Notes under the pieces: generated by a model | Told to the model about the DNA's origin: nothing | The model's input: only the letters and a program-made list of their open reading frames with translations | Databases searched by the model: none | Part shown: positions 1 through 64,000 of the stretch, piece by piece | How the letters are laid out: every line of letters starts with the position of its first letter | Position numbering within the stretch: the stretch's first letter is position 1 | From: a phage | Sequence record: PZ338878.1 | Length of the DNA: 64,000 nt | Direction: 5' to 3' (one strand) | Made by a program: the position numbers and the translations under genes

Positions 1-124
1 TACCTGCTAGTAAGTCTCGGTGAGTATTAACAATCATTGCAGGTTTGTTTGCATTTTCACGAGTAAATTCTTCGGATGTTTGTTCGAGGAATCCGATTAC
101 ATCCTCATATAGTTTTTGGGTCAT
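1..124 (-). CDS. hypothetical protein, N-terminal part only (ORF runs off window start)
   Basis: ATG at 124-122 (MTQKLYEDVIGF...) with GGAGGA just upstream; open to position 1. Confidence 0.4.
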   Translation of the reverse strand, partial: MTQKLYEDVIGFLEQTSEEFTRENANKPAMIVNTHRDLLAG

Positions 125-143
125 TAATCCTCCGTGGAAAATA

Positions 144-166
144 AAAGCCAGCATTAAGCTGGCTTT
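144..166 (-). terminator. rho-independent terminator hairpin after gene 214..1164
   Basis: AAAGCCAGC-ATTAA-GCTGGCTTT inverted repeat; T-run on minus strand. Confidence 0.5.
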
Positions 167-213
167 AGGGTGGATCTTTATTTTAAATCTTTTTCGTAAG
201 ATTGTCCTTGATC

Positions 214-1164
214 TTAGTCAAGGTTTTTGGTAATACGTGTACAACCATCAGAAGTCAAACCGTCAACTTGAGTTTCCCAAGTACCATGAATATTTCGGAA
301 CAATGTTGTTACACCTTTTGGTTCATTAATAATGATTGCCATAACAAGTTTAGGATCGATAACAGACATAATCTTTTCCTCAATACCCTCTGTAATAACA
401 TTATTGCGCACAATATTAATTGCATCTTCTTGTACAGTAAGAACACTTACGTTCTTAAGAGTATATACCTGCTGTGTAGTGTAAATGATACGAACATAAC
501 TTACAGAACGAGTAGGCACAGGTTTACGCGGTCGGCGAAAACGTGGTTTTGGTGAAGATTCAGTTTTACTTTCATCTTTTGAATAATACTCCTCAAACAG
601 TTTAGTAAATGTTTTTACATCAACTACAAACCGATCTTTCCGATATGGAGAATTCTTATGTGCACCATTAATACCACTGTTTTCATCGAAGAAAGTAATG
701 TTTTCTTCAGTTGAATACATTAGATAATGATCTGCATTTTTCCAATGTGGTTGTGGACAACGAGGATTACAAACTGAAAGCAGATAACTAATATCTTCTT
801 CCGTGGCATCAGTATCCAGGAAACACGTATTATGCACAGTCAGTTGTACTTTTTCAGCCATATCTTTTTCTTTATCCTCATTAGCAAGATATTCAGTACG
901 AATAATTTCCAGAAAACCTTCAGGTGTTACTTCCATAAATGTATATTCAGGATGAAGTTCCATATATTCAAATCCACAACCATCTAACTGCTGTAGAAAG
1001 TTAGGGTAGAAGAACAAATCATTAACACTGTGAATCAGATCATTGATTTCTGCTTCAGTTGTGTAGCCAAAACTCTTGTGAATTGCTTCGTTAAGAATAT
1101 GCAGGATACCCATCTCTTCTGCTGCTTTTTTAACTTCCAGTTTATTAGCGTAAAATGCAATCAT
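214..1164 (-). CDS. hypothetical protein (316 aa)
   Basis: long ORF in tightly packed minus-strand block. Confidence 0.55.
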   Translation of the reverse strand: MIAFYANKLEVKKAAEEMGILHILNEAIHKSFGYTTEAEINDLIHSVNDLFFYPNFLQQLDGCGFEYMELHPEYTFMEVTPEGFLEIIRTEYLANEDKEKDMAEKVQLTVHNTCFLDTDATEEDISYLLSVCNPRCPQPHWKNADHYLMYSTEENITFFDENSGINGAHKNSPYRKDRFVVDVKTFTKLFEEYYSKDESKTESSPKPRFRRPRKPVPTRSVSYVRIIYTTQQVYTLKNVSVLTVQEDAINIVRNNVITEGIEEKIMSVIDPKLVMAIIINEPKGVTTLFRNIHGTWETQVDGLTSDGCTRITKNLD

Positions 1165-1181
1165 TATGTTCTCCTTCTAAA

Positions 1182-1616
1182 TTAGTTTAAAATTTCTTTT
1201 GCAATGGTAGAAGCAAGTTTTCCATCATATTGATTCGGATACTCTGCTTTAAGGTGTTTCATCATATCTGGCATTTTCTTGCCTGTCAAGGCAAATTCTT
1301 CAGCAATAGCTCGAAGATCATCTTCAGATAGCATTTCTGGTAAATATTTTTCCAGAGTGGTGATATCACGCATAGCTCGCTCACACTTGCTAAGGGAAGC
1401 ATTAACTTTCTTAAGTGAGTCTAGTTCCTCTTTAGCGTGTGCAATACCAATCTTAACAATGTTAATCATAATATCGTCTTCTGATTTGTTTAGATTTGCC
1501 TTTTGAGTACGAGCAAGGTCAAACTCACCAATAATATTAGTTAACAAAGCAAAAGCACCCTTATCGGTTGTACGTGCTAAGATACGATCTGCTTTCATTT
1601 GTGTCACAATAGACAT
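1182..1616 (-). CDS. GatB/YqeY-domain-like protein (144 aa)
   Basis: sequence resembles YqeY-type helical domain; motif-level only. Confidence 0.4.
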   Translation of the reverse strand: MSIVTQMKADRILARTTDKGAFALLTNIIGEFDLARTQKANLNKSEDDIMINIVKIGIAHAKEELDSLKKVNASLSKCERAMRDITTLEKYLPEMLSEDDLRAIAEEFALTGKKMPDMMKHLKAEYPNQYDGKLASTIAKEILN

Positions 1617-1628
1617 TCTATTCTCCTC

Positions 1629-2201
1629 TTATTTGCTAATGCTTTGAATTTTATTTACAACACGGTTTATTGCCAGTGAAGCCCTAGGCTCTGCAATACC
1701 TGTTGCATAGATATAAGGATGACCTTTTGGAGACTCCCTCATACCGAATGAACCTAATTCTAAACCATATTCATCCTCTACGTCAACCCCAATATTAGTG
1801 GGTACTAAATATGTTTTAACTCCATAATAAGTAGAGAAGAAACAGCGCATAGCGTTAGCATACTCTTCAATTGTAGCATCAGGGTAGAACTCAATCAACT
1901 CCAATTTCAAGAAAATATTAAAATGAGTATCATCTAAATTTTCTTCTGTACGGTAACATGGTGTTAGTGCCATATACGGATTACCTGCTGCAAATTCAAA
2001 ACCATCCTTCTCCATTTGCAGGAAAGATTGTTCTGCACTAGCTACATAGTATTTACCGTTAGGATGCCCTAATGGGCGATCCTCTTTATTTTCTGGTAAT
2101 GTGTACGCCAGTATATCAGCATCCACGAGATATGGAACTTCTAACATTTGTGCAAATCGACCATAGTAATCAATAGCTTGAGCTATTACTGCAACATTCA
2201 T
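1629..2201 (-). CDS. hypothetical protein (190 aa)
   Basis: ORF in operon context. Confidence 0.5.
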   Translation of the reverse strand: MNVAVIAQAIDYYGRFAQMLEVPYLVDADILAYTLPENKEDRPLGHPNGKYYVASAEQSFLQMEKDGFEFAAGNPYMALTPCYRTEENLDDTHFNIFLKLELIEFYPDATIEEYANAMRCFFSTYYGVKTYLVPTNIGVDVEDEYGLELGSFGMRESPKGHPYIYATGIAEPRASLAINRVVNKIQSISK

Positions 2202-2449
2202 GATCGACCTCCGCTGCGGAATGCACGTTTAGTAATGTTTGACATAGTGATCAAATCTTGAAGCGTCATATCAGGAAAATGCTGTTCAAGAACACCTTCA
2301 ACAGCGCCTACAATATCTGATAACTCAATAAGTTGCATCAGCTTGCAATCTTGATCAATAGCATCTTGAAGTTCATAAAGCTCTTCTTGAATCTTAGCAA
2401 CAGAACCATATTCCTCTTTACTAATCTCCTTCAAATGATACCCTGCCAC
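2198..2449 (-). CDS. hypothetical protein (83 aa)
   Basis: ORF overlapping neighbour by 4 nt (coupled). Confidence 0.45.
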   Translation of the reverse strand: MAGYHLKEISKEEYGSVAKIQEELYELQDAIDQDCKLMQLIELSDIVGAVEGVLEQHFPDMTLQDLITMSNITKRAFRSGGRS

Positions 2450-2459
2450 TTTAACCCCC

Positions 2460-5234
2460 TTAGTTTACCAGTTTATTTATGTCTGGTAAAAGATTTATTT
2501 CACCTAAAAAATCACCTTCACCTTCCTCTAGCCAACTCTCATATGCTTGTGCATGATTATAGTTACCATCAAAAGAATCTGCAACAAATTTTTCTACAGT
2601 TTTTCGAGATGTGCCAGCGCCAAATACACCAAGTTTAATACCATTGATCGGTAAAGTAGGGCTTGTTGGTACTTTCTCTGTTGCAACACGGTTGATATCT
2701 ATAATCTCTTGTACAGTTGTATTCCATTGTAAGCATTTAACACAACGGGTATGCGCTACATACAGTAAGTTTCGCTCTGCCTCTTCTAGTCCTACCCATT
2801 CACCAGTCTTTTTATCATAGTTGGAAGGAAAATCATTAGCAACAATAACCTGATCCCACTCCAAACCTTTAGACTTATGTGCTGTAGTCAGTGTGACTTT
2901 TGCTGTAGGAGAATTTCTATGCGTTCTAAGTGTATGTGCTATAGTGTTTGCCTTGCCAGAAACTACGATGTTTAACAAGCGTTTAGCATCTGGATCAGCC
3001 TCTGCACACTCAACAAATTCATTCCAGTCTGCGTAAGGTAATACAGTTTCATGTTTTACTTTCTCAATATCCCCTCTCCGAAGAGCATTAACACTATCCA
3101 CCATAGAGATAAAATCCCTGGTATCTACGTTAATAATAATTTCTTCCCCATCTGCAATACGATCCATTGCCTCCATAAGCAAGGTTAAATTCTTGCGAAA
3201 GATGATAGTGTAAGGTTTTGTATAGTCTACAACATCTGATTTGTAGCTACCTACTACAGTATCAAAGCCTTTACCAACCAAAGGATGACGCAAAGGTTCT
3301 TTATCACTTAAAATCATATTCGCAATGTTTGCCACTTTGGGGCCAAAACGGAAGCAAGCAGTTAATGGAAGCTCTGCCCCATACTTAGCTGTTTCAATCA
3401 TCATATTAGAGCTACCTCTAAATTGATAAATGCAGTTGTGGCTAAGAATTTCATTGCCAAAAAAGTTAGCAGTATCTTCTACTTCAATATCATAATAGAT
3501 ACCCTCACTATCTACAATGTCCACAATCTCTTCTGCCGTTACAGTATCACCATCTTTTACTAACACAGACATGCCTTTAAACAAACCCGCTGCCGGAATT
3601 AAATTATATTTGGGAGTGTTCACAGAGGACATGCATTCTTTTAAAGATGCAAACGGAACTATTTCAAGGATCTTTTGTGCAAAACTCAATGCTTCACGAT
3701 AAGAATTGAAATATTTACGTACACGGTAACGACCTTCCAATTTAGCAACACTTACGCTTACACCTGCTTCAATGAGTGAGGCATAGATTGGCATTTCACT
3801 TTCTGTCCACTCAAAGCTAACTTGTGTTCCTTTACAACCTTGTGCTCGCAAAGTCACTGTTAACATTTTTCTTGCATCTACTGCACAATTGATGCTGTGC
3901 CAATGTGGATAAGCAAAATGATAGTCTTTATCCTCTAAAAGTTTAAAACCATTTTGTCCGAATTGTTCAAAGATATTGTTGATCCTTTCTTGATTAATAC
4001 CGCGTGAACTTGCTTCAAATACACAAGTAGGAATGCCATATTGTAAACTGTATGCCATTTCTTTTTCCATAGCAGCTTCACGGTTTTCAACAATATCCAA
4101 CACCCACAACTTCTGTGCTTTTTCAGAACGTGTACGTTGCCCCAGTTTAGAAAAACCTTCTTTATCATCGAATTTGTTAGTGATCCCTACTCGGAAACCT
4201 AAATCTTTTCTCCACATTAGGTATACCACCATCTGATCATCTTTCAGAACATAAGGTGAAGCCCAAATACGATGGTTATGTGTCATATCTAAAGTCTTAC
4301 CTTTAGCAGTAATAATATTCCTACCTTTTGTACGTGTAGATAAAGTCTTATTTGTTACTTTTCTAAATGTAACTTTACCGTTAGAATAAGACTCTACCTT
4401 ATCACCGATTTGCAGGTCTTTCATTGTAACCTGACCATTTTCGGTATTAAGTACCGTGTTTTCTGACACACATTGGAATTCATCACCAACTACCACAATT
4501 TGTTTGGCAGATTTAGCATTCCGCAGAATAGACAAGAATGCAGGGTTAACATCCTGGAATTCATCCCCAAAAATAATGTCATAACCAAGATCAGCACCAG
4601 ACAATTCAAACAATTTTACATAGGTGTCATGCGTCATCAAAGTATCTGTGTTAGGATCAATGCGCTCTCGCCACAATTGTTTTGCATACTTAACTACTTC
4701 TGTAATTAGTTTGTGTTCGTTAATACCTTTTCTTTTAATATCTGCAAGATGTACACCAGGAAAATGTTTACGGCTGATAAAAGGATCATCCGAAAATTCA
4801 AACTTACCTACGGTTTGCTTGATCATTAAACCAATCATAGCACGAGTTAAAAGTGTTTTCCCTCGTTTATCAATAAGATTATTAATCTTAAATTTCTTTG
4901 CTATCTCACTACCTGTACCTGCAACGTTAACATACTGTCCTTCTGGTCGTGACAGTTTTGCACGTAAACGATGATCCAGGAATTGATAGCAAATGGAATG
5001 CAATGTACGGCATTCTACATTTGGTGGCATCTTACGCCGTGCTTCTTCTGCCATGCTTTTATTGAAAGCTAAGTAAAGAATGCGATCTTCTGTACTGTTA
5101 GCCAGCAAATAAAGTGTTGACGTTTTTCCTGATCCAGATTTAGCTTGGATAGTTAAAAACCGATGATCTGGAAAAGCCTCCTTAATAGCTGTTTGCTCTT
5201 CTGTTGGAGTAAAACTCAACTCTTTCTTAGCCAT
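2460..5234 (-). CDS. SF1 UvrD/PcrA-like DNA helicase interrupted by an intein
   Basis: Walker A AKSGSGKT; DEFQD; helicase motif III split as VVGDEFQ / CIYQFRGSS; start taken at MAKKELSF (RBS GAGAGG) rather than track start. Confidence 0.8.
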   Translation of the reverse strand: MAKKELSFTPTEEQTAIKEAFPDHRFLTIQAKSGSGKTSTLYLLANSTEDRILYLAFNKSMAEEARRKMPPNVECRTLHSICYQFLDHRLRAKLSRPEGQYVNVAGTGSEIAKKFKINNLIDKRGKTLLTRAMIGLMIKQTVGKFEFSDDPFISRKHFPGVHLADIKRKGINEHKLITEVVKYAKQLWRERIDPNTDTLMTHDTYVKLFELSGADLGYDIIFGDEFQDVNPAFLSILRNAKSAKQIVVVGDEFQCVSENTVLNTENGQVTMKDLQIGDKVESYSNGKVTFRKVTNKTLSTRTKGRNIITAKGKTLDMTHNHRIWASPYVLKDDQMVVYLMWRKDLGFRVGITNKFDDKEGFSKLGQRTRSEKAQKLWVLDIVENREAAMEKEMAYSLQYGIPTCVFEASSRGINQERINNIFEQFGQNGFKLLEDKDYHFAYPHWHSINCAVDARKMLTVTLRAQGCKGTQVSFEWTESEMPIYASLIEAGVSVSVAKLEGRYRVRKYFNSYREALSFAQKILEIVPFASLKECMSSVNTPKYNLIPAAGLFKGMSVLVKDGDTVTAEEIVDIVDSEGIYYDIEVEDTANFFGNEILSHNCIYQFRGSSNMMIETAKYGAELPLTACFRFGPKVANIANMILSDKEPLRHPLVGKGFDTVVGSYKSDVVDYTKPYTIIFRKNLTLLMEAMDRIADGEEIIINVDTRDFISMVDSVNALRRGDIEKVKHETVLPYADWNEFVECAEADPDAKRLLNIVVSGKANTIAHTLRTHRNSPTAKVTLTTAHKSKGLEWDQVIVANDFPSNYDKKTGEWVGLEEAERNLLYVAHTRCVKCLQWNTTVQEIIDINRVATEKVPTSPTLPINGIKLGVFGAGTSRKTVEKFVADSFDGNYNHAQAYESWLEEGEGDFLGEINLLPDINKLVN
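3435..4472 (-). mobile_element. intein (346 aa) inserted in helicase motif III
   Basis: begins Cys (CVSENTVL), block-B-like THNH, ends SHN followed by Cys (CIYQFRG); flanking exteins reconstitute VGDEFQ-IYQFRG. Confidence 0.75.
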
Positions 5235-5235
5235 T

Positions 5236-5712
5236 TCAACCTCTCTTAATTTGTTTAACAAGCATAGGAACAAAATCTCGTTTTAAAATTTGTTCAATAA
5301 TATGATCAGGTAGCTGTTGGAAATTATAATTAAATGCTACTGTCTCACCTTTAGGTGTTTCTACCCGCACATATAGCATGTTACGAAGTTTATCCACTTG
5401 TGCTGTATATTCTAAACCACGTAATTGATGCATTGCAAACATCAAATCATCAGTTTCAGTTTGGAATCTATCCCTTGTTTGCATCAAGGATAAGGCAAAA
5501 GGTAGATTTTCCCTAAGAGCCACCTTCTTAGGCACTAATGAAGGGAAATACTCCCCAATAACTTCCTGTGTAAGCTGAATACACTCTTTTTCAAGCTGGT
5601 TTTGTTCCTTGAGTTCACAAACACTTTTTTGTAAAGTGTTAACCTCTTTTTGCAAAGCTGCTAGTTGAGTATTTAACTTTCTTTTTTGATTACGACCAAA
5701 ACGTTTAGACAT
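5236..5712 (-). CDS. hypothetical protein (158 aa)
   Basis: ORF in operon. Confidence 0.5.
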   Translation of the reverse strand: MSKRFGRNQKRKLNTQLAALQKEVNTLQKSVCELKEQNQLEKECIQLTQEVIGEYFPSLVPKKVALRENLPFALSLMQTRDRFQTETDDLMFAMHQLRGLEYTAQVDKLRNMLYVRVETPKGETVAFNYNFQQLPDHIIEQILKRDFVPMLVKQIKRG

Positions 5713-5720
5713 ATCTCCCC

Positions 5721-6236
5721 CTAGTAAAACCCCTTAACAATTTGTATTAACTCGGCACAACGGTTGACCAACTTTTCATCGTACAATACACGTTGTGGCA
5801 TATGTTGTATAATATACTCCATTTGCTCATGCCATGTCCACTTTTCTTTTTTGTCTGGGATAACATCACTAGCACGAGAATTATCTTTTAATGTTTGTAT
5901 AATCCAATTGCTTGGAAAGTGCTCTCCACCTTTCTTAAATGGTTTATAGTGGCCTAGAGTGAATTGAGAATCCCCTGTTAGAGCACCCAATTTATTTAGA
6001 TGGATAATCAAACTACGAAACACGTAGTATTCATAGATGTTATCCACCGTATAGCAAGCATAATATTTCAAGATGCCCTTATCTCGCGGATACTTACCAA
6101 CATCCAGATTACACCAGTTGACATTTTCTGGATCATAGTTGTGTTCCTTAAGCCATATTTCTCTTTCATCAAAGTCTGGGTATATTACCGCCCTGCTTAC
6201 AGAGTCAACAAGTGGAGATTGAGCATCAAAAAACAT
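5721..6236 (-). CDS. hypothetical protein (171 aa)
   Basis: ORF in operon. Confidence 0.5.
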   Translation of the reverse strand: MFFDAQSPLVDSVSRAVIYPDFDEREIWLKEHNYDPENVNWCNLDVGKYPRDKGILKYYACYTVDNIYEYYVFRSLIIHLNKLGALTGDSQFTLGHYKPFKKGGEHFPSNWIIQTLKDNSRASDVIPDKKEKWTWHEQMEYIIQHMPQRVLYDEKLVNRCAELIQIVKGFY

Positions 6237-6257
6237 TATATTTTCCTTATTGGTTTA

Positions 6258-6623
6258 TTAAACGTTTTCTAAATCTTTTAAGGCATTACCCAACGTTAGA
6301 ACAATAACATCGTTTGCTGCCTCTTCCCCATTGATATTGGTGAAATTTGGTGTGACAAAAGTAACCATATAAAACTCGTCCACCTGGAAGACAGCAATAA
6401 CACCGTCCATCTTAACATCTTGACGAAAGGAAAAACCAATCATCTTCTCTTGCAAAGGCATATCCCCTTCCTTCATTACTGCCAGGGAGTTTTCAGGAAT
6501 GTTATATTTATCTGCTCCGATGTAGATGTACGTAATGTTATCTTTATCGTGATGATACAGGGTTGCTTTTTCCATATCTAAACCTGACAGATCAAATACG
6601 TTAATTTCTTGTGTAGTCTTCAT
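6258..6623 (-). CDS. hypothetical protein (121 aa)
   Basis: start moved to ATG 6623 (MKTTQEINVF) with GGGAGGA RBS. Confidence 0.5.
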   Translation of the reverse strand: MKTTQEINVFDLSGLDMEKATLYHHDKDNITYIYIGADKYNIPENSLAVMKEGDMPLQEKMIGFSFRQDVKMDGVIAVFQVDEFYMVTFVTPNFTNINGEEAANDVIVLTLGNALKDLENV

Positions 6624-6987
6624 AAATATCCTCCCAAATCCAATAATCATCTGTGTAAGTAGGATGCCTTTTATCCCACTCTGTTCTAGCCCAAGCAACC
6701 GCTGCTACCAACACATCACCATGACAAGGTTGAGGTGAGCAGAAGCAAACTAAGTCTTTCCCTTCTAATTCTAACAAATCTTCAAGAGTGATTTTACCAC
6801 AACGAATTTGTTCCCACAACCACTCTTTATATCTTTGTATAGTTGATCCTCGTGGTTCATCATCCTTTAACTTAAAAGGATTTGCAAACTTTGAGGCTTT
6901 TAACCCCATATGAGGCATAGCTCTGCCAATGTACACTGCACCTTCAGGTATTACTTTACCTAAATGGTAGAAATTTAATACTTTCAT
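6601..6987 (-). CDS. DUF4326-like protein
   Basis: VYIGR...GNPF and CFCSPQPCHGDVL motifs; ATG start at 6987, upstream start in track is TTG. Confidence 0.45.
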   Translation of the reverse strand: MKVLNFYHLGKVIPEGAVYIGRAMPHMGLKASKFANPFKLKDDEPRGSTIQRYKEWLWEQIRCGKITLEDLLELEGKDLVCFCSPQPCHGDVLVAAVAWARTEWDKRHPTYTDDYWIWEDIYEDYTRN

Positions 6988-6988
6988 A

Positions 6989-7339
6989 TTAACCCAAACA
7001 CATCTGTGCAATCAAGCCCTGTATAAATTTATTAGCTTCTTTACTGTCGTAATCAGTTTCTTCTGGATATCCATCTTCATCGTACACAACTGTACCTTCA
7101 ATATACCCTGCCTCAATTAAGGCACGGATCATATCAAATTGCCAGCATGAGTTACCAAATGGACGTTTACCATTAAAACACTCTTCTTCTCTCCATAACG
7201 TAGAGAGTAGTTGTCGGAAATATTCCCGTACAGTGACAGTACCAAGATCTGAATCCTCAAACATAACATCCAGGGCATCAGGATTGCTTTTCTCTACATA
7301 AGGAATATATTTAACACCATTAATAGTTACATCAAGCAT
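6989..7339 (-). CDS. hypothetical protein (116 aa)
   Basis: ORF in operon. Confidence 0.5.
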   Translation of the reverse strand: MLDVTINGVKYIPYVEKSNPDALDVMFEDSDLGTVTVREYFRQLLSTLWREEECFNGKRPFGNSCWQFDMIRALIEAGYIEGTVVYDEDGYPEETDYDSKEANKFIQGLIAQMCLG

Positions 7340-7702
7340 TTATTTCTCCTTATCATCATATTCTAGGAACATATCTGCACGATATGCTTTACGCTCTTCA
7401 AACTTAGCAGGATCTACAACAATAAGCAATACAAGGTTAACATCTAAATACTTCTTAACAAATAGAAATAAATCTTTTCCACAGTTAAAACCTACACCAG
7501 TATAGGCATCCCCATATTGATCTACTGATTTAATCTTCTTACTAACCGTACATTCTATGCTATTCTTTTCTTCTTGGTATAAGGCTTTCCCACCCCAATA
7601 TGTAAAGAATTTAGTACCGTCAGCACCAAGTTTAAAACCTTCTGTTGCATGTCCAGCAAATGAAAGTAAACATAACCAAGTGATCATCAGGTACTTTAGC
7701 AT
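7340..7702 (-). CDS. putative secreted protein with N-terminal signal peptide
   Basis: MLKYLMITWLCLLSFAGHA hydrophobic leader; start at ATG 7702. Confidence 0.5.
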   Translation of the reverse strand: MLKYLMITWLCLLSFAGHATEGFKLGADGTKFFTYWGGKALYQEEKNSIECTVSKKIKSVDQYGDAYTGVGFNCGKDLFLFVKKYLDVNLVLLIVVDPAKFEERKAYRADMFLEYDDKEK

Positions 7703-7703
7703 T

Positions 7704-8186
7704 TTAACCACCCAATTGCAAATGTTTAGAAAGAACAATATCCCACTGATCACCACAACCGTTATCTATGCGGAACATAATGTACGTATCATCTTCTTCT
7801 ACAACATATAACACCTCATAGGAATTACAACAGCCTTCCCAATTTTTAACAGCCTCTGGTGTATCATGTGTAAAAATTTCATTACCATCATACGACCAAA
7901 ACAAAGGGGTGAGGTTTTCGAAGGTCAGTGAAGTAGGGTTCACTTCATCTTTAACTGCTTCCTCATACTCCTTATGCGTTTGTACTGCTTTAGTTAGTGT
8001 ACTCATGTCTATCTCCTTTTCTCCTTCTTGACTATGGAGGATAGCGAACTCTCTAAACTCCACTTCACGCCATGTTTTTAAGTAGTGCTTTATAATTTTA
8101 TCAACATCTGCCTGTTCAACATTACTTTTCAAGCAATAGTAATCATGGTCTTCGCCCATTCTACCCCATATGCTATACCTTGTCAT
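7704..8186 (-). CDS. hypothetical protein (160 aa)
   Basis: ORF in operon. Confidence 0.5.
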   Translation of the reverse strand: MTRYSIWGRMGEDHDYYCLKSNVEQADVDKIIKHYLKTWREVEFREFAILHSQEGEKEIDMSTLTKAVQTHKEYEEAVKDEVNPTSLTFENLTPLFWSYDGNEIFTHDTPEAVKNWEGCCNSYEVLYVVEEDDTYIMFRIDNGCGDQWDIVLSKHLQLGG

Positions 8187-8454
8187 CTGATTGATCCTTT
8201 ACATTGCTCTTGGTATACACAGGAATAACATCGTCGTGATCTTTATTACTTTCATCTGTTAAAGCCCAAAACAACTTACCTGCTGGATGTTTAAAGATGT
8301 AGGCAATAGGTTCCTCTTCCTGTGCTTCTTTGCTACGGATACCATCCCGCCAGGCAAGCCAAGTGTAGATCATCACTTCTTGACGTTCTTCTTCGTTAGG
8401 CCACATATGTGGTGGGAAGGTTTTATCAAACCATTGCTTAAATTCTTCGGTCAT
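8173..8454 (-). CDS. hypothetical protein (93 aa)
   Basis: ORF, GGAG RBS. Confidence 0.5.
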   Translation of the reverse strand: MTEEFKQWFDKTFPPHMWPNEEERQEVMIYTWLAWRDGIRSKEAQEEEPIAYIFKHPAGKLFWALTDESNKDHDDVIPVYTKSNVKDQSDDKV

Positions 8455-8464
8455 AATCTACTCC

Positions 8465-8629
8465 TTAACGTACAAAGTTAACCTCTGCTTCTTTCAGCTT
8501 TGACACTTCTACATAACCACCATGATCATCTTTAATCCATTCTTTTCCTTTACGGATGATAACAGGGTATGTAGAGTGAGTAAGTTTAGGTACAGATCTT
8601 TTTGTTTTAGTGATAGAAATGTTTTGCAT
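8465..8629 (-). CDS. small hypothetical protein (54 aa)
   Basis: hand-translated MQNISITKTKRSVPKL...; AGGAG RBS; below ORF-track size cutoff. Confidence 0.35.
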   Translation of the reverse strand: MQNISITKTKRSVPKLTHSTYPVIIRKGKEWIKDDHGGYVEVSKLKEAEVNFVR

Positions 8630-8689
8630 AGTAGTCTCCTTAGTAAATTTTACATAGAGTCTAGATTATTTAGTAGATAGAGTCAATAA

Positions 8690-8956
8690 CTAATTACTGT
8701 TAGATCTGTATTCTGTCTTCCATTCACAATGGTAAACTTCAACAGGTTCTAACTTCCAGTGTTCAGGAACTAATTCAGGGCAATATCTACAAAAGAGAAA
8801 TAGATAGATAATTAAGACAGGTATTAAATAGTAAAATGGTATACGATCATAACCATACTTACGAGATAACATGTAGACATATAGATAGGGTATAACAATT
8901 AATCCTATAACTATAAGTAAGAAGAGAAGTATAAACCTTAGTGTAGTAACATCCAT
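8690..8956 (-). CDS. small membrane protein (88 aa)
   Basis: two hydrophobic segments; AGGAGA RBS. Confidence 0.5.
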   Translation of the reverse strand: MDVTTLRFILLFLLIVIGLIVIPYLYVYMLSRKYGYDRIPFYYLIPVLIIYLFLFCRYCPELVPEHWKLEPVEVYHCEWKTEYRSNSN

Positions 8957-8983
8957 AGTATTCTCCTATACAGTAATATACTC

Positions 8984-9014
8984 TGTTCCTGCCCCTCCAT
9001 GAGTGGCAGGAACA
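8984..9014 (-). promoter_or_regulatory. intergenic hairpin immediately 5' of RBS of gene 8690..8956
   Basis: TGTTCCTGCC / GGCAGGAACA inverted repeat, 11-nt loop. Confidence 0.35.
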
Positions 9015-9033
9015 ATATCTATAGAGAATACTA

Positions 9034-9088
9034 ACTCGCTTCGCTCGTCACCTTTCAGGTTTAGGGTAGCATGTTTTTCTGAAAAAGT
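9034..9088 (+). repeat. conserved intergenic element, copy A (second copy at 36198..36250)
   Basis: CTCGCTTCGCTCG...TAGGGTAGCATGTTTTT...GAAAAAGT shared with copy B. Confidence 0.5.
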
Positions 9089-9120
9089 CAATACTCTCCA
9101 CAAAACTTTACAAAATACTT

Positions 9121-9393
9121 TTACATAGGTACAACAGAGTCTGTTTTGAAGTCGTACATATGATTTACACCTGTGATTTTTGACATAGAGATTGCACGTT
9201 TAACACCTGCAATTACCTGGTCTGTCTTCTTAATCTCTTCACGGAACTTACGTACAGTTAGAGAGAAGAAACGATGATCCATCCATTGACGGTTAACACG
9301 ATCACGTTTGAAGTGACGGAAATCTTCAATCTGTCTGTTACGCAAACGGCGCAGTACATATAATAATTCATAGTAAGGGTGTTTATTTTTCAT
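9121..9393 (-). CDS. hypothetical protein (90 aa)
   Basis: ORF. Confidence 0.5.
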   Translation of the reverse strand: MKNKHPYYELLYVLRRLRNRQIEDFRHFKRDRVNRQWMDHRFFSLTVRKFREEIKKTDQVIAGVKRAISMSKITGVNHMYDFKTDSVVPM

Positions 9394-9396
9394 AAT

Positions 9397-9825
9397 TTAT
9401 TCTCCAAATCGAAAATCGTCAATATCATCAAACCATACACAATGGCGAGTCCTTTCTTTTTCTGTTGCAGACATTGTTTCAACAGCTTTAGGACTAAGCA
9501 CAACAGGAATGTAACGAACAGGTCGTTCATAATAGTAGCCATACTTTTCTGTATTAGCTGCCTCAAAGACTTTACGGCGTTCTTCAAGATCTTCTATGGT
9601 GAATCCTACCATATAACCATCATGTTTGCTACCCCATCCTTCCTCACTTTCAACAATCGGGATATAAAAGCCGTTACGCGTCCCTGACGCTGGTTTTTCT
9701 TGAGCCTGAAGGCAAGCCTCCCATCCTGCTTTAAAGACGTTATAGAGCGATTTACGCACGTTATGAGTGCCGCTTTCGCTTGCTGGATAGATTTCATTAA
9801 ACTTGTCTTGGATTTGTTGTGTCAT
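9397..9825 (-). CDS. hypothetical protein (142 aa)
   Basis: ORF. Confidence 0.5.
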   Translation of the reverse strand: MTQQIQDKFNEIYPASESGTHNVRKSLYNVFKAGWEACLQAQEKPASGTRNGFYIPIVESEEGWGSKHDGYMVGFTIEDLEERRKVFEAANTEKYGYYYERPVRYIPVVLSPKAVETMSATEKERTRHCVWFDDIDDFRFGE

Positions 9826-9968
9826 ACCCGCCCCTTAGTGATTATTTGACCAGCTAAACAAATAGCTTGTAGTACAATAAAGAAGTAGCCTAATTTTACA
9901 CTACCCAATACCCAGAATGCAATGTTTGCAAACAAACAAAAAGCAATATTAAGTCTAAAGAATAACAT

Positions 9969-10169
9969 TTAATCCCCTTCATATTTAGGTAAAGGCATAT
10001 ATGCCACAATAGGAGGGTAATCAAAGTGAAAATGATGGTTCACCACAATAATCTTACCAGACATACTTTTATGCACTTCACAATACCCTTTTCCACCATC
10101 TTCCATTACCACCACATACTCACCTAGTGGGATATCGTATGGATCTTCTACTTTTACCCATTCTGTCAT
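9969..10169 (-). CDS. hypothetical protein (66 aa)
   Basis: start moved to ATG 10169 (MTEWVKVED) with GAGGAG RBS; track start is GTG. Confidence 0.45.
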   Translation of the reverse strand: MTEWVKVEDPYDIPLGEYVVVMEDGGKGYCEVHKSMSGKIIVVNHHFHFDYPPIVAYMPLPKYEGD

Positions 10170-10321
10170 TTTGTAAACTCCTCGTAGTAAGGTAAAGCCT
10201 TGATCAGTTGTTCTGAAGTGCCATTTTGCACCCACGTAACACCATTGTCAACAGAAACATACCCTTTTTTGTCAATAAATTTACGCAGACAGCCAGTGAA
10301 CTTATTTTTGTAGATAACCAT
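10166..10321 (-). CDS. small hypothetical protein (51 aa)
   Basis: hand-translated MVIYKNKFTGCLRKF...; AAGGAG RBS; ATGA overlap with downstream gene. Confidence 0.4.
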   Translation of the reverse strand: MVIYKNKFTGCLRKFIDKKGYVSVDNGVTWVQNGTSEQLIKALPYYEEFTK

Positions 10322-10333
10322 CTTTACTCCTTG

Positions 10334-10687
10334 TTACATCCACAGGTTATGAAAATACTTAGCAAATAAAATGCGACCTTCTAAACGATCTTGCCGCTGT
10401 TTTTCATTAACTTCTTCTGGTGGAGTTGAGTCCTTAAAAGAAGACTCCATTTTTTCAAGAATTTCTAACCAGTGTTCTGCTGCTCGTTCTTCCATATAAG
10501 GTAGATAGTCACCTTTAGCGTGTGGGTACATCCGACGAAGTAACCCACTAGGAATTTTAACATTGTTTGTGGCTATCACTTTTGCACGATACGCAGAAAG
10601 TGCATTGTAGATCAGTTTACTTAGTGTCACATCCAGATCAAGAAGATCACTCTCTTCAAATTGAATTTCATCGTGTACAATTTTCAT
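10334..10687 (-). CDS. hypothetical protein (117 aa)
   Basis: ORF. Confidence 0.5.
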   Translation of the reverse strand: MKIVHDEIQFEESDLLDLDVTLSKLIYNALSAYRAKVIATNNVKIPSGLLRRMYPHAKGDYLPYMEERAAEHWLEILEKMESSFKDSTPPEEVNEKQRQDRLEGRILFAKYFHNLWM

Positions 10688-10971
10688 CGTGCCTTCTCCC
10701 GATCTGCATCTAATTTCAACAAGAAAGCTGTATACTCTTCCGAACCTTGGTGTAAAAACATGTGATAAGAGCTTACCAGTTTCTTCGTTGTCGTATAACG
10801 TTCCATTTCCCCAACAACACCTCCACCTAGTGTGTAGAGCACAATACCTTCAACTCCAACATAGTTTACTACTTCAACCAAGTCTGTGTTATCCCAATAG
10901 TAGTTAGGTGACACAATAAGATCGCCCACTGCCAGTTTAATGTTTGCTACTTCGTCTTGTGAATAATACAT
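10684..10971 (-). CDS. hypothetical protein (95 aa)
   Basis: ORF. Confidence 0.5.
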   Translation of the reverse strand: MYYSQDEVANIKLAVGDLIVSPNYYWDNTDLVEVVNYVGVEGIVLYTLGGGVVGEMERYTTTKKLVSSYHMFLHQGSEEYTAFLLKLDADREKAR

Positions 10972-10983
10972 TTGGTTCTCCTC

Positions 10984-11277
10984 TCACATTAAGACACGTT
11001 TTGTGTTGATGGGTGCATTATCAAACATGTTAAGAACATTATCAAGCAGTTTTACTAATTCATTTGTAATTTGTTCCCTTGAACGGGAGGAAGTGAGCAC
11101 TTTGCTTTCACCAACAATATGCATAACTTTTATAGGAGCGTCTAAAATGATGTTGTGCTGATGATCCTCTTCAAAAGAAGCCAACCATTTCTCATTGTTA
11201 CCGTGCAAGGCTACAATCACACCAAAACCGTTAATTGTTTCAGAAATATTCTTAGTTGCTAAAGTAATGTTCATCAT
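10984..11277 (-). CDS. hypothetical protein (97 aa)
   Basis: ORF; first gene of minus block. Confidence 0.5.
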   Translation of the reverse strand: MMNITLATKNISETINGFGVIVALHGNNEKWLASFEEDHQHNIILDAPIKVMHIVGESKVLTSSRSREQITNELVKLLDNVLNMFDNAPINTKRVLM

Positions 11278-11333
11278 CTACCTCTTTTGTTACGATACAC
11301 ACAGAGTACCAGAAACTAATTTCAGATCAAGTA

Positions 11334-11361
11334 TTGACATACTGTTTTATTGTGCTAATCT
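11334..11361 (+). promoter_or_regulatory. candidate sigma70-type promoter in divergent intergenic region
   Basis: TTGACA, 16-nt spacer, extended -10 TGcTAATCT. Confidence 0.4.
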
Positions 11362-11393
11362 TAATGCATACACAAATGAGAGGAGATAAACGA

Positions 11394-11945
11394 ATGCAAA
11401 ACACCGATCTGACTTGGGTAGAAGCCAAAGAAGCAATGTTAAAAGGCAAACGTGTTAAACATAAATACTTTTGCGAAGGGGAATGGTTTGAAATGCGTAA
11501 CCGATCCCTTGTAGACGAAAAAGGAAATAACATGGAACAATGGTTCAAAAATGAAATTTGGCAGGGAACAGGTTGGTCTATAGTTGAAGATCAGCCTAGC
11601 TCAAGCGCACTGTTTAGCCCTATTATGTATCGCGTCATCGGTGCTTTAGTTGTTGATCACGGAATTGCAGTGGAAAAAGAATGCTGGGAAGAGGTATCTT
11701 TTTTCAACCTGGCTTCTTATGCAAAAAGCCATATGCACTTGTTTGAAGAAGGTGATGAATTTGTTCTTCGTATGCGATATGGCAAAGAATTCAGATTACC
11801 ACTTGATAATGATGTAGACACTGTTGTAAAATGGTTAGCAGAGCATTATGCTTACGATGCAATTTGTGGTCGCAGCTTCGGCAACGAACGCTGGGACATG
11901 ATTTGTGAAAAATATGATTTTGAGCCGGAATACGGAGTTTTATAA
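11394..11945 (+). CDS. hypothetical protein (183 aa)
   Basis: start at ATG 11394 with AGGAG RBS. Confidence 0.5.
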   Translation: MQNTDLTWVEAKEAMLKGKRVKHKYFCEGEWFEMRNRSLVDEKGNNMEQWFKNEIWQGTGWSIVEDQPSSSALFSPIMYRVIGALVVDHGIAVEKECWEEVSFFNLASYAKSHMHLFEEGDEFVLRMRYGKEFRLPLDNDVDTVVKWLAEHYAYDAICGRSFGNERWDMICEKYDFEPEYGVL

Positions 11946-12196
11946 TGTTAAGTATCAAACCTAAAATGATAACAGCAGATGAAGCAGACTTTATTTTCAA
12001 ATGTGGACGTGTATGGAGAGAATTCACAAAAGGGAATGAAGTGGTTGTTGTTGTCGAACACAAGATATCTATCCAGGATCTGTTTGGACAATATGTTGAT
12101 GTTATTAAATTAGGTATTGACAAGGGTTTAGTTGAGGTGTTAACATTAGATCAAGTTGAAGCAGAGCACCTCGATAAAGTGGTGGTTGAATTTTAA
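11945..12196 (+). CDS. hypothetical protein (83 aa)
   Basis: TAATG overlap with upstream gene. Confidence 0.5.
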   Translation: MLSIKPKMITADEADFIFKCGRVWREFTKGNEVVVVVEHKISIQDLFGQYVDVIKLGIDKGLVEVLTLDQVEAEHLDKVVVEF

Positions 12197-12216
12197 AATA
12201 CAGACGGGAGAAAGGT

Positions 12217-12390
12217 ATGAGTTTCTTTGTTACAGTATTTATGGCTATCTGGATTGTAGTCTCACTCGTTCTTTTCCTGGTGGGTTGTCTGGAAGAGATT
12301 AAGAAAGCGGTTATTTGCGGTTTCTTTGGTTTTATTATCTCTCCTGCCTGGATGTGGTTCTTCATTATGATTGGTTTCCTTAAAAGGTAA
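12217..12390 (+). CDS. small membrane protein (57 aa)
   Basis: hand-translated MSFFVTVFMAIWIVVSLVLFLVG...; GGGAGAAAGG RBS. Confidence 0.45.
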   Translation: MSFFVTVFMAIWIVVSLVLFLVGCLEEIKKAVICGFFGFIISPAWMWFFIMIGFLKR

Positions 12391-12404
12391 GTGAGGAATA
12401 AAGA

Positions 12405-12842
12405 ATGAGTAAAACAAACGCAATCGCAGATAAAGCAACGGATGTACTTCTGAACATGGTTAACGTCACTATTCAAACAATGAGTGATGTTGTGGAGTTT
12501 GGAAAACAACAAATTCCAGAAGTAATCCATCAATTATTAGTGTGGAAAGCAGTATCCGCAGGTTTATGGCAACTTTTTAGTATTTGCTTTATGCTTATTA
12601 CTTTTATTGCTGTGCGGAACATCGTAAAAGCAATTAAAGATAAAGAATGCCTGTGGTCACGAGATCGTTATGGTGAAGTATCTGCTTTACCTATTGTTGG
12701 TCTTGTTGTCTGTGCTTTCTTTTTCTTTTTAGGGTTTGTTATTTTCTTTTCGAATTTTGATTGGCTAAAAATCATTATTGCACCAAAAGTGTATCTGATT
12801 GAATTTGCTGCTGATTTAATTCGTTCATCTCAACAAAAATAA
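12405..12842 (+). CDS. membrane protein (145 aa)
   Basis: several hydrophobic helices; GAGGA RBS. Confidence 0.5.
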   Translation: MSKTNAIADKATDVLLNMVNVTIQTMSDVVEFGKQQIPEVIHQLLVWKAVSAGLWQLFSICFMLITFIAVRNIVKAIKDKECLWSRDRYGEVSALPIVGLVVCAFFFFLGFVIFFSNFDWLKIIIAPKVYLIEFAADLIRSSQQK

Positions 12843-12853
12843 AAGGGGTTAAA

Positions 12854-13981
12854 ATGAAATACACGATTTATGGTGATATTGTAAGTGTAAATAAAGATAT
12901 GGGCGTGGAATCTAACTACCTTCCACCTGGATTCTATACTGTTAGTCGTGATCCCCTTGGCAATTACTTTTTAAGCCGTGGTAATCTAACAGGTGTACCG
13001 GATGTTCTGTATGGTGAAACAGAAAAACGAGCAAATCACGTTATTCGTACATTCCATCGCCGTAGTGCACAAGGTAAAAACACAGGCTTGCTTCTGACAG
13101 GAACTAAGGGCAGTGGTAAAACTATGTTAGCCAAACTCATTAGTCGTGACCTTGTAGAAGAAGGTATTCCAACTATTATGGTTACTCAAGCCTACAGCGA
13201 TGCTAATTTCATTGAACTTATTAGCAAGATCACCGACAAAGCAGTGATTATTTTTGACGAGTTTGATAAAGTGTATGAGAAGAAACAAGATCAAGAAGCA
13301 CTTCTCACTTTGTTAGATGGTACTGGCAGTGGTAATAAACTGTTTATTCTGACTAAAAACAGTGGTTTTATCTCTGAATTCTTTTTAAATCGTCCTAGTC
13401 GTGTGTTTTATAATTTTAATTATGATAAAATCTCACTAGAAACTATGATTGACTACTTAGATAAAAACCTGGATAACAAAGCACACTTTGATAATTTCCA
13501 AAGACTTTGGGATGTAAGTTTAGAGTTGTCCTTTGATGTGATCCAAGGTATAGTAGAAGAACTTAATTTCTACCCTGATTTATCCTTTAAAGAATGCATC
13601 TCTATGATGGGCGTTTCTTTAGGTGGTGGTAATAAATGGGATATCAGCAGCGTTGTTATTAATGGAAAACTTCAGAAAGTTAGCTGGGTATCTAGTTGGC
13701 ATAACTTCACACCTGCAATCTTTTTAGGTGGTTCGTGCACACTAGACGTGTACTTGTCATCTCCAAGTGATGCAGACTCTAAAGAAGCCCTTGCTAATAG
13801 CTCTTACGTGGTTTTTGATGATGAAGGAGATGCTCGAATTCCATTGAATGCGACAAAAATGAAAGCAGATCTTATTACAGGCGGTAAAATCGTTGTGTTT
13901 AGTGACGATCCAGAAGATTCTTTCCGTATTGTTCTGGAACCAACTATCACCAATGGTGCAACTTTGGCAAGTGTGTTTTAA
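12854..13981 (+). CDS. P-loop (AAA-type) ATPase
   Basis: Walker A GTKGSGKT, Walker B VIIFDEFDK. Confidence 0.7.
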   Translation: MKYTIYGDIVSVNKDMGVESNYLPPGFYTVSRDPLGNYFLSRGNLTGVPDVLYGETEKRANHVIRTFHRRSAQGKNTGLLLTGTKGSGKTMLAKLISRDLVEEGIPTIMVTQAYSDANFIELISKITDKAVIIFDEFDKVYEKKQDQEALLTLLDGTGSGNKLFILTKNSGFISEFFLNRPSRVFYNFNYDKISLETMIDYLDKNLDNKAHFDNFQRLWDVSLELSFDVIQGIVEELNFYPDLSFKECISMMGVSLGGGNKWDISSVVINGKLQKVSWVSSWHNFTPAIFLGGSCTLDVYLSSPSDADSKEALANSSYVVFDDEGDARIPLNATKMKADLITGGKIVVFSDDPEDSFRIVLEPTITNGATLASVF

Positions 13982-13997
13982 GTAAGCTAGCAAATAA

Positions 13998-14020
13998 AAA
14001 CCCGCTCCGGCGGGTTTTCT
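13998..14020 (+). terminator. rho-independent terminator or attenuator
   Basis: AAACCCGC-TCCG-GCGGGTTTTCTT. Confidence 0.6.
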
Positions 14021-14055
14021 TGTATTGATGCCAGATTTAATAAGAGGAGTAATAG

Positions 14056-15453
14056 ATGACAGCACCAAAATCATGGGAACAATATAAAGAAGAATTAACA
14101 CCCCTTGCTAAAAATCACAATATTCAAATCCTGGGTTATGTTGGGGAATGGAAAGGGAGCAAGACTAAACTTAAACTATCTTGCCCTGATCATGGAGAGT
14201 GGGAAAGTACCGTAATCACTAACTTTAAAACTAGAGGCGGTAAATGTTGCCCCGATTGCAATGGTCATAGAAAAGTAACAGAAGAAAAGGAATGTATTTC
14301 CCTTGTTGATGTTGCTAAAGAAAGAGGGTTTACTTTTATAGGTCTTGCCGAGGAGTGGCGAGGTGTACGAACAAAAATTCGCATAATTTGCCCTAAACAT
14401 GGAGAGTGGAACACCACAAATATTATTAGTTTTAGGAATGGACATGGTTGTCCGACATGTGCAAGTAATAAGCCGTTAACATGGGAAACAGAATTACCGA
14501 TCTTGGAAGAGATAGCACAGAAGAAGGGGTATCAAGTGTTAGGGTACGTTGGAGAATGGAAAAGAAATAAAACAAAACTTGATTTGTTGTGTCATTGTGG
14601 TTATAAATGGGATACTACAAGTATTAACAGTTTTAAACGTGGTAGTGGTTGTCCTTTATGTGGGTATAAGAATACAGGTAAGTCACAAACAATATCCGAC
14701 GATCAACATATTGCAGATTTCTTTTCTACTGGTGTCTTCCCTGAAGGCACTATCTTCACTAACACAGGAGCACGGGGGAAAGGATGTGGGCATATTATCT
14801 GGATGGTTGAATGTCCTGTTTGCTCTCATGATGAATATGTTCAAGCAGGTGTTTGCAATGGTAAATTTTACTCTAAAGGATATAACCTTAAACGAGGACA
14901 CATGCCGTGTCGTTGTGGAAACTATCATTATACAGAAGACCAGATCACCTACAAAGTGAGAAAGGAAGTAGAGAGTAAAGGGTATATTTGGGTAGGATGG
15001 ATCAGTAAACCTAGTGCAAAAGGCAAGTTTAAATATTGGTGCAATAAACACGGGGAACAAATTGGAAATGCTGATAGTTTGATACATAGGGGAGCTGGGT
15101 GTCCACAGTGTGCTGGTCATAGTCAACAGCAATTATATATTAATATTGTTAAAGATAATGATATTATAGTTGCTCTTAAGTTTGGTATAGCTAAAGATAG
15201 CGATAGACGATTAAACCGTCAAAATAACCATAATATGTTTTTTATGGAGCGTATTTGTTTATATGATTTTAGCACAGTGAAACAATGTAAGGCTGCTGAA
15301 AGAGCTATAAAGAAAAAATTAAAAACTGGTATTTTAACGGAAAGAGAGTTGAAAGACGGTTATACAGAAACAGTAAGTGTTTCTGATTTGGAAAATCTTC
15401 AAAAAATTATTACACAATATGGTGGCAAGTTAGTATACAGTAAGGAGGTGTAA
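14056..15453 (+). CDS. multi-repeat zinc-ribbon protein with C-terminal T5orf172-like (GIY-YIG-related) domain
   Basis: tandem GEWxGxxTK...CPxHGEW...GCPxC units; C-terminal LKFGIAKDSDRRLNRQ resembles T5orf172 motif. Confidence 0.6.
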   Translation: MTAPKSWEQYKEELTPLAKNHNIQILGYVGEWKGSKTKLKLSCPDHGEWESTVITNFKTRGGKCCPDCNGHRKVTEEKECISLVDVAKERGFTFIGLAEEWRGVRTKIRIICPKHGEWNTTNIISFRNGHGCPTCASNKPLTWETELPILEEIAQKKGYQVLGYVGEWKRNKTKLDLLCHCGYKWDTTSINSFKRGSGCPLCGYKNTGKSQTISDDQHIADFFSTGVFPEGTIFTNTGARGKGCGHIIWMVECPVCSHDEYVQAGVCNGKFYSKGYNLKRGHMPCRCGNYHYTEDQITYKVRKEVESKGYIWVGWISKPSAKGKFKYWCNKHGEQIGNADSLIHRGAGCPQCAGHSQQQLYINIVKDNDIIVALKFGIAKDSDRRLNRQNNHNMFFMERICLYDFSTVKQCKAAERAIKKKLKTGILTERELKDGYTETVSVSDLENLQKIITQYGGKLVYSKEV

Positions 15454-16005
15454 ATGCGGATTACTGATAAGTATGTGTTCTTCTTCTCGGCAAAAGATGA
15501 ATTTAGCAACTGGTATCTATCATCTTTTATTGAACCTTTAGCTCCCAAGTATAATAATTCTATTACAAGTTCTGTTGAATTTACTTGTGTGGAACAATAT
15601 ATGATGTGGAGAAAAGCATGTTTGTTTTATGATTACAACATTGCATCTTCTATTTTAACCGGAGATCTAAGATATACAGGAGAAAAAGAACAGGCATATT
15701 ATAAGCGACTAGGTAGATTAGTTAAAGATTACGATGAAGCTACTTGGACTTCTTTACGGGAGAAGATTGTCAAGCGTGGTTTGTATCTTAAATACACACA
15801 AAATGAAGATCTCAAAAATAAACTTATCGCTTACGCAGATAAGGAGTTCGTAGAGGCAAGCCCTTATGATTCTATTTATGGTATCAAAATGGGGATGTGG
15901 GATCGTGATGTTGAAAACAAGGATCGTTGGAAAGGACAAAATCTTTTAGGAAAATGGCATACAGACCTTGCTGTTTATCTAAAAACACAATCTGATATTT
16001 CCTGA
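15454..16005 (+). CDS. NADAR-family (YbiA-like) protein
   Basis: FFFSAKDEFSNWY and EQYMMWRKA motifs; ATG directly follows upstream stop. Confidence 0.6.
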   Translation: MRITDKYVFFFSAKDEFSNWYLSSFIEPLAPKYNNSITSSVEFTCVEQYMMWRKACLFYDYNIASSILTGDLRYTGEKEQAYYKRLGRLVKDYDEATWTSLREKIVKRGLYLKYTQNEDLKNKLIAYADKEFVEASPYDSIYGIKMGMWDRDVENKDRWKGQNLLGKWHTDLAVYLKTQSDIS

Positions 16006-16224
16006 TATTTTGAAAATTTTTATTTTTATAAAAAGGGGTGTGGGTTTCATGTACGGAAATCCACCCTCTGAATAATATATCCAGAGTAAATATTATTCTG
16101 TACTCTGTTAATAAAGTATTTAATTTGTTTGTTGGACTATGGTATCTGATCTTTAAAAGACATACTATCTCTTAACTACTACTTATAACAGAACAGTAAA
16201 ATCATTTTTATAAAAAGGACAAAA

Positions 16225-16425
16225 TTATTTAAAGTTTTTACAGATTTTTGGCTACAAATTTTGAAAATGAAAAGTTCAAGTTTGGTCAAAATTATTTAAA
16301 GTTTTTGTATGTATTTCTATCCAGATTTTGAAAATGAAAACTTCAATTTTTTAAAAATTCCCCAGTTTATTTAAAGTTTTTTTGCCTTTTTCCGTAGAAA
16401 AATCAAAAATGAAAAGTTCAATTTC
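16225..16425. repeat. three tandem ~70-bp direct repeats
   Basis: TTATTTAAAGTTTTT at 16225, 16291, 16367; TTTTGAAAATGAAAAGTTCAA at 16258, 16325, 16401. Confidence 0.7.
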
Positions 16426-16444
16426 GTGTTTTTATAGGTGTGTT

Positions 16445-16557
16445 AATGAGAATCATTTTCGTTTGTAAATGAGAATCATTATCATTTAACTATGTAAGTG
16501 ATAATCATTCTCAGTAAGAGAATGAGAATCATTAGCAAATGAGAATTTTTCTCATTT
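16445..16557. promoter_or_regulatory. array of Fur-box-like hexamer repeats
   Basis: AATGAGAATCATTATCATT, GTGATAATCATTCTC, AATGAGAATCATT close to Fur consensus GATAATGATAATCATTATC. Confidence 0.45.
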
Positions 16558-16818
16558 ACAGAATAACGCGCAGGGGCGGTGTTTGTCTCGCGCTCCCGTG
16601 TCCCCTCGCCATACAATAAGAATAGCATAACCAACAACAAAAGCAAGCGATTATTTTTATCTTTACATTTCTTTACAAATTTATTTTAGACGAGCTACCG
16701 GCGATCAACCTTCCAACCAGGGCCGCCTGGTATGTTAGCCCCGCCTTTACGCCGTGGGGGTGGCGTTTCCTCTTCTGTATGTAAAACAGTATAAGCCCGA
16801 TCCCTGGGCTTGTCAATA

Positions 16819-17085
16819 TTATTTTTTGTTTTCTTGCCAGGATAGGACACCTAACCAAAAATACATGTCGCCCCGCGCCCCTGGCGGGATCTTGCTTTCC
16901 CCGCCGCCACTGCAAGCCCATAAATAACCGTCAGCGAACGGATCAAAGTGATCTATCTCTTCCACCTTATGATCGCCCAGGTTGAGAACGGTTTCAACCT
17001 TTAAGCCCGTTGCGCTTGCTACCTGGTGCACCGTGCCGCCTTGCCAGCCCAATGATTGCATGAGATGTAAAGGAGTATTTGTCAT
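16819..17085 (-). CDS. hypothetical protein (88 aa) in G+C-richer segment
   Basis: ORF; composition differs from surroundings. Confidence 0.35.
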   Translation of the reverse strand: MTNTPLHLMQSLGWQGGTVHQVASATGLKVETVLNLGDHKVEEIDHFDPFADGYLWACSGGGESKIPPGARGDMYFWLGVLSWQENKK

Positions 17086-17196
17086 GGTATCGCCCTTTCT
17101 TTGATGTGCGCCCTGGTTGGCGCGGTAGAAAGATAATAGCCGTTTCTTTTATAGATAGCAAGCAAAAAAGAAATGAAAAAAAGATTAAAAAAACGG

Positions 17197-17256
17197 TTGA
17201 CGTTCCTCACCTGGTAGCGTAGTATTCATCTTGTCGAGGGGCGGCAATAGTGCCGC
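17197..17256 (+). promoter_or_regulatory. promoter + 5'-UTR hairpin cassette
   Basis: TTGACG N17 TAGTAT; hairpin GGCGGCA-ATAG-TGCCGC. Confidence 0.6.
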
Positions 17257-17280
17257 TCATAACAGAAGAGAGAAATAATC

Positions 17281-17553
17281 ATGGCATCATATAGCGCATC
17301 AATGATCGTAATGGGTATCACTGGTAAACCTATGCGCGGTGGCGGATCTTTCGCTAACATCAACATTGACGGGCGTTTATCCCTGGACGCAGCGATCACA
17401 GTGGCACGGGAAACATTTAAAAAAGAATGTAATTTCAATAAACAAGATTATCTCGGTTTTGCTATTGAAAAAACCGCGCGCTTTGTGGATTATAAAAGCC
17501 CGAAAATGATCGACACTACACTAAAAGCGCAAGATGTAGCGTTTTTGCTTTAA
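17281..17553 (+). CDS. hypothetical protein (90 aa)
   Basis: RBS + ATG after cassette. Confidence 0.55.
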   Translation: MASYSASMIVMGITGKPMRGGGSFANINIDGRLSLDAAITVARETFKKECNFNKQDYLGFAIEKTARFVDYKSPKMIDTTLKAQDVAFLL

Positions 17554-17556
17554 GGT

Positions 17557-17618
17557 TTGACACTGAAAAATAATTGGGTAATATATACGACATAAGGCGG
17601 GGAAATGGTTTCCCCGCC
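17557..17618 (+). promoter_or_regulatory. promoter + 5'-UTR hairpin cassette
   Basis: TTGACA; hairpin GGCGGGGAAATGGTTTCCCCGCC. Confidence 0.6.
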
Positions 17619-17640
17619 AAATCAAAGAAAGGGTAATGCA

Positions 17641-18003
17641 ATGAGCAAGCAAATCAATACTATCATGTTTAATCTGGTATCTTTCCGCGATGACGTGAAA
17701 AATCTTTCGCGTGATGCAGTGGATGCACGGATCGAAAGCTATCGCACACAGATCGCAACGTTACCGCTGAAACGTGATCAACATGCCGCTAATATGATGC
17801 TTGATGCTATGATTAAAAAGATGATTCAATGTGATCTTACCCTGGCTTATGAATATGCTGGCGATCTCTTTGTAACATACAGCAAGCCCGTACCAGGCAT
17901 GAGCACCACGGAAGAATTGCATGCCTTAAATCTGCGACAAGATGCATGGGATAACATGCGCCGTGTTATGGTATGGGTAGAAAGCGGTAAAATTTACGAA
18001 TAA
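17641..18003 (+). CDS. hypothetical protein (120 aa)
   Basis: start at ATG 17641 after hairpin; track start 17605 lies inside hairpin. Confidence 0.55.
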   Translation: MSKQINTIMFNLVSFRDDVKNLSRDAVDARIESYRTQIATLPLKRDQHAANMMLDAMIKKMIQCDLTLAYEYAGDLFVTYSKPVPGMSTTEELHALNLRQDAWDNMRRVMVWVESGKIYE

Positions 18004-18009
18004 AAACGG

Positions 18010-18064
18010 TTGACATTGCACTAAAACCTGATAAGCTATCTTAAAGCGGGAATTGTTCCCGCTT
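18010..18064 (+). promoter_or_regulatory. promoter + 5'-UTR hairpin cassette
   Basis: TTGACA; hairpin AGCGGGAATTGTTCCCGCT with compensatory end pair. Confidence 0.55.
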
Positions 18065-18081
18065 ATATAGGATAAAACTTT

Positions 18082-18228
18082 ATGAAACAATATGTAATGA
18101 GTATTCATACCAAAAACGGCGCTACTGTTACGACTCCGGCACGGTTTGCACTTGTAAACCGTTGCAAGAGACTAAAACGAGAGCTAAAAAATAACCGTGC
18201 AACGGGCTTTAAACGCTGGGGAGGATAA
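18082..18228 (+). CDS. small basic protein (48 aa)
   Basis: hand-translated MKQYVMSIHTKNG...KRWGG. Confidence 0.4.
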   Translation: MKQYVMSIHTKNGATVTTPARFALVNRCKRLKRELKNNRATGFKRWGG

Positions 18229-18230
18229 TC

Positions 18231-18491
18231 TTGTTTTTTCTAAAAGTTTTTGATAATGTGATCGCTTTTGAACATGCTACAACGTTCGACCTGGCGAGAT
18301 ACGCTATCAGGTTTAAAGATAATGTTTATCCCCGTGCTGGCGGCGGTTACACTATTTTTAATCATCGCAACGCGCAACTGACTGATGTAACTAATCCAGA
18401 TCCTGGAGTGTATCGGATAGGCTGGCTACCGTCAAAAGACGCTGCAAGCATGTTTAAGGTATGTAAACTACTAACAGAAGAGGCGAACTAA
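18231..18491 (+). CDS. hypothetical protein (86 aa), TTG start
   Basis: GGAGG 6 nt upstream of TTG. Confidence 0.4.
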   Translation: MFFLKVFDNVIAFEHATTFDLARYAIRFKDNVYPRAGGGYTIFNHRNAQLTDVTNPDPGVYRIGWLPSKDAASMFKVCKLLTEEAN

Positions 18492-18492
18492 C

Positions 18493-19047
18493 ATGGGGCG
18501 TGAATATGTGATCCAGTCCTGGGTAAAGCATGATGTAAATGATCCGCGCATAATACCAGATGACATGATCGATCACATGGTAGGGTATAGCGGGGAGCAG
18601 ATAGGAAATCGAGCGGCAAAGAGCAACGGCAACACCAGGACGCGATCCGTTCGCCCTGGATGGCTGGCGAATGGTAACGCTGACATTGCAAGCGCCGCAG
18701 ATCCAAGCGATGACGCTAAAAATAATCCCTTATACAACATTGATCCGGCTTTTAAGGTATTGGAAGAGTATCCCGCTAAATTAGCCGCACTAGATAAGGC
18801 ATACGAAGAAAAGCGCATGGCCTGGACTGTATACAACACCGCTAAAATGGTGCTAGATGCAAAACTAATTAAAGCCCAGGAGAAGATCAATAAACTTGTT
18901 ACCATAGCGCAAGAGGAAGACCAGGGCGACCAGGAGGAAGAGGAAGAAATCATGCCTACTCTGGAAGAGGAAGAGATCCAGCCATACATGCCGACGGAAG
19001 AGGAAAAAAGACAAGCCTTAAAAAATTATGAAAATTGCATTGTGTAA
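18493..19047 (+). CDS. hypothetical protein with acidic C-terminus (184 aa)
   Basis: ORF, RBS. Confidence 0.5.
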   Translation: MGREYVIQSWVKHDVNDPRIIPDDMIDHMVGYSGEQIGNRAAKSNGNTRTRSVRPGWLANGNADIASAADPSDDAKNNPLYNIDPAFKVLEEYPAKLAALDKAYEEKRMAWTVYNTAKMVLDAKLIKAQEKINKLVTIAQEEDQGDQEEEEEIMPTLEEEEIQPYMPTEEEKRQALKNYENCIV

Positions 19048-19050
19048 GGG

Positions 19051-19155
19051 TTGACATATGCAAACAAGCCCCGTAATATGTACCACATAGAGCGGGGCAA
19101 CTTCTCAAAGGTGAAATAAAAAATCAGTTGACACCTGAAATCAGTAAGCTATAAT
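19051..19155 (+). promoter_or_regulatory. tandem promoters (first with degenerate hairpin)
   Basis: TTGACA at 19051 and TTGACA N16 TATAAT at 19128-19155. Confidence 0.5.
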
Positions 19156-19192
19156 GCTTATATAGATTGAAACATTACTAAGGAATAAAAGC

Positions 19193-19372
19193 ATGGCTAT
19201 TATTGCAAAAACTGAGATCGTAGGTTTAGATTCTATCCTCCTGGCATATGAGGAAGCTATAGAAATGTATGTGGTTTCCTATGGTGATTATATCCGTGAA
19301 TATAATTCTATTGATCTAGCTTTTGAATGCTATATTCGCCAGGTAAATAAAGCATACGATGATTATCGTTAA
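19193..19372 (+). CDS. small hypothetical protein (59 aa)
   Basis: hand-translated MAIIAKTEIVGLDSILLAYEEA...; RBS AAGGAA. Confidence 0.4.
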   Translation: MAIIAKTEIVGLDSILLAYEEAIEMYVVSYGDYIREYNSIDLAFECYIRQVNKAYDDYR

Positions 19373-19391
19373 AAGTTTTAGTCTTGTGCTA

Positions 19392-19421
19392 TTGACAACG
19401 AACGATAGTACAAGCATAATA
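19392..19421 (+). promoter_or_regulatory. sigma70-type promoter (no hairpin)
   Basis: TTGACA ... CATAAT. Confidence 0.45.
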
Positions 19422-19467
19422 ACTTTTATCGGGAACACTCCTAACTAATCAAAAGAGATTAAAGATT

Positions 19468-19833
19468 ATGGCTAAAAATATCAATGTTTCTGCTTATGCT
19501 ACCCTGGCTAACACTGCTAAAATTGAACTATCCAGCATTGAAGCGGTACATATTAGCGCCCGTCGCTGGTTTCAAAAGTCTTATGGTAATACTTATTTCT
19601 CTTTGATCGTTGACGTTGAGATCGGCGGTAAACTGATTGAAGTCGTTAACGTTCCGTTTCAATATGGTTATGGTGATCATTTTGATACCGTTGCCCTGGA
19701 AGAGTTTAGCAAGGTTATCAACCTGGAAGGTAAAGAGTTTTCAAATTATGCCTACCTTTCCCGTTTTTGCCGTGATAATGGGATCGCTGTATACAGTCAT
19801 GCAAGCGATGTTAAACGCAAAAAAGATTTATAA
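19468..19833 (+). CDS. hypothetical protein (121 aa)
   Basis: ORF, RBS. Confidence 0.55.
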   Translation: MAKNINVSAYATLANTAKIELSSIEAVHISARRWFQKSYGNTYFSLIVDVEIGGKLIEVVNVPFQYGYGDHFDTVALEEFSKVINLEGKEFSNYAYLSRFCRDNGIAVYSHASDVKRKKDL

Positions 19834-19838
19834 AAGTA

Positions 19839-19900
19839 TTGACAGCACGAATAAAAAGAGTAAAATGTTTCATATCAGGACGGGGGAATGGTTCCCCGCC
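19839..19900 (+). promoter_or_regulatory. promoter + 5'-UTR hairpin cassette
   Basis: TTGACA N16 TAAAAT; hairpin CGGGGGAATGGTTCCCCG. Confidence 0.6.
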
Positions 19901-19919
19901 TATAACTAGGTATAATAAA

Positions 19920-20150
19920 ATGGCTAATATGTATATGACCGAAGTTAAAACCGTAAAAGATACTACTACCAATAAAACTACTTACTTACAGCGGATCTGC
20001 GGTGTATGGCAACGTATTAGTAAAGCAAAGTATTATAAATTAACATCATATGCTAATCGTTCGGATTCATTCCGTACTGAAATAAAAGGTAATAAAGTAC
20101 ACCAATACGGCACTTATTATTATTATAGCCTAGACGCGATTGCAATCTAA
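19920..20150 (+). CDS. hypothetical protein (76 aa)
   Basis: start at ATG 19920 after hairpin. Confidence 0.5.
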   Translation: MANMYMTEVKTVKDTTTNKTTYLQRICGVWQRISKAKYYKLTSYANRSDSFRTEIKGNKVHQYGTYYYYSLDAIAI

Positions 20151-20169
20151 GCATATTTTTAAAAAGCAC

Positions 20170-20230
20170 TTGCAAACTAGGTTTAAAGGCGTATAATGTT
20201 TTGCATAGAGAGCGGGAATAGTTCCCGCCT
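20170..20230 (+). promoter_or_regulatory. promoter + 5'-UTR hairpin cassette
   Basis: TTGCAA N16 TATAAT; hairpin AGCGGGAATAGTTCCCGC. Confidence 0.6.
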
Positions 20231-20252
20231 CACTGAAAAAGAGATTAACATC

Positions 20253-20492
20253 ATGGCTAAATCTAAAATGTACAACGGTCACAAAAACAAAACTCATTGG
20301 AATGTAAGCCTTTGGATTAATAACGATCCAGGTTTTTATAATATGGCAAAAGAATTTATAGCCGTGAACAACAATAAAGATAACGCCGCGCGTGAAATGA
20401 TGGCACTACTTAACGAAATGGGCCAAAATACTACGCCAGATGGCTATAAATTCAGTAAAACCAGTATCCGCGCCGCTATGGTAGGAATGTAA
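20253..20492 (+). CDS. hypothetical protein (79 aa)
   Basis: start at ATG 20253. Confidence 0.5.
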   Translation: MAKSKMYNGHKNKTHWNVSLWINNDPGFYNMAKEFIAVNNNKDNAAREMMALLNEMGQNTTPDGYKFSKTSIRAAMVGM

Positions 20493-20501
20493 TAAAAACA
20501 G

Positions 20502-20561
20502 TTGACAACGTTTTTTAATCTGATAAGATGTATCACATAGGGCGGGAAATGGTTTCCCGCC
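20502..20561 (+). promoter_or_regulatory. promoter + 5'-UTR hairpin cassette (consensus copy)
   Basis: TTGACA...CTGATAAG...CACATAGGGCGGGAAATGGTTTCCCGCC. Confidence 0.65.
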
Positions 20562-20583
20562 AAATCAAAGAAAGGTTAACATT

Positions 20584-20811
20584 ATGGCTATCGTTATTGT
20601 TCGCGTATCCGGAACGGTTGGAATCTCCCAGGTAGTAGCAGTTATCACAGAAAAGAAAGGGGATGATCTTCACTCCTCCTTGAATAGCTGGGCGGTCGCT
20701 AACTTTGGGCAATGGTCGAGCGTTGAGTACATCGAATCCTACCAGGTGCCAACGATTAGCCTAACCGATCTAAATGTTGATCGCTTGTTGTGCCTGGATC
20801 AATTAAACTAA
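20584..20811 (+). CDS. hypothetical protein (75 aa)
   Basis: RBS AAAGG + ATG. Confidence 0.5.
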   Translation: MAIVIVRVSGTVGISQVVAVITEKKGDDLHSSLNSWAVANFGQWSSVEYIESYQVPTISLTDLNVDRLLCLDQLN

Positions 20812-20819
20812 AAATAATA

Positions 20820-20877
20820 TTGACAAGATAACTAAAATCAGTAAAATGTAATGCATAGGGCGGCAATAGTGCCGCCC
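20820..20877 (+). promoter_or_regulatory. promoter + 5'-UTR hairpin cassette
   Basis: TTGACA N16 TAAAAT; hairpin GGGCGGCAATAGTGCCGCCC (compensatory G/C swap). Confidence 0.6.
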
Positions 20878-20898
20878 CTAGTGAGAGAGATTATCAAA

Positions 20899-21114
20899 AT
20901 GGCTAATATCCGCACACTGTTAAAAAATGCAAGTCAAGTTTTATTTTCAGATGACGAGTATTTCAACAAAGACATTACAGGCGTGAAAAATTTAAAAGAC
21001 GTGAAGGATGTTATCGGTATCCGTGGATCTTTACGTAAAGGTGACATATACGGTAACAAGGTGCAATATAAATTGTCAAAAGATTATGATTTTACTTTGA
21101 CAATTATTTCATAA
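20899..21114 (+). CDS. hypothetical protein (71 aa)
   Basis: start at ATG 20899; track start lies in hairpin. Confidence 0.5.
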   Translation: MANIRTLLKNASQVLFSDDEYFNKDITGVKNLKDVKDVIGIRGSLRKGDIYGNKVQYKLSKDYDFTLTIIS

Positions 21115-21120
21115 AACTAC

Positions 21121-21181
21121 TTGCAAACCTGGTAAAATAAAGTAAACTATATTCATTAAGGCGGTGGAATAGCCCACCGCC
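21121..21181 (+). promoter_or_regulatory. promoter + 5'-UTR hairpin cassette
   Basis: TTGCAA ... TAAACT; hairpin GGCGGTGG-AATAGC-CCACCGCC. Confidence 0.55.
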
Positions 21182-21204
21182 TAACAAAGAGAAGAGGAAA
21201 CATC

Positions 21205-21375
21205 ATGATCACTTTCGCCACCCGTGAAGCCGCTCGCAACGTTGCACGTAAAGTTAACGCCGCCAACCTGGGCGCTACGCTTAAAGCCCCGGTAAAAGAT
21301 GAATCAGGAAAATGGATCTTTCCTGGTCTGCGTCACGCTGATAAGCTGGGAACATTAACGTTAAAAAACAAATAA
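21205..21375 (+). CDS. small hypothetical protein (56 aa)
   Basis: hand-translated MITFATREAARNVARKVNAANLG...; RBS AGAGGAAA. Confidence 0.45.
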   Translation: MITFATREAARNVARKVNAANLGATLKAPVKDESGKWIFPGLRHADKLGTLTLKNK

Positions 21376-21381
21376 TATCCG

Positions 21382-21440
21382 TTGACAGTAGCATCATTTA
21401 TAAGTAAAGTAACAACAACGGCGGGAAATGGTTTCCCGCC
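21382..21440 (+). promoter_or_regulatory. promoter + 5'-UTR hairpin cassette
   Basis: TTGACA ... TAAAGT; GGCGGGAAATGGTTTCCCGCC. Confidence 0.65.
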
Positions 21441-21460
21441 ATCAATAAAGAGATAAGATT

Positions 21461-21820
21461 ATGAAATCAGTAAAAGCAATTAAAACTTACATTGTGTCGG
21501 CTATTTCTTTTGATGGTACTACAACCGAAAAAGAAAAGATCACCGAACTGATGCGCCGTTTTAACTCTGAATACTGGTATCCCGATAATCAAAAACGTTA
21601 CAATCATAACATGACCAAGGCGATAGCCTCATGGTTACAAGGTTTACCGTCAGAAGTCAATATTGCTTTTGATTATAATGAGATCGATCACTTGTTAATT
21701 GAATGGAAGTGCATAAAAGAAACAAGCAAAGAAACAACCGTTACCCGTGAGCGGGAAAATTATTGGTTATATATTGCAAGCATGATCGTAATCCTGGCAA
21801 AACAGCATAACGTGGCGTAA
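21461..21820 (+). CDS. hypothetical protein (119 aa)
   Basis: ORF, RBS. Confidence 0.55.
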   Translation: MKSVKAIKTYIVSAISFDGTTTEKEKITELMRRFNSEYWYPDNQKRYNHNMTKAIASWLQGLPSEVNIAFDYNEIDHLLIEWKCIKETSKETTVTRERENYWLYIASMIVILAKQHNVA

Positions 21821-21834
21821 TTAAGAGGAAAAAC

Positions 21835-21972
21835 ATGAACGCATCACAGCAGATCGAAAAATTCAACCGCAGCAAGGCGCGTAAAAATTGGAACGAAGAG
21901 ATCACCAAAAAAGGCGATAAGCGGAACAAAACAAAAAGAGATCGCAGTACAAAAAGACACTGGAACGAATAA
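21835..21972 (+). CDS. small highly basic protein (45 aa)
   Basis: hand-translated MNASQQIEKFNRSKARKNWNEEITKKGDKRNKTKRDRSTKRHWNE; RBS AGAGGAAAAAC. Confidence 0.4.
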   Translation: MNASQQIEKFNRSKARKNWNEEITKKGDKRNKTKRDRSTKRHWNE

Positions 21973-21977
21973 CAAAA

Positions 21978-21996
21978 AGGGCGCAATAAGCGCCCT
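21978..21996 (+). terminator. rho-independent terminator
   Basis: GGGCGC-AATAA-GCGCCC + TTTTA. Confidence 0.6.
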
Positions 21997-22090
21997 TTTA
22001 GCTTATATAGAGGCTTGTTACCCATAGGCAATGGTAACGCCAGGGCAAGCCTATAAATCAACGTTAGACAGCTTTACAGGAGCTTTAAAA

Positions 22091-22273
22091 ATGAAATTAA
22101 ACGAAATAAGCAAGGCACTAGCCCAGGGTCAAAGGTTATGCGCCCGATATCGTGATCAATATGGCTTCATGACTAGCGGCGTGATCCTGGGGATTGAAGG
22201 TAATAAAATTTTTATTGACACGTTGAAAAACGTTGTATATAGTGACAATATAATCTCAATAAAACATATATGA
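22091..22273 (+). CDS. hypothetical protein (60 aa)
   Basis: start at ATG 22091. Confidence 0.45.
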   Translation: MKLNEISKALAQGQRLCARYRDQYGFMTSGVILGIEGNKIFIDTLKNVVYSDNIISIKHI

Positions 22274-22281
22274 GGCAAGAA

Positions 22282-22683
22282 ATGAAAAAATTATTGATCG
22301 CTGGTTTAATCTCTTTTGGCATGGTTGGAACATCTAGCGCGGCGATATCCTCCACAGTAGCAGAATTAAGCGCCGTTGATGCAATGGAAAACGTCATGAT
22401 CATTAATAACGCGATCCCCGATGAAATCATGGAGGATTCTCACATGATCGCTTATGGTGCTGTTACACAATTAACGGCAAAAATAGATAAATCTATTGTT
22501 AATGGCTTAAATGAAGATGTACCATGTGAAATTATTACCAGTGTGCTAACGACTCAAAATTTTACGCCGTGGCTAAAAAGTATTCAAAAGGTACACAGCA
22601 CCGCCGCAGATCGTAGCAATGAAAAACTAGTGTCAGCACTTGCAACGTATACCCTAGCAAAATGCACCGAAATAAAAGATTGA
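22282..22683 (+). CDS. putative secreted/periplasmic protein (133 aa)
   Basis: signal-peptide-like MKKLLIAGLISFGMVGTSSAA. Confidence 0.5.
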   Translation: MKKLLIAGLISFGMVGTSSAAISSTVAELSAVDAMENVMIINNAIPDEIMEDSHMIAYGAVTQLTAKIDKSIVNGLNEDVPCEIITSVLTTQNFTPWLKSIQKVHSTAADRSNEKLVSALATYTLAKCTEIKD

Positions 22684-22706
22684 CAACATAGAAAGCACGT
22701 TATAAG
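22680..22706 (+). promoter_or_regulatory. sigma70-type promoter (no hairpin)
   Basis: TTGACA N15 TATAAG. Confidence 0.45.
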
Positions 22707-22730
22707 ATACACACAACAAAGGAGAACTAC

Positions 22731-23033
22731 ATGAACGGCATAGCTAAAACGTTTTTTCTTTTTTCTGGTGTAAATGATCCATCAATAAAAGTCGATAGCG
22801 TAAAAGAAAACAATACTATCACCGCTAAATTGTTTCAAGATGAAACAAATAACGTGCTAATCATTAATCTTAAAGAAATAACGAAAGGTTATTATACTAT
22901 TGCTTACCATGCGATCTATCATGCTGGTACTAGCGAGGAAGTGCAAACAAGCAACAACGAAAGCGCGGCGCTACCTGGTGATCTGGTGCTGGGCGTTATC
23001 AGTTTAATTGTCAATGATTTTTTTAAGGAGTAA
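22731..23033 (+). CDS. hypothetical protein (100 aa)
   Basis: RBS AAAGGAGAA. Confidence 0.5.
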   Translation: MNGIAKTFFLFSGVNDPSIKVDSVKENNTITAKLFQDETNNVLIINLKEITKGYYTIAYHAIYHAGTSEEVQTSNNESAALPGDLVLGVISLIVNDFFKE

Positions 23034-23037
23034 AACC

Positions 23038-23133
23038 ATGCCCTATTTACATTTATTTTTCGGGATCTTATTGTCAGGATCTTTTTTCTTCTGTATACTT
23101 GTTTCTATTGTAAACCACGTTTTAAGACATTAA
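23038..23133 (+). CDS. small hydrophobic peptide (31 aa)
   Basis: AAGGAG 7 nt upstream; MPYLHLFFGILLSGSFFFCILVSIV. Confidence 0.35.
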   Translation: MPYLHLFFGILLSGSFFFCILVSIVNHVLRH

Positions 23134-23142
23134 GGAAACAGC

Positions 23143-23262
23143 ATGAAAATTATTCCCGTACAGTATAGCGTAATAAATCCAGCATATGAGGAAGGAAGGA
23201 AAACAAGCATGGCTTTATGTTGTATTACTACTATAGCCATGTTATTATATATTGTGTTTTAA
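23143..23262 (+). CDS. small peptide with hydrophobic C-terminus (39 aa)
   Basis: RBS AAGGAAA; hand-translated. Confidence 0.3.
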   Translation: MKIIPVQYSVINPAYEEGRKTSMALCCITTIAMLLYIVF

Positions 23263-23362
23263 TAGGTTTTATAGTTGTACGCTTTAAAGGCTTTACAATT
23301 TTTTGTTATGCTTTAAAATATATCTTGAAAACGGCAAAGGCCGCAAACAAAAGGGTAAAATT

Positions 23363-23686
23363 ATGAAATCTGTGATCGGTGTTTATTTGGATAACTCTGA
23401 TTTTTTCTATCATCGTGCGCGTTTCCTTGATGCGATTGAAATGATAGAATCAGGCTTTAAAGAGTATCGCCTTGCACATGATGACCTGGAAGCATTACAG
23501 GGTAATAGTGTTTTTACATTGCAAGCTAAAGCACTATGCAAAAGCCGGATCGACATTGCAAGCAAAAAGATAGAACGCGGCATGTCCTGGTTGCGCACCG
23601 CAGAAATCAACATGGGGCAATGGTACGGCGAAAACTTAGAAAATAAACTCACTTTTGTAAATGTAGAAAATATTAAAGATTATTGA
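23363..23686 (+). CDS. hypothetical protein (107 aa)
   Basis: start at ATG 23363. Confidence 0.5.
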   Translation: MKSVIGVYLDNSDFFYHRARFLDAIEMIESGFKEYRLAHDDLEALQGNSVFTLQAKALCKSRIDIASKKIERGMSWLRTAEINMGQWYGENLENKLTFVNVENIKDY

Positions 23687-23749
23687 TTGACAGCACACCT
23701 GATAAGTAATATATTGTATCTCATAGAGCGGGGAAATGGTTTCCCCGCC
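23687..23749 (+). promoter_or_regulatory. promoter + 5'-UTR hairpin cassette
   Basis: TTGACA ... CTGATAAG TAATAT ... GCGGGGAAATGGTTTCCCCGC. Confidence 0.65.
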
Positions 23750-23768
23750 TTAACAGAAGAGATAAGAT

Positions 23769-24053
23769 ATGAAAATCACAAAAGCACTTTTCAACTATGC
23801 AGCACGTCGCGGATTATGCTTATCCGTTGAAAATTTAGGAAAAGAAGATTTTTTGTGCTTTTGGGAGCTTGAGAATGATAATGAGTGGATCTTCTCTTAT
23901 TCTATCTGCAAAGATCAAAACGGTTGCTTGTTAACCTGGCGCGGTAATATCTATTTGCCGGAAGAAATAAAACAAGAATTACCAGGCACGATCATGACTG
24001 AGAAACAGCTTAAGGAAGTGATCAATTTTGTAGGGCAAAACATTAAAAAATAA
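23769..24053 (+). CDS. hypothetical protein (94 aa)
   Basis: ORF, RBS. Confidence 0.55.
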   Translation: MKITKALFNYAARRGLCLSVENLGKEDFLCFWELENDNEWIFSYSICKDQNGCLLTWRGNIYLPEEIKQELPGTIMTEKQLKEVINFVGQNIKK

Positions 24054-24054
24054 T

Positions 24055-24114
24055 TTGACAGTAGGCAAACAACGTAGTAAAGTTTATCACATAGGGCGGG
24101 AAATGGTTTCCCGC
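24055..24114 (+). promoter_or_regulatory. promoter + 5'-UTR hairpin cassette
   Basis: TTGACA N17 TAAAGT; GGGCGGGAAATGGTTTCCCGCT. Confidence 0.65.
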
Positions 24115-24137
24115 TCACAGCAGAAGAGAAACAAATC

Positions 24138-24308
24138 ATGATCCCGACTATGTTTTACGTATCGCGCAAAGGTCACAATATTTTTTGGTCTGAAGATTTA
24201 AATGAAGCCATGACGTTTGCCCGTGATCGTGTTGCTATCGGTGGCGTTAATATTACCGTAACCGATGAAAACGGCATTGAATACTATAACGGCGACGATG
24301 AAGAGTAA
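24138..24308 (+). CDS. small hypothetical protein (56 aa)
   Basis: hand-translated MIPTMFYVSRKGHNIFWSEDLNEAMTFA... Confidence 0.45.
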   Translation: MIPTMFYVSRKGHNIFWSEDLNEAMTFARDRVAIGGVNITVTDENGIEYYNGDDEE

Positions 24309-24316
24309 TTAATAAG

Positions 24317-24337
24317 GCGGGGGGAGTATTCCCCGCC
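24317..24337 (+). promoter_or_regulatory. 5'-UTR hairpin (no own -35 seen)
   Basis: GGCGGGG-GGAGTATT-CCCCGCC. Confidence 0.45.
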
Positions 24338-24366
24338 ATCAATTCACAACTAAAAGAGAAATCATC

Positions 24367-24561
24367 ATGGCGCTTAAAAAACTAACAAGCAATACTCGTT
24401 GGGATGAAATTGACGGGGAAGTATACATTTTCGCCCGTAAACCAGGTGATCAAAAATGGTCAAAGGCTTTTACTTGTCACCCTGCAACAATAGATCTAAT
24501 AAAAAGTAAAGGTTTACGTGAAGCAGTAGCGAGAAGTTTACTGATCCCTTGTAAAAAATAG
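24367..24561 (+). CDS. hypothetical protein (64 aa)
   Basis: ORF, RBS. Confidence 0.5.
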   Translation: MALKKLTSNTRWDEIDGEVYIFARKPGDQKWSKAFTCHPATIDLIKSKGLREAVARSLLIPCKK

Positions 24562-24562
24562 T

Positions 24563-24622
24563 TTGACAATATGCGGTTATCTGGTAATATATACCACGTA
24601 GGGCGGGAAATGGTTTCCCGCC
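24563..24622 (+). promoter_or_regulatory. promoter + 5'-UTR hairpin cassette
   Basis: TTGACA N16 TAATAT; GGGCGGGAAATGGTTTCCCGCC. Confidence 0.65.
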
Positions 24623-24640
24623 AGAATAGAGAGAACTAAA

Positions 24641-24745
24641 ATGATTATTCTTACCATGATGTGCGCGGCGGTTATTATTCCTTTGATAACGCTTATTGTT
24701 TCTGAGATCGATGATCTTCTCTTTGAAAGAAGTTTAAAAAAGTGA
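24641..24745 (+). CDS. small membrane peptide (34 aa)
   Basis: MIILTMMCAAVIIPLITLIVSEIDDLLFERSLKK. Confidence 0.4.
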   Translation: MIILTMMCAAVIIPLITLIVSEIDDLLFERSLKK

Positions 24746-24808
24746 TTGACAACGGCTAATAAGCTGATAATATGTATCACATAGGGCGGGGCAATAAGGC
24801 AACGCCCA
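24746..24808 (+). promoter_or_regulatory. promoter + degenerate hairpin cassette
   Basis: TTGACA ... CTGATAATATG ... ATAGGGCGGGGCAATAAGGCAACGCCC. Confidence 0.5.
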
Positions 24809-24825
24809 CTAATGAGGGTAGCATC

Positions 24826-24930
24826 ATGTTAGAGAAAATTTTCACGGTTGTAATAGTGGGCCTGGCGTTATCGGTTGGAGTGATTGCAACTATGGCTAAC
24901 ATGATTCTATCTTCCCACGGTATCGGCTAA
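24826..24930 (+). CDS. small membrane peptide (34 aa)
   Basis: MLEKIFTVVIVGLALSVGVIATMANMILSSHGIG. Confidence 0.4.
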   Translation: MLEKIFTVVIVGLALSVGVIATMANMILSSHGIG

Positions 24931-24931
24931 G

Positions 24932-25156
24932 GTGAAACAAGTGATCACGAATAAGACAGGTAAAACAGAATTTTTACGTAACTTGCAGATCGGCAAGCCT
25001 GAGATCTGGTATTGCACTAAAACACCACGTGACGAAATGAAAGATTTTACCGCTACTTTACAACGTGTTAAAATATCTATCACACAGAAAAAAGCCTTGA
25101 TAGTTGCAGAAAACGAGATCCCGCAAACTATTATCATTGTTGAGCGTACAGCATGA
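24932..25156 (+). CDS. hypothetical protein (74 aa), GTG start
   Basis: ORF from track; weak RBS. Confidence 0.35.
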   Translation: MKQVITNKTGKTEFLRNLQIGKPEIWYCTKTPRDEMKDFTATLQRVKISITQKKALIVAENEIPQTIIIVERTA

Positions 25157-25539
25157 AAACAGAAAACATTAACGAAATGATCAACGGCTATAAAGAAGCC
25201 TTTATTTTTGCCGAACCAGCGACGGATCACAATGGGGAATATATTGAGAATCTAGACGATTATGATTTTTCTTCTAGCGCCCTGGAACGTATTACCAGCG
25301 ATGTGACCGCCTTTTGTAGTGCCAATGTTGCCGCTATCTCTGAGGCAATGAGCGACGGCGCTACAGCAAACCAGATCGGGAATGATTTACATTTCACCCG
25401 CAACGGGCACGGCGTAGGCTTTTGGGATCGCCCTGAAATATACACCACTAACACGGCGAACCGCCTAACAAATGCCGCTAAATTAATGCCATCGGTGCAT
25501 GCTTACATTGGTGAAGATAATTTGATTTATATTGAATAA
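25153..25539 (+). CDS. hypothetical protein (128 aa)
   Basis: ORF overlapping upstream by 4 nt. Confidence 0.5.
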   Translation: MKTENINEMINGYKEAFIFAEPATDHNGEYIENLDDYDFSSSALERITSDVTAFCSANVAAISEAMSDGATANQIGNDLHFTRNGHGVGFWDRPEIYTTNTANRLTNAAKLMPSVHAYIGEDNLIYIE

Positions 25540-25545
25540 AAAGTA

Positions 25546-25604
25546 TTGACACCGATCCCCAATATGGTATTATTTACCACGTAGGCGGGAAATGGTTTCC
25601 CGCC
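25546..25604 (+). promoter_or_regulatory. promoter + 5'-UTR hairpin cassette
   Basis: TTGACA N16 TATTAT; GGCGGGAAATGGTTTCCCGCC. Confidence 0.65.
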
Positions 25605-25627
25605 AGGTAATCAAAAAGGTAAATACT

Positions 25628-26017
25628 ATGCGCAACCTGGTTTCTGTTTCTAACGTTGAAAAATTCCAATCCTTGCAGGGTATCGTTAACAACGTAGCGC
25701 CTTTTTTAGTCAATGGCTTGATTGCAAAGATGAAGAATAAGCATCATGCGGCATGGTCTGCTTACTGCTTTGATAATGATGAAAAAGCGGCTGAAATGAT
25801 GTTAGATATGCTGTTAGACAGTGTTGAATCATCTTTACCGGAAAACATCGCAGAAGAGATCACCTATCGTTATAATATGGCGATCACTTACCAGGAGGTT
25901 GCGCAATTTAATATGATGGACGATGACGAACAACAGGATCAAGAAATGTTTTGGGAGTATGCTGATCGTCAATCGGCTTTTGATGAAAAATTAGCGATGT
26001 ATTATAACGAATATTAA
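25628..26017 (+). CDS. hypothetical acidic protein (129 aa)
   Basis: start at ATG 25628. Confidence 0.5.
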   Translation: MRNLVSVSNVEKFQSLQGIVNNVAPFLVNGLIAKMKNKHHAAWSAYCFDNDEKAAEMMLDMLLDSVESSLPENIAEEITYRYNMAITYQEVAQFNMMDDDEQQDQEMFWEYADRQSAFDEKLAMYYNEY

Positions 26018-26033
26018 TACACGGTAAAAGAAA

Positions 26034-26052
26034 GGGGCGCACTAAGCGCCCT
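26034..26052 (+). terminator. rho-independent terminator
   Basis: GGGGCGC-ACTAA-GCGCCCC + TTTTTT. Confidence 0.7.
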
Positions 26053-26479
26053 TTTTTGTATTCTTTTTTCACGATGGAAACAACACGTAAAGAATAGGCG
26101 TAAAGGTGGCGTAAAACCAGCTAAAACCGATTGTAACCGTTTAAACAAGGTAGGGATGATTAATCACCTTACCAGGATGAAAAAGCCGTTATAAAGCTAT
26201 TTAGAGCGTTTAAAGCACACAGGAAATAATTTGCTTTTTATCTTGCCTTTTATTCTGCTTTTGATTATTATTATGGAACGGGCGGCACCTGGGGACAGGG
26301 GAAGATAATCACCGGACGACCCCGCTATATATTGATAGCTAATAACTATCAAACAACAAAACATCAAAGGAATAAACTATCAAATCTTTACAATTCTACC
26401 TATTGACCGATAAATCATAACAGTTTAATATTGTTTTTAGAGGGTAGAACATACCCAAAACGAAAACAGGAAAAAGAAG

Positions 26480-26716
26480 ATGAAAGAAGTCATGATCCTC
26501 AAAAAATCACCTATTTTACGTGGTGGCTTTATCGCTTACTCTGATGATCTGTTAATTGCAACGGTTGCAAAAATACTAAAATCAGAAGAGGATAGTAAAA
26601 ACGGCGTTTATCGTATCTGTTTCACCCGTGGAAAATTACAAGGCAAGATCGCTTATGCTTTTGATTTACAAGATGTAAATGATAAAATCTGCGCTGTTAT
26701 TGATTATGCAAAATAA
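26480..26716 (+). CDS. hypothetical protein (78 aa)
   Basis: RBS AGGAAAAAGAAG. Confidence 0.5.
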   Translation: MKEVMILKKSPILRGGFIAYSDDLLIATVAKILKSEEDSKNGVYRICFTRGKLQGKIAYAFDLQDVNDKICAVIDYAK

Positions 26717-26728
26717 TTAACTTTCTTA

Positions 26729-26760
26729 TTGACACCGGATCACGCTTACATTATTATTTA
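26729..26760 (+). promoter_or_regulatory. sigma70-type promoter (hairpin absent or degenerate)
   Basis: TTGACA ... TATTAT. Confidence 0.45.
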
Positions 26761-26803
26761 TCACGTAGGGCAAATCATTTTAAACGGTAAACGAGGAAAC
26801 ACC

Positions 26804-27187
26804 ATGAGCAATATCATCAACCTGGCGGCTACTGTAAACGGCAAAGACTTTAACGGCGCTGTAGACCGTGATCCTATGTGGTGCTTATCAGTGTTCAAAG
26901 GTGACTTGGTTGAAGTTAGAACAACCGAAGGTTATAGCGACGATTATAAATGCGAGATCCATTTACATAACTGGTACACGGGTAAAACTTATGCGCTGAA
27001 TCACGCGTTTATCGGGAAAATTGAATATCGCGAAATGATCGACGAAGAAACGGGGCAAGATTTTAGCGATTATGTTTATATTCGTTCCGAAACATTAGCC
27101 GAACGGTTGATCGAGAAAATGAAAGCAAAAAATAAAATTAATTTAGCTCATTGGCTTGATATAACAAACGATCCAGCTTATAAGTAA
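26804..27187 (+). CDS. hypothetical protein (127 aa)
   Basis: start at ATG 26804 with GAGGAAA RBS. Confidence 0.5.
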   Translation: MSNIINLAATVNGKDFNGAVDRDPMWCLSVFKGDLVEVRTTEGYSDDYKCEIHLHNWYTGKTYALNHAFIGKIEYREMIDEETGQDFSDYVYIRSETLAERLIEKMKAKNKINLAHWLDITNDPAYK

Positions 27188-27202
27188 ATAACATTTCACA
27201 CC

Positions 27203-27221
27203 AGGGCGCACAAAGCGCCCT
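27203..27221 (+). terminator. rho-independent terminator closing the small-gene array
   Basis: AGGGCGC-ACAAA-GCGCCCT + TTCTTTTT. Confidence 0.7.
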
Positions 27222-27433
27222 TTCTTTTTACCTAAATAAAGATGATAGCTTTTACCTATCAAAAACGTTCACCGAAAAAAGTGAATAGATCGCGGTATCG
27301 AGCTAATCAAGGAGCAGATGAACAACCATACCATGAAGATCATAAGGCGTTTACAACGTGTTTTAGACCGCTTATTTTTAATTTCTCCATGTAACTATCT
27401 GGCAAAAACAGCCTTTTTCTTGTCTTTCCTCTT

Positions 27434-27508
27434 AAATGATAATCATTCTTATTTATAGCTGATTATTTATGCAATAAACTGCATAATGCAATAATGATAA
27501 TCATTCTT
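27434..27508. promoter_or_regulatory. two Fur-box-like sites
   Basis: AAATGATAATCATTCTT and AATAATGATAATCATTCTT. Confidence 0.4.
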
Positions 27509-27517
27509 AACTTATGA

Positions 27518-27800
27518 CCATCTAACCTATAAAATAATAAGCTATCTAACTAAATTAAAACTAATTATCTCACCTTTATTTATAATTTACTGTTATTATC
27601 TCATTGATAACCTTATATTAAACAACAATAACTAATATAAATCATTACTAAGCTAAATATAATCTATCTAACCTTTAAAACTATAACTATAATCTATCGA
27701 ATTGTTGCACAAAGTAACTATTAAATTGTTAGTAACATTACTAAATAATTAATATCCTATCTATTTATGATCTAATCTTTACCTTACTATCTATTACCTA
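27518..27800. repeat. iteron-like short repeats in AT-rich non-coding DNA
   Basis: recurrent CTATCTAAC(C/T) / CTATCTATT motifs. Confidence 0.4.
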
Positions 27801-27859
27801 AATAATCATTTCATACCGTAATAATTTCATATAATAATTATAACAAGAAATATAATTAG

Positions 27860-28045
27860 CAAGCGTATCATTAGCAGCCTATGCCGGACACATAGGCGGC
27901 TAATAATAACGCAACTACACACCTCACATAATAACTATCACCGATAGTTATTATCTGTGCTTATGTAGCTTGCAACAATTGCAAGCGCAACAATATACAT
28001 GGTATATTGTATTCCCTTACATTGTTGCGGTGCGTTATTATTAGC
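27860..28045. repeat. cluster of nested palindromes
   Basis: GCCTATG-N7-CATAGGC; ATAACTATC-ACC-GATAGTTAT; GCTTGCAA-CAA-TTGCAAGC; CAATATAC-ATG-GTATATTG; flanking GCTAATAATAACGCA inverted repeats. Confidence 0.6.
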
Positions 28046-28420
28046 TAATGTTTGGAACATTGGCTATAATATAAGCTACCCAATAATAAGTTATGCAATA
28101 ATAAACATAGTGAATAATTACCCTGATGATCATAATGCGCCACCTTCCAGGGGCGCTATGTGAACACAAAGAAATCTTTCTTGTCAAGAAAAATATTACC
28201 ATTATTGCGCAAAATTATTTATATATGAATAGACGGTTTTTCATACTATTGCCCCCCCCAAATTATGCCCCTTTTGTTGGGTACAACTATCCCTATTTGT
28301 TGCAATGTATACCTTATTTGTTGAGCATAGTTATAGCCTATTTGTTGAGCCTACTTTCTTAAAAGCGCAATAAATTAGAATTATCTTGATTTTTAGGGCG
28401 TTTTATAGTATAGAAAATAT

Positions 28421-28439
28421 GCAAATGATAATCATTATC
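28421..28439. promoter_or_regulatory. near-consensus Fur box
   Basis: GCAAATGATAATCATTATC vs consensus GATAATGATAATCATTATC. Confidence 0.5.
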
Positions 28440-28606
28440 AGCTATCTTCCACGGGTAGCACTATTTCACGCAGGATCATTTCATTTGGCAAGGTGTATAT
28501 AGATGTTTAGAAATGCCAAGCCATTGATTTGCTTAGAATTTATCTGTTTTGTTGGGAATAGTGCCTTTATTGTCCAGAAAATAATCAAAAGTCTTATAAG
28601 TCATTG

Positions 28607-28640
28607 AATGATAATGCAAATGATAATAATTCTCATTGAT
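28607..28640. promoter_or_regulatory. Fur-box-like repeat
   Basis: GAATGATAATGCAAATGATAATAATTCTCATTGAT. Confidence 0.4.
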
Positions 28641-28691
28641 ATTTGAGGGGGACGGTCGGCAGAAATCGGGGGGCGCTGAAAATCGCGTTAA

Positions 28692-28758
28692 NNNNNNNNN
28701 NNNNNNNNNNNNNNNNNNNNNNNNNNNNNNNNNNNNNNNNNNNNNNNNNNNNNNNNNN
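28692..28758. other. assembly gap (67 N)
   Basis: run of N in sequence. Confidence 1.
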
Positions 28759-29076
28759 AGGGGGTGTGTCGAAATAAATCGGGTATACCGGAAAATTTTT
28801 GTGGCATAGATATTTATTTGTCTATATTATGTACAAAGGGGTGTGTTAAAAATAATAGGTATATATAGAATAATTGATAGGGAAATCCTATACTAAATCC
28901 TTCATTAATGATGTTTCTATGTGGCTGTCCTTGTAACAGATGAAAAGACGCTGTATGATGTGTGAAAGACAGAATCAAAGATGCAAATAATACTTGCATT
29001 GAATAGAAATGTCTGTACACTGTGTTCCATATAATATGCAATACCGCGCATAACAAACTACTAATGAGAGGTGTAA

Positions 29077-29535
29077 ATGAAAACTGTATCTTTGTATCTT
29101 GCTAACACGGAGCGTGTACATAATCTGGTAAAAGAATGCGGTGTGAGTGTTCAATTTAACACAGGAAAGCCTTCCGTGGTGACAGGCAGCGAGATGTGTG
29201 TTATTGATTTCATCAATGAATATTTTCGTGGAAAACCTATCGCTCGGCACTTCATTCAAGAAATGCGAGATGTAGAGCAGGATTATGAATTCTACCCAGA
29301 AATTTGTGAACGTTATGAAACAATTCTTAGTTCTGTAGAAGATCCAGATACTAGTGAAACAGGTGCTTCCCACTTACTGTGGATGTTGAGTGAAATTCAG
29401 GATGGGTGTAATGGTATGTCTGAAACCAAACGCCATCGTTGGTTAGGCTATATTCAGGGTGTTATGGTTATGAAAAACCTTATTACAGTGAACGATGAAC
29501 GTAATGCTACACGCCCCGTCTTTAATGGAGCATAA
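29077..29535 (+). CDS. hypothetical protein (152 aa)
   Basis: RBS GAGAGG. Confidence 0.55.
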   Translation: MKTVSLYLANTERVHNLVKECGVSVQFNTGKPSVVTGSEMCVIDFINEYFRGKPIARHFIQEMRDVEQDYEFYPEICERYETILSSVEDPDTSETGASHLLWMLSEIQDGCNGMSETKRHRWLGYIQGVMVMKNLITVNDERNATRPVFNGA

Positions 29536-29536
29536 C

Positions 29537-29752
29537 ATGAAAAGCATTAGGGTGTGTATTGAAAATAATTGTGGCTATCTGGGGTTGACACACGTCACTT
29601 TCCCTCTTATATTAGATGCCGATATAGCTTACAGCGGAGTTGCTTATGTGTCATTCAAGACAATGAGCCAAGTACCTGGCTGGAATTGGGAAGTGGTTGA
29701 TGTTGTTGAAGGAGAAGATTATGTTTTCCTTCCACACGAATATACTGTTTAA
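29537..29752 (+). CDS. hypothetical protein (71 aa)
   Basis: start at ATG 29537 (MKSIRVC). Confidence 0.45.
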   Translation: MKSIRVCIENNCGYLGLTHVTFPLILDADIAYSGVAYVSFKTMSQVPGWNWEVVDVVEGEDYVFLPHEYTV

Positions 29753-29766
29753 AAGAGGAAAAGAAT

Positions 29767-29943
29767 ATGGATAAACAAACTACTGTGTACTTAGTAACAA
29801 AGAATACCCCAGGCTGGAGCCAATGCAGCACTGTTCCTTACAAGATCTGTGCAACACTCGAACTAGCACAACGTGCAGAAGCAGAAGTGAATGCCATGCA
29901 ATACAGCTATGGTGAGATCATTCCTTTTACTCTTGAACAATAA
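29767..29943 (+). CDS. small hypothetical protein (58 aa)
   Basis: hand-translated MDKQTTVYLVTKNTPGW...; RBS AAAGAGGAAAAG. Confidence 0.45.
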   Translation: MDKQTTVYLVTKNTPGWSQCSTVPYKICATLELAQRAEAEVNAMQYSYGEIIPFTLEQ

Positions 29944-29954
29944 GGAGTTGTGTA

Positions 29955-30407
29955 ATGTTTGAAATTGGTAAAGTGTATCGTTTTAAAAACGCATCTTATA
30001 TCCGTAAGTTTGGTAATGTGTCTGAGTGCAATAGCAAGATTGCTTTTTTCTTAGGTGATTCCTGTTTTCGTGTATTAGATGTGGATGACTGGTATGGTGT
30101 CACTTCTTTGCAATCCTTAGCAGGAGAACAAGAAATTATCACTCAAAACGAAGGCGATTTTCGTCAGTGTTACACATTGCTTGCAAAAAGTGAGTTTGAA
30201 TACTTTGTAGAAGTAGTAGAGGAAGCACCAAAAAGTAAACATGAAGAGAAATACCTGCTCGTAGTGGACGGAGTTCCAATCATGGAAACCATCTACCGTG
30301 AGGAAGTTGAAAAAGAGGCAAAACGTTACAAGCTGGATCGTACACAGAGTGTAGTTGAAGTATATTCTCTTATTGGTGTTGCAGATATTCATGTAAACAT
30401 TGTATAA
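29955..30407 (+). CDS. hypothetical protein (150 aa)
   Basis: RBS AAGGAG. Confidence 0.55.
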   Translation: MFEIGKVYRFKNASYIRKFGNVSECNSKIAFFLGDSCFRVLDVDDWYGVTSLQSLAGEQEIITQNEGDFRQCYTLLAKSEFEYFVEVVEEAPKSKHEEKYLLVVDGVPIMETIYREEVEKEAKRYKLDRTQSVVEVYSLIGVADIHVNIV

Positions 30408-30621
30408 TATGTGTAATGATAGATACATTCTTCGTGTATCTGATAAGTCTCCAATGTTTGACTGGCGGGGCTGGTGGCTACTGGCTCCGATGCAAGGTCT
30501 GACAGACGTGGAAAAGGAGGCTTATGTGTATACAAAAGAAGAGATAGAAGATAGCCTTTATTTGACAGATAACATTAAGAATGGTATCTTTGAGTGTAAA
30601 TTGAAAGGAGAGGAAGAATGA
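30400..30621 (+). CDS. hypothetical protein (73 aa)
   Basis: ORF; weak RBS. Confidence 0.35.
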   Translation: MYNMCNDRYILRVSDKSPMFDWRGWWLLAPMQGLTDVEKEAYVYTKEEIEDSLYLTDNIKNGIFECKLKGEEE

Positions 30622-30917
30622 CTGTTACAGAAAAACTGCGCTGTATTGCAAAGCAAAGTGGAGAAGGCTTGTGGTTTCCTATTGATGAAGTTATTCAGGA
30701 TTGTTATGATCAGGCAAAAACTGGCAAATACTCCAAGGCATTTAAACCATCTGTTTTCGGTTTGGATGACTATCCGACAAATGAACAAGCAAGGAAACGC
30801 CAAGTGGATTTGATTGATCTTGCTATGGAAGCACTGCGAGAGCGTGGACTTAGTAAGGTGTATGCTTTAAACACCAAAGAGGGTTTTGTAGATTCAGTGA
30901 TCGTAGACTGGCATTAA
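30618..30917 (+). CDS. hypothetical protein (99 aa)
   Basis: RBS GGAGAGG. Confidence 0.5.
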   Translation: MTVTEKLRCIAKQSGEGLWFPIDEVIQDCYDQAKTGKYSKAFKPSVFGLDDYPTNEQARKRQVDLIDLAMEALRERGLSKVYALNTKEGFVDSVIVDWH

Positions 30918-30926
30918 GGATAGATC

Positions 30927-31295
30927 ATGCAAGAGAATAATAAAGTGTGTAACATGAAAAGCAGCCCCTATTTGCTACAATTTTATGAGTGGTGGTTAGA
31001 ACAAGAAGATACAAACTTTAGCAAAAAGCATTATGGTCTTTGCACGTGTCTCGTAGACTTCTTATACAATATTGCTTGGATAAAAGACGTTGAGAATGTA
31101 GCAAACCTTCAAGCCTCTGTACGAGAGGAAATGAAGGAACAGTTTAAGAAAGCGGGTTTGAACCATTTACACCCATTTAATACAGATTTCTCACACTACT
31201 TTACGGAAACAGAGTTAGGCATTGCACACCTTAACAAAGAACGTGTACAATGGGTGATTGATCGTATTCGTGATATGGAGGAATACAATGGTTAA
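30927..31295 (+). CDS. hypothetical protein (122 aa); paralog of 32205..32789
   Basis: shared LLQFY, LHPFN, HLNKER(V/I)(Q/E)WV motifs. Confidence 0.55.
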   Translation: MQENNKVCNMKSSPYLLQFYEWWLEQEDTNFSKKHYGLCTCLVDFLYNIAWIKDVENVANLQASVREEMKEQFKKAGLNHLHPFNTDFSHYFTETELGIAHLNKERVQWVIDRIRDMEEYNG

Positions 31296-31497
31296 GTTTA
31301 AAACTTTCTGTGCAATCTCTGTTTGTCTTATTCTTGCATACGTGTTATTCTCTGGTATCATTCGTTTAGGTGAGTATATGGCAAGAGAAGCTCGTGAAAG
31401 TGAAGCTAAAAAAGAACAGTGTATTGTGTTCAAGCATCAAAGAGATACTGAAAAATTTCTTGAACAGGATTGTGGGCGCTATGTGAATTATAATTAG
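31288..31497 (+). CDS. small membrane-anchored protein (69 aa); paralog of 35645..35869
   Basis: N-terminal TM + shared C(I/T)(V/I)(F/L)KH...FL...C..YV.Y. Confidence 0.5.
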   Translation: MVKFKTFCAISVCLILAYVLFSGIIRLGEYMAREARESEAKKEQCIVFKHQRDTEKFLEQDCGRYVNYN

Positions 31498-31506
31498 GAG
31501 GGAAGT

Positions 31507-31755
31507 ATGTTAGATATTTTTACCTTTGATCGTGTTGGTACACCGATTACCGAAGAAGAACGTACCAAAATTGAACAAGAATTGGATGCTTTACGTGCGT
31601 CTCTTACAGACACAGCCTCACTACAACGTGAAGCTGCACATCTCACAGAGATCACTGGTATTCAGTGGAGCACGGAGTGGGTTGTAATTACAATTGAAGC
31701 GGATATTTGGGGACATGAAGAGACGCTACGTACCGGAGTAGTAACGGTTTGGTGA
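31507..31755 (+). CDS. hypothetical protein (82 aa)
   Basis: RBS AGGAGGGAAG. Confidence 0.5.
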   Translation: MLDIFTFDRVGTPITEEERTKIEQELDALRASLTDTASLQREAAHLTEITGIQWSTEWVVITIEADIWGHEETLRTGVVTVW

Positions 31756-31801
31756 TAGATGTTATTCTTTTGTGTTTCTTGATATATAAATAGGAGGGTT
31801 T

Positions 31802-32026
31802 ATGGTAAAACGTCTGGAATGGGATGCGTGTACTGCTCACGCTTGTCACTGTGATATTGTGGAAGATCCTAATGGAGAAATGGTGTATTATGAAGATTAC
31901 GAAGCATTGCACAATGCTGTGATTGCTTTGCTGGATGATATTAGCTCACGCTACCCAGGACAACAATTCACGTGTCCACATATTCAACTGTTAGCCAAAC
32001 TTACGGAGTATCCAAGTGTTCCATAA
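31802..32026 (+). CDS. hypothetical protein (74 aa); paralog of 36530..36793
   Basis: shared CDIV(E/P)DP(N/E)G motif; RBS AGGAGGG. Confidence 0.5.
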   Translation: MVKRLEWDACTAHACHCDIVEDPNGEMVYYEDYEALHNAVIALLDDISSRYPGQQFTCPHIQLLAKLTEYPSVP

Positions 32027-32193
32027 TATGGGCGTCCCTGAACAACTACTCTTTATTGTAGGATTAGTAGGCTTATTGGCGGCTGGAGCTAAAGCCGCTT
32101 CTCACACGCATCACATAATGTTAAGATTTCTATTCCTGCTCCCTTCTATCCTCGTACTACTAGTCATACTGATCGATAACATTTTTCACAATT
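32026..32193 (+). CDS. small membrane protein (55 aa)
   Basis: hand-translated MGVPEQLLFIVGLVGLLAAGAKAASHTHH... Confidence 0.4.
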
Positions 32194-32204
32194 AAGGAGA
32201 GGTC

Positions 32205-32789
32205 ATGAGTAAAATTATACCAAGCAGTTATGAATTATTGCAGTTTTATGTATATTATATAGACTGGGTTACTAGATCGAATGTTAAAGACAATGCGATG
32301 TTTAGTAAAAGCATCTGTTTAACAGAAAGTATCTTCCGTTATTGGCACACAGGCAGAAAGTGTACACACAGTGAAGCTATGCGCATTGTAGGTGAATACC
32401 TGGAGCAATTGCAAAAAGCAGAACTTCCTGTCCTTCACCCATTCAACGAATCTAAAGAAGAATTAGAACAAGAGTGCAGGGAAGGTAAGTGCCATTTGAA
32501 TGAAAAACGTATTGAATGGGTAAGGCAACGTTTAGCCGATGCAGGAAAGCCTCCTAGTAACTCTGACTACACGTGGTACGATGTAGAGGGTTTAGTTCAG
32601 GGTTTTGAGGCTTGTGCTATAGATAATACCAATTTTGCCAAAGTTTTATGTGAGGCTTATGATCTGGCAGATAAAATCCGAAAGCAAGGATGGAAACAAG
32701 AGCACAAAGAATCATATGAACGTCTTGACAAGATTTTCAAACAGATCTATTCTAACCACAAAGAGATGTTCCAAATGGAGGATGTGTAA
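32205..32789 (+). CDS. hypothetical protein (194 aa)
   Basis: RBS AAGGAGAGG. Confidence 0.55.
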   Translation: MSKIIPSSYELLQFYVYYIDWVTRSNVKDNAMFSKSICLTESIFRYWHTGRKCTHSEAMRIVGEYLEQLQKAELPVLHPFNESKEELEQECREGKCHLNEKRIEWVRQRLADAGKPPSNSDYTWYDVEGLVQGFEACAIDNTNFAKVLCEAYDLADKIRKQGWKQEHKESYERLDKIFKQIYSNHKEMFQMEDV

Positions 32790-32844
32790 TGAAAGAGATT
32801 ATGTTTTATTGAATTGCTAAAACACGTTAAATAAGGAGAGTGAT

Positions 32845-33249
32845 ATGTGGTCTGTTAAAATCAAATATAATGCTCAGTATTATGGTGGAAAACCTTACGA
32901 AGTTGTTATTTGTGATTGTATCTCTGAAGAAGTTGCACAGCTTTGTGGCGCTGGTGTTAGTGAAGCTATGAACAAAATGCATAATTCTACTGTGCGTTTC
33001 CTGGATCGGGATATTCCAGAAGATGTAAATGACTATGGTTACGAAGTTATTTACAGTGAAGGTAAGAAGCTCTCTATTGAAGATGCACTTAAAGCACTAC
33101 CTGCTATGTGCAACCCGACACCAGAAGCAGTTAAAGAGATTTTACCAGAATCCAACCCCGATGAATATGCTTCTATGGTTGCTTCAGATATGTGGAATCT
33201 CTGTCGAGAAACTATGATTAAAAATCTTGTGGAAATGGCACATGAGTAA
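32845..33249 (+). CDS. hypothetical protein (134 aa)
   Basis: RBS AAGGAGAG. Confidence 0.55.
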   Translation: MWSVKIKYNAQYYGGKPYEVVICDCISEEVAQLCGAGVSEAMNKMHNSTVRFLDRDIPEDVNDYGYEVIYSEGKKLSIEDALKALPAMCNPTPEAVKEILPESNPDEYASMVASDMWNLCRETMIKNLVEMAHE

Positions 33250-33460
33250 AACGCACTTTATACATCCGTTTGATCCAAAGAACAAGGCGGTTATACACCG
33301 CCGTTGGACTGAAACGCGCATTACAAAATGTCCTGTGCCAGCAGCACAGGAATATAACAAAACATATAAAGCAGAATTTGTGGAGTACACCTTTGTGAAT
33401 AACAAAGGGAAGGAGGTTTATGTTCCAGAATACTGCCTTTGGATAAAATGGGAGGAATAA
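33242..33460 (+). CDS. hypothetical protein (72 aa)
   Basis: start at ATG 33242 overlapping upstream stop. Confidence 0.4.
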   Translation: MSKTHFIHPFDPKNKAVIHRRWTETRITKCPVPAAQEYNKTYKAEFVEYTFVNNKGKEVYVPEYCLWIKWEE

Positions 33461-33627
33461 TGCAAACATTTTTTATCGACAAGTTCAACAAAAATATGAA
33501 CACGTGGATGGCAACATTCACTATGCAATTTGCGTCATTTAAAGAGGCTCAAGAATGGTGCGATCAACACAAGGATTTTGATTTTTACTATCAAATTAAT
33601 ACAAATCTTTCTCCAAAGGATAAATAA
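33460..33627 (+). CDS. small hypothetical protein (55 aa)
   Basis: GGGAGGA RBS; TAATG overlap. Confidence 0.4.
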   Translation: MQTFFIDKFNKNMNTWMATFTMQFASFKEAQEWCDQHKDFDFYYQINTNLSPKDK

Positions 33628-33628
33628 T

Positions 33629-33973
33629 ATGTTGGCTGATATTGAAATCCTTATGTACCGACAAGGTATGATCAAAATGTGGCTGGATTCTTTTAGCAAC
33701 ATATACTGCACAGTGCGATCAGCAGAGGAGCGTAAAACGCTTATTTTATCTGCTATTGTTGATAAACAACGTTTCTTCAAAGAAGTTTTGCAAACAGGCT
33801 TCTCCGATGCAGGAGTAGAGATTGCAACTCTTAGTCTTGGGGTGCTGTCTTACTTGGAGTCCGTTGTTTTATATGTCTTCTCTTTAGAAGAAGACTTGCA
33901 ATTTGAAGCATTAAAACTTATCTTAGATGCTGCAATTGACATAGAACAAAATCGAATTGATTCTTTTGAATAA
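33629..33973 (+). CDS. hypothetical protein (114 aa)
   Basis: start at ATG 33629. Confidence 0.45.
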   Translation: MLADIEILMYRQGMIKMWLDSFSNIYCTVRSAEERKTLILSAIVDKQRFFKEVLQTGFSDAGVEIATLSLGVLSYLESVVLYVFSLEEDLQFEALKLILDAAIDIEQNRIDSFE

Positions 33974-33989
33974 AAATAAGGAGAAAACT

Positions 33990-34448
33990 ATGCAAGAGGT
34001 TAAACATTATCCACATGGTCGTAGTTTTGTAGCTGTATGGCATGTTCCTGCTCGTAATGAACTATTTTGTGCATCTTTTCATTACAAAGATGGACAATAT
34101 TTCACCTATGACGAGACGATGGATGATTTTATCCCAGAGTGCGATCATGGGTATACACCAATGTTCTTTAAACGTATGAAAGCTCGTTTCTTCGTTACAG
34201 ATGTTGATGGTGAACCTACTTGGCACATCGAAGAAGATTGGCAAGATTCTGTAGATATTAAAGAAGCCCCAGAATGGGCTACACTGCTGGTACACGTCAA
34301 AACCCCTACCCTTGACGTTATGGCGTGGGTTAATCATGATGATACCCATTTCCAATACATAAATAGTAGCACAGAAATTTCTGGCGAGATTATTGGTCGT
34401 TGGAAGCCTACGAATCAGGTTGCTATTGTCGGGTATAAGACTGTATAA
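33990..34448 (+). CDS. hypothetical protein (152 aa)
   Basis: RBS AAGGAGAAAA. Confidence 0.55.
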   Translation: MQEVKHYPHGRSFVAVWHVPARNELFCASFHYKDGQYFTYDETMDDFIPECDHGYTPMFFKRMKARFFVTDVDGEPTWHIEEDWQDSVDIKEAPEWATLLVHVKTPTLDVMAWVNHDDTHFQYINSSTEISGEIIGRWKPTNQVAIVGYKTV

Positions 34449-34449
34449 T

Positions 34450-34644
34450 ATGAAAAATAGCGTAGATTGGGATGATTTATCCGATTTTGAAAAATGGTTC
34501 TTAGGCAGTGGTTGTTATGCAGATGGGGATCTCGAAAGAGATCCTTCTGGAAACTACATTATGCCATTAACCCAAGGTTTTTATGAGTGCTGGTGCGCAG
34601 CACAAAACAACGTACTGAATAAGGAGACAACACAATGCAATTAA
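34450..34644 (+). CDS. hypothetical protein (64 aa)
   Basis: start at ATG 34450. Confidence 0.4.
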   Translation: MKNSVDWDDLSDFEKWFLGSGCYADGDLERDPSGNYIMPLTQGFYECWCAAQNNVLNKETTQCN

Positions 34645-34874
34645 ACATCGGACAACCAATTTTTGATGAAGATACTGGTCAATATGCAGTGATTGTTGCT
34701 CGTATGAGTGGTGATGACTTTATTGTTTCAGAACTACTCGGATCAGATCCGCAACTGCGCGTAGTTTGTGACCTATATCTTCGAGACGAAAGTGATCGCA
34801 TTGCACTGAAAGAAGATGGTATGCTCTACTACACCTGGACTAGAGATCCTGGGGTAACGGAGGTAGAGGTATAA
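34635..34874 (+). CDS. hypothetical protein (79 aa)
   Basis: RBS AAGGAGA. Confidence 0.5.
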   Translation: MQLNIGQPIFDEDTGQYAVIVARMSGDDFIVSELLGSDPQLRVVCDLYLRDESDRIALKEDGMLYYTWTRDPGVTEVEV

Positions 34875-35173
34875 TGGTAAGGAACAGGGGTTTACATAAA
34901 AGAAGACACCTTACTTACTGGCATCGTAAAGTACATGAACCTGTATCAAAGAAAGAATGGCAATACCTGCCTTATGGAAAGGAGCGAAGAAAGTATTTGT
35001 TAGCTCATTTAAGGGTACATGGTTCGCTTCCTGTTAACAGTAAGTGGCAATTGCAAACAGCTTATGACGAAGATATGAAATATTTGTTAAAGAGAGGTAT
35101 TATTTGCCTTGTTAAGATAGGGCGATGGAAATCTCGTCAATCTTATATCGTACTTAAACAGGAGAAACGATGA
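34874..35173 (+). CDS. basic protein (99 aa)
   Basis: K/R-rich; RBS GGAGGTAGAGG. Confidence 0.5.
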   Translation: MVRNRGLHKRRHLTYWHRKVHEPVSKKEWQYLPYGKERRKYLLAHLRVHGSLPVNSKWQLQTAYDEDMKYLLKRGIICLVKIGRWKSRQSYIVLKQEKR

Positions 35174-35421
35174 ATATCAAAGATGTTGTAGCCTACGTAG
35201 AAGATGAAGTTAAAAACCATACAAGTTTACTGAAAGTAATGGTTGTGGTTAAAAATGGTGTTGGACAAGTAAACGTACAACATGTCTTATCTGACACTGT
35301 ATATAATGTGTTTGAATGTAAAGAAACACCTCATGGAGTACGTGTGGTTTATATTGATAACAATTTCAAAGAATGTGTGAGACATACTTTAGAAAATGAA
35401 CTAAGGATCACAATCCTATGA
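35170..35421 (+). CDS. hypothetical protein (83 aa)
   Basis: ORF, coupled. Confidence 0.5.
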   Translation: MNIKDVVAYVEDEVKNHTSLLKVMVVVKNGVGQVNVQHVLSDTVYNVFECKETPHGVRVVYIDNNFKECVRHTLENELRITIL

Positions 35422-35591
35422 GTTATTATGTTGTACCTTATGCCAATAAGTGGAGAGTAAGAGAAACTTGTTTTCTATTCTCCTGGTGGGCTACATTCGG
35501 AGATGGTTGTGGAAATGATACAGGAAAGCCTGTAGAGTATGACACAAAAGAAGAATGTGAACAGTGGATAAAATTAACACAAAGATGTTGA
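35418..35591 (+). CDS. small hypothetical protein (57 aa)
   Basis: hand-translated MSYYVVPYANKWRVRETCFLF... Confidence 0.4.
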   Translation: MSYYVVPYANKWRVRETCFLFSWWATFGDGCGNDTGKPVEYDTKEECEQWIKLTQRC

Positions 35592-35616
35592 CACGATCTT
35601 AACTTCTTGTTAGTAT
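35588..35616 (+). promoter_or_regulatory. sigma70-type promoter
   Basis: TTGACA N17 TAGTAT. Confidence 0.55.
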
Positions 35617-35644
35617 CAATGTGTACTAACGATAAGGAGGGTTC

Positions 35645-35869
35645 ATGAAGTTTGTAAACAAGTTGCAACAATTTTTGTTATCAACAGCAATCTTTTTGCT
35701 TTTGTTAATTGGTATTCTGTATGGTGCAGCTAACTTATACAAGCTACACAACAATGTAGAACATAATATAGAGAAGTGCACCATTCTAAAACACAATAAA
35801 CAAGCAGAAGATTTCTTAAAGAATAAGTGTTACAATTACGTTGATTATGAGGAGACAAACAATGATTAA
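35645..35869 (+). CDS. small membrane-anchored protein (74 aa)
   Basis: N-terminal TM; RBS AAGGAGGG. Confidence 0.5.
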   Translation: MKFVNKLQQFLLSTAIFLLLLIGILYGAANLYKLHNNVEHNIEKCTILKHNKQAEDFLKNKCYNYVDYEETNND

Positions 35870-36104
35870 AGAATTAGGCATGCGAGTATACAGTGAGTGG
35901 ACTCCAAGCAATGGCCCAGGAATTGTTGCAGCTAAGTGTATCAATGGTCGTATTGAGTACCTGGAAGGTTATGAAGATAATGAAGAGTTAGTAGATTATG
36001 CTAAATCTTTTATTGAAGATGATACAGACTTTATTGTATTATATGATACAGGAGAGTTAGAGTATGGATATGATGGAGATGGGGATATCTTTGAACTTCA
36101 ATAA
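35862..36104 (+). CDS. hypothetical acidic protein (80 aa)
   Basis: start at ATG 35862 with GAGGAGA RBS. Confidence 0.5.
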   Translation: MIKELGMRVYSEWTPSNGPGIVAAKCINGRIEYLEGYEDNEELVDYAKSFIEDDTDFIVLYDTGELEYGYDGDGDIFELQ

Positions 36105-36197
36105 GAGTAGTAAGTAAGATATAAAGAGTATATAGTTAGTTATAGAGTTAGTAACATTACATATACTCTTTCCATGTATAACATGGAATATTCTCTA

Positions 36198-36250
36198 CCT
36201 CGCTATCGCTCGGTATATAAGATTAGGGTAGCATGTTTTTTACGAAAAGT
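36198..36250 (+). repeat. conserved intergenic element, copy B
   Basis: CTCGCTATCGCTCGG...TAGGGTAGCATGTTTTTT...GAAAAGT matching 9034..9088. Confidence 0.5.
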
Positions 36251-36311
36251 AAAACTGTTTGTACCGATTGATAGCAGGTTTTTAATAGATTTCATCTATG
36301 AGGAGTAGAAA

Positions 36312-36530
36312 GTGTACAAATTATATAAAGCAAAAGATAAGTTTACGGGTAATACATCTGGTTTCTATGTAACACCTCGTGGTGTTGCTGTGTTCGATTG
36401 GATCTCTGGTACTCCAGATCGTGAAATGATCTCTCTTGTAAAACTGTCGGAACAAGAGTACACTTACGGTGACATTACAACATTCTATTCTCGTGCAGAA
36501 AATCCAAAACTGATCGCGGAGTGGGAATAA
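36312..36530 (+). CDS. hypothetical protein (72 aa), GTG start
   Basis: GAGGAG RBS upstream of GTG. Confidence 0.45.
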   Translation: MYKLYKAKDKFTGNTSGFYVTPRGVAVFDWISGTPDREMISLVKLSEQEYTYGDITTFYSRAENPKLIAEWE

Positions 36531-36793
36531 TGGTTACACGATATGGCTTAGAGGTGTACAGCCAAGGTGCTGCTGGTCAATGTGATATTGTACCAGATCC
36601 AGAAGGGGATTATGTTCTTCTTGCTGATTACAATAAGCTAGAAGAAAGACTTCTGGCTGTGTATGCTAAAGAGAACAAAACAATCTGCCCTTATTGCAGT
36701 GGAATGGGTTGGGTGGTTGCAGATGTTGGACAAATGTACGAATGTGTGCCTTGTAAAACCACAGGATTTATTGAAAAGGATACTGACAAATGA
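36530..36793 (+). CDS. hypothetical protein (87 aa)
   Basis: start at ATG 36530; CxxC...CxxC cysteines. Confidence 0.45.
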   Translation: MVTRYGLEVYSQGAAGQCDIVPDPEGDYVLLADYNKLEERLLAVYAKENKTICPYCSGMGWVVADVGQMYECVPCKTTGFIEKDTDK

Positions 36794-37038
36794 CTGTAGC
36801 AGATAAAATGAGAGAACTAGCAGAAAACGCAGAACTTAACAAAGCAAAGGATAGTCTACAAAGTATCTACTCGTATATTGAGAGAGCAGCTAAAGATGGA
36901 GACAGAGAAGTTGCTATATACACGCTTTATCCAACTTTTGTAAAAGTTAACTTGGATGCTGAAGGTTTTTCAACTTTTATTGATACAGAAACATCTCATT
37001 ACGACGAAAACTTTACTCGAATAGTTATTCGATGGTAA
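36790..37038 (+). CDS. hypothetical protein (82 aa)
   Basis: ORF, coupled. Confidence 0.5.
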   Translation: MTVADKMRELAENAELNKAKDSLQSIYSYIERAAKDGDREVAIYTLYPTFVKVNLDAEGFSTFIDTETSHYDENFTRIVIRW

Positions 37039-37054
37039 ATTTCTGATATTTATG

Positions 37055-37110
37055 CGCCCTGGCTACCTGGGCGTAATAAATTCAGCTTATATTTGATCCG
37101 CGCCTTCGGC
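37055..37110 (+). terminator. possible weak terminator / structured intergenic RNA
   Basis: GC-rich hairpins CGCCC...GGGCG and GCGCC-TTC-GGCGC in AT-rich context. Confidence 0.3.
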
Positions 37111-37143
37111 GCTTAGGCAAAGCCACGCCACACAGGAGGGTTT

Positions 37144-37554
37144 ATGTTCAAATGGTTAAAAGGGTTTCTAACATCTTTGGCAGAACCTAAGCAAGATGTT
37201 ATTAAAAGCTCTATCACAGGAAAACCGCTTGTTATAGTTACAGGCGGCTTTGGTCATGGGTTTTCTCTTAAACAAACAGATATAGGTTTACAGGGGTGTC
37301 TGATTAGCTTTAGAATCACTCAATTAGGAGATAATAGACAAACAATATTAGATCTTTTCAATGGGGAGTTTGATGATTATTTATCTAAGAGTGATAAAGA
37401 ACGTCTGATCGAGCATATAAAACACCGCTATGAGCGTGGTGGTTACTATTTAGAGACAAAACGTAATTCACAAGGTGATCTTGACATAGTTAGCATAGCG
37501 TGGGATAATGAATTTAAAACTAAACTTGGTAAACTTCTGGAGGAGTTATGGTAA
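37144..37554 (+). CDS. hypothetical protein (136 aa)
   Basis: RBS CAGGAGGG. Confidence 0.55.
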   Translation: MFKWLKGFLTSLAEPKQDVIKSSITGKPLVIVTGGFGHGFSLKQTDIGLQGCLISFRITQLGDNRQTILDLFNGEFDDYLSKSDKERLIEHIKHRYERGGYYLETKRNSQGDLDIVSIAWDNEFKTKLGKLLEELW

Positions 37555-37730
37555 ATATTAAAACAGGTGATATTGTACGTCTTGCCAGCGAAGAAATGTT
37601 AATGACTGTAATGGTATCTACTTACGATACTTGCGAAGTGGTGTGGTTTGATGTTAATGAGCAACTACAGAAAGCTACATTTGATAAACGTATGCTTCGT
37701 AAAGTTGAAGAAGTGAAGGAGGAAGAATAA
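37548..37730 (+). CDS. hypothetical protein (60 aa)
   Basis: ORF, coupled. Confidence 0.45.
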   Translation: MVNIKTGDIVRLASEEMLMTVMVSTYDTCEVVWFDVNEQLQKATFDKRMLRKVEEVKEEE

Positions 37731-37731
37731 T

Positions 37732-37944
37732 ATGGGAATGTTGCTTCGTGTTTTTGTGTTTCTTATGTTCTGGATTATCGTTGGTAACGGTATTGTATTT
37801 TTGATTTTTCCTGAAGTGATGACAGGTAATGAAAATAAGGCAGTGCCTTACATTATGCTTATCGGTTACGGTATTGGTACACTTGGACTACTGTTTGCTG
37901 ATTGGTTAATCAATACTTTGTTCTCTAAGTACAGGAACAACTAA
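37732..37944 (+). CDS. small membrane protein (70 aa)
   Basis: two hydrophobic helices. Confidence 0.5.
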   Translation: MGMLLRVFVFLMFWIIVGNGIVFLIFPEVMTGNENKAVPYIMLIGYGIGTLGLLFADWLINTLFSKYRNN

Positions 37945-37945
37945 T

Positions 37946-38218
37946 ATGTCGGAAAACTTACCTAATGTTTTCTTTTGTTTTGTAGATTGTGTTACACAAG
38001 AAATTATAGTTGACGAAGAAGGTATGTTTACTTATTTTGCATCTGAAGAAGAGGCAAAACTATCAGCTATGAAATGTATAAGCCAAATGTCAGTACCTGC
38101 TGTCAACAGGTTCGGTATTGCCCAGGTGTATAAAACAGTAACAGAGTTTACACCAGATCGAAAACTAACTTTTCTTAACGTTCACTTTGTTTGTAAGTTT
38201 AGTGAACTACGACATTAA
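37946..38218 (+). CDS. hypothetical protein (90 aa)
   Basis: ORF. Confidence 0.5.
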   Translation: MSENLPNVFFCFVDCVTQEIIVDEEGMFTYFASEEEAKLSAMKCISQMSVPAVNRFGIAQVYKTVTEFTPDRKLTFLNVHFVCKFSELRH

Positions 38219-38232
38219 AAGCAGGAGTAAAA

Positions 38233-38832
38233 ATGAAAGAATATTGGAGTGGTGAGAAGGGCTTGCTAAAGCCAGGGATGCTTTTGCGAGTAAAGAACAT
38301 GTTGATCACACAAGATTACATAATGCCTAATCCTGGAGCATTAGTAGAATTCCTTACTGCGCGAGATCAACCTGGGGTTGGTGAAATGTGGATTGTAACG
38401 TGGATATCTCTCGATAGTAAATTGCGCGTTGCTCCTATTGACCCAAAACACTTGGAATCTCCTTACGCCAGCGTTGATTCTCGGATCATAGATTTGGCTA
38501 GAGTTTATAAGGCTAGGACTGGTGTAGAATTAGATGTAGAAATTTTAAATCAATGTATTGACTTCTTACCTGAAAAAGTGCATAATGCACAACAAGAAGA
38601 TAGCGGTTTAGAAGTTATTCTTCTGAATGATGGGATGTTCTCTGGTCTGGCATCTGTAGATTTTCCAATAACATTAAGATTGTTACCTGGGGAATACGTA
38701 CTGGATGAAGATACTATTGCTATATCCTCTAAAATTTTAGAACTCATTCCAGGTGCAAGGTGTGTTGGTGATACATCTTCCTTGCTGTTTACTCTGAATG
38801 AAGAAGCCATTATAGTTAAAAAGGAGAAGTAA
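38233..38832 (+). CDS. hypothetical protein (199 aa)
   Basis: RBS AGGAG. Confidence 0.55.
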   Translation: MKEYWSGEKGLLKPGMLLRVKNMLITQDYIMPNPGALVEFLTARDQPGVGEMWIVTWISLDSKLRVAPIDPKHLESPYASVDSRIIDLARVYKARTGVELDVEILNQCIDFLPEKVHNAQQEDSGLEVILLNDGMFSGLASVDFPITLRLLPGEYVLDEDTIAISSKILELIPGARCVGDTSSLLFTLNEEAIIVKKEK

Positions 38833-38937
38833 ATGATGACGTTTATTGTTGGTGTTGTTGTTGGTTATTTTGGTCACAAGTATCAAGATGTTATCATCGC
38901 TAAAGTTGACGAAGTAATCGAAAAATTTAAACACTAA
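38833..38937 (+). CDS. small membrane peptide (34 aa)
   Basis: AAGGAGAAG RBS; MMTFIVGVVVGYFGHKYQDVIIAK. Confidence 0.35.
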   Translation: MMTFIVGVVVGYFGHKYQDVIIAKVDEVIEKFKH

Positions 38938-38988
38938 TTTTCTAAAAGGCTGTACTATTGTGCAGCCTATCTTTCAAAGGAGAGTAAA

Positions 38989-39162
38989 ATGTTCAAAGAT
39001 ACCAATTATAAATGTGTACATTGTGGTAAATCTTTTGGTGATCACCAAGCTAAGACGTTCAATTGTCCACGAAAAGGGCGAGGTAGCTTTAAAGGTTTTA
39101 ATCCATCCCACGTTTATTCTCCCAACTACGAGAAACCAGAAGAAGAAAAATTTGTAATCTGA
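38989..39162 (+). CDS. small zinc-finger-like protein (57 aa)
   Basis: AAAGGAGAG RBS; CVHCG...NCPRKGRG. Confidence 0.45.
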   Translation: MFKDTNYKCVHCGKSFGDHQAKTFNCPRKGRGSFKGFNPSHVYSPNYEKPEEEKFVI

Positions 39163-39171
39163 GGAGGCAAT

Positions 39172-39459
39172 ATGGAACTAGTACAAGAAGTTTATGAAAA
39201 ACTAAAAGAAGAGAATCTTGATTGGCCTGAACATGCTCTTATTGTCGTCAAAGATACTAATGGTGAAATAAAATTCTCAAGTGTAAGTGAAGATGATGTT
39301 GTTTTAAGTCCTACAGGATATTATATGAGAGGTGTTACGTGTCTATTCAACACCAAAGTGTATCCTGAAGTTAAACTTAGTTGCGGTGAACCTGATCATC
39401 CAGAAATCGTTACACGTAATGAATATGAAAATTATTATTTTGCTCGTGAAAGCAAATAA
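39172..39459 (+). CDS. hypothetical protein (95 aa)
   Basis: RBS GAGGAGG. Confidence 0.55.
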   Translation: MELVQEVYEKLKEENLDWPEHALIVVKDTNGEIKFSSVSEDDVVLSPTGYYMRGVTCLFNTKVYPEVKLSCGEPDHPEIVTRNEYENYYFARESK

Positions 39460-39467
39460 GGAAAACT

Positions 39468-39791
39468 ATGCAAAAAATAAACACCGGTTCTCGTCCTAAA
39501 CAGAAGCAAACAAAAGCAAGGGTATCTTATGTTGATAACTCTTGTTATAATTTCAAAAATGTTAAAGAAGTTATCATTGACGAAAAAGAAGGTTTGATTC
39601 ACATTTCATCTGAACGTTTGAAAGGTAGTGTTACTATTCGTGAGAATGTATCTGTACCTATGAAAGTCGTGGCTACACTCTGTGTTGATAAACCAGATGT
39701 TGTTAACTACTATGTGTTCCGTGATAACTGTATTGCATTACATAATAAGATTTTTAAATCTTCGCACGTTAAAACAAAACACATTGTATAA
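39468..39791 (+). CDS. hypothetical protein (107 aa)
   Basis: ORF. Confidence 0.5.
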   Translation: MQKINTGSRPKQKQTKARVSYVDNSCYNFKNVKEVIIDEKEGLIHISSERLKGSVTIRENVSVPMKVVATLCVDKPDVVNYYVFRDNCIALHNKIFKSSHVKTKHIV

Positions 39792-39796
39792 CACAT

Positions 39797-39819
39797 AAAC
39801 CCGCTTCGGCGGGTTTTCT
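39797..39819 (+). terminator. rho-independent terminator
   Basis: AAACCCGC-TTCG-GCGGGTTTTCTT. Confidence 0.7.
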
Positions 39820-39876
39820 TGTATATACGCTCTTTATCTGTTATAAACACTTTTACCATAAACAATAGGAGGTATT

Positions 39877-40098
39877 ATGTCTGTAGTTGTAGAAGGTAGT
39901 ATTGGTTTCTTAGTAGATAACCCTCACCCTTTCGTGGTTAAGGTTCATATTCAAGAAAAGGTAAGCAACAATACGTGGCTGTGCTTGTTAGATAGTAAGA
40001 TACACTCTTATACAGAGGTTTATCTTCACACTTGGCAAATTGGTACAATAACAGCAGAGGATGAATTGATAATTGAACTATATGAACGAGATCTATAG
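39877..40098 (+). CDS. hypothetical protein (73 aa)
   Basis: RBS AGGAGGT. Confidence 0.5.
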   Translation: MSVVVEGSIGFLVDNPHPFVVKVHIQEKVSNNTWLCLLDSKIHSYTEVYLHTWQIGTITAEDELIIELYERDL

Positions 40099-40179
40099 AT
40101 GACTTTACTAGAGAGTATTGTAGTGTTAATCATCTTTATCATTATTGTCATAGGATATTTTACAGAAGACTAAAATAAA

Positions 40180-40203
40180 GCCCCTAGAATCGCTTCTAGG
40201 GGC
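40180..40203. terminator. bidirectional terminator between convergent blocks
   Basis: GCCCCTAGAA-TCGC-TTCTAGGGGC flanked by A-run and T-run. Confidence 0.65.
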
Positions 40204-40273
40204 TTTTGTTTGCATTAGGTAGGGAAACGTATTACTAAAATAAAAAGTGCGTTAGAATGCGTTACAGGAGGTT

Positions 40274-40531
40274 TTAGGAATGCATAAAATCTTCTTCAGG
40301 GCAGGTTGAGAGATAAGAGATGCACGTTGGGACAACAACAACATTGTCTTTAAGGTTTTCAACCAAGCCTTTTGTAATCCCAGCCACTGCCCCGTTAATA
40401 TCTGCTTGACGGATACCAAAGCCTTGTTGTGCGGATAGGTAACAAAATCCCTCGCCTTTCTGTTGATTGTTATTGAAGTAATAAACGTAGTGCATCATAA
40501 AATGGTCTTTAACGATTTGTTCTGTGGTCAT
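40274..40531 (-). CDS. hypothetical protein (85 aa)
   Basis: ORF. Confidence 0.5.
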   Translation of the reverse strand: MTTEQIVKDHFMMHYVYYFNNNQQKGEGFCYLSAQQGFGIRQADINGAVAGITKGLVENLKDNVVVVPTCISYLSTCPEEDFMHS

Positions 40532-40550
40532 AATATTCTCCTATAAGAAA

Positions 40551-40566
40551 AGGGGCTTTCGCCCCC
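40551..40566 (-). terminator. terminator/attenuator hairpin after Sir2-like gene
   Basis: GGGGC-TTTC-GCCCC; T-run on minus strand. Confidence 0.55.
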
Positions 40567-40575
40567 TTGGTTAAG

Positions 40576-41388
40576 TTATTTAGTCAAATGATCTTCTATC
40601 ATTTTTATGAAAGCAGGATTGCTAAAAGCATCTGCGGCTTTTTCTCGATAAACAAAGACTCCTCTATCTTCGTAAAGAAGAGTTTCTTCGTAATTAATTC
40701 CTGGGTTAACAACAATCATTTTTGTACCCATATTAAGTGCAGGGAATAATTCCCAATTAAAATTGATAACTTGGTTTGAACATCCTACTACAACAACCAA
40801 ATCTTGCATGGTCAAAGTATCAAACAAGTGAGCCATATCTGCATACAAAGGTGCAGCCTCACCAAAAAATACAACATTAGGCTTCACCCAGTTATAATCA
40901 TCTATGTTTATGCTGTTGTAACCAATATCTACCAGTGTTTTGTAATCTCCAGGATGCATACGGTAAACTACTTCAGGAAGATATCCGTGCACGTGAATAA
41001 CCGAATCTCTGTCTACACCTGCTCGCTCTAGTAGATCATCAACGTTTGTTGTCAAGTTTACTACTTGGTTAGGATATTCCTTAAACCACTTTGCTATTTG
41101 AATATGTGCAGCATTAGGTTGTACATCTTTAAGCTCAACACGTCTTTTGTTATAAAATTCGTGTGTTTTGGCATACAAATCCATACCGTTTTCGTCTACA
41201 CCACCAACCACTGGAAGATCTGGAGATGTTCTCACACGATAACCTGCTTGGAAAGCTCCAATATTGCAGACCTCTTCTAAATCATATTCTTCCCATAAAG
41301 CACGACCACTATCTGTGTCTGTTCGGAATGTTCGAATCCCACTGTCTGCACTTAAACCAGCTCCACTAACAAAAATTACTCTTCGCAT
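40576..41388 (-). CDS. Sir2-family (sirtuin/CobB-like) protein
   Basis: GAGLSADSGIRTFR, TTNVDDL, HG, VVFFGE, VVGCS motifs. Confidence 0.8.
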   Translation of the reverse strand: MRRVIFVSGAGLSADSGIRTFRTDTDSGRALWEEYDLEEVCNIGAFQAGYRVRTSPDLPVVGGVDENGMDLYAKTHEFYNKRRVELKDVQPNAAHIQIAKWFKEYPNQVVNLTTNVDDLLERAGVDRDSVIHVHGYLPEVVYRMHPGDYKTLVDIGYNSINIDDYNWVKPNVVFFGEAAPLYADMAHLFDTLTMQDLVVVVGCSNQVINFNWELFPALNMGTKMIVVNPGINYEETLLYEDRGVFVYREKAADAFSNPAFIKMIEDHLTK

Positions 41389-41930
41389 TCAATATCCTCT
41401 TCGTAATCATCATACCAAGAAGATGCGTCGTAACGCTCTTCCTCTTCGAAATCCCAATTAATTTCTACTCCAAAATCTAAAAACAATTTAACAATGTTTT
41501 CTGTAGAATAGTATTTATCATAAGCGTTAGCTAGTTCCCAATACTTATCACTCAATTTTTTATAATTAGGATCATTGTAATCATGAGCTACTTTATCACC
41601 ATAATCATACATCTCTTCTTCAGCTTTAAGCATAGCTTCTGGTGTAAGAAGATTAGGGAACGGACGATTTCTTTCTTTTAACTTAGAAGCAATCCAGTTT
41701 GCAACATTCGCCACTTCACCATCTCGATTATCACCTAAACAACTTGCATAATCTCCATCTTCGTAAGTGCCTAAATCCCCACTGACTTCATGTACAATAG
41801 ATGAATACGATCCACACGTTTCACAATCTGAAAAAGTGTCTACTGTTGTAATATCAATAGATAAAACTGGTAAAGCCATAGCTTCTTTCACACAAGCCTC
41901 CTCATATAATAACATATCATCAAAACCCAT
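41376..41930 (-). CDS. acidic hypothetical protein (about 184 aa)
   Basis: start at ATG 41930 after GGAGGA; D/E-rich. Confidence 0.45.
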   Translation of the reverse strand: MGFDDMLLYEEACVKEAMALPVLSIDITTVDTFSDCETCGSYSSIVHEVSGDLGTYEDGDYASCLGDNRDGEVANVANWIASKLKERNRPFPNLLTPEAMLKAEEEMYDYGDKVAHDYNDPNYKKLSDKYWELANAYDKYYSTENIVKLFLDFGVEINWDFEEEERYDASSWYDDYEEDIECEE

Positions 41931-41949
41931 ATATCCTCCAGACAAATAA

Positions 41950-41966
41950 AGCCCCTGGTTGGGGCT
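41950..41966 (-). terminator. terminator/attenuator hairpin
   Basis: GCCCC-TGGTT-GGGGC. Confidence 0.5.
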
Positions 41967-41984
41967 TTGGTTAAGTTTTACAGA

Positions 41985-42596
41985 TTATACCAGACTTTTA
42001 AGGTAGTTGTCAAGTGCTTCTTGATCACCTTGACAAACATAGCAACGGAAGTCTTGAGCAGAAGGTTCTTTGTCCTCTTCCCAATCCCAATAGACAGTAC
42101 CTTTATAGCGTGAACCTGGAAACTCGAAGTATGCTACGTGGGTAATATGGTGTGGGCCACCCCAAAACTCTGTAAAAGTAAATTGAGGATACGCTGCTTT
42201 AACTGTATTTTCAAACCAAGTTTTACGATCTAATGCTTCGTTTATAAAATAAGCATGGCGTTCCATTTCATCCCAATCTTTCCAAACGCATTTTTCATCC
42301 AGAGAAAAAACAAAATTCTCACTGTTAAAATCGTCTGTATCTGATTCCAAAATATCATAATCATGTGCGCTAGGTATCCACCATCCAGCTTCTAATAGTG
42401 CTTTCGCAGGTACAAAACCTTTTTCAGCGTATTGATCAAATTCTTTTACTCTACGTACAGTGCAGTATTCATCTTCACCACCAATGTCCAGCATACAAGC
42501 GCCTTTGCGTCTTGCTGCAAGACCATGTGTATCAAAAACTACAACACTACCTTCACCATCTTCACGATCTACTTGATATGCCACTTTTTGAGTCAT
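41985..42596 (-). CDS. hypothetical protein (203 aa)
   Basis: ORF. Confidence 0.5.
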   Translation of the reverse strand: MTQKVAYQVDREDGEGSVVVFDTHGLAARRKGACMLDIGGEDEYCTVRRVKEFDQYAEKGFVPAKALLEAGWWIPSAHDYDILESDTDDFNSENFVFSLDEKCVWKDWDEMERHAYFINEALDRKTWFENTVKAAYPQFTFTEFWGGPHHITHVAYFEFPGSRYKGTVYWDWEEDKEPSAQDFRCYVCQGDQEALDNYLKSLV

Positions 42597-42719
42597 ATTA
42601 CCCCCAATGTATATGGGAAATTAACCAAAAGATAAATTCCCAAAAACACCAACCAAGAAAAGTTAATGGAATTATAAAAGCTATCAGAGCAGTCTTCCAG
42701 CCTTTCCACAATGTTTCCA

Positions 42720-43709
42720 TCATTCCTCCATACACTTAAGAATATGTGCAATGACAGGTATAGTCCAACCATTACCTAACATCTTATATGCTTGTGTGTT
42801 ACTACTCACTTTAAAGTAATCATCTGGAACACCTTGTAAGCGGCAACACTCTTTAACCGTTAACTTTCTATAATGCACACCTTCACTCAATTTTTCAAAG
42901 GCATCCAGATATCTTCCAGGTGGAATGTAAGCTAATAGTACGTCTTTCGGCACAGTCGTGAGGCAACGAGTTTTTTCACTGTCCTGAACTTCCAAGCAAT
43001 GTACCAAACGATCAGTTTTAGATGTACTACGTTTGCCATTTTCATTAATTCTACGCCCATATATTGCTGCTGGATAAAAAACCAGTTGTCTGCGACTCTT
43101 TTCAAAATACTGTTCTATATTACCACCTTTGGCATAATTTGCATCTATGCAATACGCCTTGTCCCTGTCTACAATACTATCATCTTCAATAATATCTTGC
43201 AACACTTCATTGGTAATATCCCAAGGCTTTATTTCCCAATTGCACCAGTATAAACGTTGTCTATTCTGTGCCGTGAAATCTGCGGAGTTAATGAATACGG
43301 GATCAACACCTAAGTAACTTGTGATCACGTTTTCCCACTCTACCTTCATCTTAACGTTTTCAAGCATGAACTTAACATTAGGGTTAAACTTTTTAATATG
43401 TTCAAGAATTTCAACATATTCAAAGAACAGTTTAGATCGCGGATCTTGAAAGTTCAAACCCTTACCAGAAGAAGAGAAGCCTTGGCACGGGCTACCACCT
43501 AACAAAAGATCAATTTCTCCCCACGGGATATCCCATTCTCTCCATTTTGTAACATCCCCTAATTGAATAATGTCTGGAAAATTGGCTTGGCTTTCAGCTA
43601 TGGCAAATTTGTCCAATTCTGAGGCATAATATTTATCTACTTCAATACCTGCACTTTTTAGTGCAAGCATTCCTCCTGACATACCATCAAAAAGACTTAA
43701 AACTTTCAT
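42720..43709 (-). CDS. DNA (cytosine-5)-methyltransferase
   Basis: FDGMSGG (motif I), GSPCQGFS (IV), ENV (VI), QNRQR (VIII). Confidence 0.85.
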   Translation of the reverse strand: MKVLSLFDGMSGGMLALKSAGIEVDKYYASELDKFAIAESQANFPDIIQLGDVTKWREWDIPWGEIDLLLGGSPCQGFSSSGKGLNFQDPRSKLFFEYVEILEHIKKFNPNVKFMLENVKMKVEWENVITSYLGVDPVFINSADFTAQNRQRLYWCNWEIKPWDITNEVLQDIIEDDSIVDRDKAYCIDANYAKGGNIEQYFEKSRRQLVFYPAAIYGRRINENGKRSTSKTDRLVHCLEVQDSEKTRCLTTVPKDVLLAYIPPGRYLDAFEKLSEGVHYRKLTVKECCRLQGVPDDYFKVSSNTQAYKMLGNGWTIPVIAHILKCMEE

Positions 43710-44122
43710 TATTGCTTCTTCTCCTTAACACTAGCTGGTAATTCTGCCTTAAGGCAGAAGTTTAAACGGTAAGCCTCATTTTCATTTAAAAGTACAGATT
43801 CACACGATAACCAAAACAAGAGATCCTCAATACTAGGACTGTTAAGCCAACAGTGCAGAAGAGAATGTTGTTCTATATCAATGTAATTTAGCAACAAGCC
43901 TTGTAAGGCGTAACTAGTTCCTGTCGCTTTTGCTTTTTCAAGGATGATATTGTGTTTACTAACAACCTTCTTTCTAAGACCAAACCATTTACTAACAACA
44001 ACAGTCTCTTCTTGTAGTTGTTTTCTTATTTTCTCACATTCTTTAACTACAATCTGCATCTTATCCACTGCTGATTGAAGTTGTTCTTTTGTTGGGTTTA
44101 CAAAATAGTCACTATAATACAT
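43709..44122 (-). CDS. hypothetical protein (137 aa)
   Basis: ORF. Confidence 0.5.
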   Translation of the reverse strand: MYYSDYFVNPTKEQLQSAVDKMQIVVKECEKIRKQLQEETVVVSKWFGLRKKVVSKHNIILEKAKATGTSYALQGLLLNYIDIEQHSLLHCWLNSPSIEDLLFWLSCESVLLNENEAYRLNFCLKAELPASVKEKKQ

Positions 44123-44181
44123 GCTAATCTCCTCTTCTGTTTTTGTGTAGTTTATTCGAAAAAACTAGTGTTGTCAACAAA

Positions 44182-44201
44182 AAACCCGCCGAAGCGGGTT
44201 T
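44182..44201 (-). terminator. rho-independent terminator
   Basis: AAACCCGC-CGAA-GCGGGTTT; T-run on minus strand. Confidence 0.6.
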
Positions 44202-44204
44202 ATA

Positions 44205-44462
44205 TTATTCTACAGGAATTTCTTCACCAAGAGAAACTTCCAAACGGAATGCTTTACTTTCAATACATTCACTACCTTTTAAGAAATCGAATTGCACTAT
44301 AGACTGACTTAATAGAATAGATAGAATCACATCGCAATCTTCACTAGGAGCTAGATGTTTGTATTCTTCCTTCAAGGTAACATCATAAAAACATAAATCC
44401 CCTACCCCTAGTTCATCCCATCCTTCCCACGCATCTACAAAATTAAACTCTAGACCTTTCAT
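44205..44462 (-). CDS. hypothetical protein (85 aa)
   Basis: ORF. Confidence 0.5.
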   Translation of the reverse strand: MKGLEFNFVDAWEGWDELGVGDLCFYDVTLKEEYKHLAPSEDCDVILSILLSQSIVQFDFLKGSECIESKAFRLEVSLGEEIPVE

Positions 44463-44983
44463 ACAACCTCCTCGTAATTGTTATTGTGTTTTACTGTCTC
44501 AACATACAATAAAGATTCCATCTGTAAGACATTACCAGAAATAATAAACCCATAAGCCATTTCAGATGTATCTATATCGTATGCCCCATCTTCCGGTTTA
44601 GCAAAGTGTAAAACTATTTCATCTGGGTTTTCTTCATCCCATATTTTAGAAATTTTCCGAACCAGAATATTAGCTAAAATAGTTGACATTCGGGATAAAG
44701 CCGTATCCTCGTATCTTTTAAAACCTAACCAATAGAGGTTAAGAATTTCTACTTCTTCTTGTGTTAAGTTTTTGTCTAAAGTAATCAGATCTGTAGTGCA
44801 CGGCGTTTTTGTTGAACCTACTGTTACAAAACCTGGAGTGTTATGAAAAACAATCTTAACTTTATCACGTATGAAGTTTAAACCTTGTGCCTCAACTATA
44901 TATTGTATTGTAGGTACAATATCGTTTGTTACATCAATAAAGCTATCTTTGATGACGCTTATATTATTTCTGGACAAGACCAT
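44459..44983 (-). CDS. hypothetical protein (174 aa)
   Basis: ORF. Confidence 0.5.
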   Translation of the reverse strand: MVLSRNNISVIKDSFIDVTNDIVPTIQYIVEAQGLNFIRDKVKIVFHNTPGFVTVGSTKTPCTTDLITLDKNLTQEEVEILNLYWLGFKRYEDTALSRMSTILANILVRKISKIWDEENPDEIVLHFAKPEDGAYDIDTSEMAYGFIISGNVLQMESLLYVETVKHNNNYEEVV

Positions 44984-45542
44984 TCTCCTCTAAAATAGGT
45001 TTAATAAATTCGAAGATTTGTTTTTTACTTTTACCTCGAATATTAAAACAAGGAACATTAAACTTTTTAGCCAACATCCAAGCTGTTCTTGTACCACCCA
45101 AAGGATCTCCATTTTTATCTGTATTTGCACAAGCTAAAAGAAAACAAGACGGTTTTGGATTCTCAAGATCTTTGCCAAGAACTTGGTGGATATTCCTTTG
45201 ATGCAATTTTTTAGCACCTTGAGATAATCTGTCCCAAGCCGGATGCAATTCTTTTGCATATTGCAAGGTTAGAGCATAGTTTACACTATCTGGTCTGTCA
45301 AGAACAATAACCTCTCCCTCTATCTCATTACCTTTAAACGAAGGCCAAGGAATGTATATTTCTTTCTTTGTATTGTTTCCACTATCATATACCCCGCATT
45401 CAAATGCGGAATCTGCACCTTCTGCTTTACCAGATCGTAAAATGAACCATGTAGATAACCATTTTGCAACAGCTACCATAGTGTCCCATTCTTCGTCTGT
45501 AATATCTCTGCTACCAACACCTGTGTAGAATAAATCGCTCAT
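44964..45542 (-). CDS. SLOG/DprA-like Rossmann-fold protein (193 aa)
   Basis: TGVGSRDI...RSGKAEGADSAFECG resembles DprA/Smf motif; start at ATG 45542 with AAGGAG. Confidence 0.4.
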   Translation of the reverse strand: MSDLFYTGVGSRDITDEEWDTMVAVAKWLSTWFILRSGKAEGADSAFECGVYDSGNNTKKEIYIPWPSFKGNEIEGEVIVLDRPDSVNYALTLQYAKELHPAWDRLSQGAKKLHQRNIHQVLGKDLENPKPSCFLLACANTDKNGDPLGGTRTAWMLAKKFNVPCFNIRGKSKKQIFEFIKPILEENGLVQK

Positions 45543-45552
45543 GGTTTTCTCC

Positions 45553-45873
45553 TTAACAAGTAATATTGGGAATAATACTGGGAGTAACAATTGGAGTAAT
45601 AGGGTACGTAAACCAAGGGCTTCCAATTTCCCAAGGACTATAAGGTGTACGAGGATCAAATGGAGGCGTTACTTGAGGCTTTTTCCAAATCTCCTCTAGT
45701 TGTTTCTTCCATTTATCCCTTGCTGTATCGTTATCTTCATCCAACTGTTCGTCATTATCTTTTATTTCTGATTTTGGAAATAAAAGCTCTTTGACTAACT
45801 CAACGTCTTCCGTTTCAATAGTAGTTTCTTTCGTAATATTCCCTACCGTCTCTTTAATTGTGACTTTATACAT
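45553..45873 (-). CDS. hypothetical protein (106 aa)
   Basis: ORF. Confidence 0.5.
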   Translation of the reverse strand: MYKVTIKETVGNITKETTIETEDVELVKELLFPKSEIKDNDEQLDEDNDTARDKWKKQLEEIWKKPQVTPPFDPRTPYSPWEIGSPWFTYPITPIVTPSIIPNITC

Positions 45874-46619
45874 TAGTCCTCCTCTAAAGTAGAATAAAAT
45901 TGTAACGTATTTGAATCATTAAAATATGCAAAGGTTAAATTACCATTGAAGCAAGATCCTGTATCCATATATACCCTATTACTGCTAATTACAGGTTTAG
46001 GAACATAAGAATGCCCGTGAAATACATAATCTACTCCTGAAACTCTAGGAAGAAGAATCCCTTCAAGGGCGCAATCTATCATATCACGATCCCACATTAA
46101 AGATTCTGTGAATCGAGATACTTGTTCTTTATTCATATTCGAACAAAATGGCAAAACTTCCGTCACTGGTAGATGTTCCAAAACTGAAGGATATCCTCCG
46201 TGAATAAAGCCTAGTTTCATATTACGATAGTTGACAACAAGTACAACAGGTAAGTCTTCTAGCATCAAAGCAAGAGCAGTTGCACCTTCTTCTCCACACT
46301 CGTTTAGAACTGTATGGCCTCCGTTCTGAAACCAACATTCGTAATATCGCCTATCACCTTCTAGCAACCCTTTAATCATCATATCTTCGTGATTTCCACG
46401 AATAGCATAGCGATTTAGCTTTCTGGTGAATTCAACGGTACAACGAAAATTCTGCTTGCCGCGATCTGTAAGATCTCCTAAAGATACAACAACATCTTGA
46501 TCTCGGATACCTAAAGTATTAACACCTTTCTGGTATAAATCAAAGCAACCATGTAAATCACCAATAATAAACAGGTCTTGATCATCTTTTACACTAATTT
46601 CTTGATATACTAGCATCAA
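45873..46619 (-). CDS. Ser/Thr protein phosphatase (calcineurin-like metallophosphoesterase)
   Basis: GDLHG, GDLTDRG, GNHE motifs. Confidence 0.85.
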   Translation of the reverse strand: MMLVYQEISVKDDQDLFIIGDLHGCFDLYQKGVNTLGIRDQDVVVSLGDLTDRGKQNFRCTVEFTRKLNRYAIRGNHEDMMIKGLLEGDRRYYECWFQNGGHTVLNECGEEGATALALMLEDLPVVLVVNYRNMKLGFIHGGYPSVLEHLPVTEVLPFCSNMNKEQVSRFTESLMWDRDMIDCALEGILLPRVSGVDYVFHGHSYVPKPVISSNRVYMDTGSCFNGNLTFAYFNDSNTLQFYSTLEED

Positions 46620-46942
46620 CTCTCCTCAAAATCCATAAGTATAAAGATATTAACTTTACCTTCTATATTATGTTCTACAACGAGATCTGCAAATTCTTTG
46701 TAGGCTTTTTCTTCTATTTGTTCAATGTGAGACGCTACATCTTTGTATATAGCGTCACCATCTACTTTAACAAGGAGGAATAGAGATCTTACCTCAATCT
46801 CTTTATTTTTGCGGGGTAGAAAATCGACGGCTTCTTGTATACGCCAGCCGAGATACCCTGGAGTCCTTTGAATATCCTCCAAATGACTTTCTAAGATCTC
46901 CCTTCCTTTGTCTATTAAAGCCTGTTCTGTCGTTATTTTCAT
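46616..46942 (-). CDS. hypothetical protein (108 aa)
   Basis: ORF. Confidence 0.5.
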   Translation of the reverse strand: MKITTEQALIDKGREILESHLEDIQRTPGYLGWRIQEAVDFLPRKNKEIEVRSLFLLVKVDGDAIYKDVASHIEQIEEKAYKEFADLVVEHNIEGKVNIFILMDFEES

Positions 46943-46952
46943 CCCCTTCTCC

Positions 46953-47525
46953 TTAATGTGTTAATGAAACTGCGTAACTAAACACAGGTTCAGATATTAC
47001 ATCGGCTACAGTAATAAAAACGTCCTCATCTTGCGTTGTTTCTACACGACATACAGTTACACCATTTACTACAAATTCAACGCAATGTGGAATATCTTCA
47101 CAAACGAATGTAGTGTAAGTAACACCCAAAGCATCATACAAAGATTTAACAGTATTTGCAAGTGCCGCAGTTTCTTCTTTTTCTGAGACAATGAATGCTG
47201 TAACAACAAGATTGTTTGCATAGTTTAGACTGTCCTCTATAGCCAATGATTTACAAGGTAGTAATGCAAAATATTTACCTGGTTTAATCAGACCTGCTTC
47301 CCATTGATTCAAAATTGCCTGGGATGGTTTAGTAATATAAAACAGATTTTCACTTGGGTTATCAATATTACTTCTGGCGATACAACGTGAAGGATTATTA
47401 ATATCAAACACATGATCAAAATCTACACAAACTGGTAAACTGAAAGGTGTAAATTTTTTACCTAATAATCCTACTGCTGACAATATGTTTGCTGTGCTTA
47501 TCTTCCCGTTAAAAGCTAAACGCAT
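46953..47525 (-). CDS. hypothetical protein (190 aa)
   Basis: ORF. Confidence 0.5.
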   Translation of the reverse strand: MRLAFNGKISTANILSAVGLLGKKFTPFSLPVCVDFDHVFDINNPSRCIARSNIDNPSENLFYITKPSQAILNQWEAGLIKPGKYFALLPCKSLAIEDSLNYANNLVVTAFIVSEKEETAALANTVKSLYDALGVTYTTFVCEDIPHCVEFVVNGVTVCRVETTQDEDVFITVADVISEPVFSYAVSLTH

Positions 47526-47536
47526 ATTTAACTCCT

Positions 47537-47740
47537 TTAACTAGCAACCGTAACTTCCGAACTTTCTTCTTTCGTACTGTCTACGATATGCCTGGTGGCA
47601 ATATACGAGACTTGCCAGTTACCATCTGGTGTAGTCTCAATAAGTACCCTATCTACTTCGAGAAAATGCAAAAATTCAACCATCGCTCGCTTCGATAGGA
47701 ATTGTTTTTTAACAGTCTCCTCAAAAGATTGAACTGCCAT
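47537..47740 (-). CDS. hypothetical protein (67 aa)
   Basis: ORF. Confidence 0.45.
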   Translation of the reverse strand: MAVQSFEETVKKQFLSKRAMVEFLHFLEVDRVLIETTPDGNWQVSYIATRHIVDSTKEESSEVTVAS

Positions 47741-47749
47741 GTTTCCTCC

Positions 47750-48412
47750 TTATTTAATATTCAATTTTGCACAAAGACGTTGTACCGCTTTGGCATCGAA
47801 CAAACTCCCACGAATAGTTCTCTTTCCTGATTCATTCAGATGCTTTGCAATCGTCATATATGGCGTTTTACAAGCTCTGTATGCAACTAAAGAATCTTTT
47901 AAAGAAAGTGCAAACTCTTTTGAGCGTTTTGCTTCTTCCGTTTTCGTATAATCTGTTCTTTTGTATTTAGGGTTTGCTGCACCAAGAAGCGTTCCCTTCG
48001 CTTTTGCTACCTTAAGGCTCTTCTTAACACGATCAGATATTGCACGAGCCTCTTCCTCTGCCAGAACTGCTAAAATATTTATTATCATATTTTCAGCGGA
48101 GGGCATAGTTGCTATCCGTACATTAATCATCTCTAACAAGGTTGCAACAGAAGCTGTGTTACGTCCAAGACGGTCAACCTTAGCAACAACAAGTGTAGCA
48201 CCTGTTTCTTTGCAAAGATTAACAGCTTTTACAAGCTCTCTACGTTGCTTCCAATCGCCTTTACCAGAATAAAACTCTGCAAAGCTACCTACAATAGTAT
48301 AATTTTCTTGTGAATCCAGGAAGCGTTGGATATCTGCTTCCTGTGATTCTATACCATACTGGTTGCCTTGTTGTTTCTTCTTAGAAAGTCGATGATACAG
48401 TACAAACTTCAT
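47750..48412 (-). CDS. serine recombinase (resolvase/invertase family)
   Basis: N-terminal YHRLSKKKQQ (catalytic Ser), VAKVDRLGRN. Confidence 0.8.
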   Translation of the reverse strand: MKFVLYHRLSKKKQQGNQYGIESQEADIQRFLDSQENYTIVGSFAEFYSGKGDWKQRRELVKAVNLCKETGATLVVAKVDRLGRNTASVATLLEMINVRIATMPSAENMIINILAVLAEEEARAISDRVKKSLKVAKAKGTLLGAANPKYKRTDYTKTEEAKRSKEFALSLKDSLVAYRACKTPYMTIAKHLNESGKRTIRGSLFDAKAVQRLCAKLNIK

Positions 48413-48469
48413 AATACCCTCCTGTTCTGTTGCAGGAAGTATGCACTACCTCAATGTTAAAGTCAACAG

Positions 48470-48673
48470 TTAAGTAGTGGTAATATCATCTTCTTGAATA
48501 TCAGGGTCAACTTCTGCAAAGATAGCCTCTACAGGAATTTCTTCACCTGCTATTCTAGAAAGAAGCACTGAACCAATAGCTTTTGCGTGTTCTTCGGATT
48601 CCGCATAAACATTAGTTCCTGTGTCTTTTTTCTTAGTTTCGTTAAAATATACCAGATAGTAATTGTATGCCAT
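48470..48673 (-). CDS. hypothetical protein (67 aa)
   Basis: ORF. Confidence 0.45.
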   Translation of the reverse strand: MAYNYYLVYFNETKKKDTGTNVYAESEEHAKAIGSVLLSRIAGEEIPVEAIFAEVDPDIQEDDITTT

Positions 48674-48924
48674 TATTCATCCCAATCGTTGTTTCGAGCA
48701 CTTTCAAGAACCTTGACAACTTCTGCGTACTCTACAGCTAAACCAGCACACACTTCAGCTTGTTTTGCAATTGCTTGCTTAAAGAACATAGCGATTGCAA
48801 CACTCTGTGTTGTGTGAATGTTATCTGCTTTAGTTGATACATGAAGATCAAAATCTTCTTCATCAAAGGTGAGTTCCATAGTAACAATAAATTTCTCGGT
48901 CATAAAAATGCTCCTCTTAAACAA
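48673..48924 (-). CDS. hypothetical protein (83 aa)
   Basis: ORF. Confidence 0.45.
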   Translation of the reverse strand: MFKRSIFMTEKFIVTMELTFDEEDFDLHVSTKADNIHTTQSVAIAMFFKQAIAKQAEVCAGLAVEYAEVVKVLESARNNDWDE

Positions 48925-49426
48925 AATAGAAAGGTTGAGTTAAACCCAGCCTGTTTTTTGGGTCGTAGACGTACCAAGCATATGCTGTCTTGTCAGTACC
49001 ACCTGCAACAAAAGATGGTCGTTCAGAAAGAACAATCAAATTTGTTGGCGGGTTCTGTTTATGGAATTCCCTTCGTTTAATAGACTCTAGGAACCCAAGA
49101 CGCAACAAGTATATGCAAACGTCTGCTTCTTTTAAGCTCTTTTGCAAGAACTCAAGTGCAAGTCTGAATGGTGGATTTGTGATTATAATATCCGGCTTAG
49201 TATGCCATTCGTGGTTAAAATAATCCTTCCCTTCTTCTAACTCACAATATTCTGATCCTTCTGGAAAATGTTGATAAATTGCAGCAGCAGCACCTTTACA
49301 CGGTTCTGCAAAAATAAAACCTTCTTCTTTAAGGTTATTAAAATCTATTACACTAAATAATGCATTTATACATTTTTGTGGAGTAGGATAGTAATCAGTT
49401 GGTGGACGATCATACTTATTTGCCAC
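48917..49426 (-). CDS. phage Dam-type DNA N6-adenine methyltransferase
   Basis: DYYPTP near N-terminus and IITNPPF catalytic motif. Confidence 0.7.
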   Translation of the reverse strand: MANKYDRPPTDYYPTPQKCINALFSVIDFNNLKEEGFIFAEPCKGAAAAIYQHFPEGSEYCELEEGKDYFNHEWHTKPDIIITNPPFRLALEFLQKSLKEADVCIYLLRLGFLESIKRREFHKQNPPTNLIVLSERPSFVAGGTDKTAYAWYVYDPKNRLGLTQPFYFV

Positions 49427-49844
49427 TACTTAAAATCTCCTCTTTTGTGATTTCAGGGTTTTCTTCAAAAACCATAATATCTCTTAAGAACGTTAATTCT
49501 TCCATAGATACTGGTATTGTATCTTCTTCTGTTTTTCGTTTACATAAGTCGTCAAGAAAGTTTTTAACGCTTTCTGACACATCGTAAAATTTCAACAGTT
49601 GATAATCACAGGAGGAGATCCTATCTAGTTCTAACATTCTTTCTAAGATATTTTCTGTGTTGCCGTACAACACACGAACTTCTCCGAAAGGGTTGACTAA
49701 ATATTGTGAAGTTCTGAACCATCCCTTTTTAGATACAGTGTAACGCTGTTCTGCTAAACTTTCAATAAAATTTTTAGCTCTTTTACAGTTTTGTTCTAAA
49801 GAGTAATAGGCTTTTTCTACAAAGATTACAGGTACTGGTAACAT
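49416..49844 (-). CDS. hypothetical protein (142 aa)
   Basis: ORF; GGAGGAG RBS. Confidence 0.5.
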   Translation of the reverse strand: MLPVPVIFVEKAYYSLEQNCKRAKNFIESLAEQRYTVSKKGWFRTSQYLVNPFGEVRVLYGNTENILERMLELDRISSCDYQLLKFYDVSESVKNFLDDLCKRKTEEDTIPVSMEELTFLRDIMVFEENPEITKEEILSSGK

Positions 49845-49857
49845 ATCTCCTCCTAAT

Positions 49858-49875
49858 AACCCCCGTGAGGGGGTT
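49858..49875 (-). terminator. terminator/attenuator hairpin
   Basis: CCCCC-GTGA-GGGGG. Confidence 0.5.
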
Positions 49876-49884
49876 TATGTTAGA

Positions 49885-50538
49885 TTAATTATCAGAGGAC
49901 ACTTTATCAAGTTTTTCAGAGACTGTCAATACTTTTTCTTGTGATTCTTTCATTTCTGCTAAAATACTTTCAGCTTCATCACTATCAGGATCACCAGTCA
50001 ACAGCATACTAATTAGTTGCTCCTTGCTGAAGTTCAGAATATCTTCCGCTGTTAGTTCCAGTTGTTCTTCGATCTCTTCAACAAAAGTTTCACCGCCTGA
50101 AAAAGCATCTCGTAGTTTTGCAACTTCCATCGCTTCTTCTGGGGTTGCCCCAGCGTCTAAAGCTGCTAAAGCAAAATCTGCCCCACTACCAACAGCATAG
50201 TAATCTTCAGTTAAAGGATATGCTCGCGTTGGATTATTACCCTCGTGCATATAAATTTTACCGTCTGGGTGAACAACCAATGCCACAAACTCTTCATCTT
50301 CTTTATCAGGATCTGACTGGATCACCAAACCTGGGATTGTCTCTTGTGCTGCCTGGCACTGTAAGTTTTGTTCGAACCAAGAAAAGAAAGTCAGGATAGA
50401 AGACAGACGTCCTGCACCACCAACAAGGTAATCCCCAATTTTACGCACTTTCTTGAAATTTAAAGTGTCTACTCGATTACCTACTGTTACTTTACCGTCA
50501 GATAGAATTTTGTTATGTGTTGCAATAATTGTTGTCAT
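49885..50538 (-). CDS. HslV-like proteasome-type (Ntn hydrolase) peptidase with acidic C-terminal extension
   Basis: N-terminal MTTI, KKVRKIGD, GGAGRLSS, AVGSGADFALAA parallel E. coli HslV. Confidence 0.7.
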   Translation of the reverse strand: MTTIIATHNKILSDGKVTVGNRVDTLNFKKVRKIGDYLVGGAGRLSSILTFFSWFEQNLQCQAAQETIPGLVIQSDPDKEDEEFVALVVHPDGKIYMHEGNNPTRAYPLTEDYYAVGSGADFALAALDAGATPEEAMEVAKLRDAFSGGETFVEEIEEQLELTAEDILNFSKEQLISMLLTGDPDSDEAESILAEMKESQEKVLTVSEKLDKVSSDN

Positions 50539-51029
50539 TGTACTTCCTCCTGTAGTGTTTTAAGGACTGCTTTACCACCGCTTACATACTTACGTAGGTA
50601 ATCAATAGCTCTTAGTGTTTCTTTATCCACAAGAATTTTATTAGTTCTTGTTAGTGGATGATTTAGTAAATCACTGCAATTTCTTACTAACATAGACTTC
50701 TTGTGAAAGATACTGCTAAGAAAAAGAAGTTTAGAATCTTCTTCATCAATCAGGAGTAATTCTGAATTAGATCCGGCTACATTTATTATACACTCAAACA
50801 AGCCTTCTTGACTATCAGATAATTCCTGGTAATATTTAGTTAGCCAATCCTCTCCTTTTAACCAACTAAAAAACATCTGAACTTTTTGCAAAGTTGTCAT
50901 GTTCTCTAAACGAAGAGATATTTCTTTTTCAATCTTGTCAATATAAATCTGTCTAAACTCATTCGGCTTAACTAAGCCAGCTTGATAGCATTCATCAATA
51001 CCATTGCGATCAATCTCAATTAGCGTCAT
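50535..51029 (-). CDS. hypothetical protein (164 aa)
   Basis: ORF. Confidence 0.5.
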   Translation of the reverse strand: MTLIEIDRNGIDECYQAGLVKPNEFRQIYIDKIEKEISLRLENMTTLQKVQMFFSWLKGEDWLTKYYQELSDSQEGLFECIINVAGSNSELLLIDEEDSKLLFLSSIFHKKSMLVRNCSDLLNHPLTRTNKILVDKETLRAIDYLRKYVSGGKAVLKTLQEEVQ

Positions 51030-51065
51030 TTAACCTCCATAACAGGCATCCTTGCCTTGTAATTA

Positions 51066-51818
51066 TTAATATACTTCCGTGATGAACTGAGACAAACGGG
51101 AACGTTGGTTATCAGCAGTTGTCATTTCAACATAACCAATAAAATCTACAATAGCTTCCCTTTCTCCTTCTTCGTTAATAGGAACAACACGATCTAACAA
51201 ATCACCTAACCCGTTAGCTCTTCGTTTAATTGCATATGTTTGATTAACATCACCCATAATGACAATTCGTGTATTAAGACCTGCTCGCTCAAGGAGAAGT
51301 TTTACTGTGTTTGGTGACATAAGTTGAACTTCATCAATAAGAATAATGCTGTTATCCCACGTAGCACCTAGTGCATAGTTTGGAATATTAAGTTCAATTT
51401 TGCCACTTGCAATATCGTTTTCCAATTTATTTGCAGTCATAAACTGTTGGAAAATTCTTTTAGTTGACTCGTAGTGTGCTGCTAGTTTATCAGTCTTATC
51501 TCCAGATAAGAAACCGATTTGGTCATCACCTACTTCTGTCGGGTTTTTAAGGAAAATCAACTTTCTGAAGTCACCAGCTTTAAGCATTTGCAATGCTTTC
51601 CATAGTGCTGTTGTCGTTTTTCCTGTTCCTGCTGGGGCATTAACAATGGTTAAATCATTCCAAACCATGCTTCTTACAATAGCTTCTTGATTCCCAATAG
51701 GGGTAAATTCATCAAGACGGTAATCATCATTTCCTACTGCTTTAGCCGCATAACGACTGGCACGTTTGTCATCATTGGCTGCTGATTGACGACGAGCCTT
51801 TGCGGTTTTATTTCCCAT
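51066..51818 (-). CDS. phoH: PhoH-like ATPase
   Basis: Walker A NAPAGTGKTT and PhoH-like layout. Confidence 0.8.
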   Translation of the reverse strand: MGNKTAKARRQSAANDDKRASRYAAKAVGNDDYRLDEFTPIGNQEAIVRSMVWNDLTIVNAPAGTGKTTTALWKALQMLKAGDFRKLIFLKNPTEVGDDQIGFLSGDKTDKLAAHYESTKRIFQQFMTANKLENDIASGKIELNIPNYALGATWDNSIILIDEVQLMSPNTVKLLLERAGLNTRIVIMGDVNQTYAIKRRANGLGDLLDRVVPINEEGEREAIVDFIGYVEMTTADNQRSRLSQFITEVY

Positions 51819-51834
51819 GTTTGCACTCCTTATA

Positions 51835-51854
51835 AAAGGGGCTTTCGCCCCTTT
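51835..51854 (-). terminator. rho-independent terminator after lysozyme gene
   Basis: GGGGC-TTTC-GCCCC; T-run on minus strand. Confidence 0.6.
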
Positions 51855-51856
51855 GT

Positions 51857-52357
51857 TTAGTTATAAGCGTCTAATGTTCCAGTTTTAAGCACCTGAATTA
51901 CACGCTCTGCGCGATTAGGCGTTTGGCGATACCATTTACTTTTACGTAAATTTATAGAGGCTTGAGTATAATATGAATTACTCACTAAAGTCAAGCTATT
52001 TTTGAAAGATTCTGCACCTTTCAATCCCATTTGAAATACCATATTAATAATAGCCATTTTACGATTAGGACTTACTTTATCGTAAATAGGAGATAATATG
52101 GTGCTTGAATGGATTTGTTGTATCGCTTTCTTTACGTCACTCTCAAAGATTCTTCTAGCTTCCGCTTCAGTAATAACCCCATTGGTTTTTCTACCTACTA
52201 AGTTATCAAGAATGCGTATAGCTTCTGCTTTATCTTTGAGTTTTGTCAGAAGGTGTCCAATACCAACTGTCCAATACCCTTCGGTATCAGTATATACAGT
52301 TAGCTTTAGTCCTTCATCAAAACGTAACATATCAAACACATCAACTACTTTAGCCAT
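51857..52357 (-). CDS. T4-type lysozyme (endolysin, GH24)
   Basis: MLRFDEGLKLTVYTDTEGYWTVGIGHLL and WYRQTPNRAERV closely parallel T4 lysozyme. Confidence 0.95.
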   Translation of the reverse strand: MAKVVDVFDMLRFDEGLKLTVYTDTEGYWTVGIGHLLTKLKDKAEAIRILDNLVGRKTNGVITEAEARRIFESDVKKAIQQIHSSTILSPIYDKVSPNRKMAIINMVFQMGLKGAESFKNSLTLVSNSYYTQASINLRKSKWYRQTPNRAERVIQVLKTGTLDAYN

Positions 52358-52369
52358 GTTTTCCTTATA

Positions 52370-52513
52370 TTAGTCGCCCTCCCCATGATCTAGCTCTTGA
52401 AACAGTAGGTGTTCAGGAGACATTTCACGTTTAGGCTTCGTCTTTTTAGTTTGGGACTTAAGCTCTGTTGCCAAAGCACGAGAAAAGATCTTACGTTTCT
52501 GTTTACCTTTCAT
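52370..52513 (-). CDS. small basic protein (47 aa)
   Basis: hand-translated MKGKQKRKIFSRALATELKSQTKK...; GGAG RBS. Confidence 0.35.
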   Translation of the reverse strand: MKGKQKRKIFSRALATELKSQTKKTKPKREMSPEHLLFQELDHGEGD

Positions 52514-52517
52514 ATTG

Positions 52518-52784
52518 TTACTCCGCAATCTGAGCCATGAATTCACGTAGTTCAGAAAAACCTCCTACGTGGGTTAGATGTTCACCATCTTCCACAAAAA
52601 TTTGAGGAAAGGTACGTGGCAGAACACCTGTTTTCTCTAAAACCAGATTCTGAATCTGATCTAAAGAATAGTCTTCATCTAAGGTAAGATATTTAAAATC
52701 CTGTTCACGCTGTTCCAGTAGAATCTTAGCGTTAGTGCAGAAAGGACAATTTGGTTTACCGTAGATAATAAAATTCATTTTCAC
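52518..52784 (-). CDS. glutaredoxin-like protein (RNR electron donor)
   Basis: CPFC active-site motif; 88 aa. Confidence 0.8.
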   Translation of the reverse strand: MKMNFIIYGKPNCPFCTNAKILLEQREQDFKYLTLDEDYSLDQIQNLVLEKTGVLPRTFPQIFVEDGEHLTHVGGFSELREFMAQIAE

Positions 52785-53611
52785 TCCTTGTTTAAAAGTA
52801 TAGTTAAAGTTCTTACAATACCGCTATCAACACTTCGCGGATTTAAAGTAGGATCTGTTTTTAAATAAGATGTTGCTGGTCTGACTGCTTTAGAATTATA
52901 GGTTGAAGCAGATACAGGATTAACTGTAACAGATAAATCTATAACAAGAAATATCTTACGTGCAAAATCATACCAAGAAATATAATCTGCACCTGCATAG
53001 TGTACAATTTTACTATTTACACCATCTTTTACAAGTTTAAAAATTGTTTCTGCAAGATCAGGTGCATAAGTAGGACATGATAAATGATCACATACTACAT
53101 TAAATTCTTTTTGACCACCGTTGTAGCGTTCCAACATAGTTTTCAAAAAGTTATGTCCAAATTCACTATAAACAGAAGCTGTTCTGATAATAAGTGCTGT
53201 AGGACAAACTGCTTGTACTAAAGTTTCACCTAATTGTTTACTGTAACCGTAGGTGTTCAAGGGGTTTGTTTTACTATCTTCTGTGCCAGCAACATGCCCA
53301 TCAAAAACATAGTCTGTTGAAATATGTACAAACTGTATCAGTAAATCATTACATGCTTTGGCAATGTTTGTTGCACCGTATGCATTAACATTTATACAGG
53401 TGTTAACATCTTCTTCAGCTTTATCTACTGCCGTGTAAGCTGCACAATTCACAACAACGTCAGGCACGTGCTGTACAAGACTATTCATAACATCTTTAAA
53501 GTTGGTAATGTCTATATCACTTGCTTCAATCAAAATAACATCTTCGGGCGCAACTTTTGCCAAAGACTGTCCTAATTGACCTTTTGAACCAAAGATTAAA
53601 AATTTTGTCAA
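52781..53611 (-). CDS. rmlD: dTDP-4-dehydrorhamnose reductase
   Basis: N-terminal Rossmann GSKGQLG; size and operon position. Confidence 0.75.
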   Translation of the reverse strand: MTKFLIFGSKGQLGQSLAKVAPEDVILIEASDIDITNFKDVMNSLVQHVPDVVVNCAAYTAVDKAEEDVNTCINVNAYGATNIAKACNDLLIQFVHISTDYVFDGHVAGTEDSKTNPLNTYGYSKQLGETLVQAVCPTALIIRTASVYSEFGHNFLKTMLERYNGGQKEFNVVCDHLSCPTYAPDLAETIFKLVKDGVNSKIVHYAGADYISWYDFARKIFLVIDLSVTVNPVSASTYNSKAVRPATSYLKTDPTLNPRSVDSGIVRTLTILLNKE

Positions 53612-54162
53612 AATATGATCTCCTTTAGTGTTTTGGCTTGCTGATCTTTTTGTGACAAGATAGGTTTAAAATTAATATCATTAAAGATTAAATCAAAACC
53701 CCAATCTATATTGATATCTGGATCATTCCACACAAGACTACACTCTGAAGTCGGATCGTAATATTCTGTACATTTATATTCAAAATCAGCAATGTCGCTA
53801 ATCACAACAAAGCCATGAGCGAAACCAGGAGGAATCCAAAATTGTGTTTTATTCTTTTCAGATAAAAGAACACCTACCCATTCTCCAAATGTCGGACTAC
53901 CAACCCTAATATCTACAGCAACATCATAAACTTCACCACGAACACAACGTACTAACTTCCCTTGTGGGTTTTTCTTTTGAAAATGAAGCCCACGTAGAAC
54001 TCCTCGAATAGAACGTGAGTGGTTATCCTGGACAAAGTTTTGTTTACCTATGTATTGATCATATAAAGCCTGATTAAAACTTTCTAAGAAAAAGCCACGT
54101 TCATCTCCGTAAACGTCAGGTTGAATGATCAACAAATCTTCGATTTTTGTTGCTTGAATCAT
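53608..54162 (-). CDS. rmlC: dTDP-4-dehydrorhamnose 3,5-epimerase
   Basis: DERGFF motif; cupin-size 184 aa. Confidence 0.8.
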   Translation of the reverse strand: MIQATKIEDLLIIQPDVYGDERGFFLESFNQALYDQYIGKQNFVQDNHSRSIRGVLRGLHFQKKNPQGKLVRCVRGEVYDVAVDIRVGSPTFGEWVGVLLSEKNKTQFWIPPGFAHGFVVISDIADFEYKCTEYYDPTSECSLVWNDPDINIDWGFDLIFNDINFKPILSQKDQQAKTLKEIIF

Positions 54163-54174
54163 TTAATTCCCCCT

Positions 54175-55044
54175 TTATTTTAATTTAAGTAAATACTTAC
54201 CGTAGTCTGTTTTACTTAAAACCTCTCCAGAACTTTTTACAGAGTCTAAAGTAATCCATTCATTTTTAAAAGCAATCTCTTCTAGGCATGCAACCTTCAT
54301 ACCTTGTTGCTTTTCTATTGCATGAACAAATTGAGATGCTTCCATAAGACTTTCATGTGTTCCTGTATCCAGCCAAGTGAAACCTCTTCCTAGTTTACAG
54401 ACACGTAAAGTCTTTTCTTTCCAGTACATCTCATTTATATCTGTAATCTCTAACTCCCCTCTAGCAGAAGGTTTAACGCTCTTAGCTTTCTGTATAACAG
54501 AATTATCGTAAAAGTACAAGCCTGTGATTGCGTAGTTGCTTTTTGGTGCTTTTGGTTTTTCTTCAATACTCACCACTGTACCTTCAGAATCAAACTCAAC
54601 AACACCAAATCTTTCAGGATCATTTACGTGATACCCAAAAATATTAGCTCCACCATTCTTTTCAATATATTCTTTAGTAGAATCTAAAATGCTACCAAAA
54701 CTCTGACCAAAGAATAAATTATCACCTAGCACAAGTGCTACAGAATCTTCGCCAATAAAGCTCTCACCAATAATAAACGCTTCTGCTAAACCTTTCGGGC
54801 TTTCTTGTATTGCATACTGTAGGGAAATACCAAAAGAAGAACCATCACCTAAAAGATTTACAAAATTAATTTGATCTTCTGGTGTTGTAATTATTAGTAT
54901 TTCCCTAATTCCAGAAAGCATTAGGACAGAGAGTGGATAATAAATCATAGGCTTATCGTAAATTGGTAATAGTTGTTTACTAACCCCTTTAGTAACTGGG
55001 TAAAGTCTTGTTCCACTACCACCTGCTAAGATAATACCTTTCAT
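54175..55044 (-). CDS. rmlA: glucose-1-phosphate thymidylyltransferase
   Basis: N-terminal [14 protein letters not shown]. Confidence 0.9.
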
Positions 55045-55052
55045 ACTCCTCC

Positions 55053-56042
55053 TTAAACTTTATTTTCCCACCACTCTTTGTTATCTACATACCAATCAAT
55101 GGTTGAATAAAGTTTTTCTTCAAATGTGCCTTTAGCTTTCCACCCTAATTCCTTTTCAATCTTATAAGGATTCACTTCATATCTTAGATCATGCCCAGGT
55201 CTATCTGTAACCATCTCAATTAGGCTACAAGCATCTGTTTCAGATGGATACACCGCATCCATATAATCACAAATCATATAGATTACATCAATATTAGTTC
55301 TAGGGTTTCTGCTCCCAATATTATATGTTTCTCCAGATTTGCCTTTAGTTACTACTAGGTGTAGTGCTTCTGCGTGATCGTCAACGTATAACCAATCTCT
55401 TACTTGAAGACCATTACCGTAAACAGGGATTGGTTTATGCATCAAGATATTTGTTATCGTTTTAGGTATTAGTTTTTCTGGATGATGATATGCTCCAAAA
55501 TTATTTGAACAATTTGTTATAACTGTCGGAATACCATAAGTACGATGCCACGCTCTTACCAAATGATCGCTTGCAGCTTTAGATGCAGCATATGGACTAC
55601 TTGGTTTATAAGGATTCTGTTCTGTAAACGGATAATCCCCTTCTTCCATATCACCATACACTTCATCTGTTGAAATATGATGAAACATTTTAAGATTTGA
55701 TTTATCTCCCATTAAACGAACAGCTTCTAGAAGATTAAATGTTCCAACAATATTTGAATTTATAAAAACACTCGGTGATGCTATTGAATTATCTACGTGA
55801 CTTTCTGCTGCAAGATGCATTATATAATCTGGATTAACATCTGCCACAATCTTAGCAGTTAACTGAGCATTTGTCAAGTCAACACGACAAAACTTTACAT
55901 TAGGTGTTTCTGATAAATTTCTAGGGTCTGAAGCGTAACCCCATTTATCTATAACGTAAATATCATTCTTAGTATTTTTAGCCAGGAAACGAACTACTGC
56001 ACTTCCAATAAAGCCTAAACCACCTGTTACTAAGTATTTCAT
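55053..56042 (-). CDS. rmlB: dTDP-glucose 4,6-dehydratase
   Basis: TGGLGFIGS and YAASKAASD (YxxxK). Confidence 0.9.
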
Positions 56043-56236
56043 TTAGTCTCCTTCCAATTATTCCCTTCAGTAAAAATAATACCTTCATAAAACAACCATC
56101 TGGAACCTTTTTCAACAGGAACAGGAATCTCTTCTTCAGTAAAGTTATAAACCTCTCTAGCATCTTCTAAAAGTGATGCAAATGTTTTTGGACTTACTGT
56201 TACGCGAGGAGCATTGATCAGTCGATCTAGCATCAT
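56039..56236 (-). CDS. hypothetical protein (66 aa)
   Basis: start at ATG 56236 with AGGAGG RBS. Confidence 0.45.
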   Translation of the reverse strand: MMLDRLINAPRVTVSPKTFASLLEDAREVYNFTEEEIPVPVEKGSRWLFYEGIIFTEGNNWKETK

Positions 56237-56249
56237 TCTACTATCCTCC

Positions 56250-56576
56250 TTACCAAACGTGTTGAGAAATAATAGTTTCCGTTTCAATGTTATATTTTTC
56301 AAGAAGTTGTGCGTAGGCTTCTTTTGCATTCTTATTTAGTTGCTCAAGATCTACAGCTATACTTCCTTCGCCACCTTCTAAATAAATGCCATATATGCAA
56401 TAAGATGCATCAGCGTCATAGAAAGGTGAGATACGGCTTAAATCAAGACCTTCTTGTAAGAACCAATTAAAATCTCCATCAAATTCTTCTTCAATTCTAG
56501 GATCTTCTCCTACAGCCTCTTCCCATTTATTAAAAGGTGCACCCTGTAACATACGCCATGCAATATCAACTCCCAC
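56250..56576 (-). CDS. hypothetical protein (108 aa)
   Basis: ORF. Confidence 0.5.
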   Translation of the reverse strand: MGVDIAWRMLQGAPFNKWEEAVGEDPRIEEEFDGDFNWFLQEGLDLSRISPFYDADASYCIYGIYLEGGEGSIAVDLEQLNKNAKEAYAQLLEKYNIETETIISQHVW

Positions 56577-56712
56577 TATCTTCCTCCTCTTCTTTTTCTT
56601 CTGTATGAACGAAACCTAAGCCGTTACAATTCCAACAAGGAATAAATTGTTCCATACTAACAATAAAATTCCCAGTACCACCGCAGACAGGACAAATACT
56701 TACATCGCCCAT
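56566..56712 (-). CDS. small zinc-ribbon protein (48 aa)
   Basis: hand-translated MGDVSICPVCGGTGN...CWNCNG...; GAGGAG RBS. Confidence 0.45.
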   Translation of the reverse strand: MGDVSICPVCGGTGNFIVSMEQFIPCWNCNGLGFVHTEEKEEEEDSGS

Positions 56713-56714
56713 TA

Positions 56715-56897
56715 TTAAAGCTCCTCAATCTTTTCTAACATCTGTTTTAACTCATTCTCTGTTAACAGAATTTCTGTGATACCATCATAAGTTTCTACCA
56801 TCAGAGTAAAACATTTTTCTCCATCTGAACACACAAAAGCGCCACCTTCATCTTCTGTTAAGTCAGAATTAATATCTACATCAACAAAATCAATCAT
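56715..56897 (-). CDS. hypothetical acidic protein (about 60 aa)
   Basis: start at ATG 56897 with AAGGAG. Confidence 0.45.
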   Translation of the reverse strand: MIDFVDVDINSDLTEDEGGAFVCSDGEKCFTLMVETYDGITEILLTENELKQMLEKIEEL

Positions 56898-57108
56898 CTT
56901 TTTCTCCTTTGATAATTTCAAACTTGGCTACACCATTAACTATAATATGACCGCAAGACATAACTCCTAGCCAATGATCACCATTCTTTTTTAAACGTTT
57001 GCCGTAAACATCACAGAAACCATTCTGTAATTCGGAAGCCTCATAAGAGGCTCCCTTTTCGAAAACGTCTTTGAAGTCAGAAATTAATCCAACACAAAGT
57101 AGTTTCAT
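56890..57108 (-). CDS. hypothetical protein (72 aa)
   Basis: TAATG coupling to nrdB. Confidence 0.45.
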   Translation of the reverse strand: MKLLCVGLISDFKDVFEKGASYEASELQNGFCDVYGKRLKKNGDHWLGVMSCGHIIVNGVAKFEIIKGEKDD

Positions 57109-58193
57109 TAGAAGTCTAACTCCTCGTCATCACTTACATCTTTATTTGCTGAATTCAGTTTGTAAGCTGTAATTTGGATCTCCTGTGCTGCTGCTTGAAT
57201 TTGATCTGGATTTAACCAAACATCCATCCAAGGCAGTGGACTTTTCTTCGGTGCACGGAATTTATGTTTCATTTTCAGTCTGCGATAGATAGGTGCAGCA
57301 TTGAAGTAAACCCAAAGTTTGAACAACTCTGCGTTACCACCAACGATAACCCTTCCTTCACTAAACAGATAGTCACACCAATCTTCCTCTTGTCCAACTA
57401 CCGTGTCAAGAATTTCTGTCAGAACGTCGATATTATCTTCGTATACTTTTCTCCAAACAGGATCTTTCAGCAGTGCATCAATAATAGCATAATCCATTTT
57501 AACGTGCAATAGTTCATCCAACATAATTTTTTGAATGAGTTTAGCTGCACCTACAAACAGTTGCTGCTCTGCTAAAGCAAATGTTGCAGCAAAAGAGGAT
57601 ATGAATTGAATGCCTTCCAGACCGATAAGTGCAATCATTCCTTTCAGGATCAGTAGACGAAGGTTATCATCCTTCTCAATCAGACCTAGAGCATATTTAT
57701 GTCCTGCCTCTGCCAGATCACTCATTATCTCTTCAACTATACCCATCCTCTGGAAGATTCTTTCGTTCTCCATAATCTGATCGATAACTTCATTTGGATT
57801 AGGGATACACTGACGAATAATTTCAGAATATGTCAAAGCGTGTAAAACTTCCATTTCCGATTGCTTCATCATCATTGCACATGCTTCGTTGTTGCTTAAA
57901 AATGGTGCAAACAAAGTGATAATTGATTTAGCAAGTGAATCATTTTCCCATTGGAAAGATAGGTTTTTGATCATAACATCATAGTTGCTTTTAGAACAAG
58001 CTACGAAATCTTTTCGTGTCTGATCTAAGTCTACCTCGTTTTCATCCCAATCTTGCTGTTTTTGTAGTTTGTACAGACGATGCATTTCTGGGTATGTTAC
58101 ATTAATAGAATCAAAAATACCTAACTGTTCTCCCAAAAATACAGGATAGAAACCTTCTTTGTAAGTGTCGTTGTATAAATTAATCGCTGCCAT
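57108..58193 (-). CDS. nrdB: ribonucleotide reductase class Ia beta subunit
   Basis: EDWCDYLF, NPLPWMDVWL and acidic C-terminal tail parallel E. coli NrdB. Confidence 0.85.
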   Translation of the reverse strand: MAAINLYNDTYKEGFYPVFLGEQLGIFDSINVTYPEMHRLYKLQKQQDWDENEVDLDQTRKDFVACSKSNYDVMIKNLSFQWENDSLAKSIITLFAPFLSNNEACAMMMKQSEMEVLHALTYSEIIRQCIPNPNEVIDQIMENERIFQRMGIVEEIMSDLAEAGHKYALGLIEKDDNLRLLILKGMIALIGLEGIQFISSFAATFALAEQQLFVGAAKLIQKIMLDELLHVKMDYAIIDALLKDPVWRKVYEDNIDVLTEILDTVVGQEEDWCDYLFSEGRVIVGGNAELFKLWVYFNAAPIYRRLKMKHKFRAPKKSPLPWMDVWLNPDQIQAAAQEIQITAYKLNSANKDVSDDEELDF

Positions 58194-58515
58194 TTAAATC
58201 CTCCACAATATCACACATTGCTTTTATTGTATCAATGTGTTTTCTCTCCATACCATTCTCTATGTAAGCCTTCTCTAATGCGTTCCATACACTCTTTGTG
58301 AGTAGTACAGTAACCTCTCCATCATATCTTGCCCTGGTTAAAGCATACCAGGTAGCTTCTGGATCATTGGAAGCCCATATTTCAACACTGGAAAATTGAA
58401 AACCTGCAATATAATGGCAACACCAATCGAATGTAAAATCTTTACTATCTACCAGTGTATAATTTCCCCAGCGTCTTTGTGGTGTTGCTCCAGGTAATAC
58501 AACTAATGTAGGCAT
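58180..58515 (-). CDS. hypothetical protein (about 111 aa)
   Basis: start at ATG 58515 after hairpin and AAGGAGG. Confidence 0.45.
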   Translation of the reverse strand: MPTLVVLPGATPQRRWGNYTLVDSKDFTFDWCCHYIAGFQFSSVEIWASNDPEATWYALTRARYDGEVTVLLTKSVWNALEKAYIENGMERKHIDTIKAMCDIVEDLNGSD

Positions 58516-58530
58516 ATTCCTCCTTAAGAA

Positions 58531-58548
58531 AGGGGGACAAAGCCCCCT
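58531..58548 (-). terminator. attenuator/terminator hairpin between nrdA and downstream gene
   Basis: GGGGG-ACAAAG-CCCCC. Confidence 0.5.
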
Positions 58549-58555
58549 AGTTTCA

Positions 58556-60817
58556 TTACATCTTACAAGCCTCACAACCGGATTCTTCATCCTCTTGAGC
58601 GAGTGAGGTTGCCGATTTTGTTCTGCTATTTAGATAGTACAAAGATTTACCACCAAGTTTTGCAAACTGAAGAATATATTGCATTTCTGATTTAATGGAT
58701 AAACGACCACCTTCCATCTTAGAATAGTCAATCCACTTATCACATGATGCACCTTGATCTAAGAATTTAGTCAATAATCCATATGCTTCAGCCATATCTT
58801 TATCTGGCGTATCCCAAGCCGATTGGTAAATATCTTTTAGTTTATCATAGTCTGGCACAATAAACAGGACATTACCTTTTTGGCTTTGTTTATAAACTAT
58901 AGTATCACGTACAGGATACACAGAGTTAGTCGTATTACTTACAAGACTACTGGACTCATTCGGAGCAATAGCTGCTAATACACTATTTCGGATACCGCCT
59001 TGTGCAATGATATCTTGTCGTAAACCTTCCCAATCCATTTTAAGTTTAAAATTGCCAATATCGTCTACAGCTTTAGCGTAGGTGTCAATAGGCAACCATC
59101 CTTCAGGCCATTTGGTTTTATGCATCCATTCTGCATTACCCTTCTCTTTTGCCAAACGAAGAGAAGCTCTTGCTAACCAGTAATAATGCCTTTCTGCTAA
59201 TTCGTGAATTAGTTTTTTGCCGTAAGGATCTGAATAAGTAACAAAATTACTTGCCAGATAATGTGCAAGGTTTGTAATACCTACACCGATAGACCTACGT
59301 GCTTTAGCAGTGATTTCGTTATGTTTAAACGGATACTGCATTGTTTCAATAACATTATCAATAGTTAGAACGGTATAGTATGCAACATCTTCATATTCTT
59401 CTGGTGTAACACGACCAGCTACAATAGAAGACAGGAAGCATAATGCCAATTCTTGATCTTCTGTATTCTCACCTGTGAAAAGATCAGTCATATTGTGAAA
59501 TGCTTTCGTAGGTAAGAAAATTTCTTGGCACAAGTTTGACTGATAAATAACATCCTTAAACGGAGTATGCTTATTAGCATTATCCGCAAAGAACATATAA
59601 ATACGTCCTGTCTCTGCTCTTTGTGTAATAATTTCTGCCAGAAGATCTCGTGCTTTTACAAACTTCTTCTTAATACGTTTGCGACTAACTTTTTCATATA
59701 CTTCTTCAAACTCTTCCTCGCTTTTATAAAGCGCCTCATAGAGTTCTGGTGCTTCGTCATAACTAACTAGCATCCAATCTTTACCTTTTGCTGCACGGCG
59801 CAGGAAAGCATTGTTTACTACGATAGAGTAATCAAGTTTATCTACTCGTTTTTCACTAACAGTAGTTGGGTTTTTCAAACGTACCAAATCTTCAAAATCA
59901 GGTTCTAGTATTGTAAACGTTACTGTTGCACTTCCACCACGACTTGCTTGTTTTGATGCTCCAACACTTGTCTCCATCCATTTCAGATATGGTAAAAGAC
60001 CACCGTGAACGATACGGTTGTTCTTAACACCTTGTCCTGTAGCACGGGTTTGGAGGTTAACACCAATACCTGCATTATTCAATGTATATTCATGCGCAAG
60101 ATAGTTAGCAATTGCTAAAGATTCTGCTGTATCATCTGCTCTAAACAGACAACAAGAAGCACTACCTTTAATCTTAGTACGCAAAGTTGTTAAATAAGGT
60201 GATGGTAAATTAATCTTAAGATCACTTACGTAGGTATATAGACGTTTAATGTCTTCTACTCTGCGATCTTTTGGTTGGATTTCCATTACCTTCATTGCTA
60301 CACCAATGAATAAAAACTGTGGTGATTCAAAAACAACATCATTGATCGCATCTTTGACAAGATACTTATCAACCATCTGGCGTAGTACGGAATAACCATA
60401 AGTTAGGTTTTTATCGTGATTGACAATTTTACCAATCTCAATAATTTCTTCTTCTGTATAATCCATTTTTCCCCAATAGCCTTTACTTACAGACATATTG
60501 TAGAAATCCAGGAGGGAGGGGATATTATGATATCCCCCATGAGCCTGTTTATAAATCATACCAAGAAGTAACCGACCTGCCATATCACTATATGCCTGAT
60601 CTTTCTTATCAATACATGCTGCTATCATAGCTTTATGTAAATCACGAGTAGGCACACCGTCGTAACAACGTTTAACAGCTTCAAGTTCAATTTCAGACCA
60701 ATTTAATTTACCAGCAGCAAACTCTGACCATTTACGAAGTTTTTCTGGATTAAATTCTTCTTTCTTGCCGTTTGTTTTTGTTACATAACGGATAGATTTG
60801 CTTAGATACTGAGTCAC
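58556..60817 (-). CDS. nrdA: ribonucleotide reductase class Ia alpha subunit
   Basis: 753 aa; active-site NLCQEI; C-terminal CEAC pair. Confidence 0.9.
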   Translation of the reverse strand: MTQYLSKSIRYVTKTNGKKEEFNPEKLRKWSEFAAGKLNWSEIELEAVKRCYDGVPTRDLHKAMIAACIDKKDQAYSDMAGRLLLGMIYKQAHGGYHNIPSLLDFYNMSVSKGYWGKMDYTEEEIIEIGKIVNHDKNLTYGYSVLRQMVDKYLVKDAINDVVFESPQFLFIGVAMKVMEIQPKDRRVEDIKRLYTYVSDLKINLPSPYLTTLRTKIKGSASCCLFRADDTAESLAIANYLAHEYTLNNAGIGVNLQTRATGQGVKNNRIVHGGLLPYLKWMETSVGASKQASRGGSATVTFTILEPDFEDLVRLKNPTTVSEKRVDKLDYSIVVNNAFLRRAAKGKDWMLVSYDEAPELYEALYKSEEEFEEVYEKVSRKRIKKKFVKARDLLAEIITQRAETGRIYMFFADNANKHTPFKDVIYQSNLCQEIFLPTKAFHNMTDLFTGENTEDQELALCFLSSIVAGRVTPEEYEDVAYYTVLTIDNVIETMQYPFKHNEITAKARRSIGVGITNLAHYLASNFVTYSDPYGKKLIHELAERHYYWLARASLRLAKEKGNAEWMHKTKWPEGWLPIDTYAKAVDDIGNFKLKMDWEGLRQDIIAQGGIRNSVLAAIAPNESSSLVSNTTNSVYPVRDTIVYKQSQKGNVLFIVPDYDKLKDIYQSAWDTPDKDMAEAYGLLTKFLDQGASCDKWIDYSKMEGGRLSIKSEMQYILQFAKLGGKSLYYLNSRTKSATSLAQEDEESGCEACKM

Positions 60818-60828
60818 TTCCTCTCCTA

Positions 60829-61089
60829 TTAATTGTGCATGTTTAGAACATCTACATCATAACCGCCACGCATCTCATTATATAAGCCATTTGCGTATAG
60901 AAAACCTTCAAAATGATCTATACCTTCAAAACCTTTTGCCTTTGCTTTGCGGTCTGCTTCTTGTCTTTTTGGGGATAATCTTTTAGATGTATCAAGGATA
61001 ACTGTTACATTGCAACCTAATGTTTCATCAAAATAGACTTCAATTTCACAGCCTTCATATTTATTACTTTCTGTCATTTGGCCTCTCAA
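60829..61089 (-). CDS. hypothetical protein (86 aa)
   Basis: ORF. Confidence 0.45.
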   Translation of the reverse strand: MRGQMTESNKYEGCEIEVYFDETLGCNVTVILDTSKRLSPKRQEADRKAKAKGFEGIDHFEGFLYANGLYNEMRGGYDVDVLNMHN

Positions 61090-61500
61090 TTAGAATTCAG
61101 AATCATCATCTCGTGATGGATCATGTTCATTTCCGAAGTCTTCCATTTTGATATGAGAGCTACCCCAACCTGTAAAATCTTCTTCTCCAAAGTGCAAAAT
61201 ATCTACACCTTGATAGATTCGCTTATATTTATAGTCTTGTCGAACTGGGAAAGTATACAATGTAGTATTTGCAAACACCACACGTCGATTGTTGTTACTA
61301 CGAATATTAACACCACGTTCTACTGTATAATGTCCATCGGTAGACATACCAAGCATTACTAATGCTGCTCGCAATGTGGTGTTATGATACTCGTGAGGAA
61401 TTTTTCCTCCGTGCTTTTTAGCCATTTCTTTCCAGATCGGTGTAGCCTTAATGGTAGACATACTTACGGTCGCCCAAATGGTTGTATTAATTAGTGACAT
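61090..61500 (-). CDS. hypothetical protein (136 aa)
   Basis: ORF. Confidence 0.5.
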   Translation of the reverse strand: MSLINTTIWATVSMSTIKATPIWKEMAKKHGGKIPHEYHNTTLRAALVMLGMSTDGHYTVERGVNIRSNNNRRVVFANTTLYTFPVRQDYKYKRIYQGVDILHFGEEDFTGWGSSHIKMEDFGNEHDPSRDDDSEF

Positions 61501-61597
61501 AAATTCTCCTTCTCTCTTTTAAGGAGAGCATAGCTCTCCTAACGTTAGCCTATACTACACGAATCTCAATTAAAAGTCAACTATAATTTTAAGTTGA

Positions 61598-62569
61598 TCA
61601 CCATTTTGTATGGTTCGTCAAAAGTTGACGATGTTGAATCCAACCACAGAAGTTTCCACTCCACAAACGATGTTTACGATCCATATGTGTAATACCTTCT
61701 TCCCAGGAGGAAGGGAACGGAGGAATATTAATACCACCTTTCTGTTGTTTTAATCCTGACAAATCCATTTCTTTCATTGGCGTTGCCTGGTGTTCAAACG
61801 GAGATGCATGTACCTTTTGTCCAGACAGCAAACGAGAATAGATATCCAATGCTTTATCTTTAGTATCATTCAACTTACGATAACTTACCTGAGCGCAACA
61901 AGAAGCTGAAATAGCTTTTGCTTCATCTTCTGTCAACACTTTCTCGTTGGAGAAGGTTTCACCCAAGAAATAACGGATCATACCAGTTTCTGGATCTCGA
62001 TCACGATTAACGTAAGGTGTATGCCATTCCCCTGGGAAAAGAAGATATGGTTCAGAAGATTCATACAGTTTTTTAATTTCTTTAGCAAGAGCCTCAATAG
62101 TAGGATCTGCATCAGCATCTACGCGCAACCACAAGAAGTTTTCTAGCTCTGTAGTGGTTACTACAGTCTTCATACGCTGAAATGGTTCTAGTAGGCGGTT
62201 TGCAACCTGTTTATGATAACCAGCAAGGGAAAACTCTTCTGCAAAACGTGCAGCACTTAGCGCAGCCAAGTCCCACCATTCTTTTGCAGTATAACCTGCA
62301 TCAATCAGGGCATCGTGATCTGTGCCTTTATCTTGCATACCTGGTTGGTTAGCACCAAAACGATAAGGACGTGCTGGAGATTGCCGTACCATTTCAATCA
62401 GGGTTTTAACAGGGATAGCTCGACTTGATGCGGCATTACGAGAAAACAAACGATGCGTCATCAATTCAGAGTGAATGATTCGAGGATATTCAAGTTCAAA
62501 GGTAACAATATCCTTACCTTCGGATGTTTGAGAGTGTGCAATAATTTTTGCTGAAATAGAATTTGTCAT
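61598..62569 (-). CDS. ThyX-like (flavin-dependent thymidylate synthase family) protein, atypical motif order
   Basis: THRLFSRNAASSR (RHR-x7-S-like), NFLWLRVDADA, HASPFEH motifs; 323 aa. Confidence 0.55.
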   Translation of the reverse strand: MTNSISAKIIAHSQTSEGKDIVTFELEYPRIIHSELMTHRLFSRNAASSRAIPVKTLIEMVRQSPARPYRFGANQPGMQDKGTDHDALIDAGYTAKEWWDLAALSAARFAEEFSLAGYHKQVANRLLEPFQRMKTVVTTTELENFLWLRVDADADPTIEALAKEIKKLYESSEPYLLFPGEWHTPYVNRDRDPETGMIRYFLGETFSNEKVLTEDEAKAISASCCAQVSYRKLNDTKDKALDIYSRLLSGQKVHASPFEHQATPMKEMDLSGLKQQKGGINIPPFPSSWEEGITHMDRKHRLWSGNFCGWIQHRQLLTNHTKW

Positions 62570-62578
62570 TATTTCTCC

Positions 62579-63169
62579 TTAAGGTAGTAAAATACTTTCA
62601 ATTTCTTCCCACTGATTATCTAAACCAGTGATAATTACATTAGGAAGTTTCTTTAACTCTTCCAAATATGGATCTTCGTAAATAGTGTTGAAATATATTT
62701 TCAACGTTTCATCTGGAAACAGGACAAGATTTTCAGCCCTATCGTCAATAGTTACATCGCAAGGTAATAAGTATTTTTCTTTTGTTGCGAAAAAGCCATT
62801 ACCAGATGTTCTACTAAAATCCACTTTATCTAAAGATCGTGTTACGTGTCTATATTTAGAACTAAGGTGTCCACCCTTAGTGTGGCTCGCTATAGATATA
62901 TTAGCTCCATTTGCAATTATACGATGAACAACATCTGTACTATTAGGTACTACTCCCATAGTATCATATAGATGTTGGTTATCCCAAAAAGAGTAAGGAT
63001 CTACACCAAATTGCTTTTTAAAATCAGGGAAATATTTCGTAATATCATAGTGCACAGTCTTATGTGTCTTATCAAATTTGATATTAGATCTACTTACCGC
63101 ATTTAACCAATTTAACCATTCTATATCCGCTGGAGCTATTACTAAATCCCAATCACATACTAGACGCAT
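62579..63169 (-). CDS. HAD-superfamily 5'-nucleotidase-like protein
   Basis: CDWDLV (DxD) and TIDDRAEN motifs; start at ATG 63169 with AGGAG. Confidence 0.5.
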   Translation of the reverse strand: MRLVCDWDLVIAPADIEWLNWLNAVSRSNIKFDKTHKTVHYDITKYFPDFKKQFGVDPYSFWDNQHLYDTMGVVPNSTDVVHRIIANGANISIASHTKGGHLSSKYRHVTRSLDKVDFSRTSGNGFFATKEKYLLPCDVTIDDRAENLVLFPDETLKIYFNTIYEDPYLEELKKLPNVIITGLDNQWEEIESILLP

Positions 63170-63716
63170 TATTTCTCCTGTTATAACATTTTCTACACAT
63201 TGTTTCGTAAATGTCTTCTCCTCCAATAACAATCTGTTCTTTAGAGTCGATAAGTCTAGCATTGAAAATAGCTTTTCTTCCACATTTACAAATGCTTTTC
63301 AATTCTGTAATTGAATCTGCTATGGCTAATAACCGTTCAGAACCTTCAAACAATTCTGTAGCAAAATCTGTTTTAAGTCCATAGCAGAATACAGGAATAT
63401 CGTAATTGTCTACCACATCTCCAAGAATGTCAACCATATCTTTAGTTAGGAATTGTGATTCATCCACAAATACTGCATCTACTGGATTCTCTTTAAGTTG
63501 TGTATAAATTTCCAGCATATCTTCTTTTGTTTTAACTGGTTTTGCTTCCTCTTTAATACCTATCCTAGAAGCAATAGCACTACCAGATCTGGTATCTAAA
63601 GCTGAAGTTAAAAGAAGAACTTTCATATTTCTTTCTTTATAGTTCCAAGCTGTTTGTAGAAGATGTGTGCTTTTACCACTGTTCATCGGACTATATCGGA
63701 AATAAAGTTTAGCCAT
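63153..63716 (-). CDS. tdk: thymidine kinase
   Basis: P-loop SPMNSGKST; overall parallel to E. coli Tdk. Confidence 0.9.
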   Translation of the reverse strand: MAKLYFRYSPMNSGKSTHLLQTAWNYKERNMKVLLLTSALDTRSGSAIASRIGIKEEAKPVKTKEDMLEIYTQLKENPVDAVFVDESQFLTKDMVDILGDVVDNYDIPVFCYGLKTDFATELFEGSERLLAIADSITELKSICKCGRKAIFNARLIDSKEQIVIGGEDIYETMCRKCYNRRNNASSM

Positions 63717-63730
63717 ATTTTCTCCTCTAA

Positions 63731-63750
63731 CGCTCCCGTTTGTGGGAGCG
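63731..63750 (-). promoter_or_regulatory. hairpin immediately 5' of tdk RBS
   Basis: CGCTCCC-GTTTGT-GGGAGCG. Confidence 0.4.
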
Positions 63751-63761
63751 ATAATACTTTA

Positions 63762-63998
63762 TTATTTCTCTTCGTCAAGAAGAATTTTTACTATTTGTTT
63801 TCTTCGCTTACTTACTGTACTTTCTGGTGAAATTCCGCGCTTCGTTAGCCAATTTTTATCCTTTTTAGACTGGCATAAAGCTATCGCTTCCTTCTCCGCT
63901 TTTGCTTCCCTGAATGTCATATCGTGCTTGTCAGCATAAGCTAGGATAGCGTTACACTGCTTACAAACTACACGCAGGTCGTCTTCTGTTACATACAA
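63762..63998 (-). CDS. hypothetical protein (78 aa)
   Basis: ORF near window end. Confidence 0.45.
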   Translation of the reverse strand: MYVTEDDLRVVCKQCNAILAYADKHDMTFREAKAEKEAIALCQSKKDKNWLTKRGISPESTVSKRRKQIVKILLDEEK

Positions 63999-64000
63999 TA

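Follow-up and report, generated by a model that had tools for sequence, protein, structure and literature searches.

The window analysed here, a stretch of 64,000 nt, is by its sequence part of a phi92-like myovirus (Justusliebigvirus) and contains a gene-free region of 1.89 kb (27188-29076) that extends from the last right-end gene to the first left-end gene, bounded upstream by the stop codon of a gp248 homologue and downstream by the ATG (29077) of a gp001 homologue. The original prediction had described an AT-rich, non-coding stretch, and on both points it was right: the GC content is 0.30-0.32 as compared to about 0.37 for the window, and the gene-free part is longer than had been noted. 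Sixty-seven phage records matched the region at 90-97% identity, and in phi92 and UAB_1 the match continues into the annotated right-end direct terminal repeat (DTR). Pattern scans of metagenome and genome collections yielded seven true relatives, with four chance matches (L026, L029, L035, and L036) dropped. A search for related loci using the gp248-like protein returned one locus only; the tblastn matches were mostly unrelated homologues of T4 gp30.8.

The order of elements across the region (Table 1) is identical in more than 45 independent genomes. From 27188 on, a terminator is followed by two Fur-type operators that enclose a promoter-like element, and then by a 340-bp tract poor in G and rich in A+T, a multi-hairpin element, and a variable cut-site repeat array. 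Next comes the DTR, which contains two further Fur-type operators; this is followed by 67 bases that are masked or uncalled, then by GGGGTGTGT repeats, and last by the leader that precedes the first left-end gene.

Table 1. Features of the gene-free region, in window coordinates.
Feature	Position	Strand	Remark
Intrinsic terminator of right-end gene cluster (GGGCGC-loop-GCGCCC and T run)	27203-27231	+	In all subfamily relatives
Conserved block after terminator	27243-27310	.	About 70-78% identity to distant relatives
Doubtful 46-codon ORF, AAGGAG Shine-Dalgarno	27318-27458	+	Genus-specific
Candidate Fur-type operator 1	27432-27451	+	Consensus match, kept across subfamily
Promoter-like CTGATT-17-CATAAT	27463-27491	+	By eye, between operators 1 and 2
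Inverted repeat TTATGCA-N6-TGCATAA	27467-27486	+	Between operators 1 and 2, kept across subfamily
Candidate Fur-type operator 2	27490-27509	+	3 mismatches (27490-27508), kept across subfamily
340-bp tract, G-depleted	27510-27850	+	80% A+T (A.42, C.16, G.04, T.38)
Conserved multi-hairpin element, ~170 nt	27877-28045	.	Covariation and folding
P0 hairpin	27877-27897		
P1 closing stem	27899-27913/28031-28045		15-bp perfect inverted repeat
P1b	27915-27918/27965-27968		
P2	27925-27959		
P3	27969-27985		Inside invariant GTAGCTTGCAA-NNN-TTGCAAGCG
P4	27986-28029		
YTATTTGTTG(AGC) array	28271-28347	+	3-4 copies, period 21-24 bp; adjoins left DTR edge
DTR, single collapsed copy	28348-28689/90	.	Homology to recorded DTRs
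Candidate Fur-type operator 3	28421-28440	+	Inside DTR; 17/19 positions of GATAATGATAATCATTATC (2 mismatches, 28421-28439)
Candidate Fur-type operator 4	28616-28635	+	Inside DTR; kept across subfamily
GGGG(N3)GT(Y)(R)AAA-type repeats	28648-28669, 28761-28782, 28838-28859	+	3 copies around right DTR edge
67 N	28692-28758	.	Relatives carry GCACCTCTCGCAAGCGAGCAGTATTTTGCGGCAAGTTATTGATATTATTGACTTTACGCTTATGAAA there, from 1-2 nt past right DTR edge
Left-end leader	28838-29076	+	Upstream of first gene

The conserved block behind the terminator contains an inverted repeat (TGATAG-N7-CTATCA, 27243-27261), and the left-end leader contains a conserved block of its own (28838-28898) with a promoter-like site (28846-28874). 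Promoter-like consensus matches numbered 19 against 12.5 ± 3.2 expected, and promoter assignment by consensus was unconvincing on both strands. The region had been said to hold no credible ORF, which stands for four small ORFs, all broken in close relatives, and is less certain for a 46-codon ORF that we regard as doubtful. It is intact in each of the eight Justusliebigvirus copies and absent in Phapecoctavirus and in Klebsiella phages, where the start codon is missing and stops are present. The changes in its codons 1-23 were all synonymous (3 of 3), those in codons 24-46 were non-synonymous in ten cases and synonymous in three, and a comparison with PHROG gave no match.

One copy of the DTR, 342/343 bp in length, lies within the window: positions 28348-28690 align to the 343-bp DTR of phi92, and the annotated DTR of UAB_1, homologous to that of the window, also measures 343 bp. 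A DTR of 342 bp is reported in the BME3 paper, the record of that phage terminating at ...ATCGCGTT, and BI-EHEC, a phapecoctavirus of the sister genus, has an exact 328-bp repeat at both ends of its record, which starts directly after TGTTG and stops at ...CGCGTT. That Stephanstirmvirinae genomes end in DTRs is also stated in published papers. The recorded ends of phi92, UAB_1, BME3, and BI-EHEC all coincide in two conserved motifs, the left one being TGTTG^AGC and the right one CGCGTT(A)^AGCAC. Both motifs are invariant in a 12-genome alignment covering at least three lineages, and the two cut sites have GTTR^AGC in common. On homology to these four phages the region thus carries the DTR and both cut sites, in keeping with the packaging or terminal-repeat boundary that had been suggested for it. 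Because the window contains one DTR copy, the physical ends of this phage are placed from homology only; the left end would begin at AGCCTACTTTC and the right end would lie at ...AAAATCGCGTT(A). The true direct repeats of the region are those at the DTR edges. In the array on the left (motif TTTGTTGAGC) the copy number differs among close relatives and the last copy holds the cut site, and the family at the right edge is found nowhere else in the window.

The N run was also described correctly, both in length and in position, and the window has no other. Its place is taken by exactly 67 bases in four close relatives and by 68 in phi92; these bases are unique and nearly identical among the relatives, and both flanks of the run are collinear with close relatives at about 95% identity. 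Since 67 N correspond to exactly 67 unique, conserved bases, there is no collapsed repeat under the run, and the proposal that the gap reflects repeats that confounded assembly has to be given up in favor of 67 ordinary bases. An artefact of a wider kind, with a repeat collapsed or sequences misjoined under the run and the region a chimeric junction, might be suspected from the start of the run just past the right DTR edge, where read coverage changes; with the base counts, the collinear flanks, and the order of elements common to more than 45 independent genomes all against it, we consider it very improbable.

The cluster of palindromes that had been noticed in the middle of the region was found again as a 15-bp perfect inverted repeat with nested hairpins, folding with a z-score of -6.8 to -8.4 relative to shuffles, and its architecture is that of a four-way junction. 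Among 26 distinct sequences, 98.3% of cells were paired and both sides had changed in 10 of the 40 pairs. The covariation score was 0.182 as compared to 0.057 in shuffles, none of 500 shuffles being as high, and did not exceed 0.024 when partners were slid. Scoring was confined to the 40 well-aligned pairs, distant sequences being out of register in outer P2 and in P4 in the MAFFT alignment. The multi-hairpin element is maintained by compensatory substitutions, and the covariation extends to four helices, including the long-range closing stem. The in-register cells that depart from Watson-Crick pairing, 13 in number, all read A.C on the plus strand (i.e., G.T on the minus strand), at four independent positions (strand bias p about 0.06), and because every such cell is G.T on the minus strand, that strand is the likelier functional one. 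The arms of P3 are invariant and would also fit a protein-binding palindrome, and three of the hairpins, with loops of 3 nt, come close to perfect DNA palindromes. No match was obtained from Rfam 15, either in a permissive search (E up to 1) of 26500-29600 on both strands or at gathering score over the whole window, and a tRNA/tmRNA scan (ARAGORN) found no tRNA.

Fur-box-like sites had likewise been predicted, and four are present in the region, far above chance. Consensus matches with at most three mismatches number six in the window versus 0.06 expected, and the excess persists against a local AT-rich composition model, under which none of 3000 simulations gave as many sites. Operator 3 has a perfect 7-1-7 core (TGATAAT-C-ATTATCA, 28426-28440) and is kept in E. 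coli and Citrobacter relatives, and the phiWec190 copy of operator 4 agrees with the consensus at 17/19 positions. A second cluster lies at 16.4 kb of the window; in the 114 kb examined, Fur-type sites are confined to these two non-coding regions. They are kept in Escherichia, Klebsiella, Citrobacter, and Enterobacter phages of two subfamilies, the consensus of the phage sites tending to TGAGAAT-N-ATTCTCA. In the second non-coding region, the GC-rich part (16555-16700) was not unusually structured. Agreement with the consensus makes these sites candidate Fur operators, and a reading of the region as a regulatory hub is plausible in that conserved Fur-type operators flank promoter-like elements; the promoter matches near the sites are weak and at consensus level only. 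A literature search on Fur boxes in these phages found no paper. Enterobacterial Fur operators are described by a 19-bp consensus or as 7-1-7 (TGATAATnATTATCA), and the phage sites resemble them in matching at up to 17 of 19 positions, in the perfect core, and in tandem clustering at spacings of 23-29 bp or 58 bp. They differ in belonging to a virulent phage and in lying in gene-free regions, partly in a terminal repeat, rather than upstream of iron-uptake genes. Clustered Fur sites are known in E. coli (PMC2189734).

The G-poor, A-rich composition of the tract that follows operator 2 is kept in all relatives and its sequence is not; at 80% A+T the tract qualifies as an AT-rich unwinding element. 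Its CTATCTAAC-type motifs, of which three lie at 27518-27672, had been read as iterons, and this we reject: allowing one mismatch, 21 matches occur in the window against 16.7 expected, a chance-level count, and the motif is not conserved outside the genus. At least three regularly spaced, conserved direct repeats of the iteron kind were not found. DnaA boxes (TTWTNCACA) numbered 0 in 27188-29076 and 13 in the whole window, IHF sites (one IHF-like site), Chi, and GATC density showed no origin-like enrichment, and the GC-skew turns within the window track gene orientation.

On the homology set out above, the stretch is the genome-end region of a phi92-like E. coli virus, and as such of a known kind, a DTR concatemer junction. 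The explanation we favor, with a probability of roughly 0.7, is that it represents the concatemer-junction region of this myovirus with the two short DTR copies collapsed into one. Such an identity explains the odd gene-free region, and no assembly problem need be invoked. The DTRs of phi92 and other Stephanstirmvirinae (FR775895.2, OL656106.1, and PP239276.1) are 91-97% identical to the window region and share with it the cut-site motifs, the flanking genes (gp248/gp001 homologues), and the 342/343-bp repeat; the window differs from those records in its one collapsed copy, its permuted assembly, and the 67 bases given as N. Only the repeat is annotated in them, and the hairpin element, the Fur-type sites, and the cut-site array are not. 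DTRs serve replication and packaging (PMC4283147). In the mechanism we propose, replicated genomes would be joined via the DTR into concatemers, and terminase may read the short repeats on both sides of the DTR and cut each side at GTTR^AGC. In the manner of T7-type phages, strand-displacement synthesis would presumably duplicate the DTR. The hairpin cluster is situated 300 bp inward of the right end and could serve as a single-stranded DNA structure in end replication or processing, with the minus strand the likelier one, and the 7-1-7 operators might control local promoters by binding either the Fur of the host or a phage protein that shares its specificity.

A parallel is offered by the concatemer junction of T7 and T3. 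Dunn and Studier in 1983 and Chung, Nardone, and Hinkle in 1990 are said to have described a short DTR there with arrays of short repeats on its flanks, and in the same two studies a hairpin formed by an inverted repeat to the left of the junction was reportedly proposed to prime duplication of the terminal repeat. The present region likewise combines a short DTR, flanked in the T7 manner by short direct repeats at both edges (3-4 copies of YTATTTGTTG on the left and 3 of GGGG..GT..AAA on the right), with a hairpin-forming cluster of inverted repeats that lies inward of the right end by a few hundred bp. Relatives resemble T7 in their enzymes as well, rV5 having a T7-type primase-helicase and a PolA-type polymerase. 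The two differ in that there is no sequence homology between them, that the phage here is a myovirus without a phage RNA polymerase, and that a 170-nt multi-helix element stands where T7 and T3 have a simple inverted repeat. We know of no hairpin-ended or other processing intermediates reported for this phage group. Single-stranded DNA signals such as the primosome sites of G4 and phiX174, the ssi elements of plasmids, and the hairpin promoters of phage N4 are hairpin clusters with short (3-nt) loops, active on one strand only and when single-stranded, which fits the strand-biased wobble and the covariation of the element here; they share no sequence similarity with it and have no closing 15-bp long-range stem. 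The injection-stop-signal region of T5 (Davison, bioRxiv 10.1101/866236) offers a further likeness. It too belongs to a virulent coliphage, occupies a long untranslated part of the genome end that is kept among relatives, abounds in repeats, inverted repeats, and palindromes, and has ordered boxes for a host DNA-binding protein. T5 has DnaA boxes in a 10-kb terminal repeat, two-step injection, and the A1 and A2 proteins, whereas the present region has Fur-type boxes and lies mostly outside its 343-bp repeat, and ordered DnaA boxes of the T5 type were not found in the terminal repeat. To our knowledge, two-step injection is not known for the phi92-like group.

The same elements lend themselves to other readings. 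Instead of a DNA structure, the hairpin element could be the gene of a structured non-coding RNA or belong to a longer leader RNA; covariation in four helices, wobble biased to G.U on the minus strand, and the four-way-junction architecture would all suit an RNA. We nevertheless hold this to be unlikely, given the negative Rfam searches, the lack of a flanking intrinsic terminator on either strand and of a convincing conserved promoter, the three hairpins that are near-perfect DNA palindromes with 3-nt loops, and a literature search that found no transcriptome for this phage group. Rather unlikely, too, is a replication origin, in which a promoter for host RNA polymerase between the Fur boxes (about 27463-27491) would fire into the AT-rich tract and cause an R-loop or unwinding, with the hairpins on the displaced strand acting as a signal for priming or helicase loading, much as in the transcription-primed origins of T7 and T4 and in ColE1, which has a primosome assembly site. 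An origin here would account for a tract conserved in composition but not in sequence, for the conserved promoter-like element and operators upstream, and for a structured element, 380-550 nt farther downstream, under selection for folding as a single strand; it also draws on the related rV5, which has a T7-type primase-helicase and a PolA-type polymerase and whose origin could not be located in the rV5 paper. Against it stand the missing DnaA boxes and single IHF-like site, the chance-level iterons, skew turns that follow gene orientation, a promoter that is a consensus-level match only, and a wobble bias favoring the minus strand, which for a rightward transcript is the template and not the displaced strand. 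An origin and a terminus at this locus are compatible.

It is possible, if far from probable, that the region serves in regulation by iron or as a decoy, about nine Fur-type operators binding host Fur so that either phage promoters respond to iron or the amplified genome titrates Fur and de-represses host iron uptake. Multicopy Fur boxes do titrate Fur, as exploited in the Fur titration assay. The quality of the sites, far above chance, their retention in phages of four host genera and two subfamilies, and their restriction to two non-coding regions favor this reading, but the sites would be explained equally well by a dimeric regulator of the phage itself that recognizes a similar palindrome (TGAGAAT-N-ATTCTCA). 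These phages plate well on iron-replete media, so that essential promoters are unlikely to be strongly repressed by Fur. Besides two clusters of sites there are those in the DTR, two in number, which each virion genome carries twice. The iron reading and the terminus reading are compatible. We think it quite unlikely that the terminal region is a host-iron-coupled module common to Stephanstirmvirinae and Vequintavirinae, in which a strand-specific hairpin element of DNA or RNA, needed for genome-end replication or processing, would be combined with arrays of true Fur operators that either gate this replication or processing, along with nearby early transcription, by iron status or act as a Fur sponge, de-repressing host iron uptake with genome amplification.

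Compared with the collapsed concatemer junction, whose short terminal repeat was already known, the hairpin element and the Fur-type operators seem to be undescribed in Rfam and in the literature searched. Phages of the phi92-like, phAPEC8-like, and rV5-like groups have broad host ranges and are popular therapy candidates, and three mutable cis elements are now at hand, namely the covarying hairpin module, the cut-site repeats, and the Fur-type operators. Should binding by Fur be real, the phage would be one of the rare strictly virulent ones that are tied into the iron regulon of the host. In distant relatives without sequence homology here, analogous hairpin modules bounded by inverted repeats also adjoin Fur-like boxes.

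A search with the 1.5-kb stretch at 27190-28691 gave matches of 90-97% identity in 67 phage records, nearly all of them Justusliebigvirus (phi92-like myoviruses, subfamily Stephanstirmvirinae); in 48 records the match covered at least 80% of the stretch. In phi92 and Salmonella phage UAB_1 the match reaches the very end of the record, within an annotated "right end direct terminal repeat". Because homologues of the last and first phi92 genes (gp248 and gp001) flank it, the gene-free region spans 27188-29076 and exceeds the interval originally singled out. Alignment to a phi92 junction (right end plus left end, one repeat copy) places the repeat at 28348-28690. The region is thus firmly supported as the concatemer junction, or genome end, of a phage that packages by direct terminal repeats (DTRs); DTR homology and the edge motifs bear out a terminal-repeat boundary, one of several interpretations listed in the original prediction. 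It belongs to a known class of features. The repeat itself already has an annotation in phi92. Only one repeat copy is present in the window, so the assembly shows the genome in permuted and collapsed form, and we infer the physical ends of its phage by homology.

Feature coordinates (window positions unless another genome is named)
Feature	Position	Strand	Remarks
Second gene-free gap	16006-16818		between gp223 (+) and gp224 (-) homologues
gp248 (Gp30.8-like) homologue	26729-27187		last phi92 gene; ends at 147159 in phi92
Intrinsic terminator	27203-27231		closes upstream operon; conserved
46-codon ORF	27318-27458	+	AAGGAG 3 nt before ATG
Fur-type site 1	27432-27451		AATGATAATCATT, at most 1 mismatch; conserved across 12-genome alignment
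Fur-type site 2	27490-27509		AATGATAATCATT, at most 1 mismatch; partly conserved
G-poor tract	27510-27850		340 bp between site 2 and hairpin element; 80% A+T
Small ORF	27938-28060	-	broken in close relatives (stops/frameshifts)
Small ORF	27999-28163	+	broken in close relatives (stops/frameshifts)
Small ORF	28041-28202	-	broken in close relatives (stops/frameshifts)
Small ORF	28126-28362	+	broken in close relatives (stops/frameshifts)
Fur-type site 3	28421-28440		AATGATAATCATT, at most 1 mismatch; lost in Klebsiella phages
Fur-type site 4	28616-28635		AATGATAATCATT, at most 1 mismatch; absent in Tr1
gp001 homologue	start 29077		first phi92 gene; starts at 699 in phi92
343-bp repeat, phi92	148270-148612 and 1-343		phi92 coordinates
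FBKp34 module	4168-4345 and 4577-4732		27-nt closing repeat, z -10.0; Fur-like boxes
Enterobacter Certrevirus F1M1E module	5800-5935 and 6182-6324		18-nt closing repeat, z -9.1; Fur-like boxes

Direct terminal repeats have been reported at the ends of Stephanstirmvirinae genomes, including 317 bp in a Klebsiella member and 342 bp in BME3, whose record ends in ...ATCGCGTT. In BI-EHEC, of the sister genus Phapecoctavirus, the two ends of the record share an exact 328-bp repeat that begins AGCATCTTCTC immediately after TGTTG and finishes ...TTCGCGTT. Across a 12-genome alignment (Justusliebigvirus, Phapecoctavirus, two Klebsiella phages, and Citrobacter phage Tr1) the repeat edges were invariant, TGTTG^AGC on the left and CGCGTT(A)^AGCAC on the right, with GTTR^AGC common to both cut sites. 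At the left edge lie three to four copies of YTATTTGTTG(AGC) with a period of 21-24 bp, the last at the cut site itself, and their number differs among close relatives; three GGGG..GT..AAA units, found nowhere else in the window, surround the right cut site. On the analogy of T7-type phages, these short repeats are the best candidates for terminase recognition elements and the shared GTTR^AGC is the best candidate for the cleavage motif. Near-identical phages carry one to four copies of the TTTGTTGAGC unit beside the left edge (28271-28347), and phage alia has three copies of TAATAAGCTATCCAA at the equivalent of 28085, another variable-number repeat between near-identical phages.

With a short repeat, arrays of repeats on its flanks, and an inverted repeat able to form a hairpin, the overall layout here appears similar to that of the T7 junction. 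The T5 injection-stop region is a large untranslated terminal stretch with many repeats and palindromes and ordered boxes for a host protein, DnaA (bioRxiv 10.1101/866236); our region resembles it in being untranslated, repeat- and palindrome-rich, and furnished with ordered candidate host-protein boxes, but it lacks the DnaA boxes that define the T5 region. In rV5-like phages a 459-bp repeat lies within a non-coding region, and the rV5 genome map has a "non-coding" box, with an origin that could not be located.

Although the original observation was largely real, including the 67 N at 28692-28758 (the sole N run in the window), its attribution of this gap to repeats that confounded assembly was wrong. 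Positions 28691 and 28759 align exactly 68 positions apart in four close relatives, which therefore have 67 bases there, matching the 67 N; phi92 has 68. The relatives' sequence at this point, GCACCTCTCGCAAGCGAGCAGTATTTTGCGGCAAGTTATTGATATTATTGACTTTACGCTTATGAAA, is unique, near-identical among them, and partly conserved subfamily-wide. The length match and this uniqueness rule out a collapsed repeat hidden in the run and, because such a repeat would lose homologous length, we regard the N as masking or no-calls over ordinary sequence. Their onset 1-2 nt past the right repeat edge (28689/28690 vs 28692) may be coincidence, a boundary coverage effect, or deliberate masking.

The claim that no credible ORF is present was essentially right, as four small ORFs are disrupted in close relatives and a fifth, of 46 codons, is doubtful as a real gene. 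The latter has a good Shine-Dalgarno site (AAGGAG) and is intact in all eight Justusliebigvirus copies. Codons 1-23 have three changes, all synonymous; its last 23 codons contain 10 non-synonymous and 3 synonymous changes, Phapecoctavirus and Klebsiella phages have stops and no start codon there, and no PHROG match was found. It is unannotated in phi92.

The palindrome cluster was found as described, with a 15-nt perfect inverted repeat (27899-27913/28031-28045) and inner hairpins. The 192-nt segment folded much more stably than dinucleotide shuffles, with z scores of -6.8 (+ strand RNA), -7.9 (- strand RNA), and -8.4 (DNA). In the predicted fold a small hairpin, P0, precedes a four-way junction that holds P1b, P2, P3, and P4 and is closed by a 15-bp stem, P1. 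Over the 40 reliably aligning pairs in 26 distinct homologues (GenBank phages, IMG/VR, and metagenomes), 98.3% of cells were paired and 10 pairs had changes on both sides (68 cells). Covariation was 0.182 vs 0.057 +/- 0.007 in shuffles, none of 500 being as high, and was at most 0.024 with partners slid 1-3 columns. P1 occurs in four variants with both arms matching (AACGCA/TGCGTT, AAGCCA/TGGCTT, ACCGCA/TGCGGT, and AACACA/TGTGTT), and P0 and P2 show matched two-arm changes likewise. When folded individually, every sequence formed P0, P1, and P2 and all except three formed P1b, while in P3 (GCTTGCAA-NNN-TTGCAAGC) the arms are invariant and the loop alone varies. This covarying multi-hairpin element is apparently undescribed, conserved far past this genome, and directly testable. 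PsgM04F and phiWec190 have identical hairpin elements. Klebsiella phage FBKp34 and an Enterobacter Certrevirus (Vequintavirinae), with no detectable sequence homology to the element, each have an inverted-repeat-bounded multi-hairpin module in the equivalent non-coding region with Fur-like boxes a few hundred bp downstream, which suggests that the architecture, beyond sequence alone, is conserved.

One sequence (L015) aside, whose P2 aligns out of register, all non-Watson-Crick cells are A.C on the + strand (13 cells, 4 independent positions), which on the - strand are G.T or G.U wobbles; no in-register G.T was seen on the + strand among aligned homologues. This hints that the - strand is the folding strand (p about 0.06), and the bias speaks against both a symmetric cruciform in double-stranded DNA and a simple palindrome for protein binding. 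Each genome has a single copy of the element, about 300 bp inward of the right-end repeat, and its most economical role is that of a single-strand DNA signal in end-region replication or processing. A 3' end would invade at the repeat and leftward synthesis would displace the - strand first, a step that we infer; the strand so displaced is the one favoured by the wobble bias.

A non-coding RNA is a live alternative. Neither strand had an Rfam match, even at E values as high as 1, and no intrinsic terminator flanks the element. Also live is a transcription-primed origin composed of a promoter, the AT-rich tract, and the hairpins. A promoter-like CTGATT-17-CATAAT lies between Fur-type sites 1 and 2 (by inspection only), matches to promoter consensus sequences in the region exceed chance only marginally, and the tract, with 4% G vs 16% C on the + strand, keeps its composition, not its sequence, in all relatives. 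The iteron-like CTATCTAAC motifs of the original prediction lie in this tract at a frequency not above chance, the genuine direct repeats being those at the edges of the terminal repeat, and the region contains no DnaA boxes and no origin-like signal from IHF, Chi, or GATC. A rightward transcript of the tract would be unstructured with a high C/G ratio (Rho-loading-like), and a leftward transcript or single-stranded - strand almost C-free.

The four Fur-type sites likewise withstood scrutiny, exceeding chance both at 0.06 expected per window (at most 3 mismatches) and when the local AT-rich composition was modelled to first order (0.004-0.05 expected per region; observed counts in 0 of 3000 simulations). 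Site 3 matches GATAATGATAATCATTATC at 17 of 19 positions and includes a perfect TGATAAT-C-ATTATCA, which is the Fur box in its 7-1-7 form. Between sites 1 and 2 lies an inverted repeat, TTATGCA-N6-TGCATAA, that is conserved. Five tandem boxes of the form TGAGAAT-N-ATTnTCA (16442-16560) occupy the second gene-free gap, Fur-type boxes being the sole feature common to it and the terminal region; none occur in the next 50 kb of phi92. In that gap, a ~67-nt direct repeat that is present two to three times (16220-16430) precedes the boxes, and a GC-rich stretch of unexceptional structure follows. These operators would most likely be bound by host Fur; alternatively, a phage regulator of the same palindromic specificity may bind them. 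We found no description of Fur boxes in these phages; a study of phAPEC8-like isolates mentions a Fur box once, and there for lambdoid sitABCD. The conserved operator clusters are apparently undescribed, present well past this genome, and directly testable.

Several records labelled 'Campylobacter phage' (MG065639, MG065645, and others) are about 95% identical to the window in this region, and OR584014 ('Pseudomonas phage PsgM04F') closely matches coliphages of this group; the host labels of these records look doubtful.

Follow-up and report, generated by a model that had tools for sequence, protein, structure and literature searches.

The phage gene investigated here is an intact copy and encodes a genuine sirtuin. 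Its sequence and predicted structure point to a catalytically competent member of a phage-specific, zinc-less branch of the class III (CobB/SIRT5-like) sirtuins. It is highly likely that this 270-residue Sir2 protein is an active NAD-consuming sirtuin and not an NADase of the defence type, and, judging from its conserved residues, it very probably uses NAD+. As for its role, we tentatively favor that of an early accessory NAD-dependent deacylase acting on acyl-lysine in proteins, for which we estimate a probability of roughly 0.4. The genes around it are lineage-specific and do not form a conserved system. The window, i.e., the whole stretch of 64,000 nucleotides that was analyzed (PZ338878.1), is phage DNA from a Justusliebigvirus (phAPEC8-like) E. 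coli myophage with 98–99% identity to deposited Justusliebigvirus genomes, and the sirtuin gene is already annotated as Sir2 in the near-identical ones. The four open reading frames reported in the initial annotation (Sir2, the acidic protein, the 203-residue protein, and the methyltransferase) were recovered with their coordinates on the minus strand, and they lie among the following features:

40177–40206, no strand: bidirectional intrinsic terminator with a 13-bp stem, where minus- and plus-strand units converge
40274–40531, minus strand: 85-residue ORF (phrog_15991), the final gene of the minus-strand block
40550–40568, minus strand: weak terminator-like hairpin directly 3′ of the Sir2 stop codon (6-bp stem with 4 GC pairs, then a T-rich tail)
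40576–41388, minus strand: Sir2, 270 residues, zinc-less class III-like phage sirtuin (PHROG 2162)
41376–41930, minus strand: acidic protein (phrog_9509), 184 residues, with its stop codon overlapping the Sir2 start codon
41948–41968, minus strand: GC-rich hairpin followed by a T-run, found in the terminator scan between the promoter and the acidic gene
41984–42013, minus strand: sigma-70 promoter of perfect consensus (TTGACA, 18 nt, TATAAT, with extended TG), driving the acidic gene and Sir2
41985–42596, minus strand: 203-residue acidic protein (phrog_8514), belonging to the upstream transcription unit
42720–43709, minus strand: orphan Dcm-type C5-cytosine DNA methyltransferase, 329 residues (PF00145 and TIGR00675)

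The acidic gene starts with an ATG behind a GGAGG ribosome-binding site, giving 184 residues, where the mechanical ORF list has a TTG start and 189 residues. Sir2 is located at the 3′ end of a nucleotide-metabolism gene block, and the bidirectional terminator coincides with the sign change of the GC skew near 40 kb. The 85-residue ORF (cluster c78) is found 3′ of Sir2 in three Stephanstirmvirinae lineages (3, 4, and 9). Within 5 kb of Sir2 reside the Dcm gene, orphan proteins, a SLOG-like gene, and a NinI-like phosphatase; the SLOG/DprA-like gene lies 3.6 kb away, past the consensus promoter and the hairpin that open the Sir2 unit. A Pfam scan of the nine proteins from 40274 to 46619 detected no Macro domain of the kind that a neighboring gene encodes in SirTM, the ADP-ribosylating sirtuins linked to macrodomains.

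The assignment to the Sir2 family, as proposed in the initial annotation, is far beyond chance. PF02146 (SIR2) is the only Pfam match of the protein (E = 1.7e-22, 80.7 bits against a gathering score of 24), and PHROG 2162 matches over its full length (residues 1–269, E = 2.9e-106). The Rossmann NAD-binding motif GAGxSxxxGIxxFR is present at residues 9–22 as GAGLSADSGIRTFR. The protein contains all the canonical residues for binding NAD+, expelling nicotinamide, and activating the ribose 2′-OH (GAGxS as GAGLS at residues 9–13, F21/R22, N115, D117, and H134), together with Y79-x-x-R82, V172, and N228. Among 17 homologues with 56–75% identity, G9, A10, G11, S13, F21, R22, C41, F78, Y79, R82, R83, N115, D117, H134, V172, F174, F175, E177, and N228 are invariant. 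H134 aligns with the catalytic H147 of CobB and N115/D117 with CobB N130/D132. Both H134 and N115 are also invariant in the wider phage set, where D117 is one column off in one distant Vibrio copy. The alignment thus revealed retention, not loss, of the catalytic residues. The earlier statement that the protein carries the full set of sirtuin motifs, however, holds for the NAD-binding and catalytic residues but not for the four zinc cysteines and the Gln of the QN(I/V)D motif. The stretch from H134 to K169 is free of cysteine, and the alignment places other residues opposite the four cysteines of the CxxC...CxxC motif in the small domain of CobB, as it does for every phage homologue aligned, even though AF2 still models a small β-sheet at the site of the former zinc module. 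The conserved Gln of (T)QN(I/V)D is replaced by Thr (TTNVDD), and all phage copies aligned have Thr, Ala, or Ser there.

The Tyr-x-x-Arg pocket for anionic acyl groups is a hallmark of class III sirtuins (CobB Y92/R95; SIRT5 Y102/R105). It occurs here within FYNKRR, with Y79 and R82 invariant in the 17-sequence core alignment; in the jumbo-phage branch, R82, the counterpart of CobB R95, is changed to Leu. By alignment, the residues A76/Y92/I131/V187 named in the PDB titles of engineered CobB correspond to C41/Y79/V116/V172 of the phage protein, and we take these residues, together with R82, to be the acyl-lysine pocket. The PDB title of the CobB variant Y92A shows only Y92 as a target for engineering acyl specificity. 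Following the GTS motif, the loop that usually contributes to clamping the peptide is an invariant NFNWE in the phage family and has an AF2 pLDDT below 50.

By sequence, CobB is the best match among solved structures (1s5p, E = 1.2e-18), followed by Sir2-Af and SIRT5. The AF2 model (pLDDT 84.7, pTM 0.84) has the sirtuin fold: of the 267 Foldseek matches in the PDB at E ≤ 0.001, CobB ranks first (E = 2.4e-17, TM 0.84 normalized to the target), with Sir2-Af1 and SIRT5 also at the top, and the best 50 contain no defence SIR2 structure. Structure prediction, suggested in the initial annotation for distinguishing a sirtuin from a SIR2-effector fold, therefore points to the sirtuin. No PADLOC model of a defence SIR2 matched, the sole PADLOC score being at chance level (PDC-S65, 13.8 bits, E = 0.0066, 37 residues). 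The likeness to anti-phage Sir2 effectors drawn there is thus not borne out, as the nearest relatives are the deacylases CobB, Sir2-Af1, and SIRT5. The defence SIR2 NADases (ThsA, DSR1/DSR2, SIR2-HerA, and SIR2-pAgo) have in common with the phage protein the superfamily, the NAD+ substrate, and the lack of a zinc ribbon. Unlike them, it is a single domain of 270 residues without a fused or adjacent sensor or partner (SLOG, HerA, pAgo, a tail-tube-binding domain, or a large C-terminal sensor), is encoded by the phage and not the host, and keeps the acyl pocket of deacylases. All of its NCBIfam matches are CobB-type deacylase models, but the equivalog and subfamily cut-offs for CobB are not reached (at best NF001753 with 106.8 bits against 243; NF040867 with 87 against 320). 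With CobB and SIRT5 it shares the Rossmann core, GAGxS, FR, N-x-D, the catalytic His, the Tyr-x-x-Arg pocket, and the hydrophobic residues of the lysine tunnel. The identity to CobB is only ~27%, and apart from the missing zinc cysteines, TTNVDD stands where CobB has TQNID and NFNWE in place of the VYP loop.

A stand-alone Sir2 is not unusual for a phage, contrary to what had been assumed, and numerous large lytic enterobacterial phages have one: 984 of 50,697 phage records, including T5 itself, encode a match, spread over T5, rV5-like, Mydo, phAPEC8-like, and jumbo phages, with 289 records from Salmonella phages. The family is already known as PHROG 2162 and T5.102 and as the “distinct clade of viral sirtuins” (Iyer, Burroughs, Anantharaman and Aravind, 2022; PMC9503650). 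The window Sir2 is 47–62% identical to the T5, rV5, Mydo, and T5-like copies (53% to T5.102, 48–50% to rV5-like, and 57% to Mydo) and has the same motif set and the same lack of zinc cysteines. It differs from the aligned Mydo, rV5, and T5 copies by a variable insertion of ~25–30 residues (roughly residues 46–75). In the literature, we found no biochemical or genetic test of activity for any member of this clade.

This subfamily is further set apart from the rest of the clade by a consensus promoter of its own, a lineage-specific acidic partner encoded upstream, and the lack of adjoining genes for RNA ligase, kinase, cREC, HAD, or 2H enzymes. The promoter matches the consensus at 12 of 12 positions and is one of only two such sites in the 64 kb, against 0.10 expected by chance. 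It is kept at 11–12 of 12 positions in the divergent sister lineages L010, L012, and L014, and in lineage L011, which lacks the acidic gene, it directly precedes Sir2. Such a promoter would give early expression of Sir2 by the host RNA polymerase. The hairpin at 41948–41968 is predicted to be terminator-like for the upstream operon and a 5′-UTR hairpin for the Sir2 transcript. It appears in both the MFE and centroid folds and is kept in the sister lineages, but the 66-nt stretch as a whole shows no unusual stability (z = −0.73).

In the favored role, the enzyme would bind NAD+ together with a protein, from host or phage, that has an acylated lysine. Attack of the acyl oxygen on C1′ of the nicotinamide ribose would release nicotinamide, and His134 would then promote the attack by the 2′-OH, leaving O-acyl-ADP-ribose and a lysine freed of its acyl group. 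Retention of the Tyr-x-x-Arg pocket suggests that negatively charged acyl groups (succinyl and malonyl) are preferred, besides acetyl; for CobB, activity as a deacetylase, desuccinylase, and lipoamidase is documented (PMC8556138). Such a deacylase would serve early in infection, in an accessory capacity, to reset how host proteins are acylated, and the phage would not need it on laboratory E. coli. In line with an accessory role, a transposon screen showed the rV5-like homologue bas54_0207 to be non-essential, with hits at 48 of its 51 TA sites. The conserved promoter, which tracks Sir2, counts for a deacylase, and so does the acidic character of the family (pI 4.7–5.8), which resembles the CobB core and is unlike that of typical RNA 2′-phosphotransferases. 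Counting against it, the departures from CobB sit exactly at the substrate site (the lost zinc module, the Gln-to-Thr change, and the NFNWE loop), the scores are far below all CobB equivalog cut-offs, and the Arg equivalent to R95 is Leu in the jumbo-phage branch.

The same departures, found family-wide in the lost zinc module and the altered substrate loops, would also fit a change of substrate, and the main rival explanation, which we regard as rather doubtful, is that the zinc-less phage sirtuins, the window copy included, are NAD+-dependent enzymes acting on RNA 2′-phosphates or related RNA ends and not deacylases. The chemistries of sirtuins and Tpt1 are formally parallel. Once a tRNA or mRNA cut by a nuclease had been healed and sealed, the 2′-phosphate remaining on it would attack C1′ of NAD+, nicotinamide would leave, and the 2′-OH of the ADP-ribose would strip off the phosphate as ADP-ribose 1′′,2′′-cyclic phosphate. 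The other steps would fall to the RNA ligase, kinase, cREC, phosphoesterase, 2H, Nudix, and HAD enzymes of the phage. Iyer et al. (2022; PMC9503650) proposed this role. The neighborhoods of Sir2 in other phages speak for it. The rV5/Mydo-like order of metallophosphoesterase, RNA ligase, cREC, AAA_33 kinase, Sir2, DNA ligase, and MazG was reproduced here without using the published annotation. In T5-like phages, a HAD_SAK_2 “Swiss-army-knife RNA repair” phosphatase follows Sir2 (E = 6.7e-19), and jumbo phages have a small gene annotated as “RNA ligase” (putatively 2H-like, by its size), Sir2, one gene, and Nudix. Altogether, at least one gene for RNA-end or ADP-ribose processing lies within 10 kb of Sir2 in 12 of the 21 lineages examined, the rV5, Mydo, T5-like, and jumbo lineages having such a neighborhood, and this setting in three independent phage groups favors RNA repair over deacylation. 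In the window, however, no RNA ligase, kinase, cREC, HAD, 2H, or Nudix gene is present within 5 kb of Sir2. The collinear reference phage does carry the same module of ligase, phosphoesterase, kinase, MazG, and DNA ligase elsewhere in its genome, but in the window and all Stephanstirmvirinae Sir2 has its own promoter and is ~30 kb away from the RNA ligase module. The co-occurrence with the ligase is also only partial. RNA ligase homologues occur in 702 records, mostly from Pseudomonas, Streptomyces, and Vibrio phages, none of which is among the Sir2-bearing groups listed; no T5-like phage is among the 40 ligase records listed, and Salmonella phages contribute only 15 ligase records compared with 289 for Sir2. 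Moreover, the way genes are ordered in the early regions of phages partly reflects inherited synteny. The protein itself argues in the same direction, as the family is strongly acidic, has no conserved basic residues beyond those common to CobB, and retains the hydrophobic lysine-tunnel residues. Tpt1/KptA enzymes are typically basic and have an unrelated fold, and the likeness to them is confined to the proposed activity (use of NAD+, release of nicotinamide, and then attack by the 2′′-OH). If RNA repair were true, the phage protein would act as an analogue of Tpt1/KptA with a sirtuin fold, finishing the phage's repair of tRNAs that anticodon nucleases of the host have cleaved, and it would be the first sirtuin shown to act on RNA; only the demonstration would be new, since the idea comes from Iyer et al. 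(2022).

Alternatively, Sir2 could be an NADase or protein ADP-ribosyltransferase that shuts down host functions, excludes competing phages, or pre-empts or counters NAD-based defences (Thoeris, DSR, and SIR2-HerA), which we consider improbable. Sirtuins are able to ADP-ribosylate, and defence SIR2 domains likewise lack the zinc module (PMC9503650); a strong early promoter would suit a takeover function, and non-essentiality in the laboratory is usual for anti-defence genes. Yet bas54_0207 is not among the named conditionally essential anti-defence genes on the clinical isolates tested and was not depleted in the comparison considered (log2FC 0.13, q = 1), no defence SIR2 was matched by HMM or within the top 50 folds, and the catalytic His and acyl pocket of true deacylases are kept. 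Phages with Sir2 often also have NAD-salvage or NARP-type genes, but draining NAD+ would work against a phage encoding genes of the NAD-reconstitution type. The analysis gave no support to the earlier suggestion that Sir2 counters NAD-based defence. This function belongs more plausibly to a separate pair of PRPP-synthetase-like and NAMPT-like genes, ~30 kb off in the reference phage, for which the NARP1 NAD-reconstitution pathway offers a comparison (bioRxiv 10.1101/2024.02.11.579819). More improbable still, though compatible with any substrate of Sir2, is a two-component unit in which the acidic protein serves as a dedicated partner of Sir2 (inhibitor or antitoxin, specificity factor, or DNA/RNA mimic), the pair being the functional entity in this lineage. 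Among the neighbors, the acidic protein alone is coupled to Sir2, by the common promoter and a 13-nt overlap of stop and start codons, an arrangement conserved in three lineages. It is as acidic as initially described (pI 4.05, net charge −32), its acidic tail is disordered, and a CxxC...C motif is conserved in it, but the embedded Sir2 ATG makes the “conserved” C-terminal Cys an artefact. PHROG 9509 matches it with E = 6.4e-67, and only 11 representatives among 1.84 billion clusters are related to it; with its AF2 model (pLDDT 79.9), the fold search gave no match, and no sequence relative hints at a function. The gene is missing in L058 and in L011, whose copy of the promoter drives only Sir2, none of the Sir2 loci of T5-like, rV5-like, Mydo, and jumbo phages contains it, and no small ORF universally adjoins Sir2 in the lineages compared. 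The acidic protein is thus co-expressed with Sir2, yet the sirtuin family does not require it.

The four-gene module implied by the initial annotation does not hold up either. The acidic and the 203-residue proteins, both almost confined to Stephanstirmvirinae, occur in 137 and 154 records, respectively, compared with 984 for Sir2, the Dcm gene is restricted to its genus, and no neighbor is common to all 21 Sir2 lineages. The 203-residue protein (pI 4.58) and Dcm are neighbors unrelated to Sir2. The identification as a Dcm-type methyltransferase itself was confirmed with PF00145 (E = 3.4e-43, 148.7 bits against 22) and TIGR00675 (140.1 bits against a cut-off of 100.65), and motifs I, IV, VI, VIII, and X are readable (FDGMSGG, SPCQGFS, LENV, QNRQR, and GNGW). 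It has the same catalytic motifs as the orphan phage C5-cytosine methyltransferases (Dcm-like, PF00145) and scores above the family thresholds. No gene for a cognate restriction enzyme is found near Dcm. Relatives with at least 95% identity occur only inside Justusliebigvirus, and otherwise identity is at most 52%, in unrelated phages; in sister lineages, a phrog_757 methyltransferase occupies the slot. Dcm is a horizontally acquired orphan methylase, and self-protection against restriction is a reasonable inference for it.

We analyzed the gene for a 270-residue sirtuin-like protein (Sir2) together with its neighborhood on the minus strand. For the four genes singled out in the initial annotation, encoding Sir2, an acidic protein, a 203-residue protein, and a C5-cytosine methyltransferase (Dcm), both the ORF coordinates and the family assignments proved correct. 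These genes and three others discussed below are as follows.

Protein-coding genes in the Sir2 region
40576-41388, minus strand: Sir2, 270 aa
41376-41930, minus strand: acidic protein, 184 aa, with an ATG behind a GGAGG ribosome-binding site
41985-42596, minus strand: protein of unknown function, 203 aa
42593-42772, minus strand: small ORF with a hydrophobic segment, overlapping Dcm at its 3' end
42720-43709, minus strand: C5-cytosine methyltransferase (Dcm), 329 aa
44964-45542, minus strand: DprA/SLOG-like protein, phrog_768, no Pfam match
45873-46619, minus strand: NinI-like calcineurin-type phosphoesterase, 4.5 kb upstream of Sir2

The mechanical ORF list gives the acidic protein as 189 residues starting from an upstream TTG. 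Nucleotides 40000-44200 share 97-99% identity with dozens of database genomes from E. coli myophages belonging to Justusliebigvirus (Stephanstirmvirinae, phAPEC8-like), in whose records the gene is labeled "Sir2", "NAD-dependent deacetylase", or "sirtuin family protein". Because these near-identical records already name the gene, the observation is real but not new to databases. It is already known from the annotation of dozens of near-identical genomes, a PHROG of its own, and a published comparative analysis. Four "Campylobacter phage" records with C. jejuni as the host (MG065639, MG065645, MG065656, and MG065689) match the whole query 40000-44200 at 98.3% identity; their Campylobacter host and label are probably a deposition error.

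A stand-alone Sir2 gene had been considered unusual for a phage. A tblastn search with the Sir2 protein found matches in 984 of 50,697 phage records, including T5, and the clade of viral sirtuins has been covered in the literature, so this view does not hold. The T5 copy is gene T5.102 (53% identity), called "putative Sir2-like protein" in record AY543070. Other carriers are T5-like Salmonella and Klebsiella phages, rV5-like Vequintavirinae, Mydovirus, a 90-kb Salmonella phage type, Vibrio schizo-T4 phages, and jumbo phages of 330-370 kb. Between unrelated phage families, the sirtuins remain 50-60% identical.

The Sir2 protein matches the Pfam family SIR2 (E=1.7e-22) and, over its whole length, PHROG 2162 ("Sir2, NAD-dependent deacetylase", E=2.9e-106). 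Its nearest sequence with a solved structure is E. coli CobB (1s5p, E=1.2e-18), with the archaeal Sir2-Af and SIRT5 next in order. Structure prediction, proposed in the initial annotation for distinguishing a sirtuin from a SIR2-effector fold, places the protein with the sirtuins: given 17 homologues, AlphaFold2 produced a confident model (pLDDT 84.7, pTM 0.84), whose best Foldseek match is CobB (E=2.4e-17, TM-score 0.84 normalized to the target), with Sir2-Af1 and SIRT5 also among the matches. No defense-type SIR2 NADase was found among the best 50 Foldseek matches, and the PADLOC defense models gave just one chance-level match of 13.8 bits, which together rule out a defense-type SIR2 effector. 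NCBIfam returned CobB-type deacylase families only, all far under the curated cut-offs (best, 106.8 versus 243 bits). The protein is thus a relative of class III deacylases, not a CobB orthologue.

The protein had also been described as carrying the full set of sirtuin motifs, which overstates their completeness and is right only in part. Among 17 homologues with 56-75% identity to the window Sir2 protein, the NAD-binding motif GAG-S...SG..FR (G9, A10, G11, S13, F21, and R22) is invariant, as are N228, the KPNV-FF-E segment, and the class III Tyr-x-x-Arg pair (Y79 and R82, in FYNKRR). The alignment likewise shows no loss of the catalytic H134 or of N115 and D117, which are kept throughout. CobB residues A76, Y92, R95, I131, and V187 align with C41, Y79, R82, V116, and V172 of the phage protein, all five invariant. 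We take these counterparts to be acyl-pocket positions; A76, Y92, I131, and V187 are named in the titles of engineered-CobB structure entries. Unlike canonical sirtuins, the protein lacks all four zinc-binding cysteines and has Thr in place of the conserved Gln of QN(I/V)D. Both departures are also found in the T5, rV5-like, Mydo, Vibrio, and jumbo-phage copies. In the loop following the GTS-equivalent motif there is an invariant NFNWE, and part of this loop was modeled at pLDDT <50. A stretch of ~25-30 residues (residues ~46-75) varies among members and is missing from the aligned Mydo, rV5, and T5 copies. We estimate a probability of about 0.85 that the protein is an active NAD+-consuming enzyme of the sirtuin type, belonging to a phage-specific zinc-less clade.

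We compared the neighborhoods of 56 Sir2-bearing IMG/VR loci, calling ORFs in the 10-kb flanks, clustering them by all-against-all BLASTP, and grouping the loci by Sir2 identity into 21 lineages. No neighbor was common to all 21 lineages, and the most widespread one occurred in nine. The rV5/Mydo-like block runs metallophosphoesterase, RNA ligase, cREC, AAA_33 kinase, Sir2, DNA ligase, and MazG. The T5-like order is NrdD, small ORFs, Sir2, a 60-aa ORF, a HAD_SAK_2 "Swiss-army-knife RNA repair" phosphatase, and DUF7415. In jumbo phages, a small gene annotated as "RNA ligase" precedes Sir2, one further gene, and Nudix, with NAMPT and PhoH nearby. The Stephanstirmvirinae block consists of a DUF7275 protein, a 137-aa protein, a methyltransferase slot, the 203-aa protein, the acidic protein, Sir2, and an 85-aa protein. 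The clustering and the tblastn distributions rule out a conserved module of Sir2, acidic protein, 203-aa protein, and Dcm; except for the co-transcribed acidic orphan, the gene cluster initially pointed out is lineage-specific synteny. A universal small CxxC partner providing zinc in trans was also ruled out, as the small ORFs adjoining Sir2 vary by lineage. At T5-like loci (e.g., L031 and L038), two small paralogous ORFs, c103 and c22 (the latter phrog_5116), with a common (S/D)G(S/T)WCY motif, either overlap the end of Sir2 or come right after it, and so does a c22 copy in the 90-kb Salmonella-phage type.

The transcription signals around Sir2 suggest how the gene is expressed.

Predicted transcription signals
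42013-41984, minus strand: perfect promoter, TTGACA-18-TATAAT with extended TG, overlapping the end of the 203-aa gene
41968-41948, minus strand: GC-rich hairpin with T-run, downstream of the promoter and before GGAGG and the acidic gene
40568-40550, minus strand: weak hairpin after Sir2, before the 85-aa gene
40206-40177, both strands: strong bidirectional terminator with a 13-bp stem, past the 85-aa gene
19128-19155, plus strand: second perfect promoter, TTGACA-N16-TATAAT

The 64-kb window contains no perfect-consensus promoter besides these two, where chance predicts 0.10; the plus-strand one may mark another strong early transcription unit. The promoter at 42013-41984 and the following hairpin are kept in divergent sister lineages. 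In lineage L011, which is devoid of the acidic gene, the same promoter lies directly before Sir2, from which we infer that it serves Sir2 and that the family can do without the acidic protein, although this is co-expressed in the window lineage. In the window lineage, Sir2 is probably expressed early from this host-type promoter as an accessory function. At the terminator, a plus-strand array of small early genes converges with the minus-strand block, coinciding with a change in the sign of the GC skew near 40 kb. A 20-nt palindromic terminator hairpin, AAACCCGCTTCGGCGGGTTT, which scores as a terminator in either orientation, occurs twice, at 39797-39816 and 44182-44201, 4.4 kb apart and flanking the Sir2-Dcm block.

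The acidic protein (pI 4.05, net charge -32) has a disordered acidic tail and a conserved CxxC...C motif; its structure model had a three-sequence alignment as input. Only 11 representatives were found among 1.84 billion protein clusters, and tblastn detected it in 137 phage records, nearly all from Stephanstirmvirinae. The Sir2 ATG sits 13 nt within the 3' end of the acidic gene, and this ATG, embedded in GAATGC, accounts for the C-terminal Cys that looks conserved in the acidic protein. The BASEL annotation calls the orthologues of both 41376-41930 and 46953-47525 "putative aminoacyl-tRNA synthetase". Neither product has a Pfam match, and the two are not paralogues (BLASTP E=3.4); the label looks unfounded for both.

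As the substrate of Sir2, we tentatively favor protein acyl-lysine, on which the protein would act as a CobB-like deacetylase or desuccinylase, because it has lost none of the class III catalytic and acyl-pocket residues and none of the hydrophobic lysine-tunnel residues. The family is also acidic (pI 4.7-5.8), its only conserved basic residues being those shared with CobB, and Sir2 stands alone in the window lineage. The main rival, which we consider somewhat less likely, is RNA repair: based on gene neighborhoods, viral sirtuins have been proposed to remove RNA 2'-phosphates like KptA (Iyer et al., 2022; PMC9503650). In favor of this proposal, our analysis reproduces three independent neighborhoods of this kind, and the family departs from canonical sirtuins at substrate-binding elements. 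In the reference phage alia (NC_052655), collinear with the window, a module of RNA ligase, phosphoesterase, ATPase, DNA ligase, and MazG at 129-139 kb is collinear with the one flanking Sir2 in rV5-like phages. The same region contains adjoining PRPP-synthetase-like and NAMPT-like genes of the NARP1 type (bioRxiv 10.1101/2024.02.11.579819). Both lie ~30 kb from Sir2, beyond the window, and the Stephanstirmvirinae Sir2 seems to have split off from the RNA-repair module. We found RNA ligase homologues in 702 phage records, the majority from Pseudomonas, Streptomyces, and Vibrio phages and from large myophages of E. coli, with no T5-like phage among the 40 records listed; the co-occurrence of Sir2 and RNA ligase is therefore only partial.

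An NADase or ADP-ribosyltransferase used in conflict with the host or its defenses has no specific support and appears improbable. A functional pair of Sir2 and the acidic protein, compatible with any of these activities, is still more doubtful and confined to part of one subfamily. Such sirtuins are encoded by ~2% of sequenced phages, the classic model T5 among them. Deciding between host-protein deacylation and RNA repair would close a real gap in what is known of NAD biology in phages, at little cost given the genetic tractability of T5 and the BASEL phages.

Full-text literature searches turned up no biochemical or genetic work on the activity of T5.102 or another phage sirtuin. In the HIDEN-SEQ transposon screen of phage Bas54, the sirtuin gene bas54_0207 was hit at 48 of 51 TA sites and classed as "Non-essential" on E. 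coli K-12 (bioRxiv 10.1101/2025.11.20.689424, Extended Data Table 8). The adjacent genes for RNA ligase, polynucleotide kinase, phosphoesterase, and DNA ligase were likewise non-essential, and the anti-defense hits named for Bas54 are other genes than the sirtuin. In the host comparison shown there, bas54_0207 was not depleted (log2FC 0.13, q=1). The gene order around the Bas54 sirtuin is that of the rV5-like phage WalterGehring, so Bas54 looks rV5-like and we treat bas54_0207 as a homologue (~48% identity, estimated from other rV5-like copies), not as the window's own gene. Membership of Bas54 in the window genus was rejected, PaulScherrer being Bas60. Wide conservation and the laboratory dispensability of the homologue suggest a conditional function tied to host state or defense.

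The remaining neighbors differ in distribution. Dcm shows at least 95% identity in ~55 records of the window genus; beyond these, in Vibrio and jumbo phages that are unrelated, identity falls to 52%. In the sister lineages L012, L011, L014, and L058, its slot is occupied by a C5-methyltransferase-like gene of 227-241 aa (phrog_757, E=7.5e-84). Dcm is thus a horizontally acquired orphan methylase in a replaceable slot, with putative self-protection against restriction as a reasonable inference for its role. A phrog_757 gene directly adjoins Sir2 in L052, a lineage of the 90-kb Salmonella-phage type; adjacency of a methyltransferase and Sir2 is recurrent, not universal. The 203-aa protein occurs in 154 phage records, nearly all from Stephanstirmvirinae (tblastn), with distant partial matches in Pseudomonas and Xanthomonas siphophages without Sir2; a search for a solved relative found none. 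The phosphoesterase at 45873-46619 falls outside the cluster of the metallophosphoesterase accompanying Sir2 in rV5/Mydo phages. The DprA/SLOG-like gene (cluster52) recurs 3-7 kb from Sir2 in Stephanstirmvirinae and two T5-like lineages. Because SLOG domains in Thoeris bind ADP-ribose-derived nucleotides, a link of this gene to NAD/ADP-ribose signaling is conceivable. The ORF at 42593-42772, annotated in PaulScherrer as a 41-aa version (bas60_0188), may encode a small membrane protein.

Follow-up and report, generated by a model that had tools for sequence, protein, structure and literature searches.

A proteasome/HslV-type peptidase gene of phi92-like phages whose HslU-docking face appears to be lost

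In subunits of the proteasome family, the apical face, with which the alpha ring or HslU makes contact, is built from helices H1 and H2, and the rings touch one another through H3 and H4. One position of HslV that we take to be related to HslU is Lys28, on the basis of the HslUV structure of H. influenzae. Residues Phe54, Phe57, Gln114 and Lys80 of HslV have been assigned to the pocket for the HslU C-terminal tail or to the pore (PMC6429459), and Arg86, Arg89 and Lys90 are its basic pore residues (PMC5777263). BPH (Betaproteobacteria proteasome homologue), the closest analogy to the protein described here, descends from HslV and has neither a known ATPase partner nor a known function; its HslU-interface residues are reported not to be conserved, its pore loop is acidic, pull-downs found no association with HslU, and the protein was inert in standard peptidase assays (PMC5777263).

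In the literature, HslV- and proteasome-like genes of phages were met with in descriptive genome papers only, and a functional study was not found; a paper on a jumbo phage already remarks on the presence of “only HslV, no HslU” (PMC7823757). What the proteasome-like peptidases of this extensive viral family do is a genuine question, if not a new one. The present analysis concerns a known gene of the family and narrows the hypotheses on its function, in that canonical docking on HslU appears unlikely.

The peptidase gene and its viral family

The sequence analysed, hereafter the window, is a stretch of 64,000 nucleotides (PZ338878.1) from a Justusliebigvirus (phi92-like myovirus, Stephanstirmvirinae), which shares 97.7-99.5% identity with 56 phage records over the 1.7-2.5 kb that span the peptidase gene. 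The open reading frame singled out in the preliminary description is real, and lies on the minus strand behind an AGGAGG ribosome-binding site (Table 1), one being annotated at the equivalent place in the phi92 record. Its product begins with MTTIIATHN and is 98.6-100% identical at the amino acid level to Justusliebigvirus proteins, including phi92 gp058. Near-identical proteins have been labelled “peptidase HslV family”, “putative 20S proteasome” or “putative proteasome component”. With such annotations already present in dozens of GenBank and RefSeq records, the gene is not new in itself. Four records named “Campylobacter phage” (MG065639.1, MG065645.1, MG065656.1 and MG065689.1) are about 98.5% identical over the region to this genus of E. 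coli phages, and probably either their host labels are wrong or the stocks were contaminated.

Table 1. Features of the peptidase locus and of a distant ATPase gene, in window coordinates.
Feature	Position	Strand	Remarks
Phage HslV/proteasome-beta-like Thr peptidase CDS	49885..50538	minus	217 aa + stop; homologue of phi92 gp058; PHROG 1040
AGGAGG ribosome-binding site	50546..50551	minus	7 nt 5' of ATG; read from sequence
Catalytic core, residues 1-155	50074..50538	minus
Nucleophile Thr2	50533-50535	minus
Asp14	50497-50499	minus
Lys30	50449-50451	minus
Acidic loop TIPGLVIQSDPDKEDE, residues 68-83	50290..50337	minus	in place of H2 and of the HslV basic pore cluster Arg86/Arg89/Lys90
Gly117-Ser118-Gly119	50182-50190	minus
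Post-core helices, residues 156-183	49990..50073	minus	motif LT.E....SKEQL..L
Distal acidic tail, residues 184-217	49888..49989	minus	sequence and length vary, acidic composition conserved
GC hairpin CCCCC-TCAC-GGGGG (coding strand)	49860..49873	minus	5-bp stem; read from sequence
gp059	50535..51029	minus	164 aa; PHROG 14834; directly upstream of peptidase; stop overlaps peptidase start (ATGA)
AAA ATPase	12854-13981	plus	PHROG 2376; Pfam AAA PF00004

The product is an N-terminal-nucleophile (Ntn) peptidase of the proteasome beta/HslV superfamily (MEROPS T1), which bears out its earlier identification as an HslV-like, proteasome-type enzyme. PHROG 1040 (“peptidase HslV family”) matches residues 1-212 with an E-value of 1.5e-62, and Pfam Proteasome (PF00227) scores 24.4 bits against a gathering threshold of 22.4 (E 2.6e-5), with only residues 11-63 matched. 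The significant phmmer matches in PDB are all HslV chains (E 2.4e-7 to 1e-4), and a tblastn search with HslV of E. coli MG1655 recovers the reading frame (E 4.7e-6; 29% identity, 127 aa aligned). An AlphaFold2 model made with 70 homologues (pLDDT 83.5 overall, above 90 for most of residues 1-155) predicts the alpha-beta-beta-alpha sandwich of Ntn hydrolases, and BPH (PDB 5OVS/5OVT) is its top Foldseek match (E 3.7e-10).

By sequence score, the peptidase is not an HslV orthologue: the two HslV equivalog models of NCBI (NCBIfam NF003964, TIGR03692) give 34.5 bits against a cut-off of 137 and 32.2 against 157.75, far below these curated limits. Relative to HslV (ClpQ), about 17 core residues are deleted, helix H2 among them, a C-terminal extension of 62 aa is added, and hslU is found neither next to the gene nor elsewhere in the window or in the complete genome of the related phage PHB05. 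Unlike archaeal and eukaryotic 20S proteasome beta subunits, which reach an E-value of only about 0.1 in the PDB phmmer search, the phage protein has no propeptide, no alpha-subunit partner and, as predicted, no H2. It is a member of PHROG 1040, as are phi92 gp058, phAPEC8_0094 and the “20S proteasome A and B subunits” of phiCbK, and has in common with this family an MTT start, the Asp and Lys, the Gly-Ser-Gly, Trp54 and a (D/E)3-Phe motif.

This family is large. With a profile of 70 sequences, 8355 cluster representatives (clusters at the 50%-identity level) were matched at E <= 1e-3; the number fell to 2023 with a limit of 1e-10 and to 58 with 1e-30. All 10 sampled matches of 140-199 aa belong to PHROG 1040, and none reached the HslV orthologue cut-offs. 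About half of the family consists of minimal forms of 140-180 aa that are devoid of the C-terminal extension; a minimal member matches 640 phage genome records, nearly all with Proteobacteria as hosts, and the carriers of the family vary in genome size from Salmonella siphoviruses of 42 kb to Caulobacter phages of 300 kb. The Proteobacteria that serve as hosts of such phages generally have HslU.

Aeromonas phage 4L372D features two adjacent Ntn-hydrolase genes (L006 5432-5983 and 6001-6885), one for a protein of 183 aa that begins with MTCII and has Gly-Cys-Gly instead of Gly-Ser-Gly, and the other for a 294-aa homologue of the window peptidase; this pair could encode a two-subunit particle.

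Active site and HslU-docking face

Upon alignment with mature E. coli HslV, Thr2, Asp14 and Lys30 of the phage peptidase correspond to Thr1, Asp17 and Lys33, Gly40 and Gly43 to Gly45 and Gly48, and Gly117-Ser118-Gly119 to Gly123-Ser124-Gly125. These residues, among them Thr2, Asp14, Lys30, Gly43 and the Gly-Ser-Gly motif, are invariant across 70 relatives. They make up the set expected of the superfamily, with Gly43 as the Gly47-type oxyanion Gly and Gly117-Ser118-Gly119 as the Ser129-type Gly-Ser-Gly. Among 145 distant representatives, each position of the active-site set is kept in 129-145, with the MTT start present in 127, the Asp in 141, the Lys in 143 and a Gly-Ser/Thr-Gly in 144-145 of them; Trp54 and the (D/E)3-Phe motif are also conserved in these representatives and are specific to the family. 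The viral family keeps a complete active site, and is never accompanied by HslU. The preliminary description had drawn attention to the Thr directly after Met and to HslV-like internal motifs, and would have abandoned its reading had the catalytic residues not been conserved. In the alignment Thr2, Lys30 and Ser118 are all in place, and since the catalytic Asp, Lys and Gly-Ser-Gly are conserved this objection does not arise.

Judged from these residues, the phage peptidase is probably catalytically competent. Thr2 would be exposed as the N-terminal nucleophile by host methionine aminopeptidase, as in E. coli HslV, with no propeptide involved. It has also to be considered that the protein has no protease role in infection, but shuts down host proteolysis as a poison subunit or decoy, by titrating the HslU of the host or joining with host HslV in mixed assemblies, or is an Ntn hydrolase that acts on a non-protein amide. 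The little or no activity of the BPH and Anbu relatives in standard assays and the very acidic nature of the phage protein (net charge about -23) are consistent with such a role. Nevertheless, it is difficult to see why, in the absence of catalysis, the catalytic set should be near-invariant among hundreds of divergent sequences, and the features of the HslU interface that a decoy needs are not conserved, which together make this the most improbable of the explanations considered here. As BPH was inert in standard assays, the closest analogy offers no example of an enzyme that is active by itself.

The apical side of the molecule differs from that of HslV in the AlphaFold2 model. Residues 45-67 form a single helix where HslV and 20S beta subunits have H1 and H2, and residues 68-83 are coil according to DSSP, so that helix H2 of HslV is predicted to be missing; the alignment with HslV has deletions corresponding to it. 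Helices H3 and H4, in contrast, are retained. The loop at residues 68-83, in which the (D/E)3-Phe motif is found, reads DPDKEDEEF and is acidic instead of basic as in the pore cluster of HslV. Of eight docking and pore residues of HslV (Lys28, Phe54, Phe57, Lys80, Arg86, Arg89, Lys90 and Gln114), only Phe57 is kept, in a residue map that is moderately reliable because it derives from an alignment at about 29% identity, and from a short list of HslV residues taken mostly from secondary sources. The equivalent of Lys28 is Thr in the window peptidase and Thr, Gln, Ser, Asp or Ala across the family, and that of Lys80 is Ser, or Ser, Ile or Val across the family, a Lys never being found at either position. 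Arg89 and Lys90 are both replaced by Glu (Glu and Glu/Asp, respectively, across the family), Gln114 by Tyr, Phe54 by Leu and, conservatively, Arg86 by Lys; the equivalent of Arg35 is conserved, as is that of Phe57. On this map and model, the face for docking of a partner looks lost, and canonical HslU docking unlikely. The changes are of the same kind as in BPH, in which a loss of interface residues is likewise reported and the pore loop is acidic. The phage peptidase is not itself a BPH, as defined by a specific sequence relationship, a long acidic pore loop and a tetradecamer.

These observations bear on the suggestion, made in the preliminary description, that host HslU (ClpY) is recruited by the phage protein. 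In such a scheme, the peptidase docks on host HslU hexamers, where it replaces or competes with host HslV and redirects ATP-dependent proteolysis. The retained equivalents of Phe57 and Arg35 would be in keeping with this, as would the hosts known for phages carrying the family, almost all of which are Proteobacteria, although this bias may simply be one of the databases. The suggestion nevertheless seems unlikely: scores fall far under the HslV orthologue cut-offs, H2 is predicted missing, the equivalents of Lys28 and Lys80 are never Lys, the basic pore cluster is charge-reversed, and pull-downs with BPH, an HslV descendant that has undergone similar changes, revealed no association with HslU (PMC5777263). 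Of the original interpretation, the HslV/proteasome-type identity thus stands, whereas recruitment of host HslU is disfavoured, on account of the orthologue scores, the missing H2 and the changed docking residues.

We somewhat favour the explanation that the protein is an accessory ring peptidase which is either independent of HslU or differently partnered. Its retained H3/H4 face points to an arrangement in stacked rings like those of its relatives, and its apical face would have been remodelled, with H2 gone and the acidic loop replacing the basic pore cluster along with the changes at Lys28 and Lys80. Because of this remodelling, the enzyme would most likely have no need of canonical docking on HslU, which seems to be the case for BPH too, and its substrates may be host or phage proteins or peptides. 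The C-terminal extension of 62 aa, with two semi-conserved helices followed by a variable acidic tail, may have a role in regulation, gating or the binding of a partner.

C-terminal extension and candidate partners

The peptidase exceeds E. coli HslV in length by 41 aa. Owing to internal deletions in its core, what follows the last core strand is longer than this difference, comprising about 62 aa (residues 156-217) with a net charge of -12, close to the family median of 63 residues and an identical charge. The acidic tail of about 45 aa initially noticed is therefore acidic as stated, and its length was roughly right as regards the difference from HslV. The first part of the extension, with AlphaFold2 helices at residues 164-168 and 172-181, has a median identity of 39%, and its motif (Table 1) is recognisable in homologues from Vibrio and Aeromonas phages at about 35% identity. 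This motif is absent from HslV and constitutes a signature of the tail-bearing branch of the family. Median identity falls to 19% in the distal acidic tail, where residues 202-217 have pLDDT values below 50. A known domain (SAP/HeH-like or other) was sought in the extension, and the tails of five homologues gave no Pfam match even at E <= 10. Three homologues of 280-379 aa (P0061, P0065 and P0069; e.g. L009 6001-7140) have an additional C-terminal domain, which in P0061 and P0069 carries a CxxC motif (KGVCKFCGKITY / KGVCGKCGHTVY), and all three end in a conserved W(R/K)L(H/A)(N/D).

More tentatively, and with some doubt, PHROG 1040 may be envisaged as a widespread group of viral “mini-proteasomes” without H2 and the HslU interface, which would act during infection as self-contained Thr proteases, ATPase-independent or differently activated, their possible targets including, for example, defence proteins or regulators of the host. 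In the present branch, the post-core helices and acidic tail would gate or activate the enzyme in cis, or recruit its substrates. In one form of the cis idea, the segment AEDILNF would mimic the activating C-terminal peptide of HslU (..ADEDLSRFIL), a likeness that is short and may be a chance resemblance. If active alone or with a new activator, such proteins would be the simplest known proteasome-type proteases, and a phage route to reshape the host proteome.

The preliminary description had found no HslU near the gene, and this is confirmed and extended here: tblastn with E. coli HslU yielded no homologue when run on the 64-kb window and on the complete genome of phage PHB05, which is 99.5% identical to the window in this region (best E = 3, over 15 aa), and no Clp- or HslU-type annotation is present in the PHB05 genome. 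Partners encoded by the phage itself are another option, the candidates being gp059, as an adaptor, cap or inhibitor, or a PHROG 2376 AAA ATPase. For gp059, the overlap of its stop with the peptidase start implies translational coupling, and homologues of 36-38% identity are still located upstream of the peptidase in distant contigs, so that the two genes are syntenic neighbours throughout the wider Stephanstirmvirinae-like lineage and gp059 may be a partner. However, it was not found beside the peptidase copies of Vibrio and Aeromonas phages, it is absent from many small phages with a minimal peptidase, and its all-helical AlphaFold2 model (pLDDT 91.8) matches no fold in PDB. Moreover, the whole block of genes for NrdAB, glutaredoxin, lysozyme and PhoH, followed by the peptidase, is syntenic across these genomes, and the adjacency of gp059 and peptidase may therefore reflect common descent only.

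It was also considered whether gp059 could be a degenerate HslV-like paralogue, as its MTLIEIDRNG start, an FFSW motif and the Ntn pair of 4L372D seemed to suggest. This was rejected: profile-profile comparison gave a probability of 0.08%, position 2 is not conserved, and the all-helical model has no counterpart in PDB.

The ATPase of the window and a paralogue just outside it (PHB05 118223-119383), proteins of 375-386 aa, match PF00004 and have weak similarity to p97/Cdc48 D2, and to spastin and fidgetin. Their family occurs in 380 phage records and is widespread in large phages, whether their hosts are Gram-negative or Gram-positive; among these are Herelleviridae-type phages of Firmicutes (Bacillus, Staphylococcus and Enterococcus) that are not among the peptidase matches. 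They match clamp-loader and DnaC PHROGs as well, and no aromatic-hydrophobic-Gly pore loop was seen by eye between Walker A and Walker B. With this broader and different phyletic spread, the other PHROG matches and no pore loop seen, the two proteins are unlikely to be the missing unfoldase. Taking gp059 and the ATPases together, a phage-encoded partner looks decidedly unlikely, somewhat more so than docking on host HslU.

Natural deletion and gene neighbourhood

An accessory role of the peptidase is apparent from Escherichia phage VEcB (MT932211.1, RefSeq copy NC_052663.1; region L010, MT932211.1 19500-24500), which lacks the DNA corresponding to window positions 50353-51474. This deletion of 1122 bp, with an 8-bp overlap (microhomology) at the junction, results in an in-frame fusion (vecB_055), in which residues 1-113 of PhoH are followed by residues 63-217 of the peptidase, with the loss of peptidase residues 1-62, including the Thr nucleophile, Asp and Lys, of all of gp059 and of half of PhoH. 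The locus is intact in the other 54 records. Since VEcB is a natural deletion, the peptidase is dispensable for propagation: it is conserved in almost all relatives and dispensable in one isolate, and its function is accessory, kept by purifying selection in nature but not essential. The comparison of VEcB with some 50 near-isogenic intact relatives provides an easy genetic handle on this function. The RefSeq record of VEcB still calls the fusion protein “peptidase HslV family”.

The peptidase gene lies about 36 kb from those for terminase, portal and capsid, inside a block of replication and nucleotide-metabolism genes. Given this early/middle location, its product is neither a virion component nor a prohead protease. 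A function as prohead protease in capsid maturation was rejected because the gene is outside the head module and only Proteasome/HslV families match, prohead protease families giving no match.

The GC hairpin downstream of the gene (Table 1) sits in the 40 nt that separate the stop of the peptidase gene from the start of gp057, and is followed by TTATT and the gp057 ribosome-binding site. It was not called by a terminator scan, and promoter and terminator counts between 46 and 56 kb were no different from those of shuffled sequences. PADLOC gave no match for gp057, gp058 or gp059 that would link them to defence or anti-defence, and no tRNAs were found in the window. The genes for glutaredoxin, lysozyme and PhoH are closely preceded by those for a complete dTDP-rhamnose pathway (window 52781-56042, minus strand), as in phi92, with homologues of an RmlD-like reductase, epimerase, thymidylyltransferase and dehydratase. 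A region of about 25 kb (approx. 15500-40500) has no ORF of at least 200 aa; its counterpart in PHB05 is densely packed with small hypothetical genes, as is typical of an early region.
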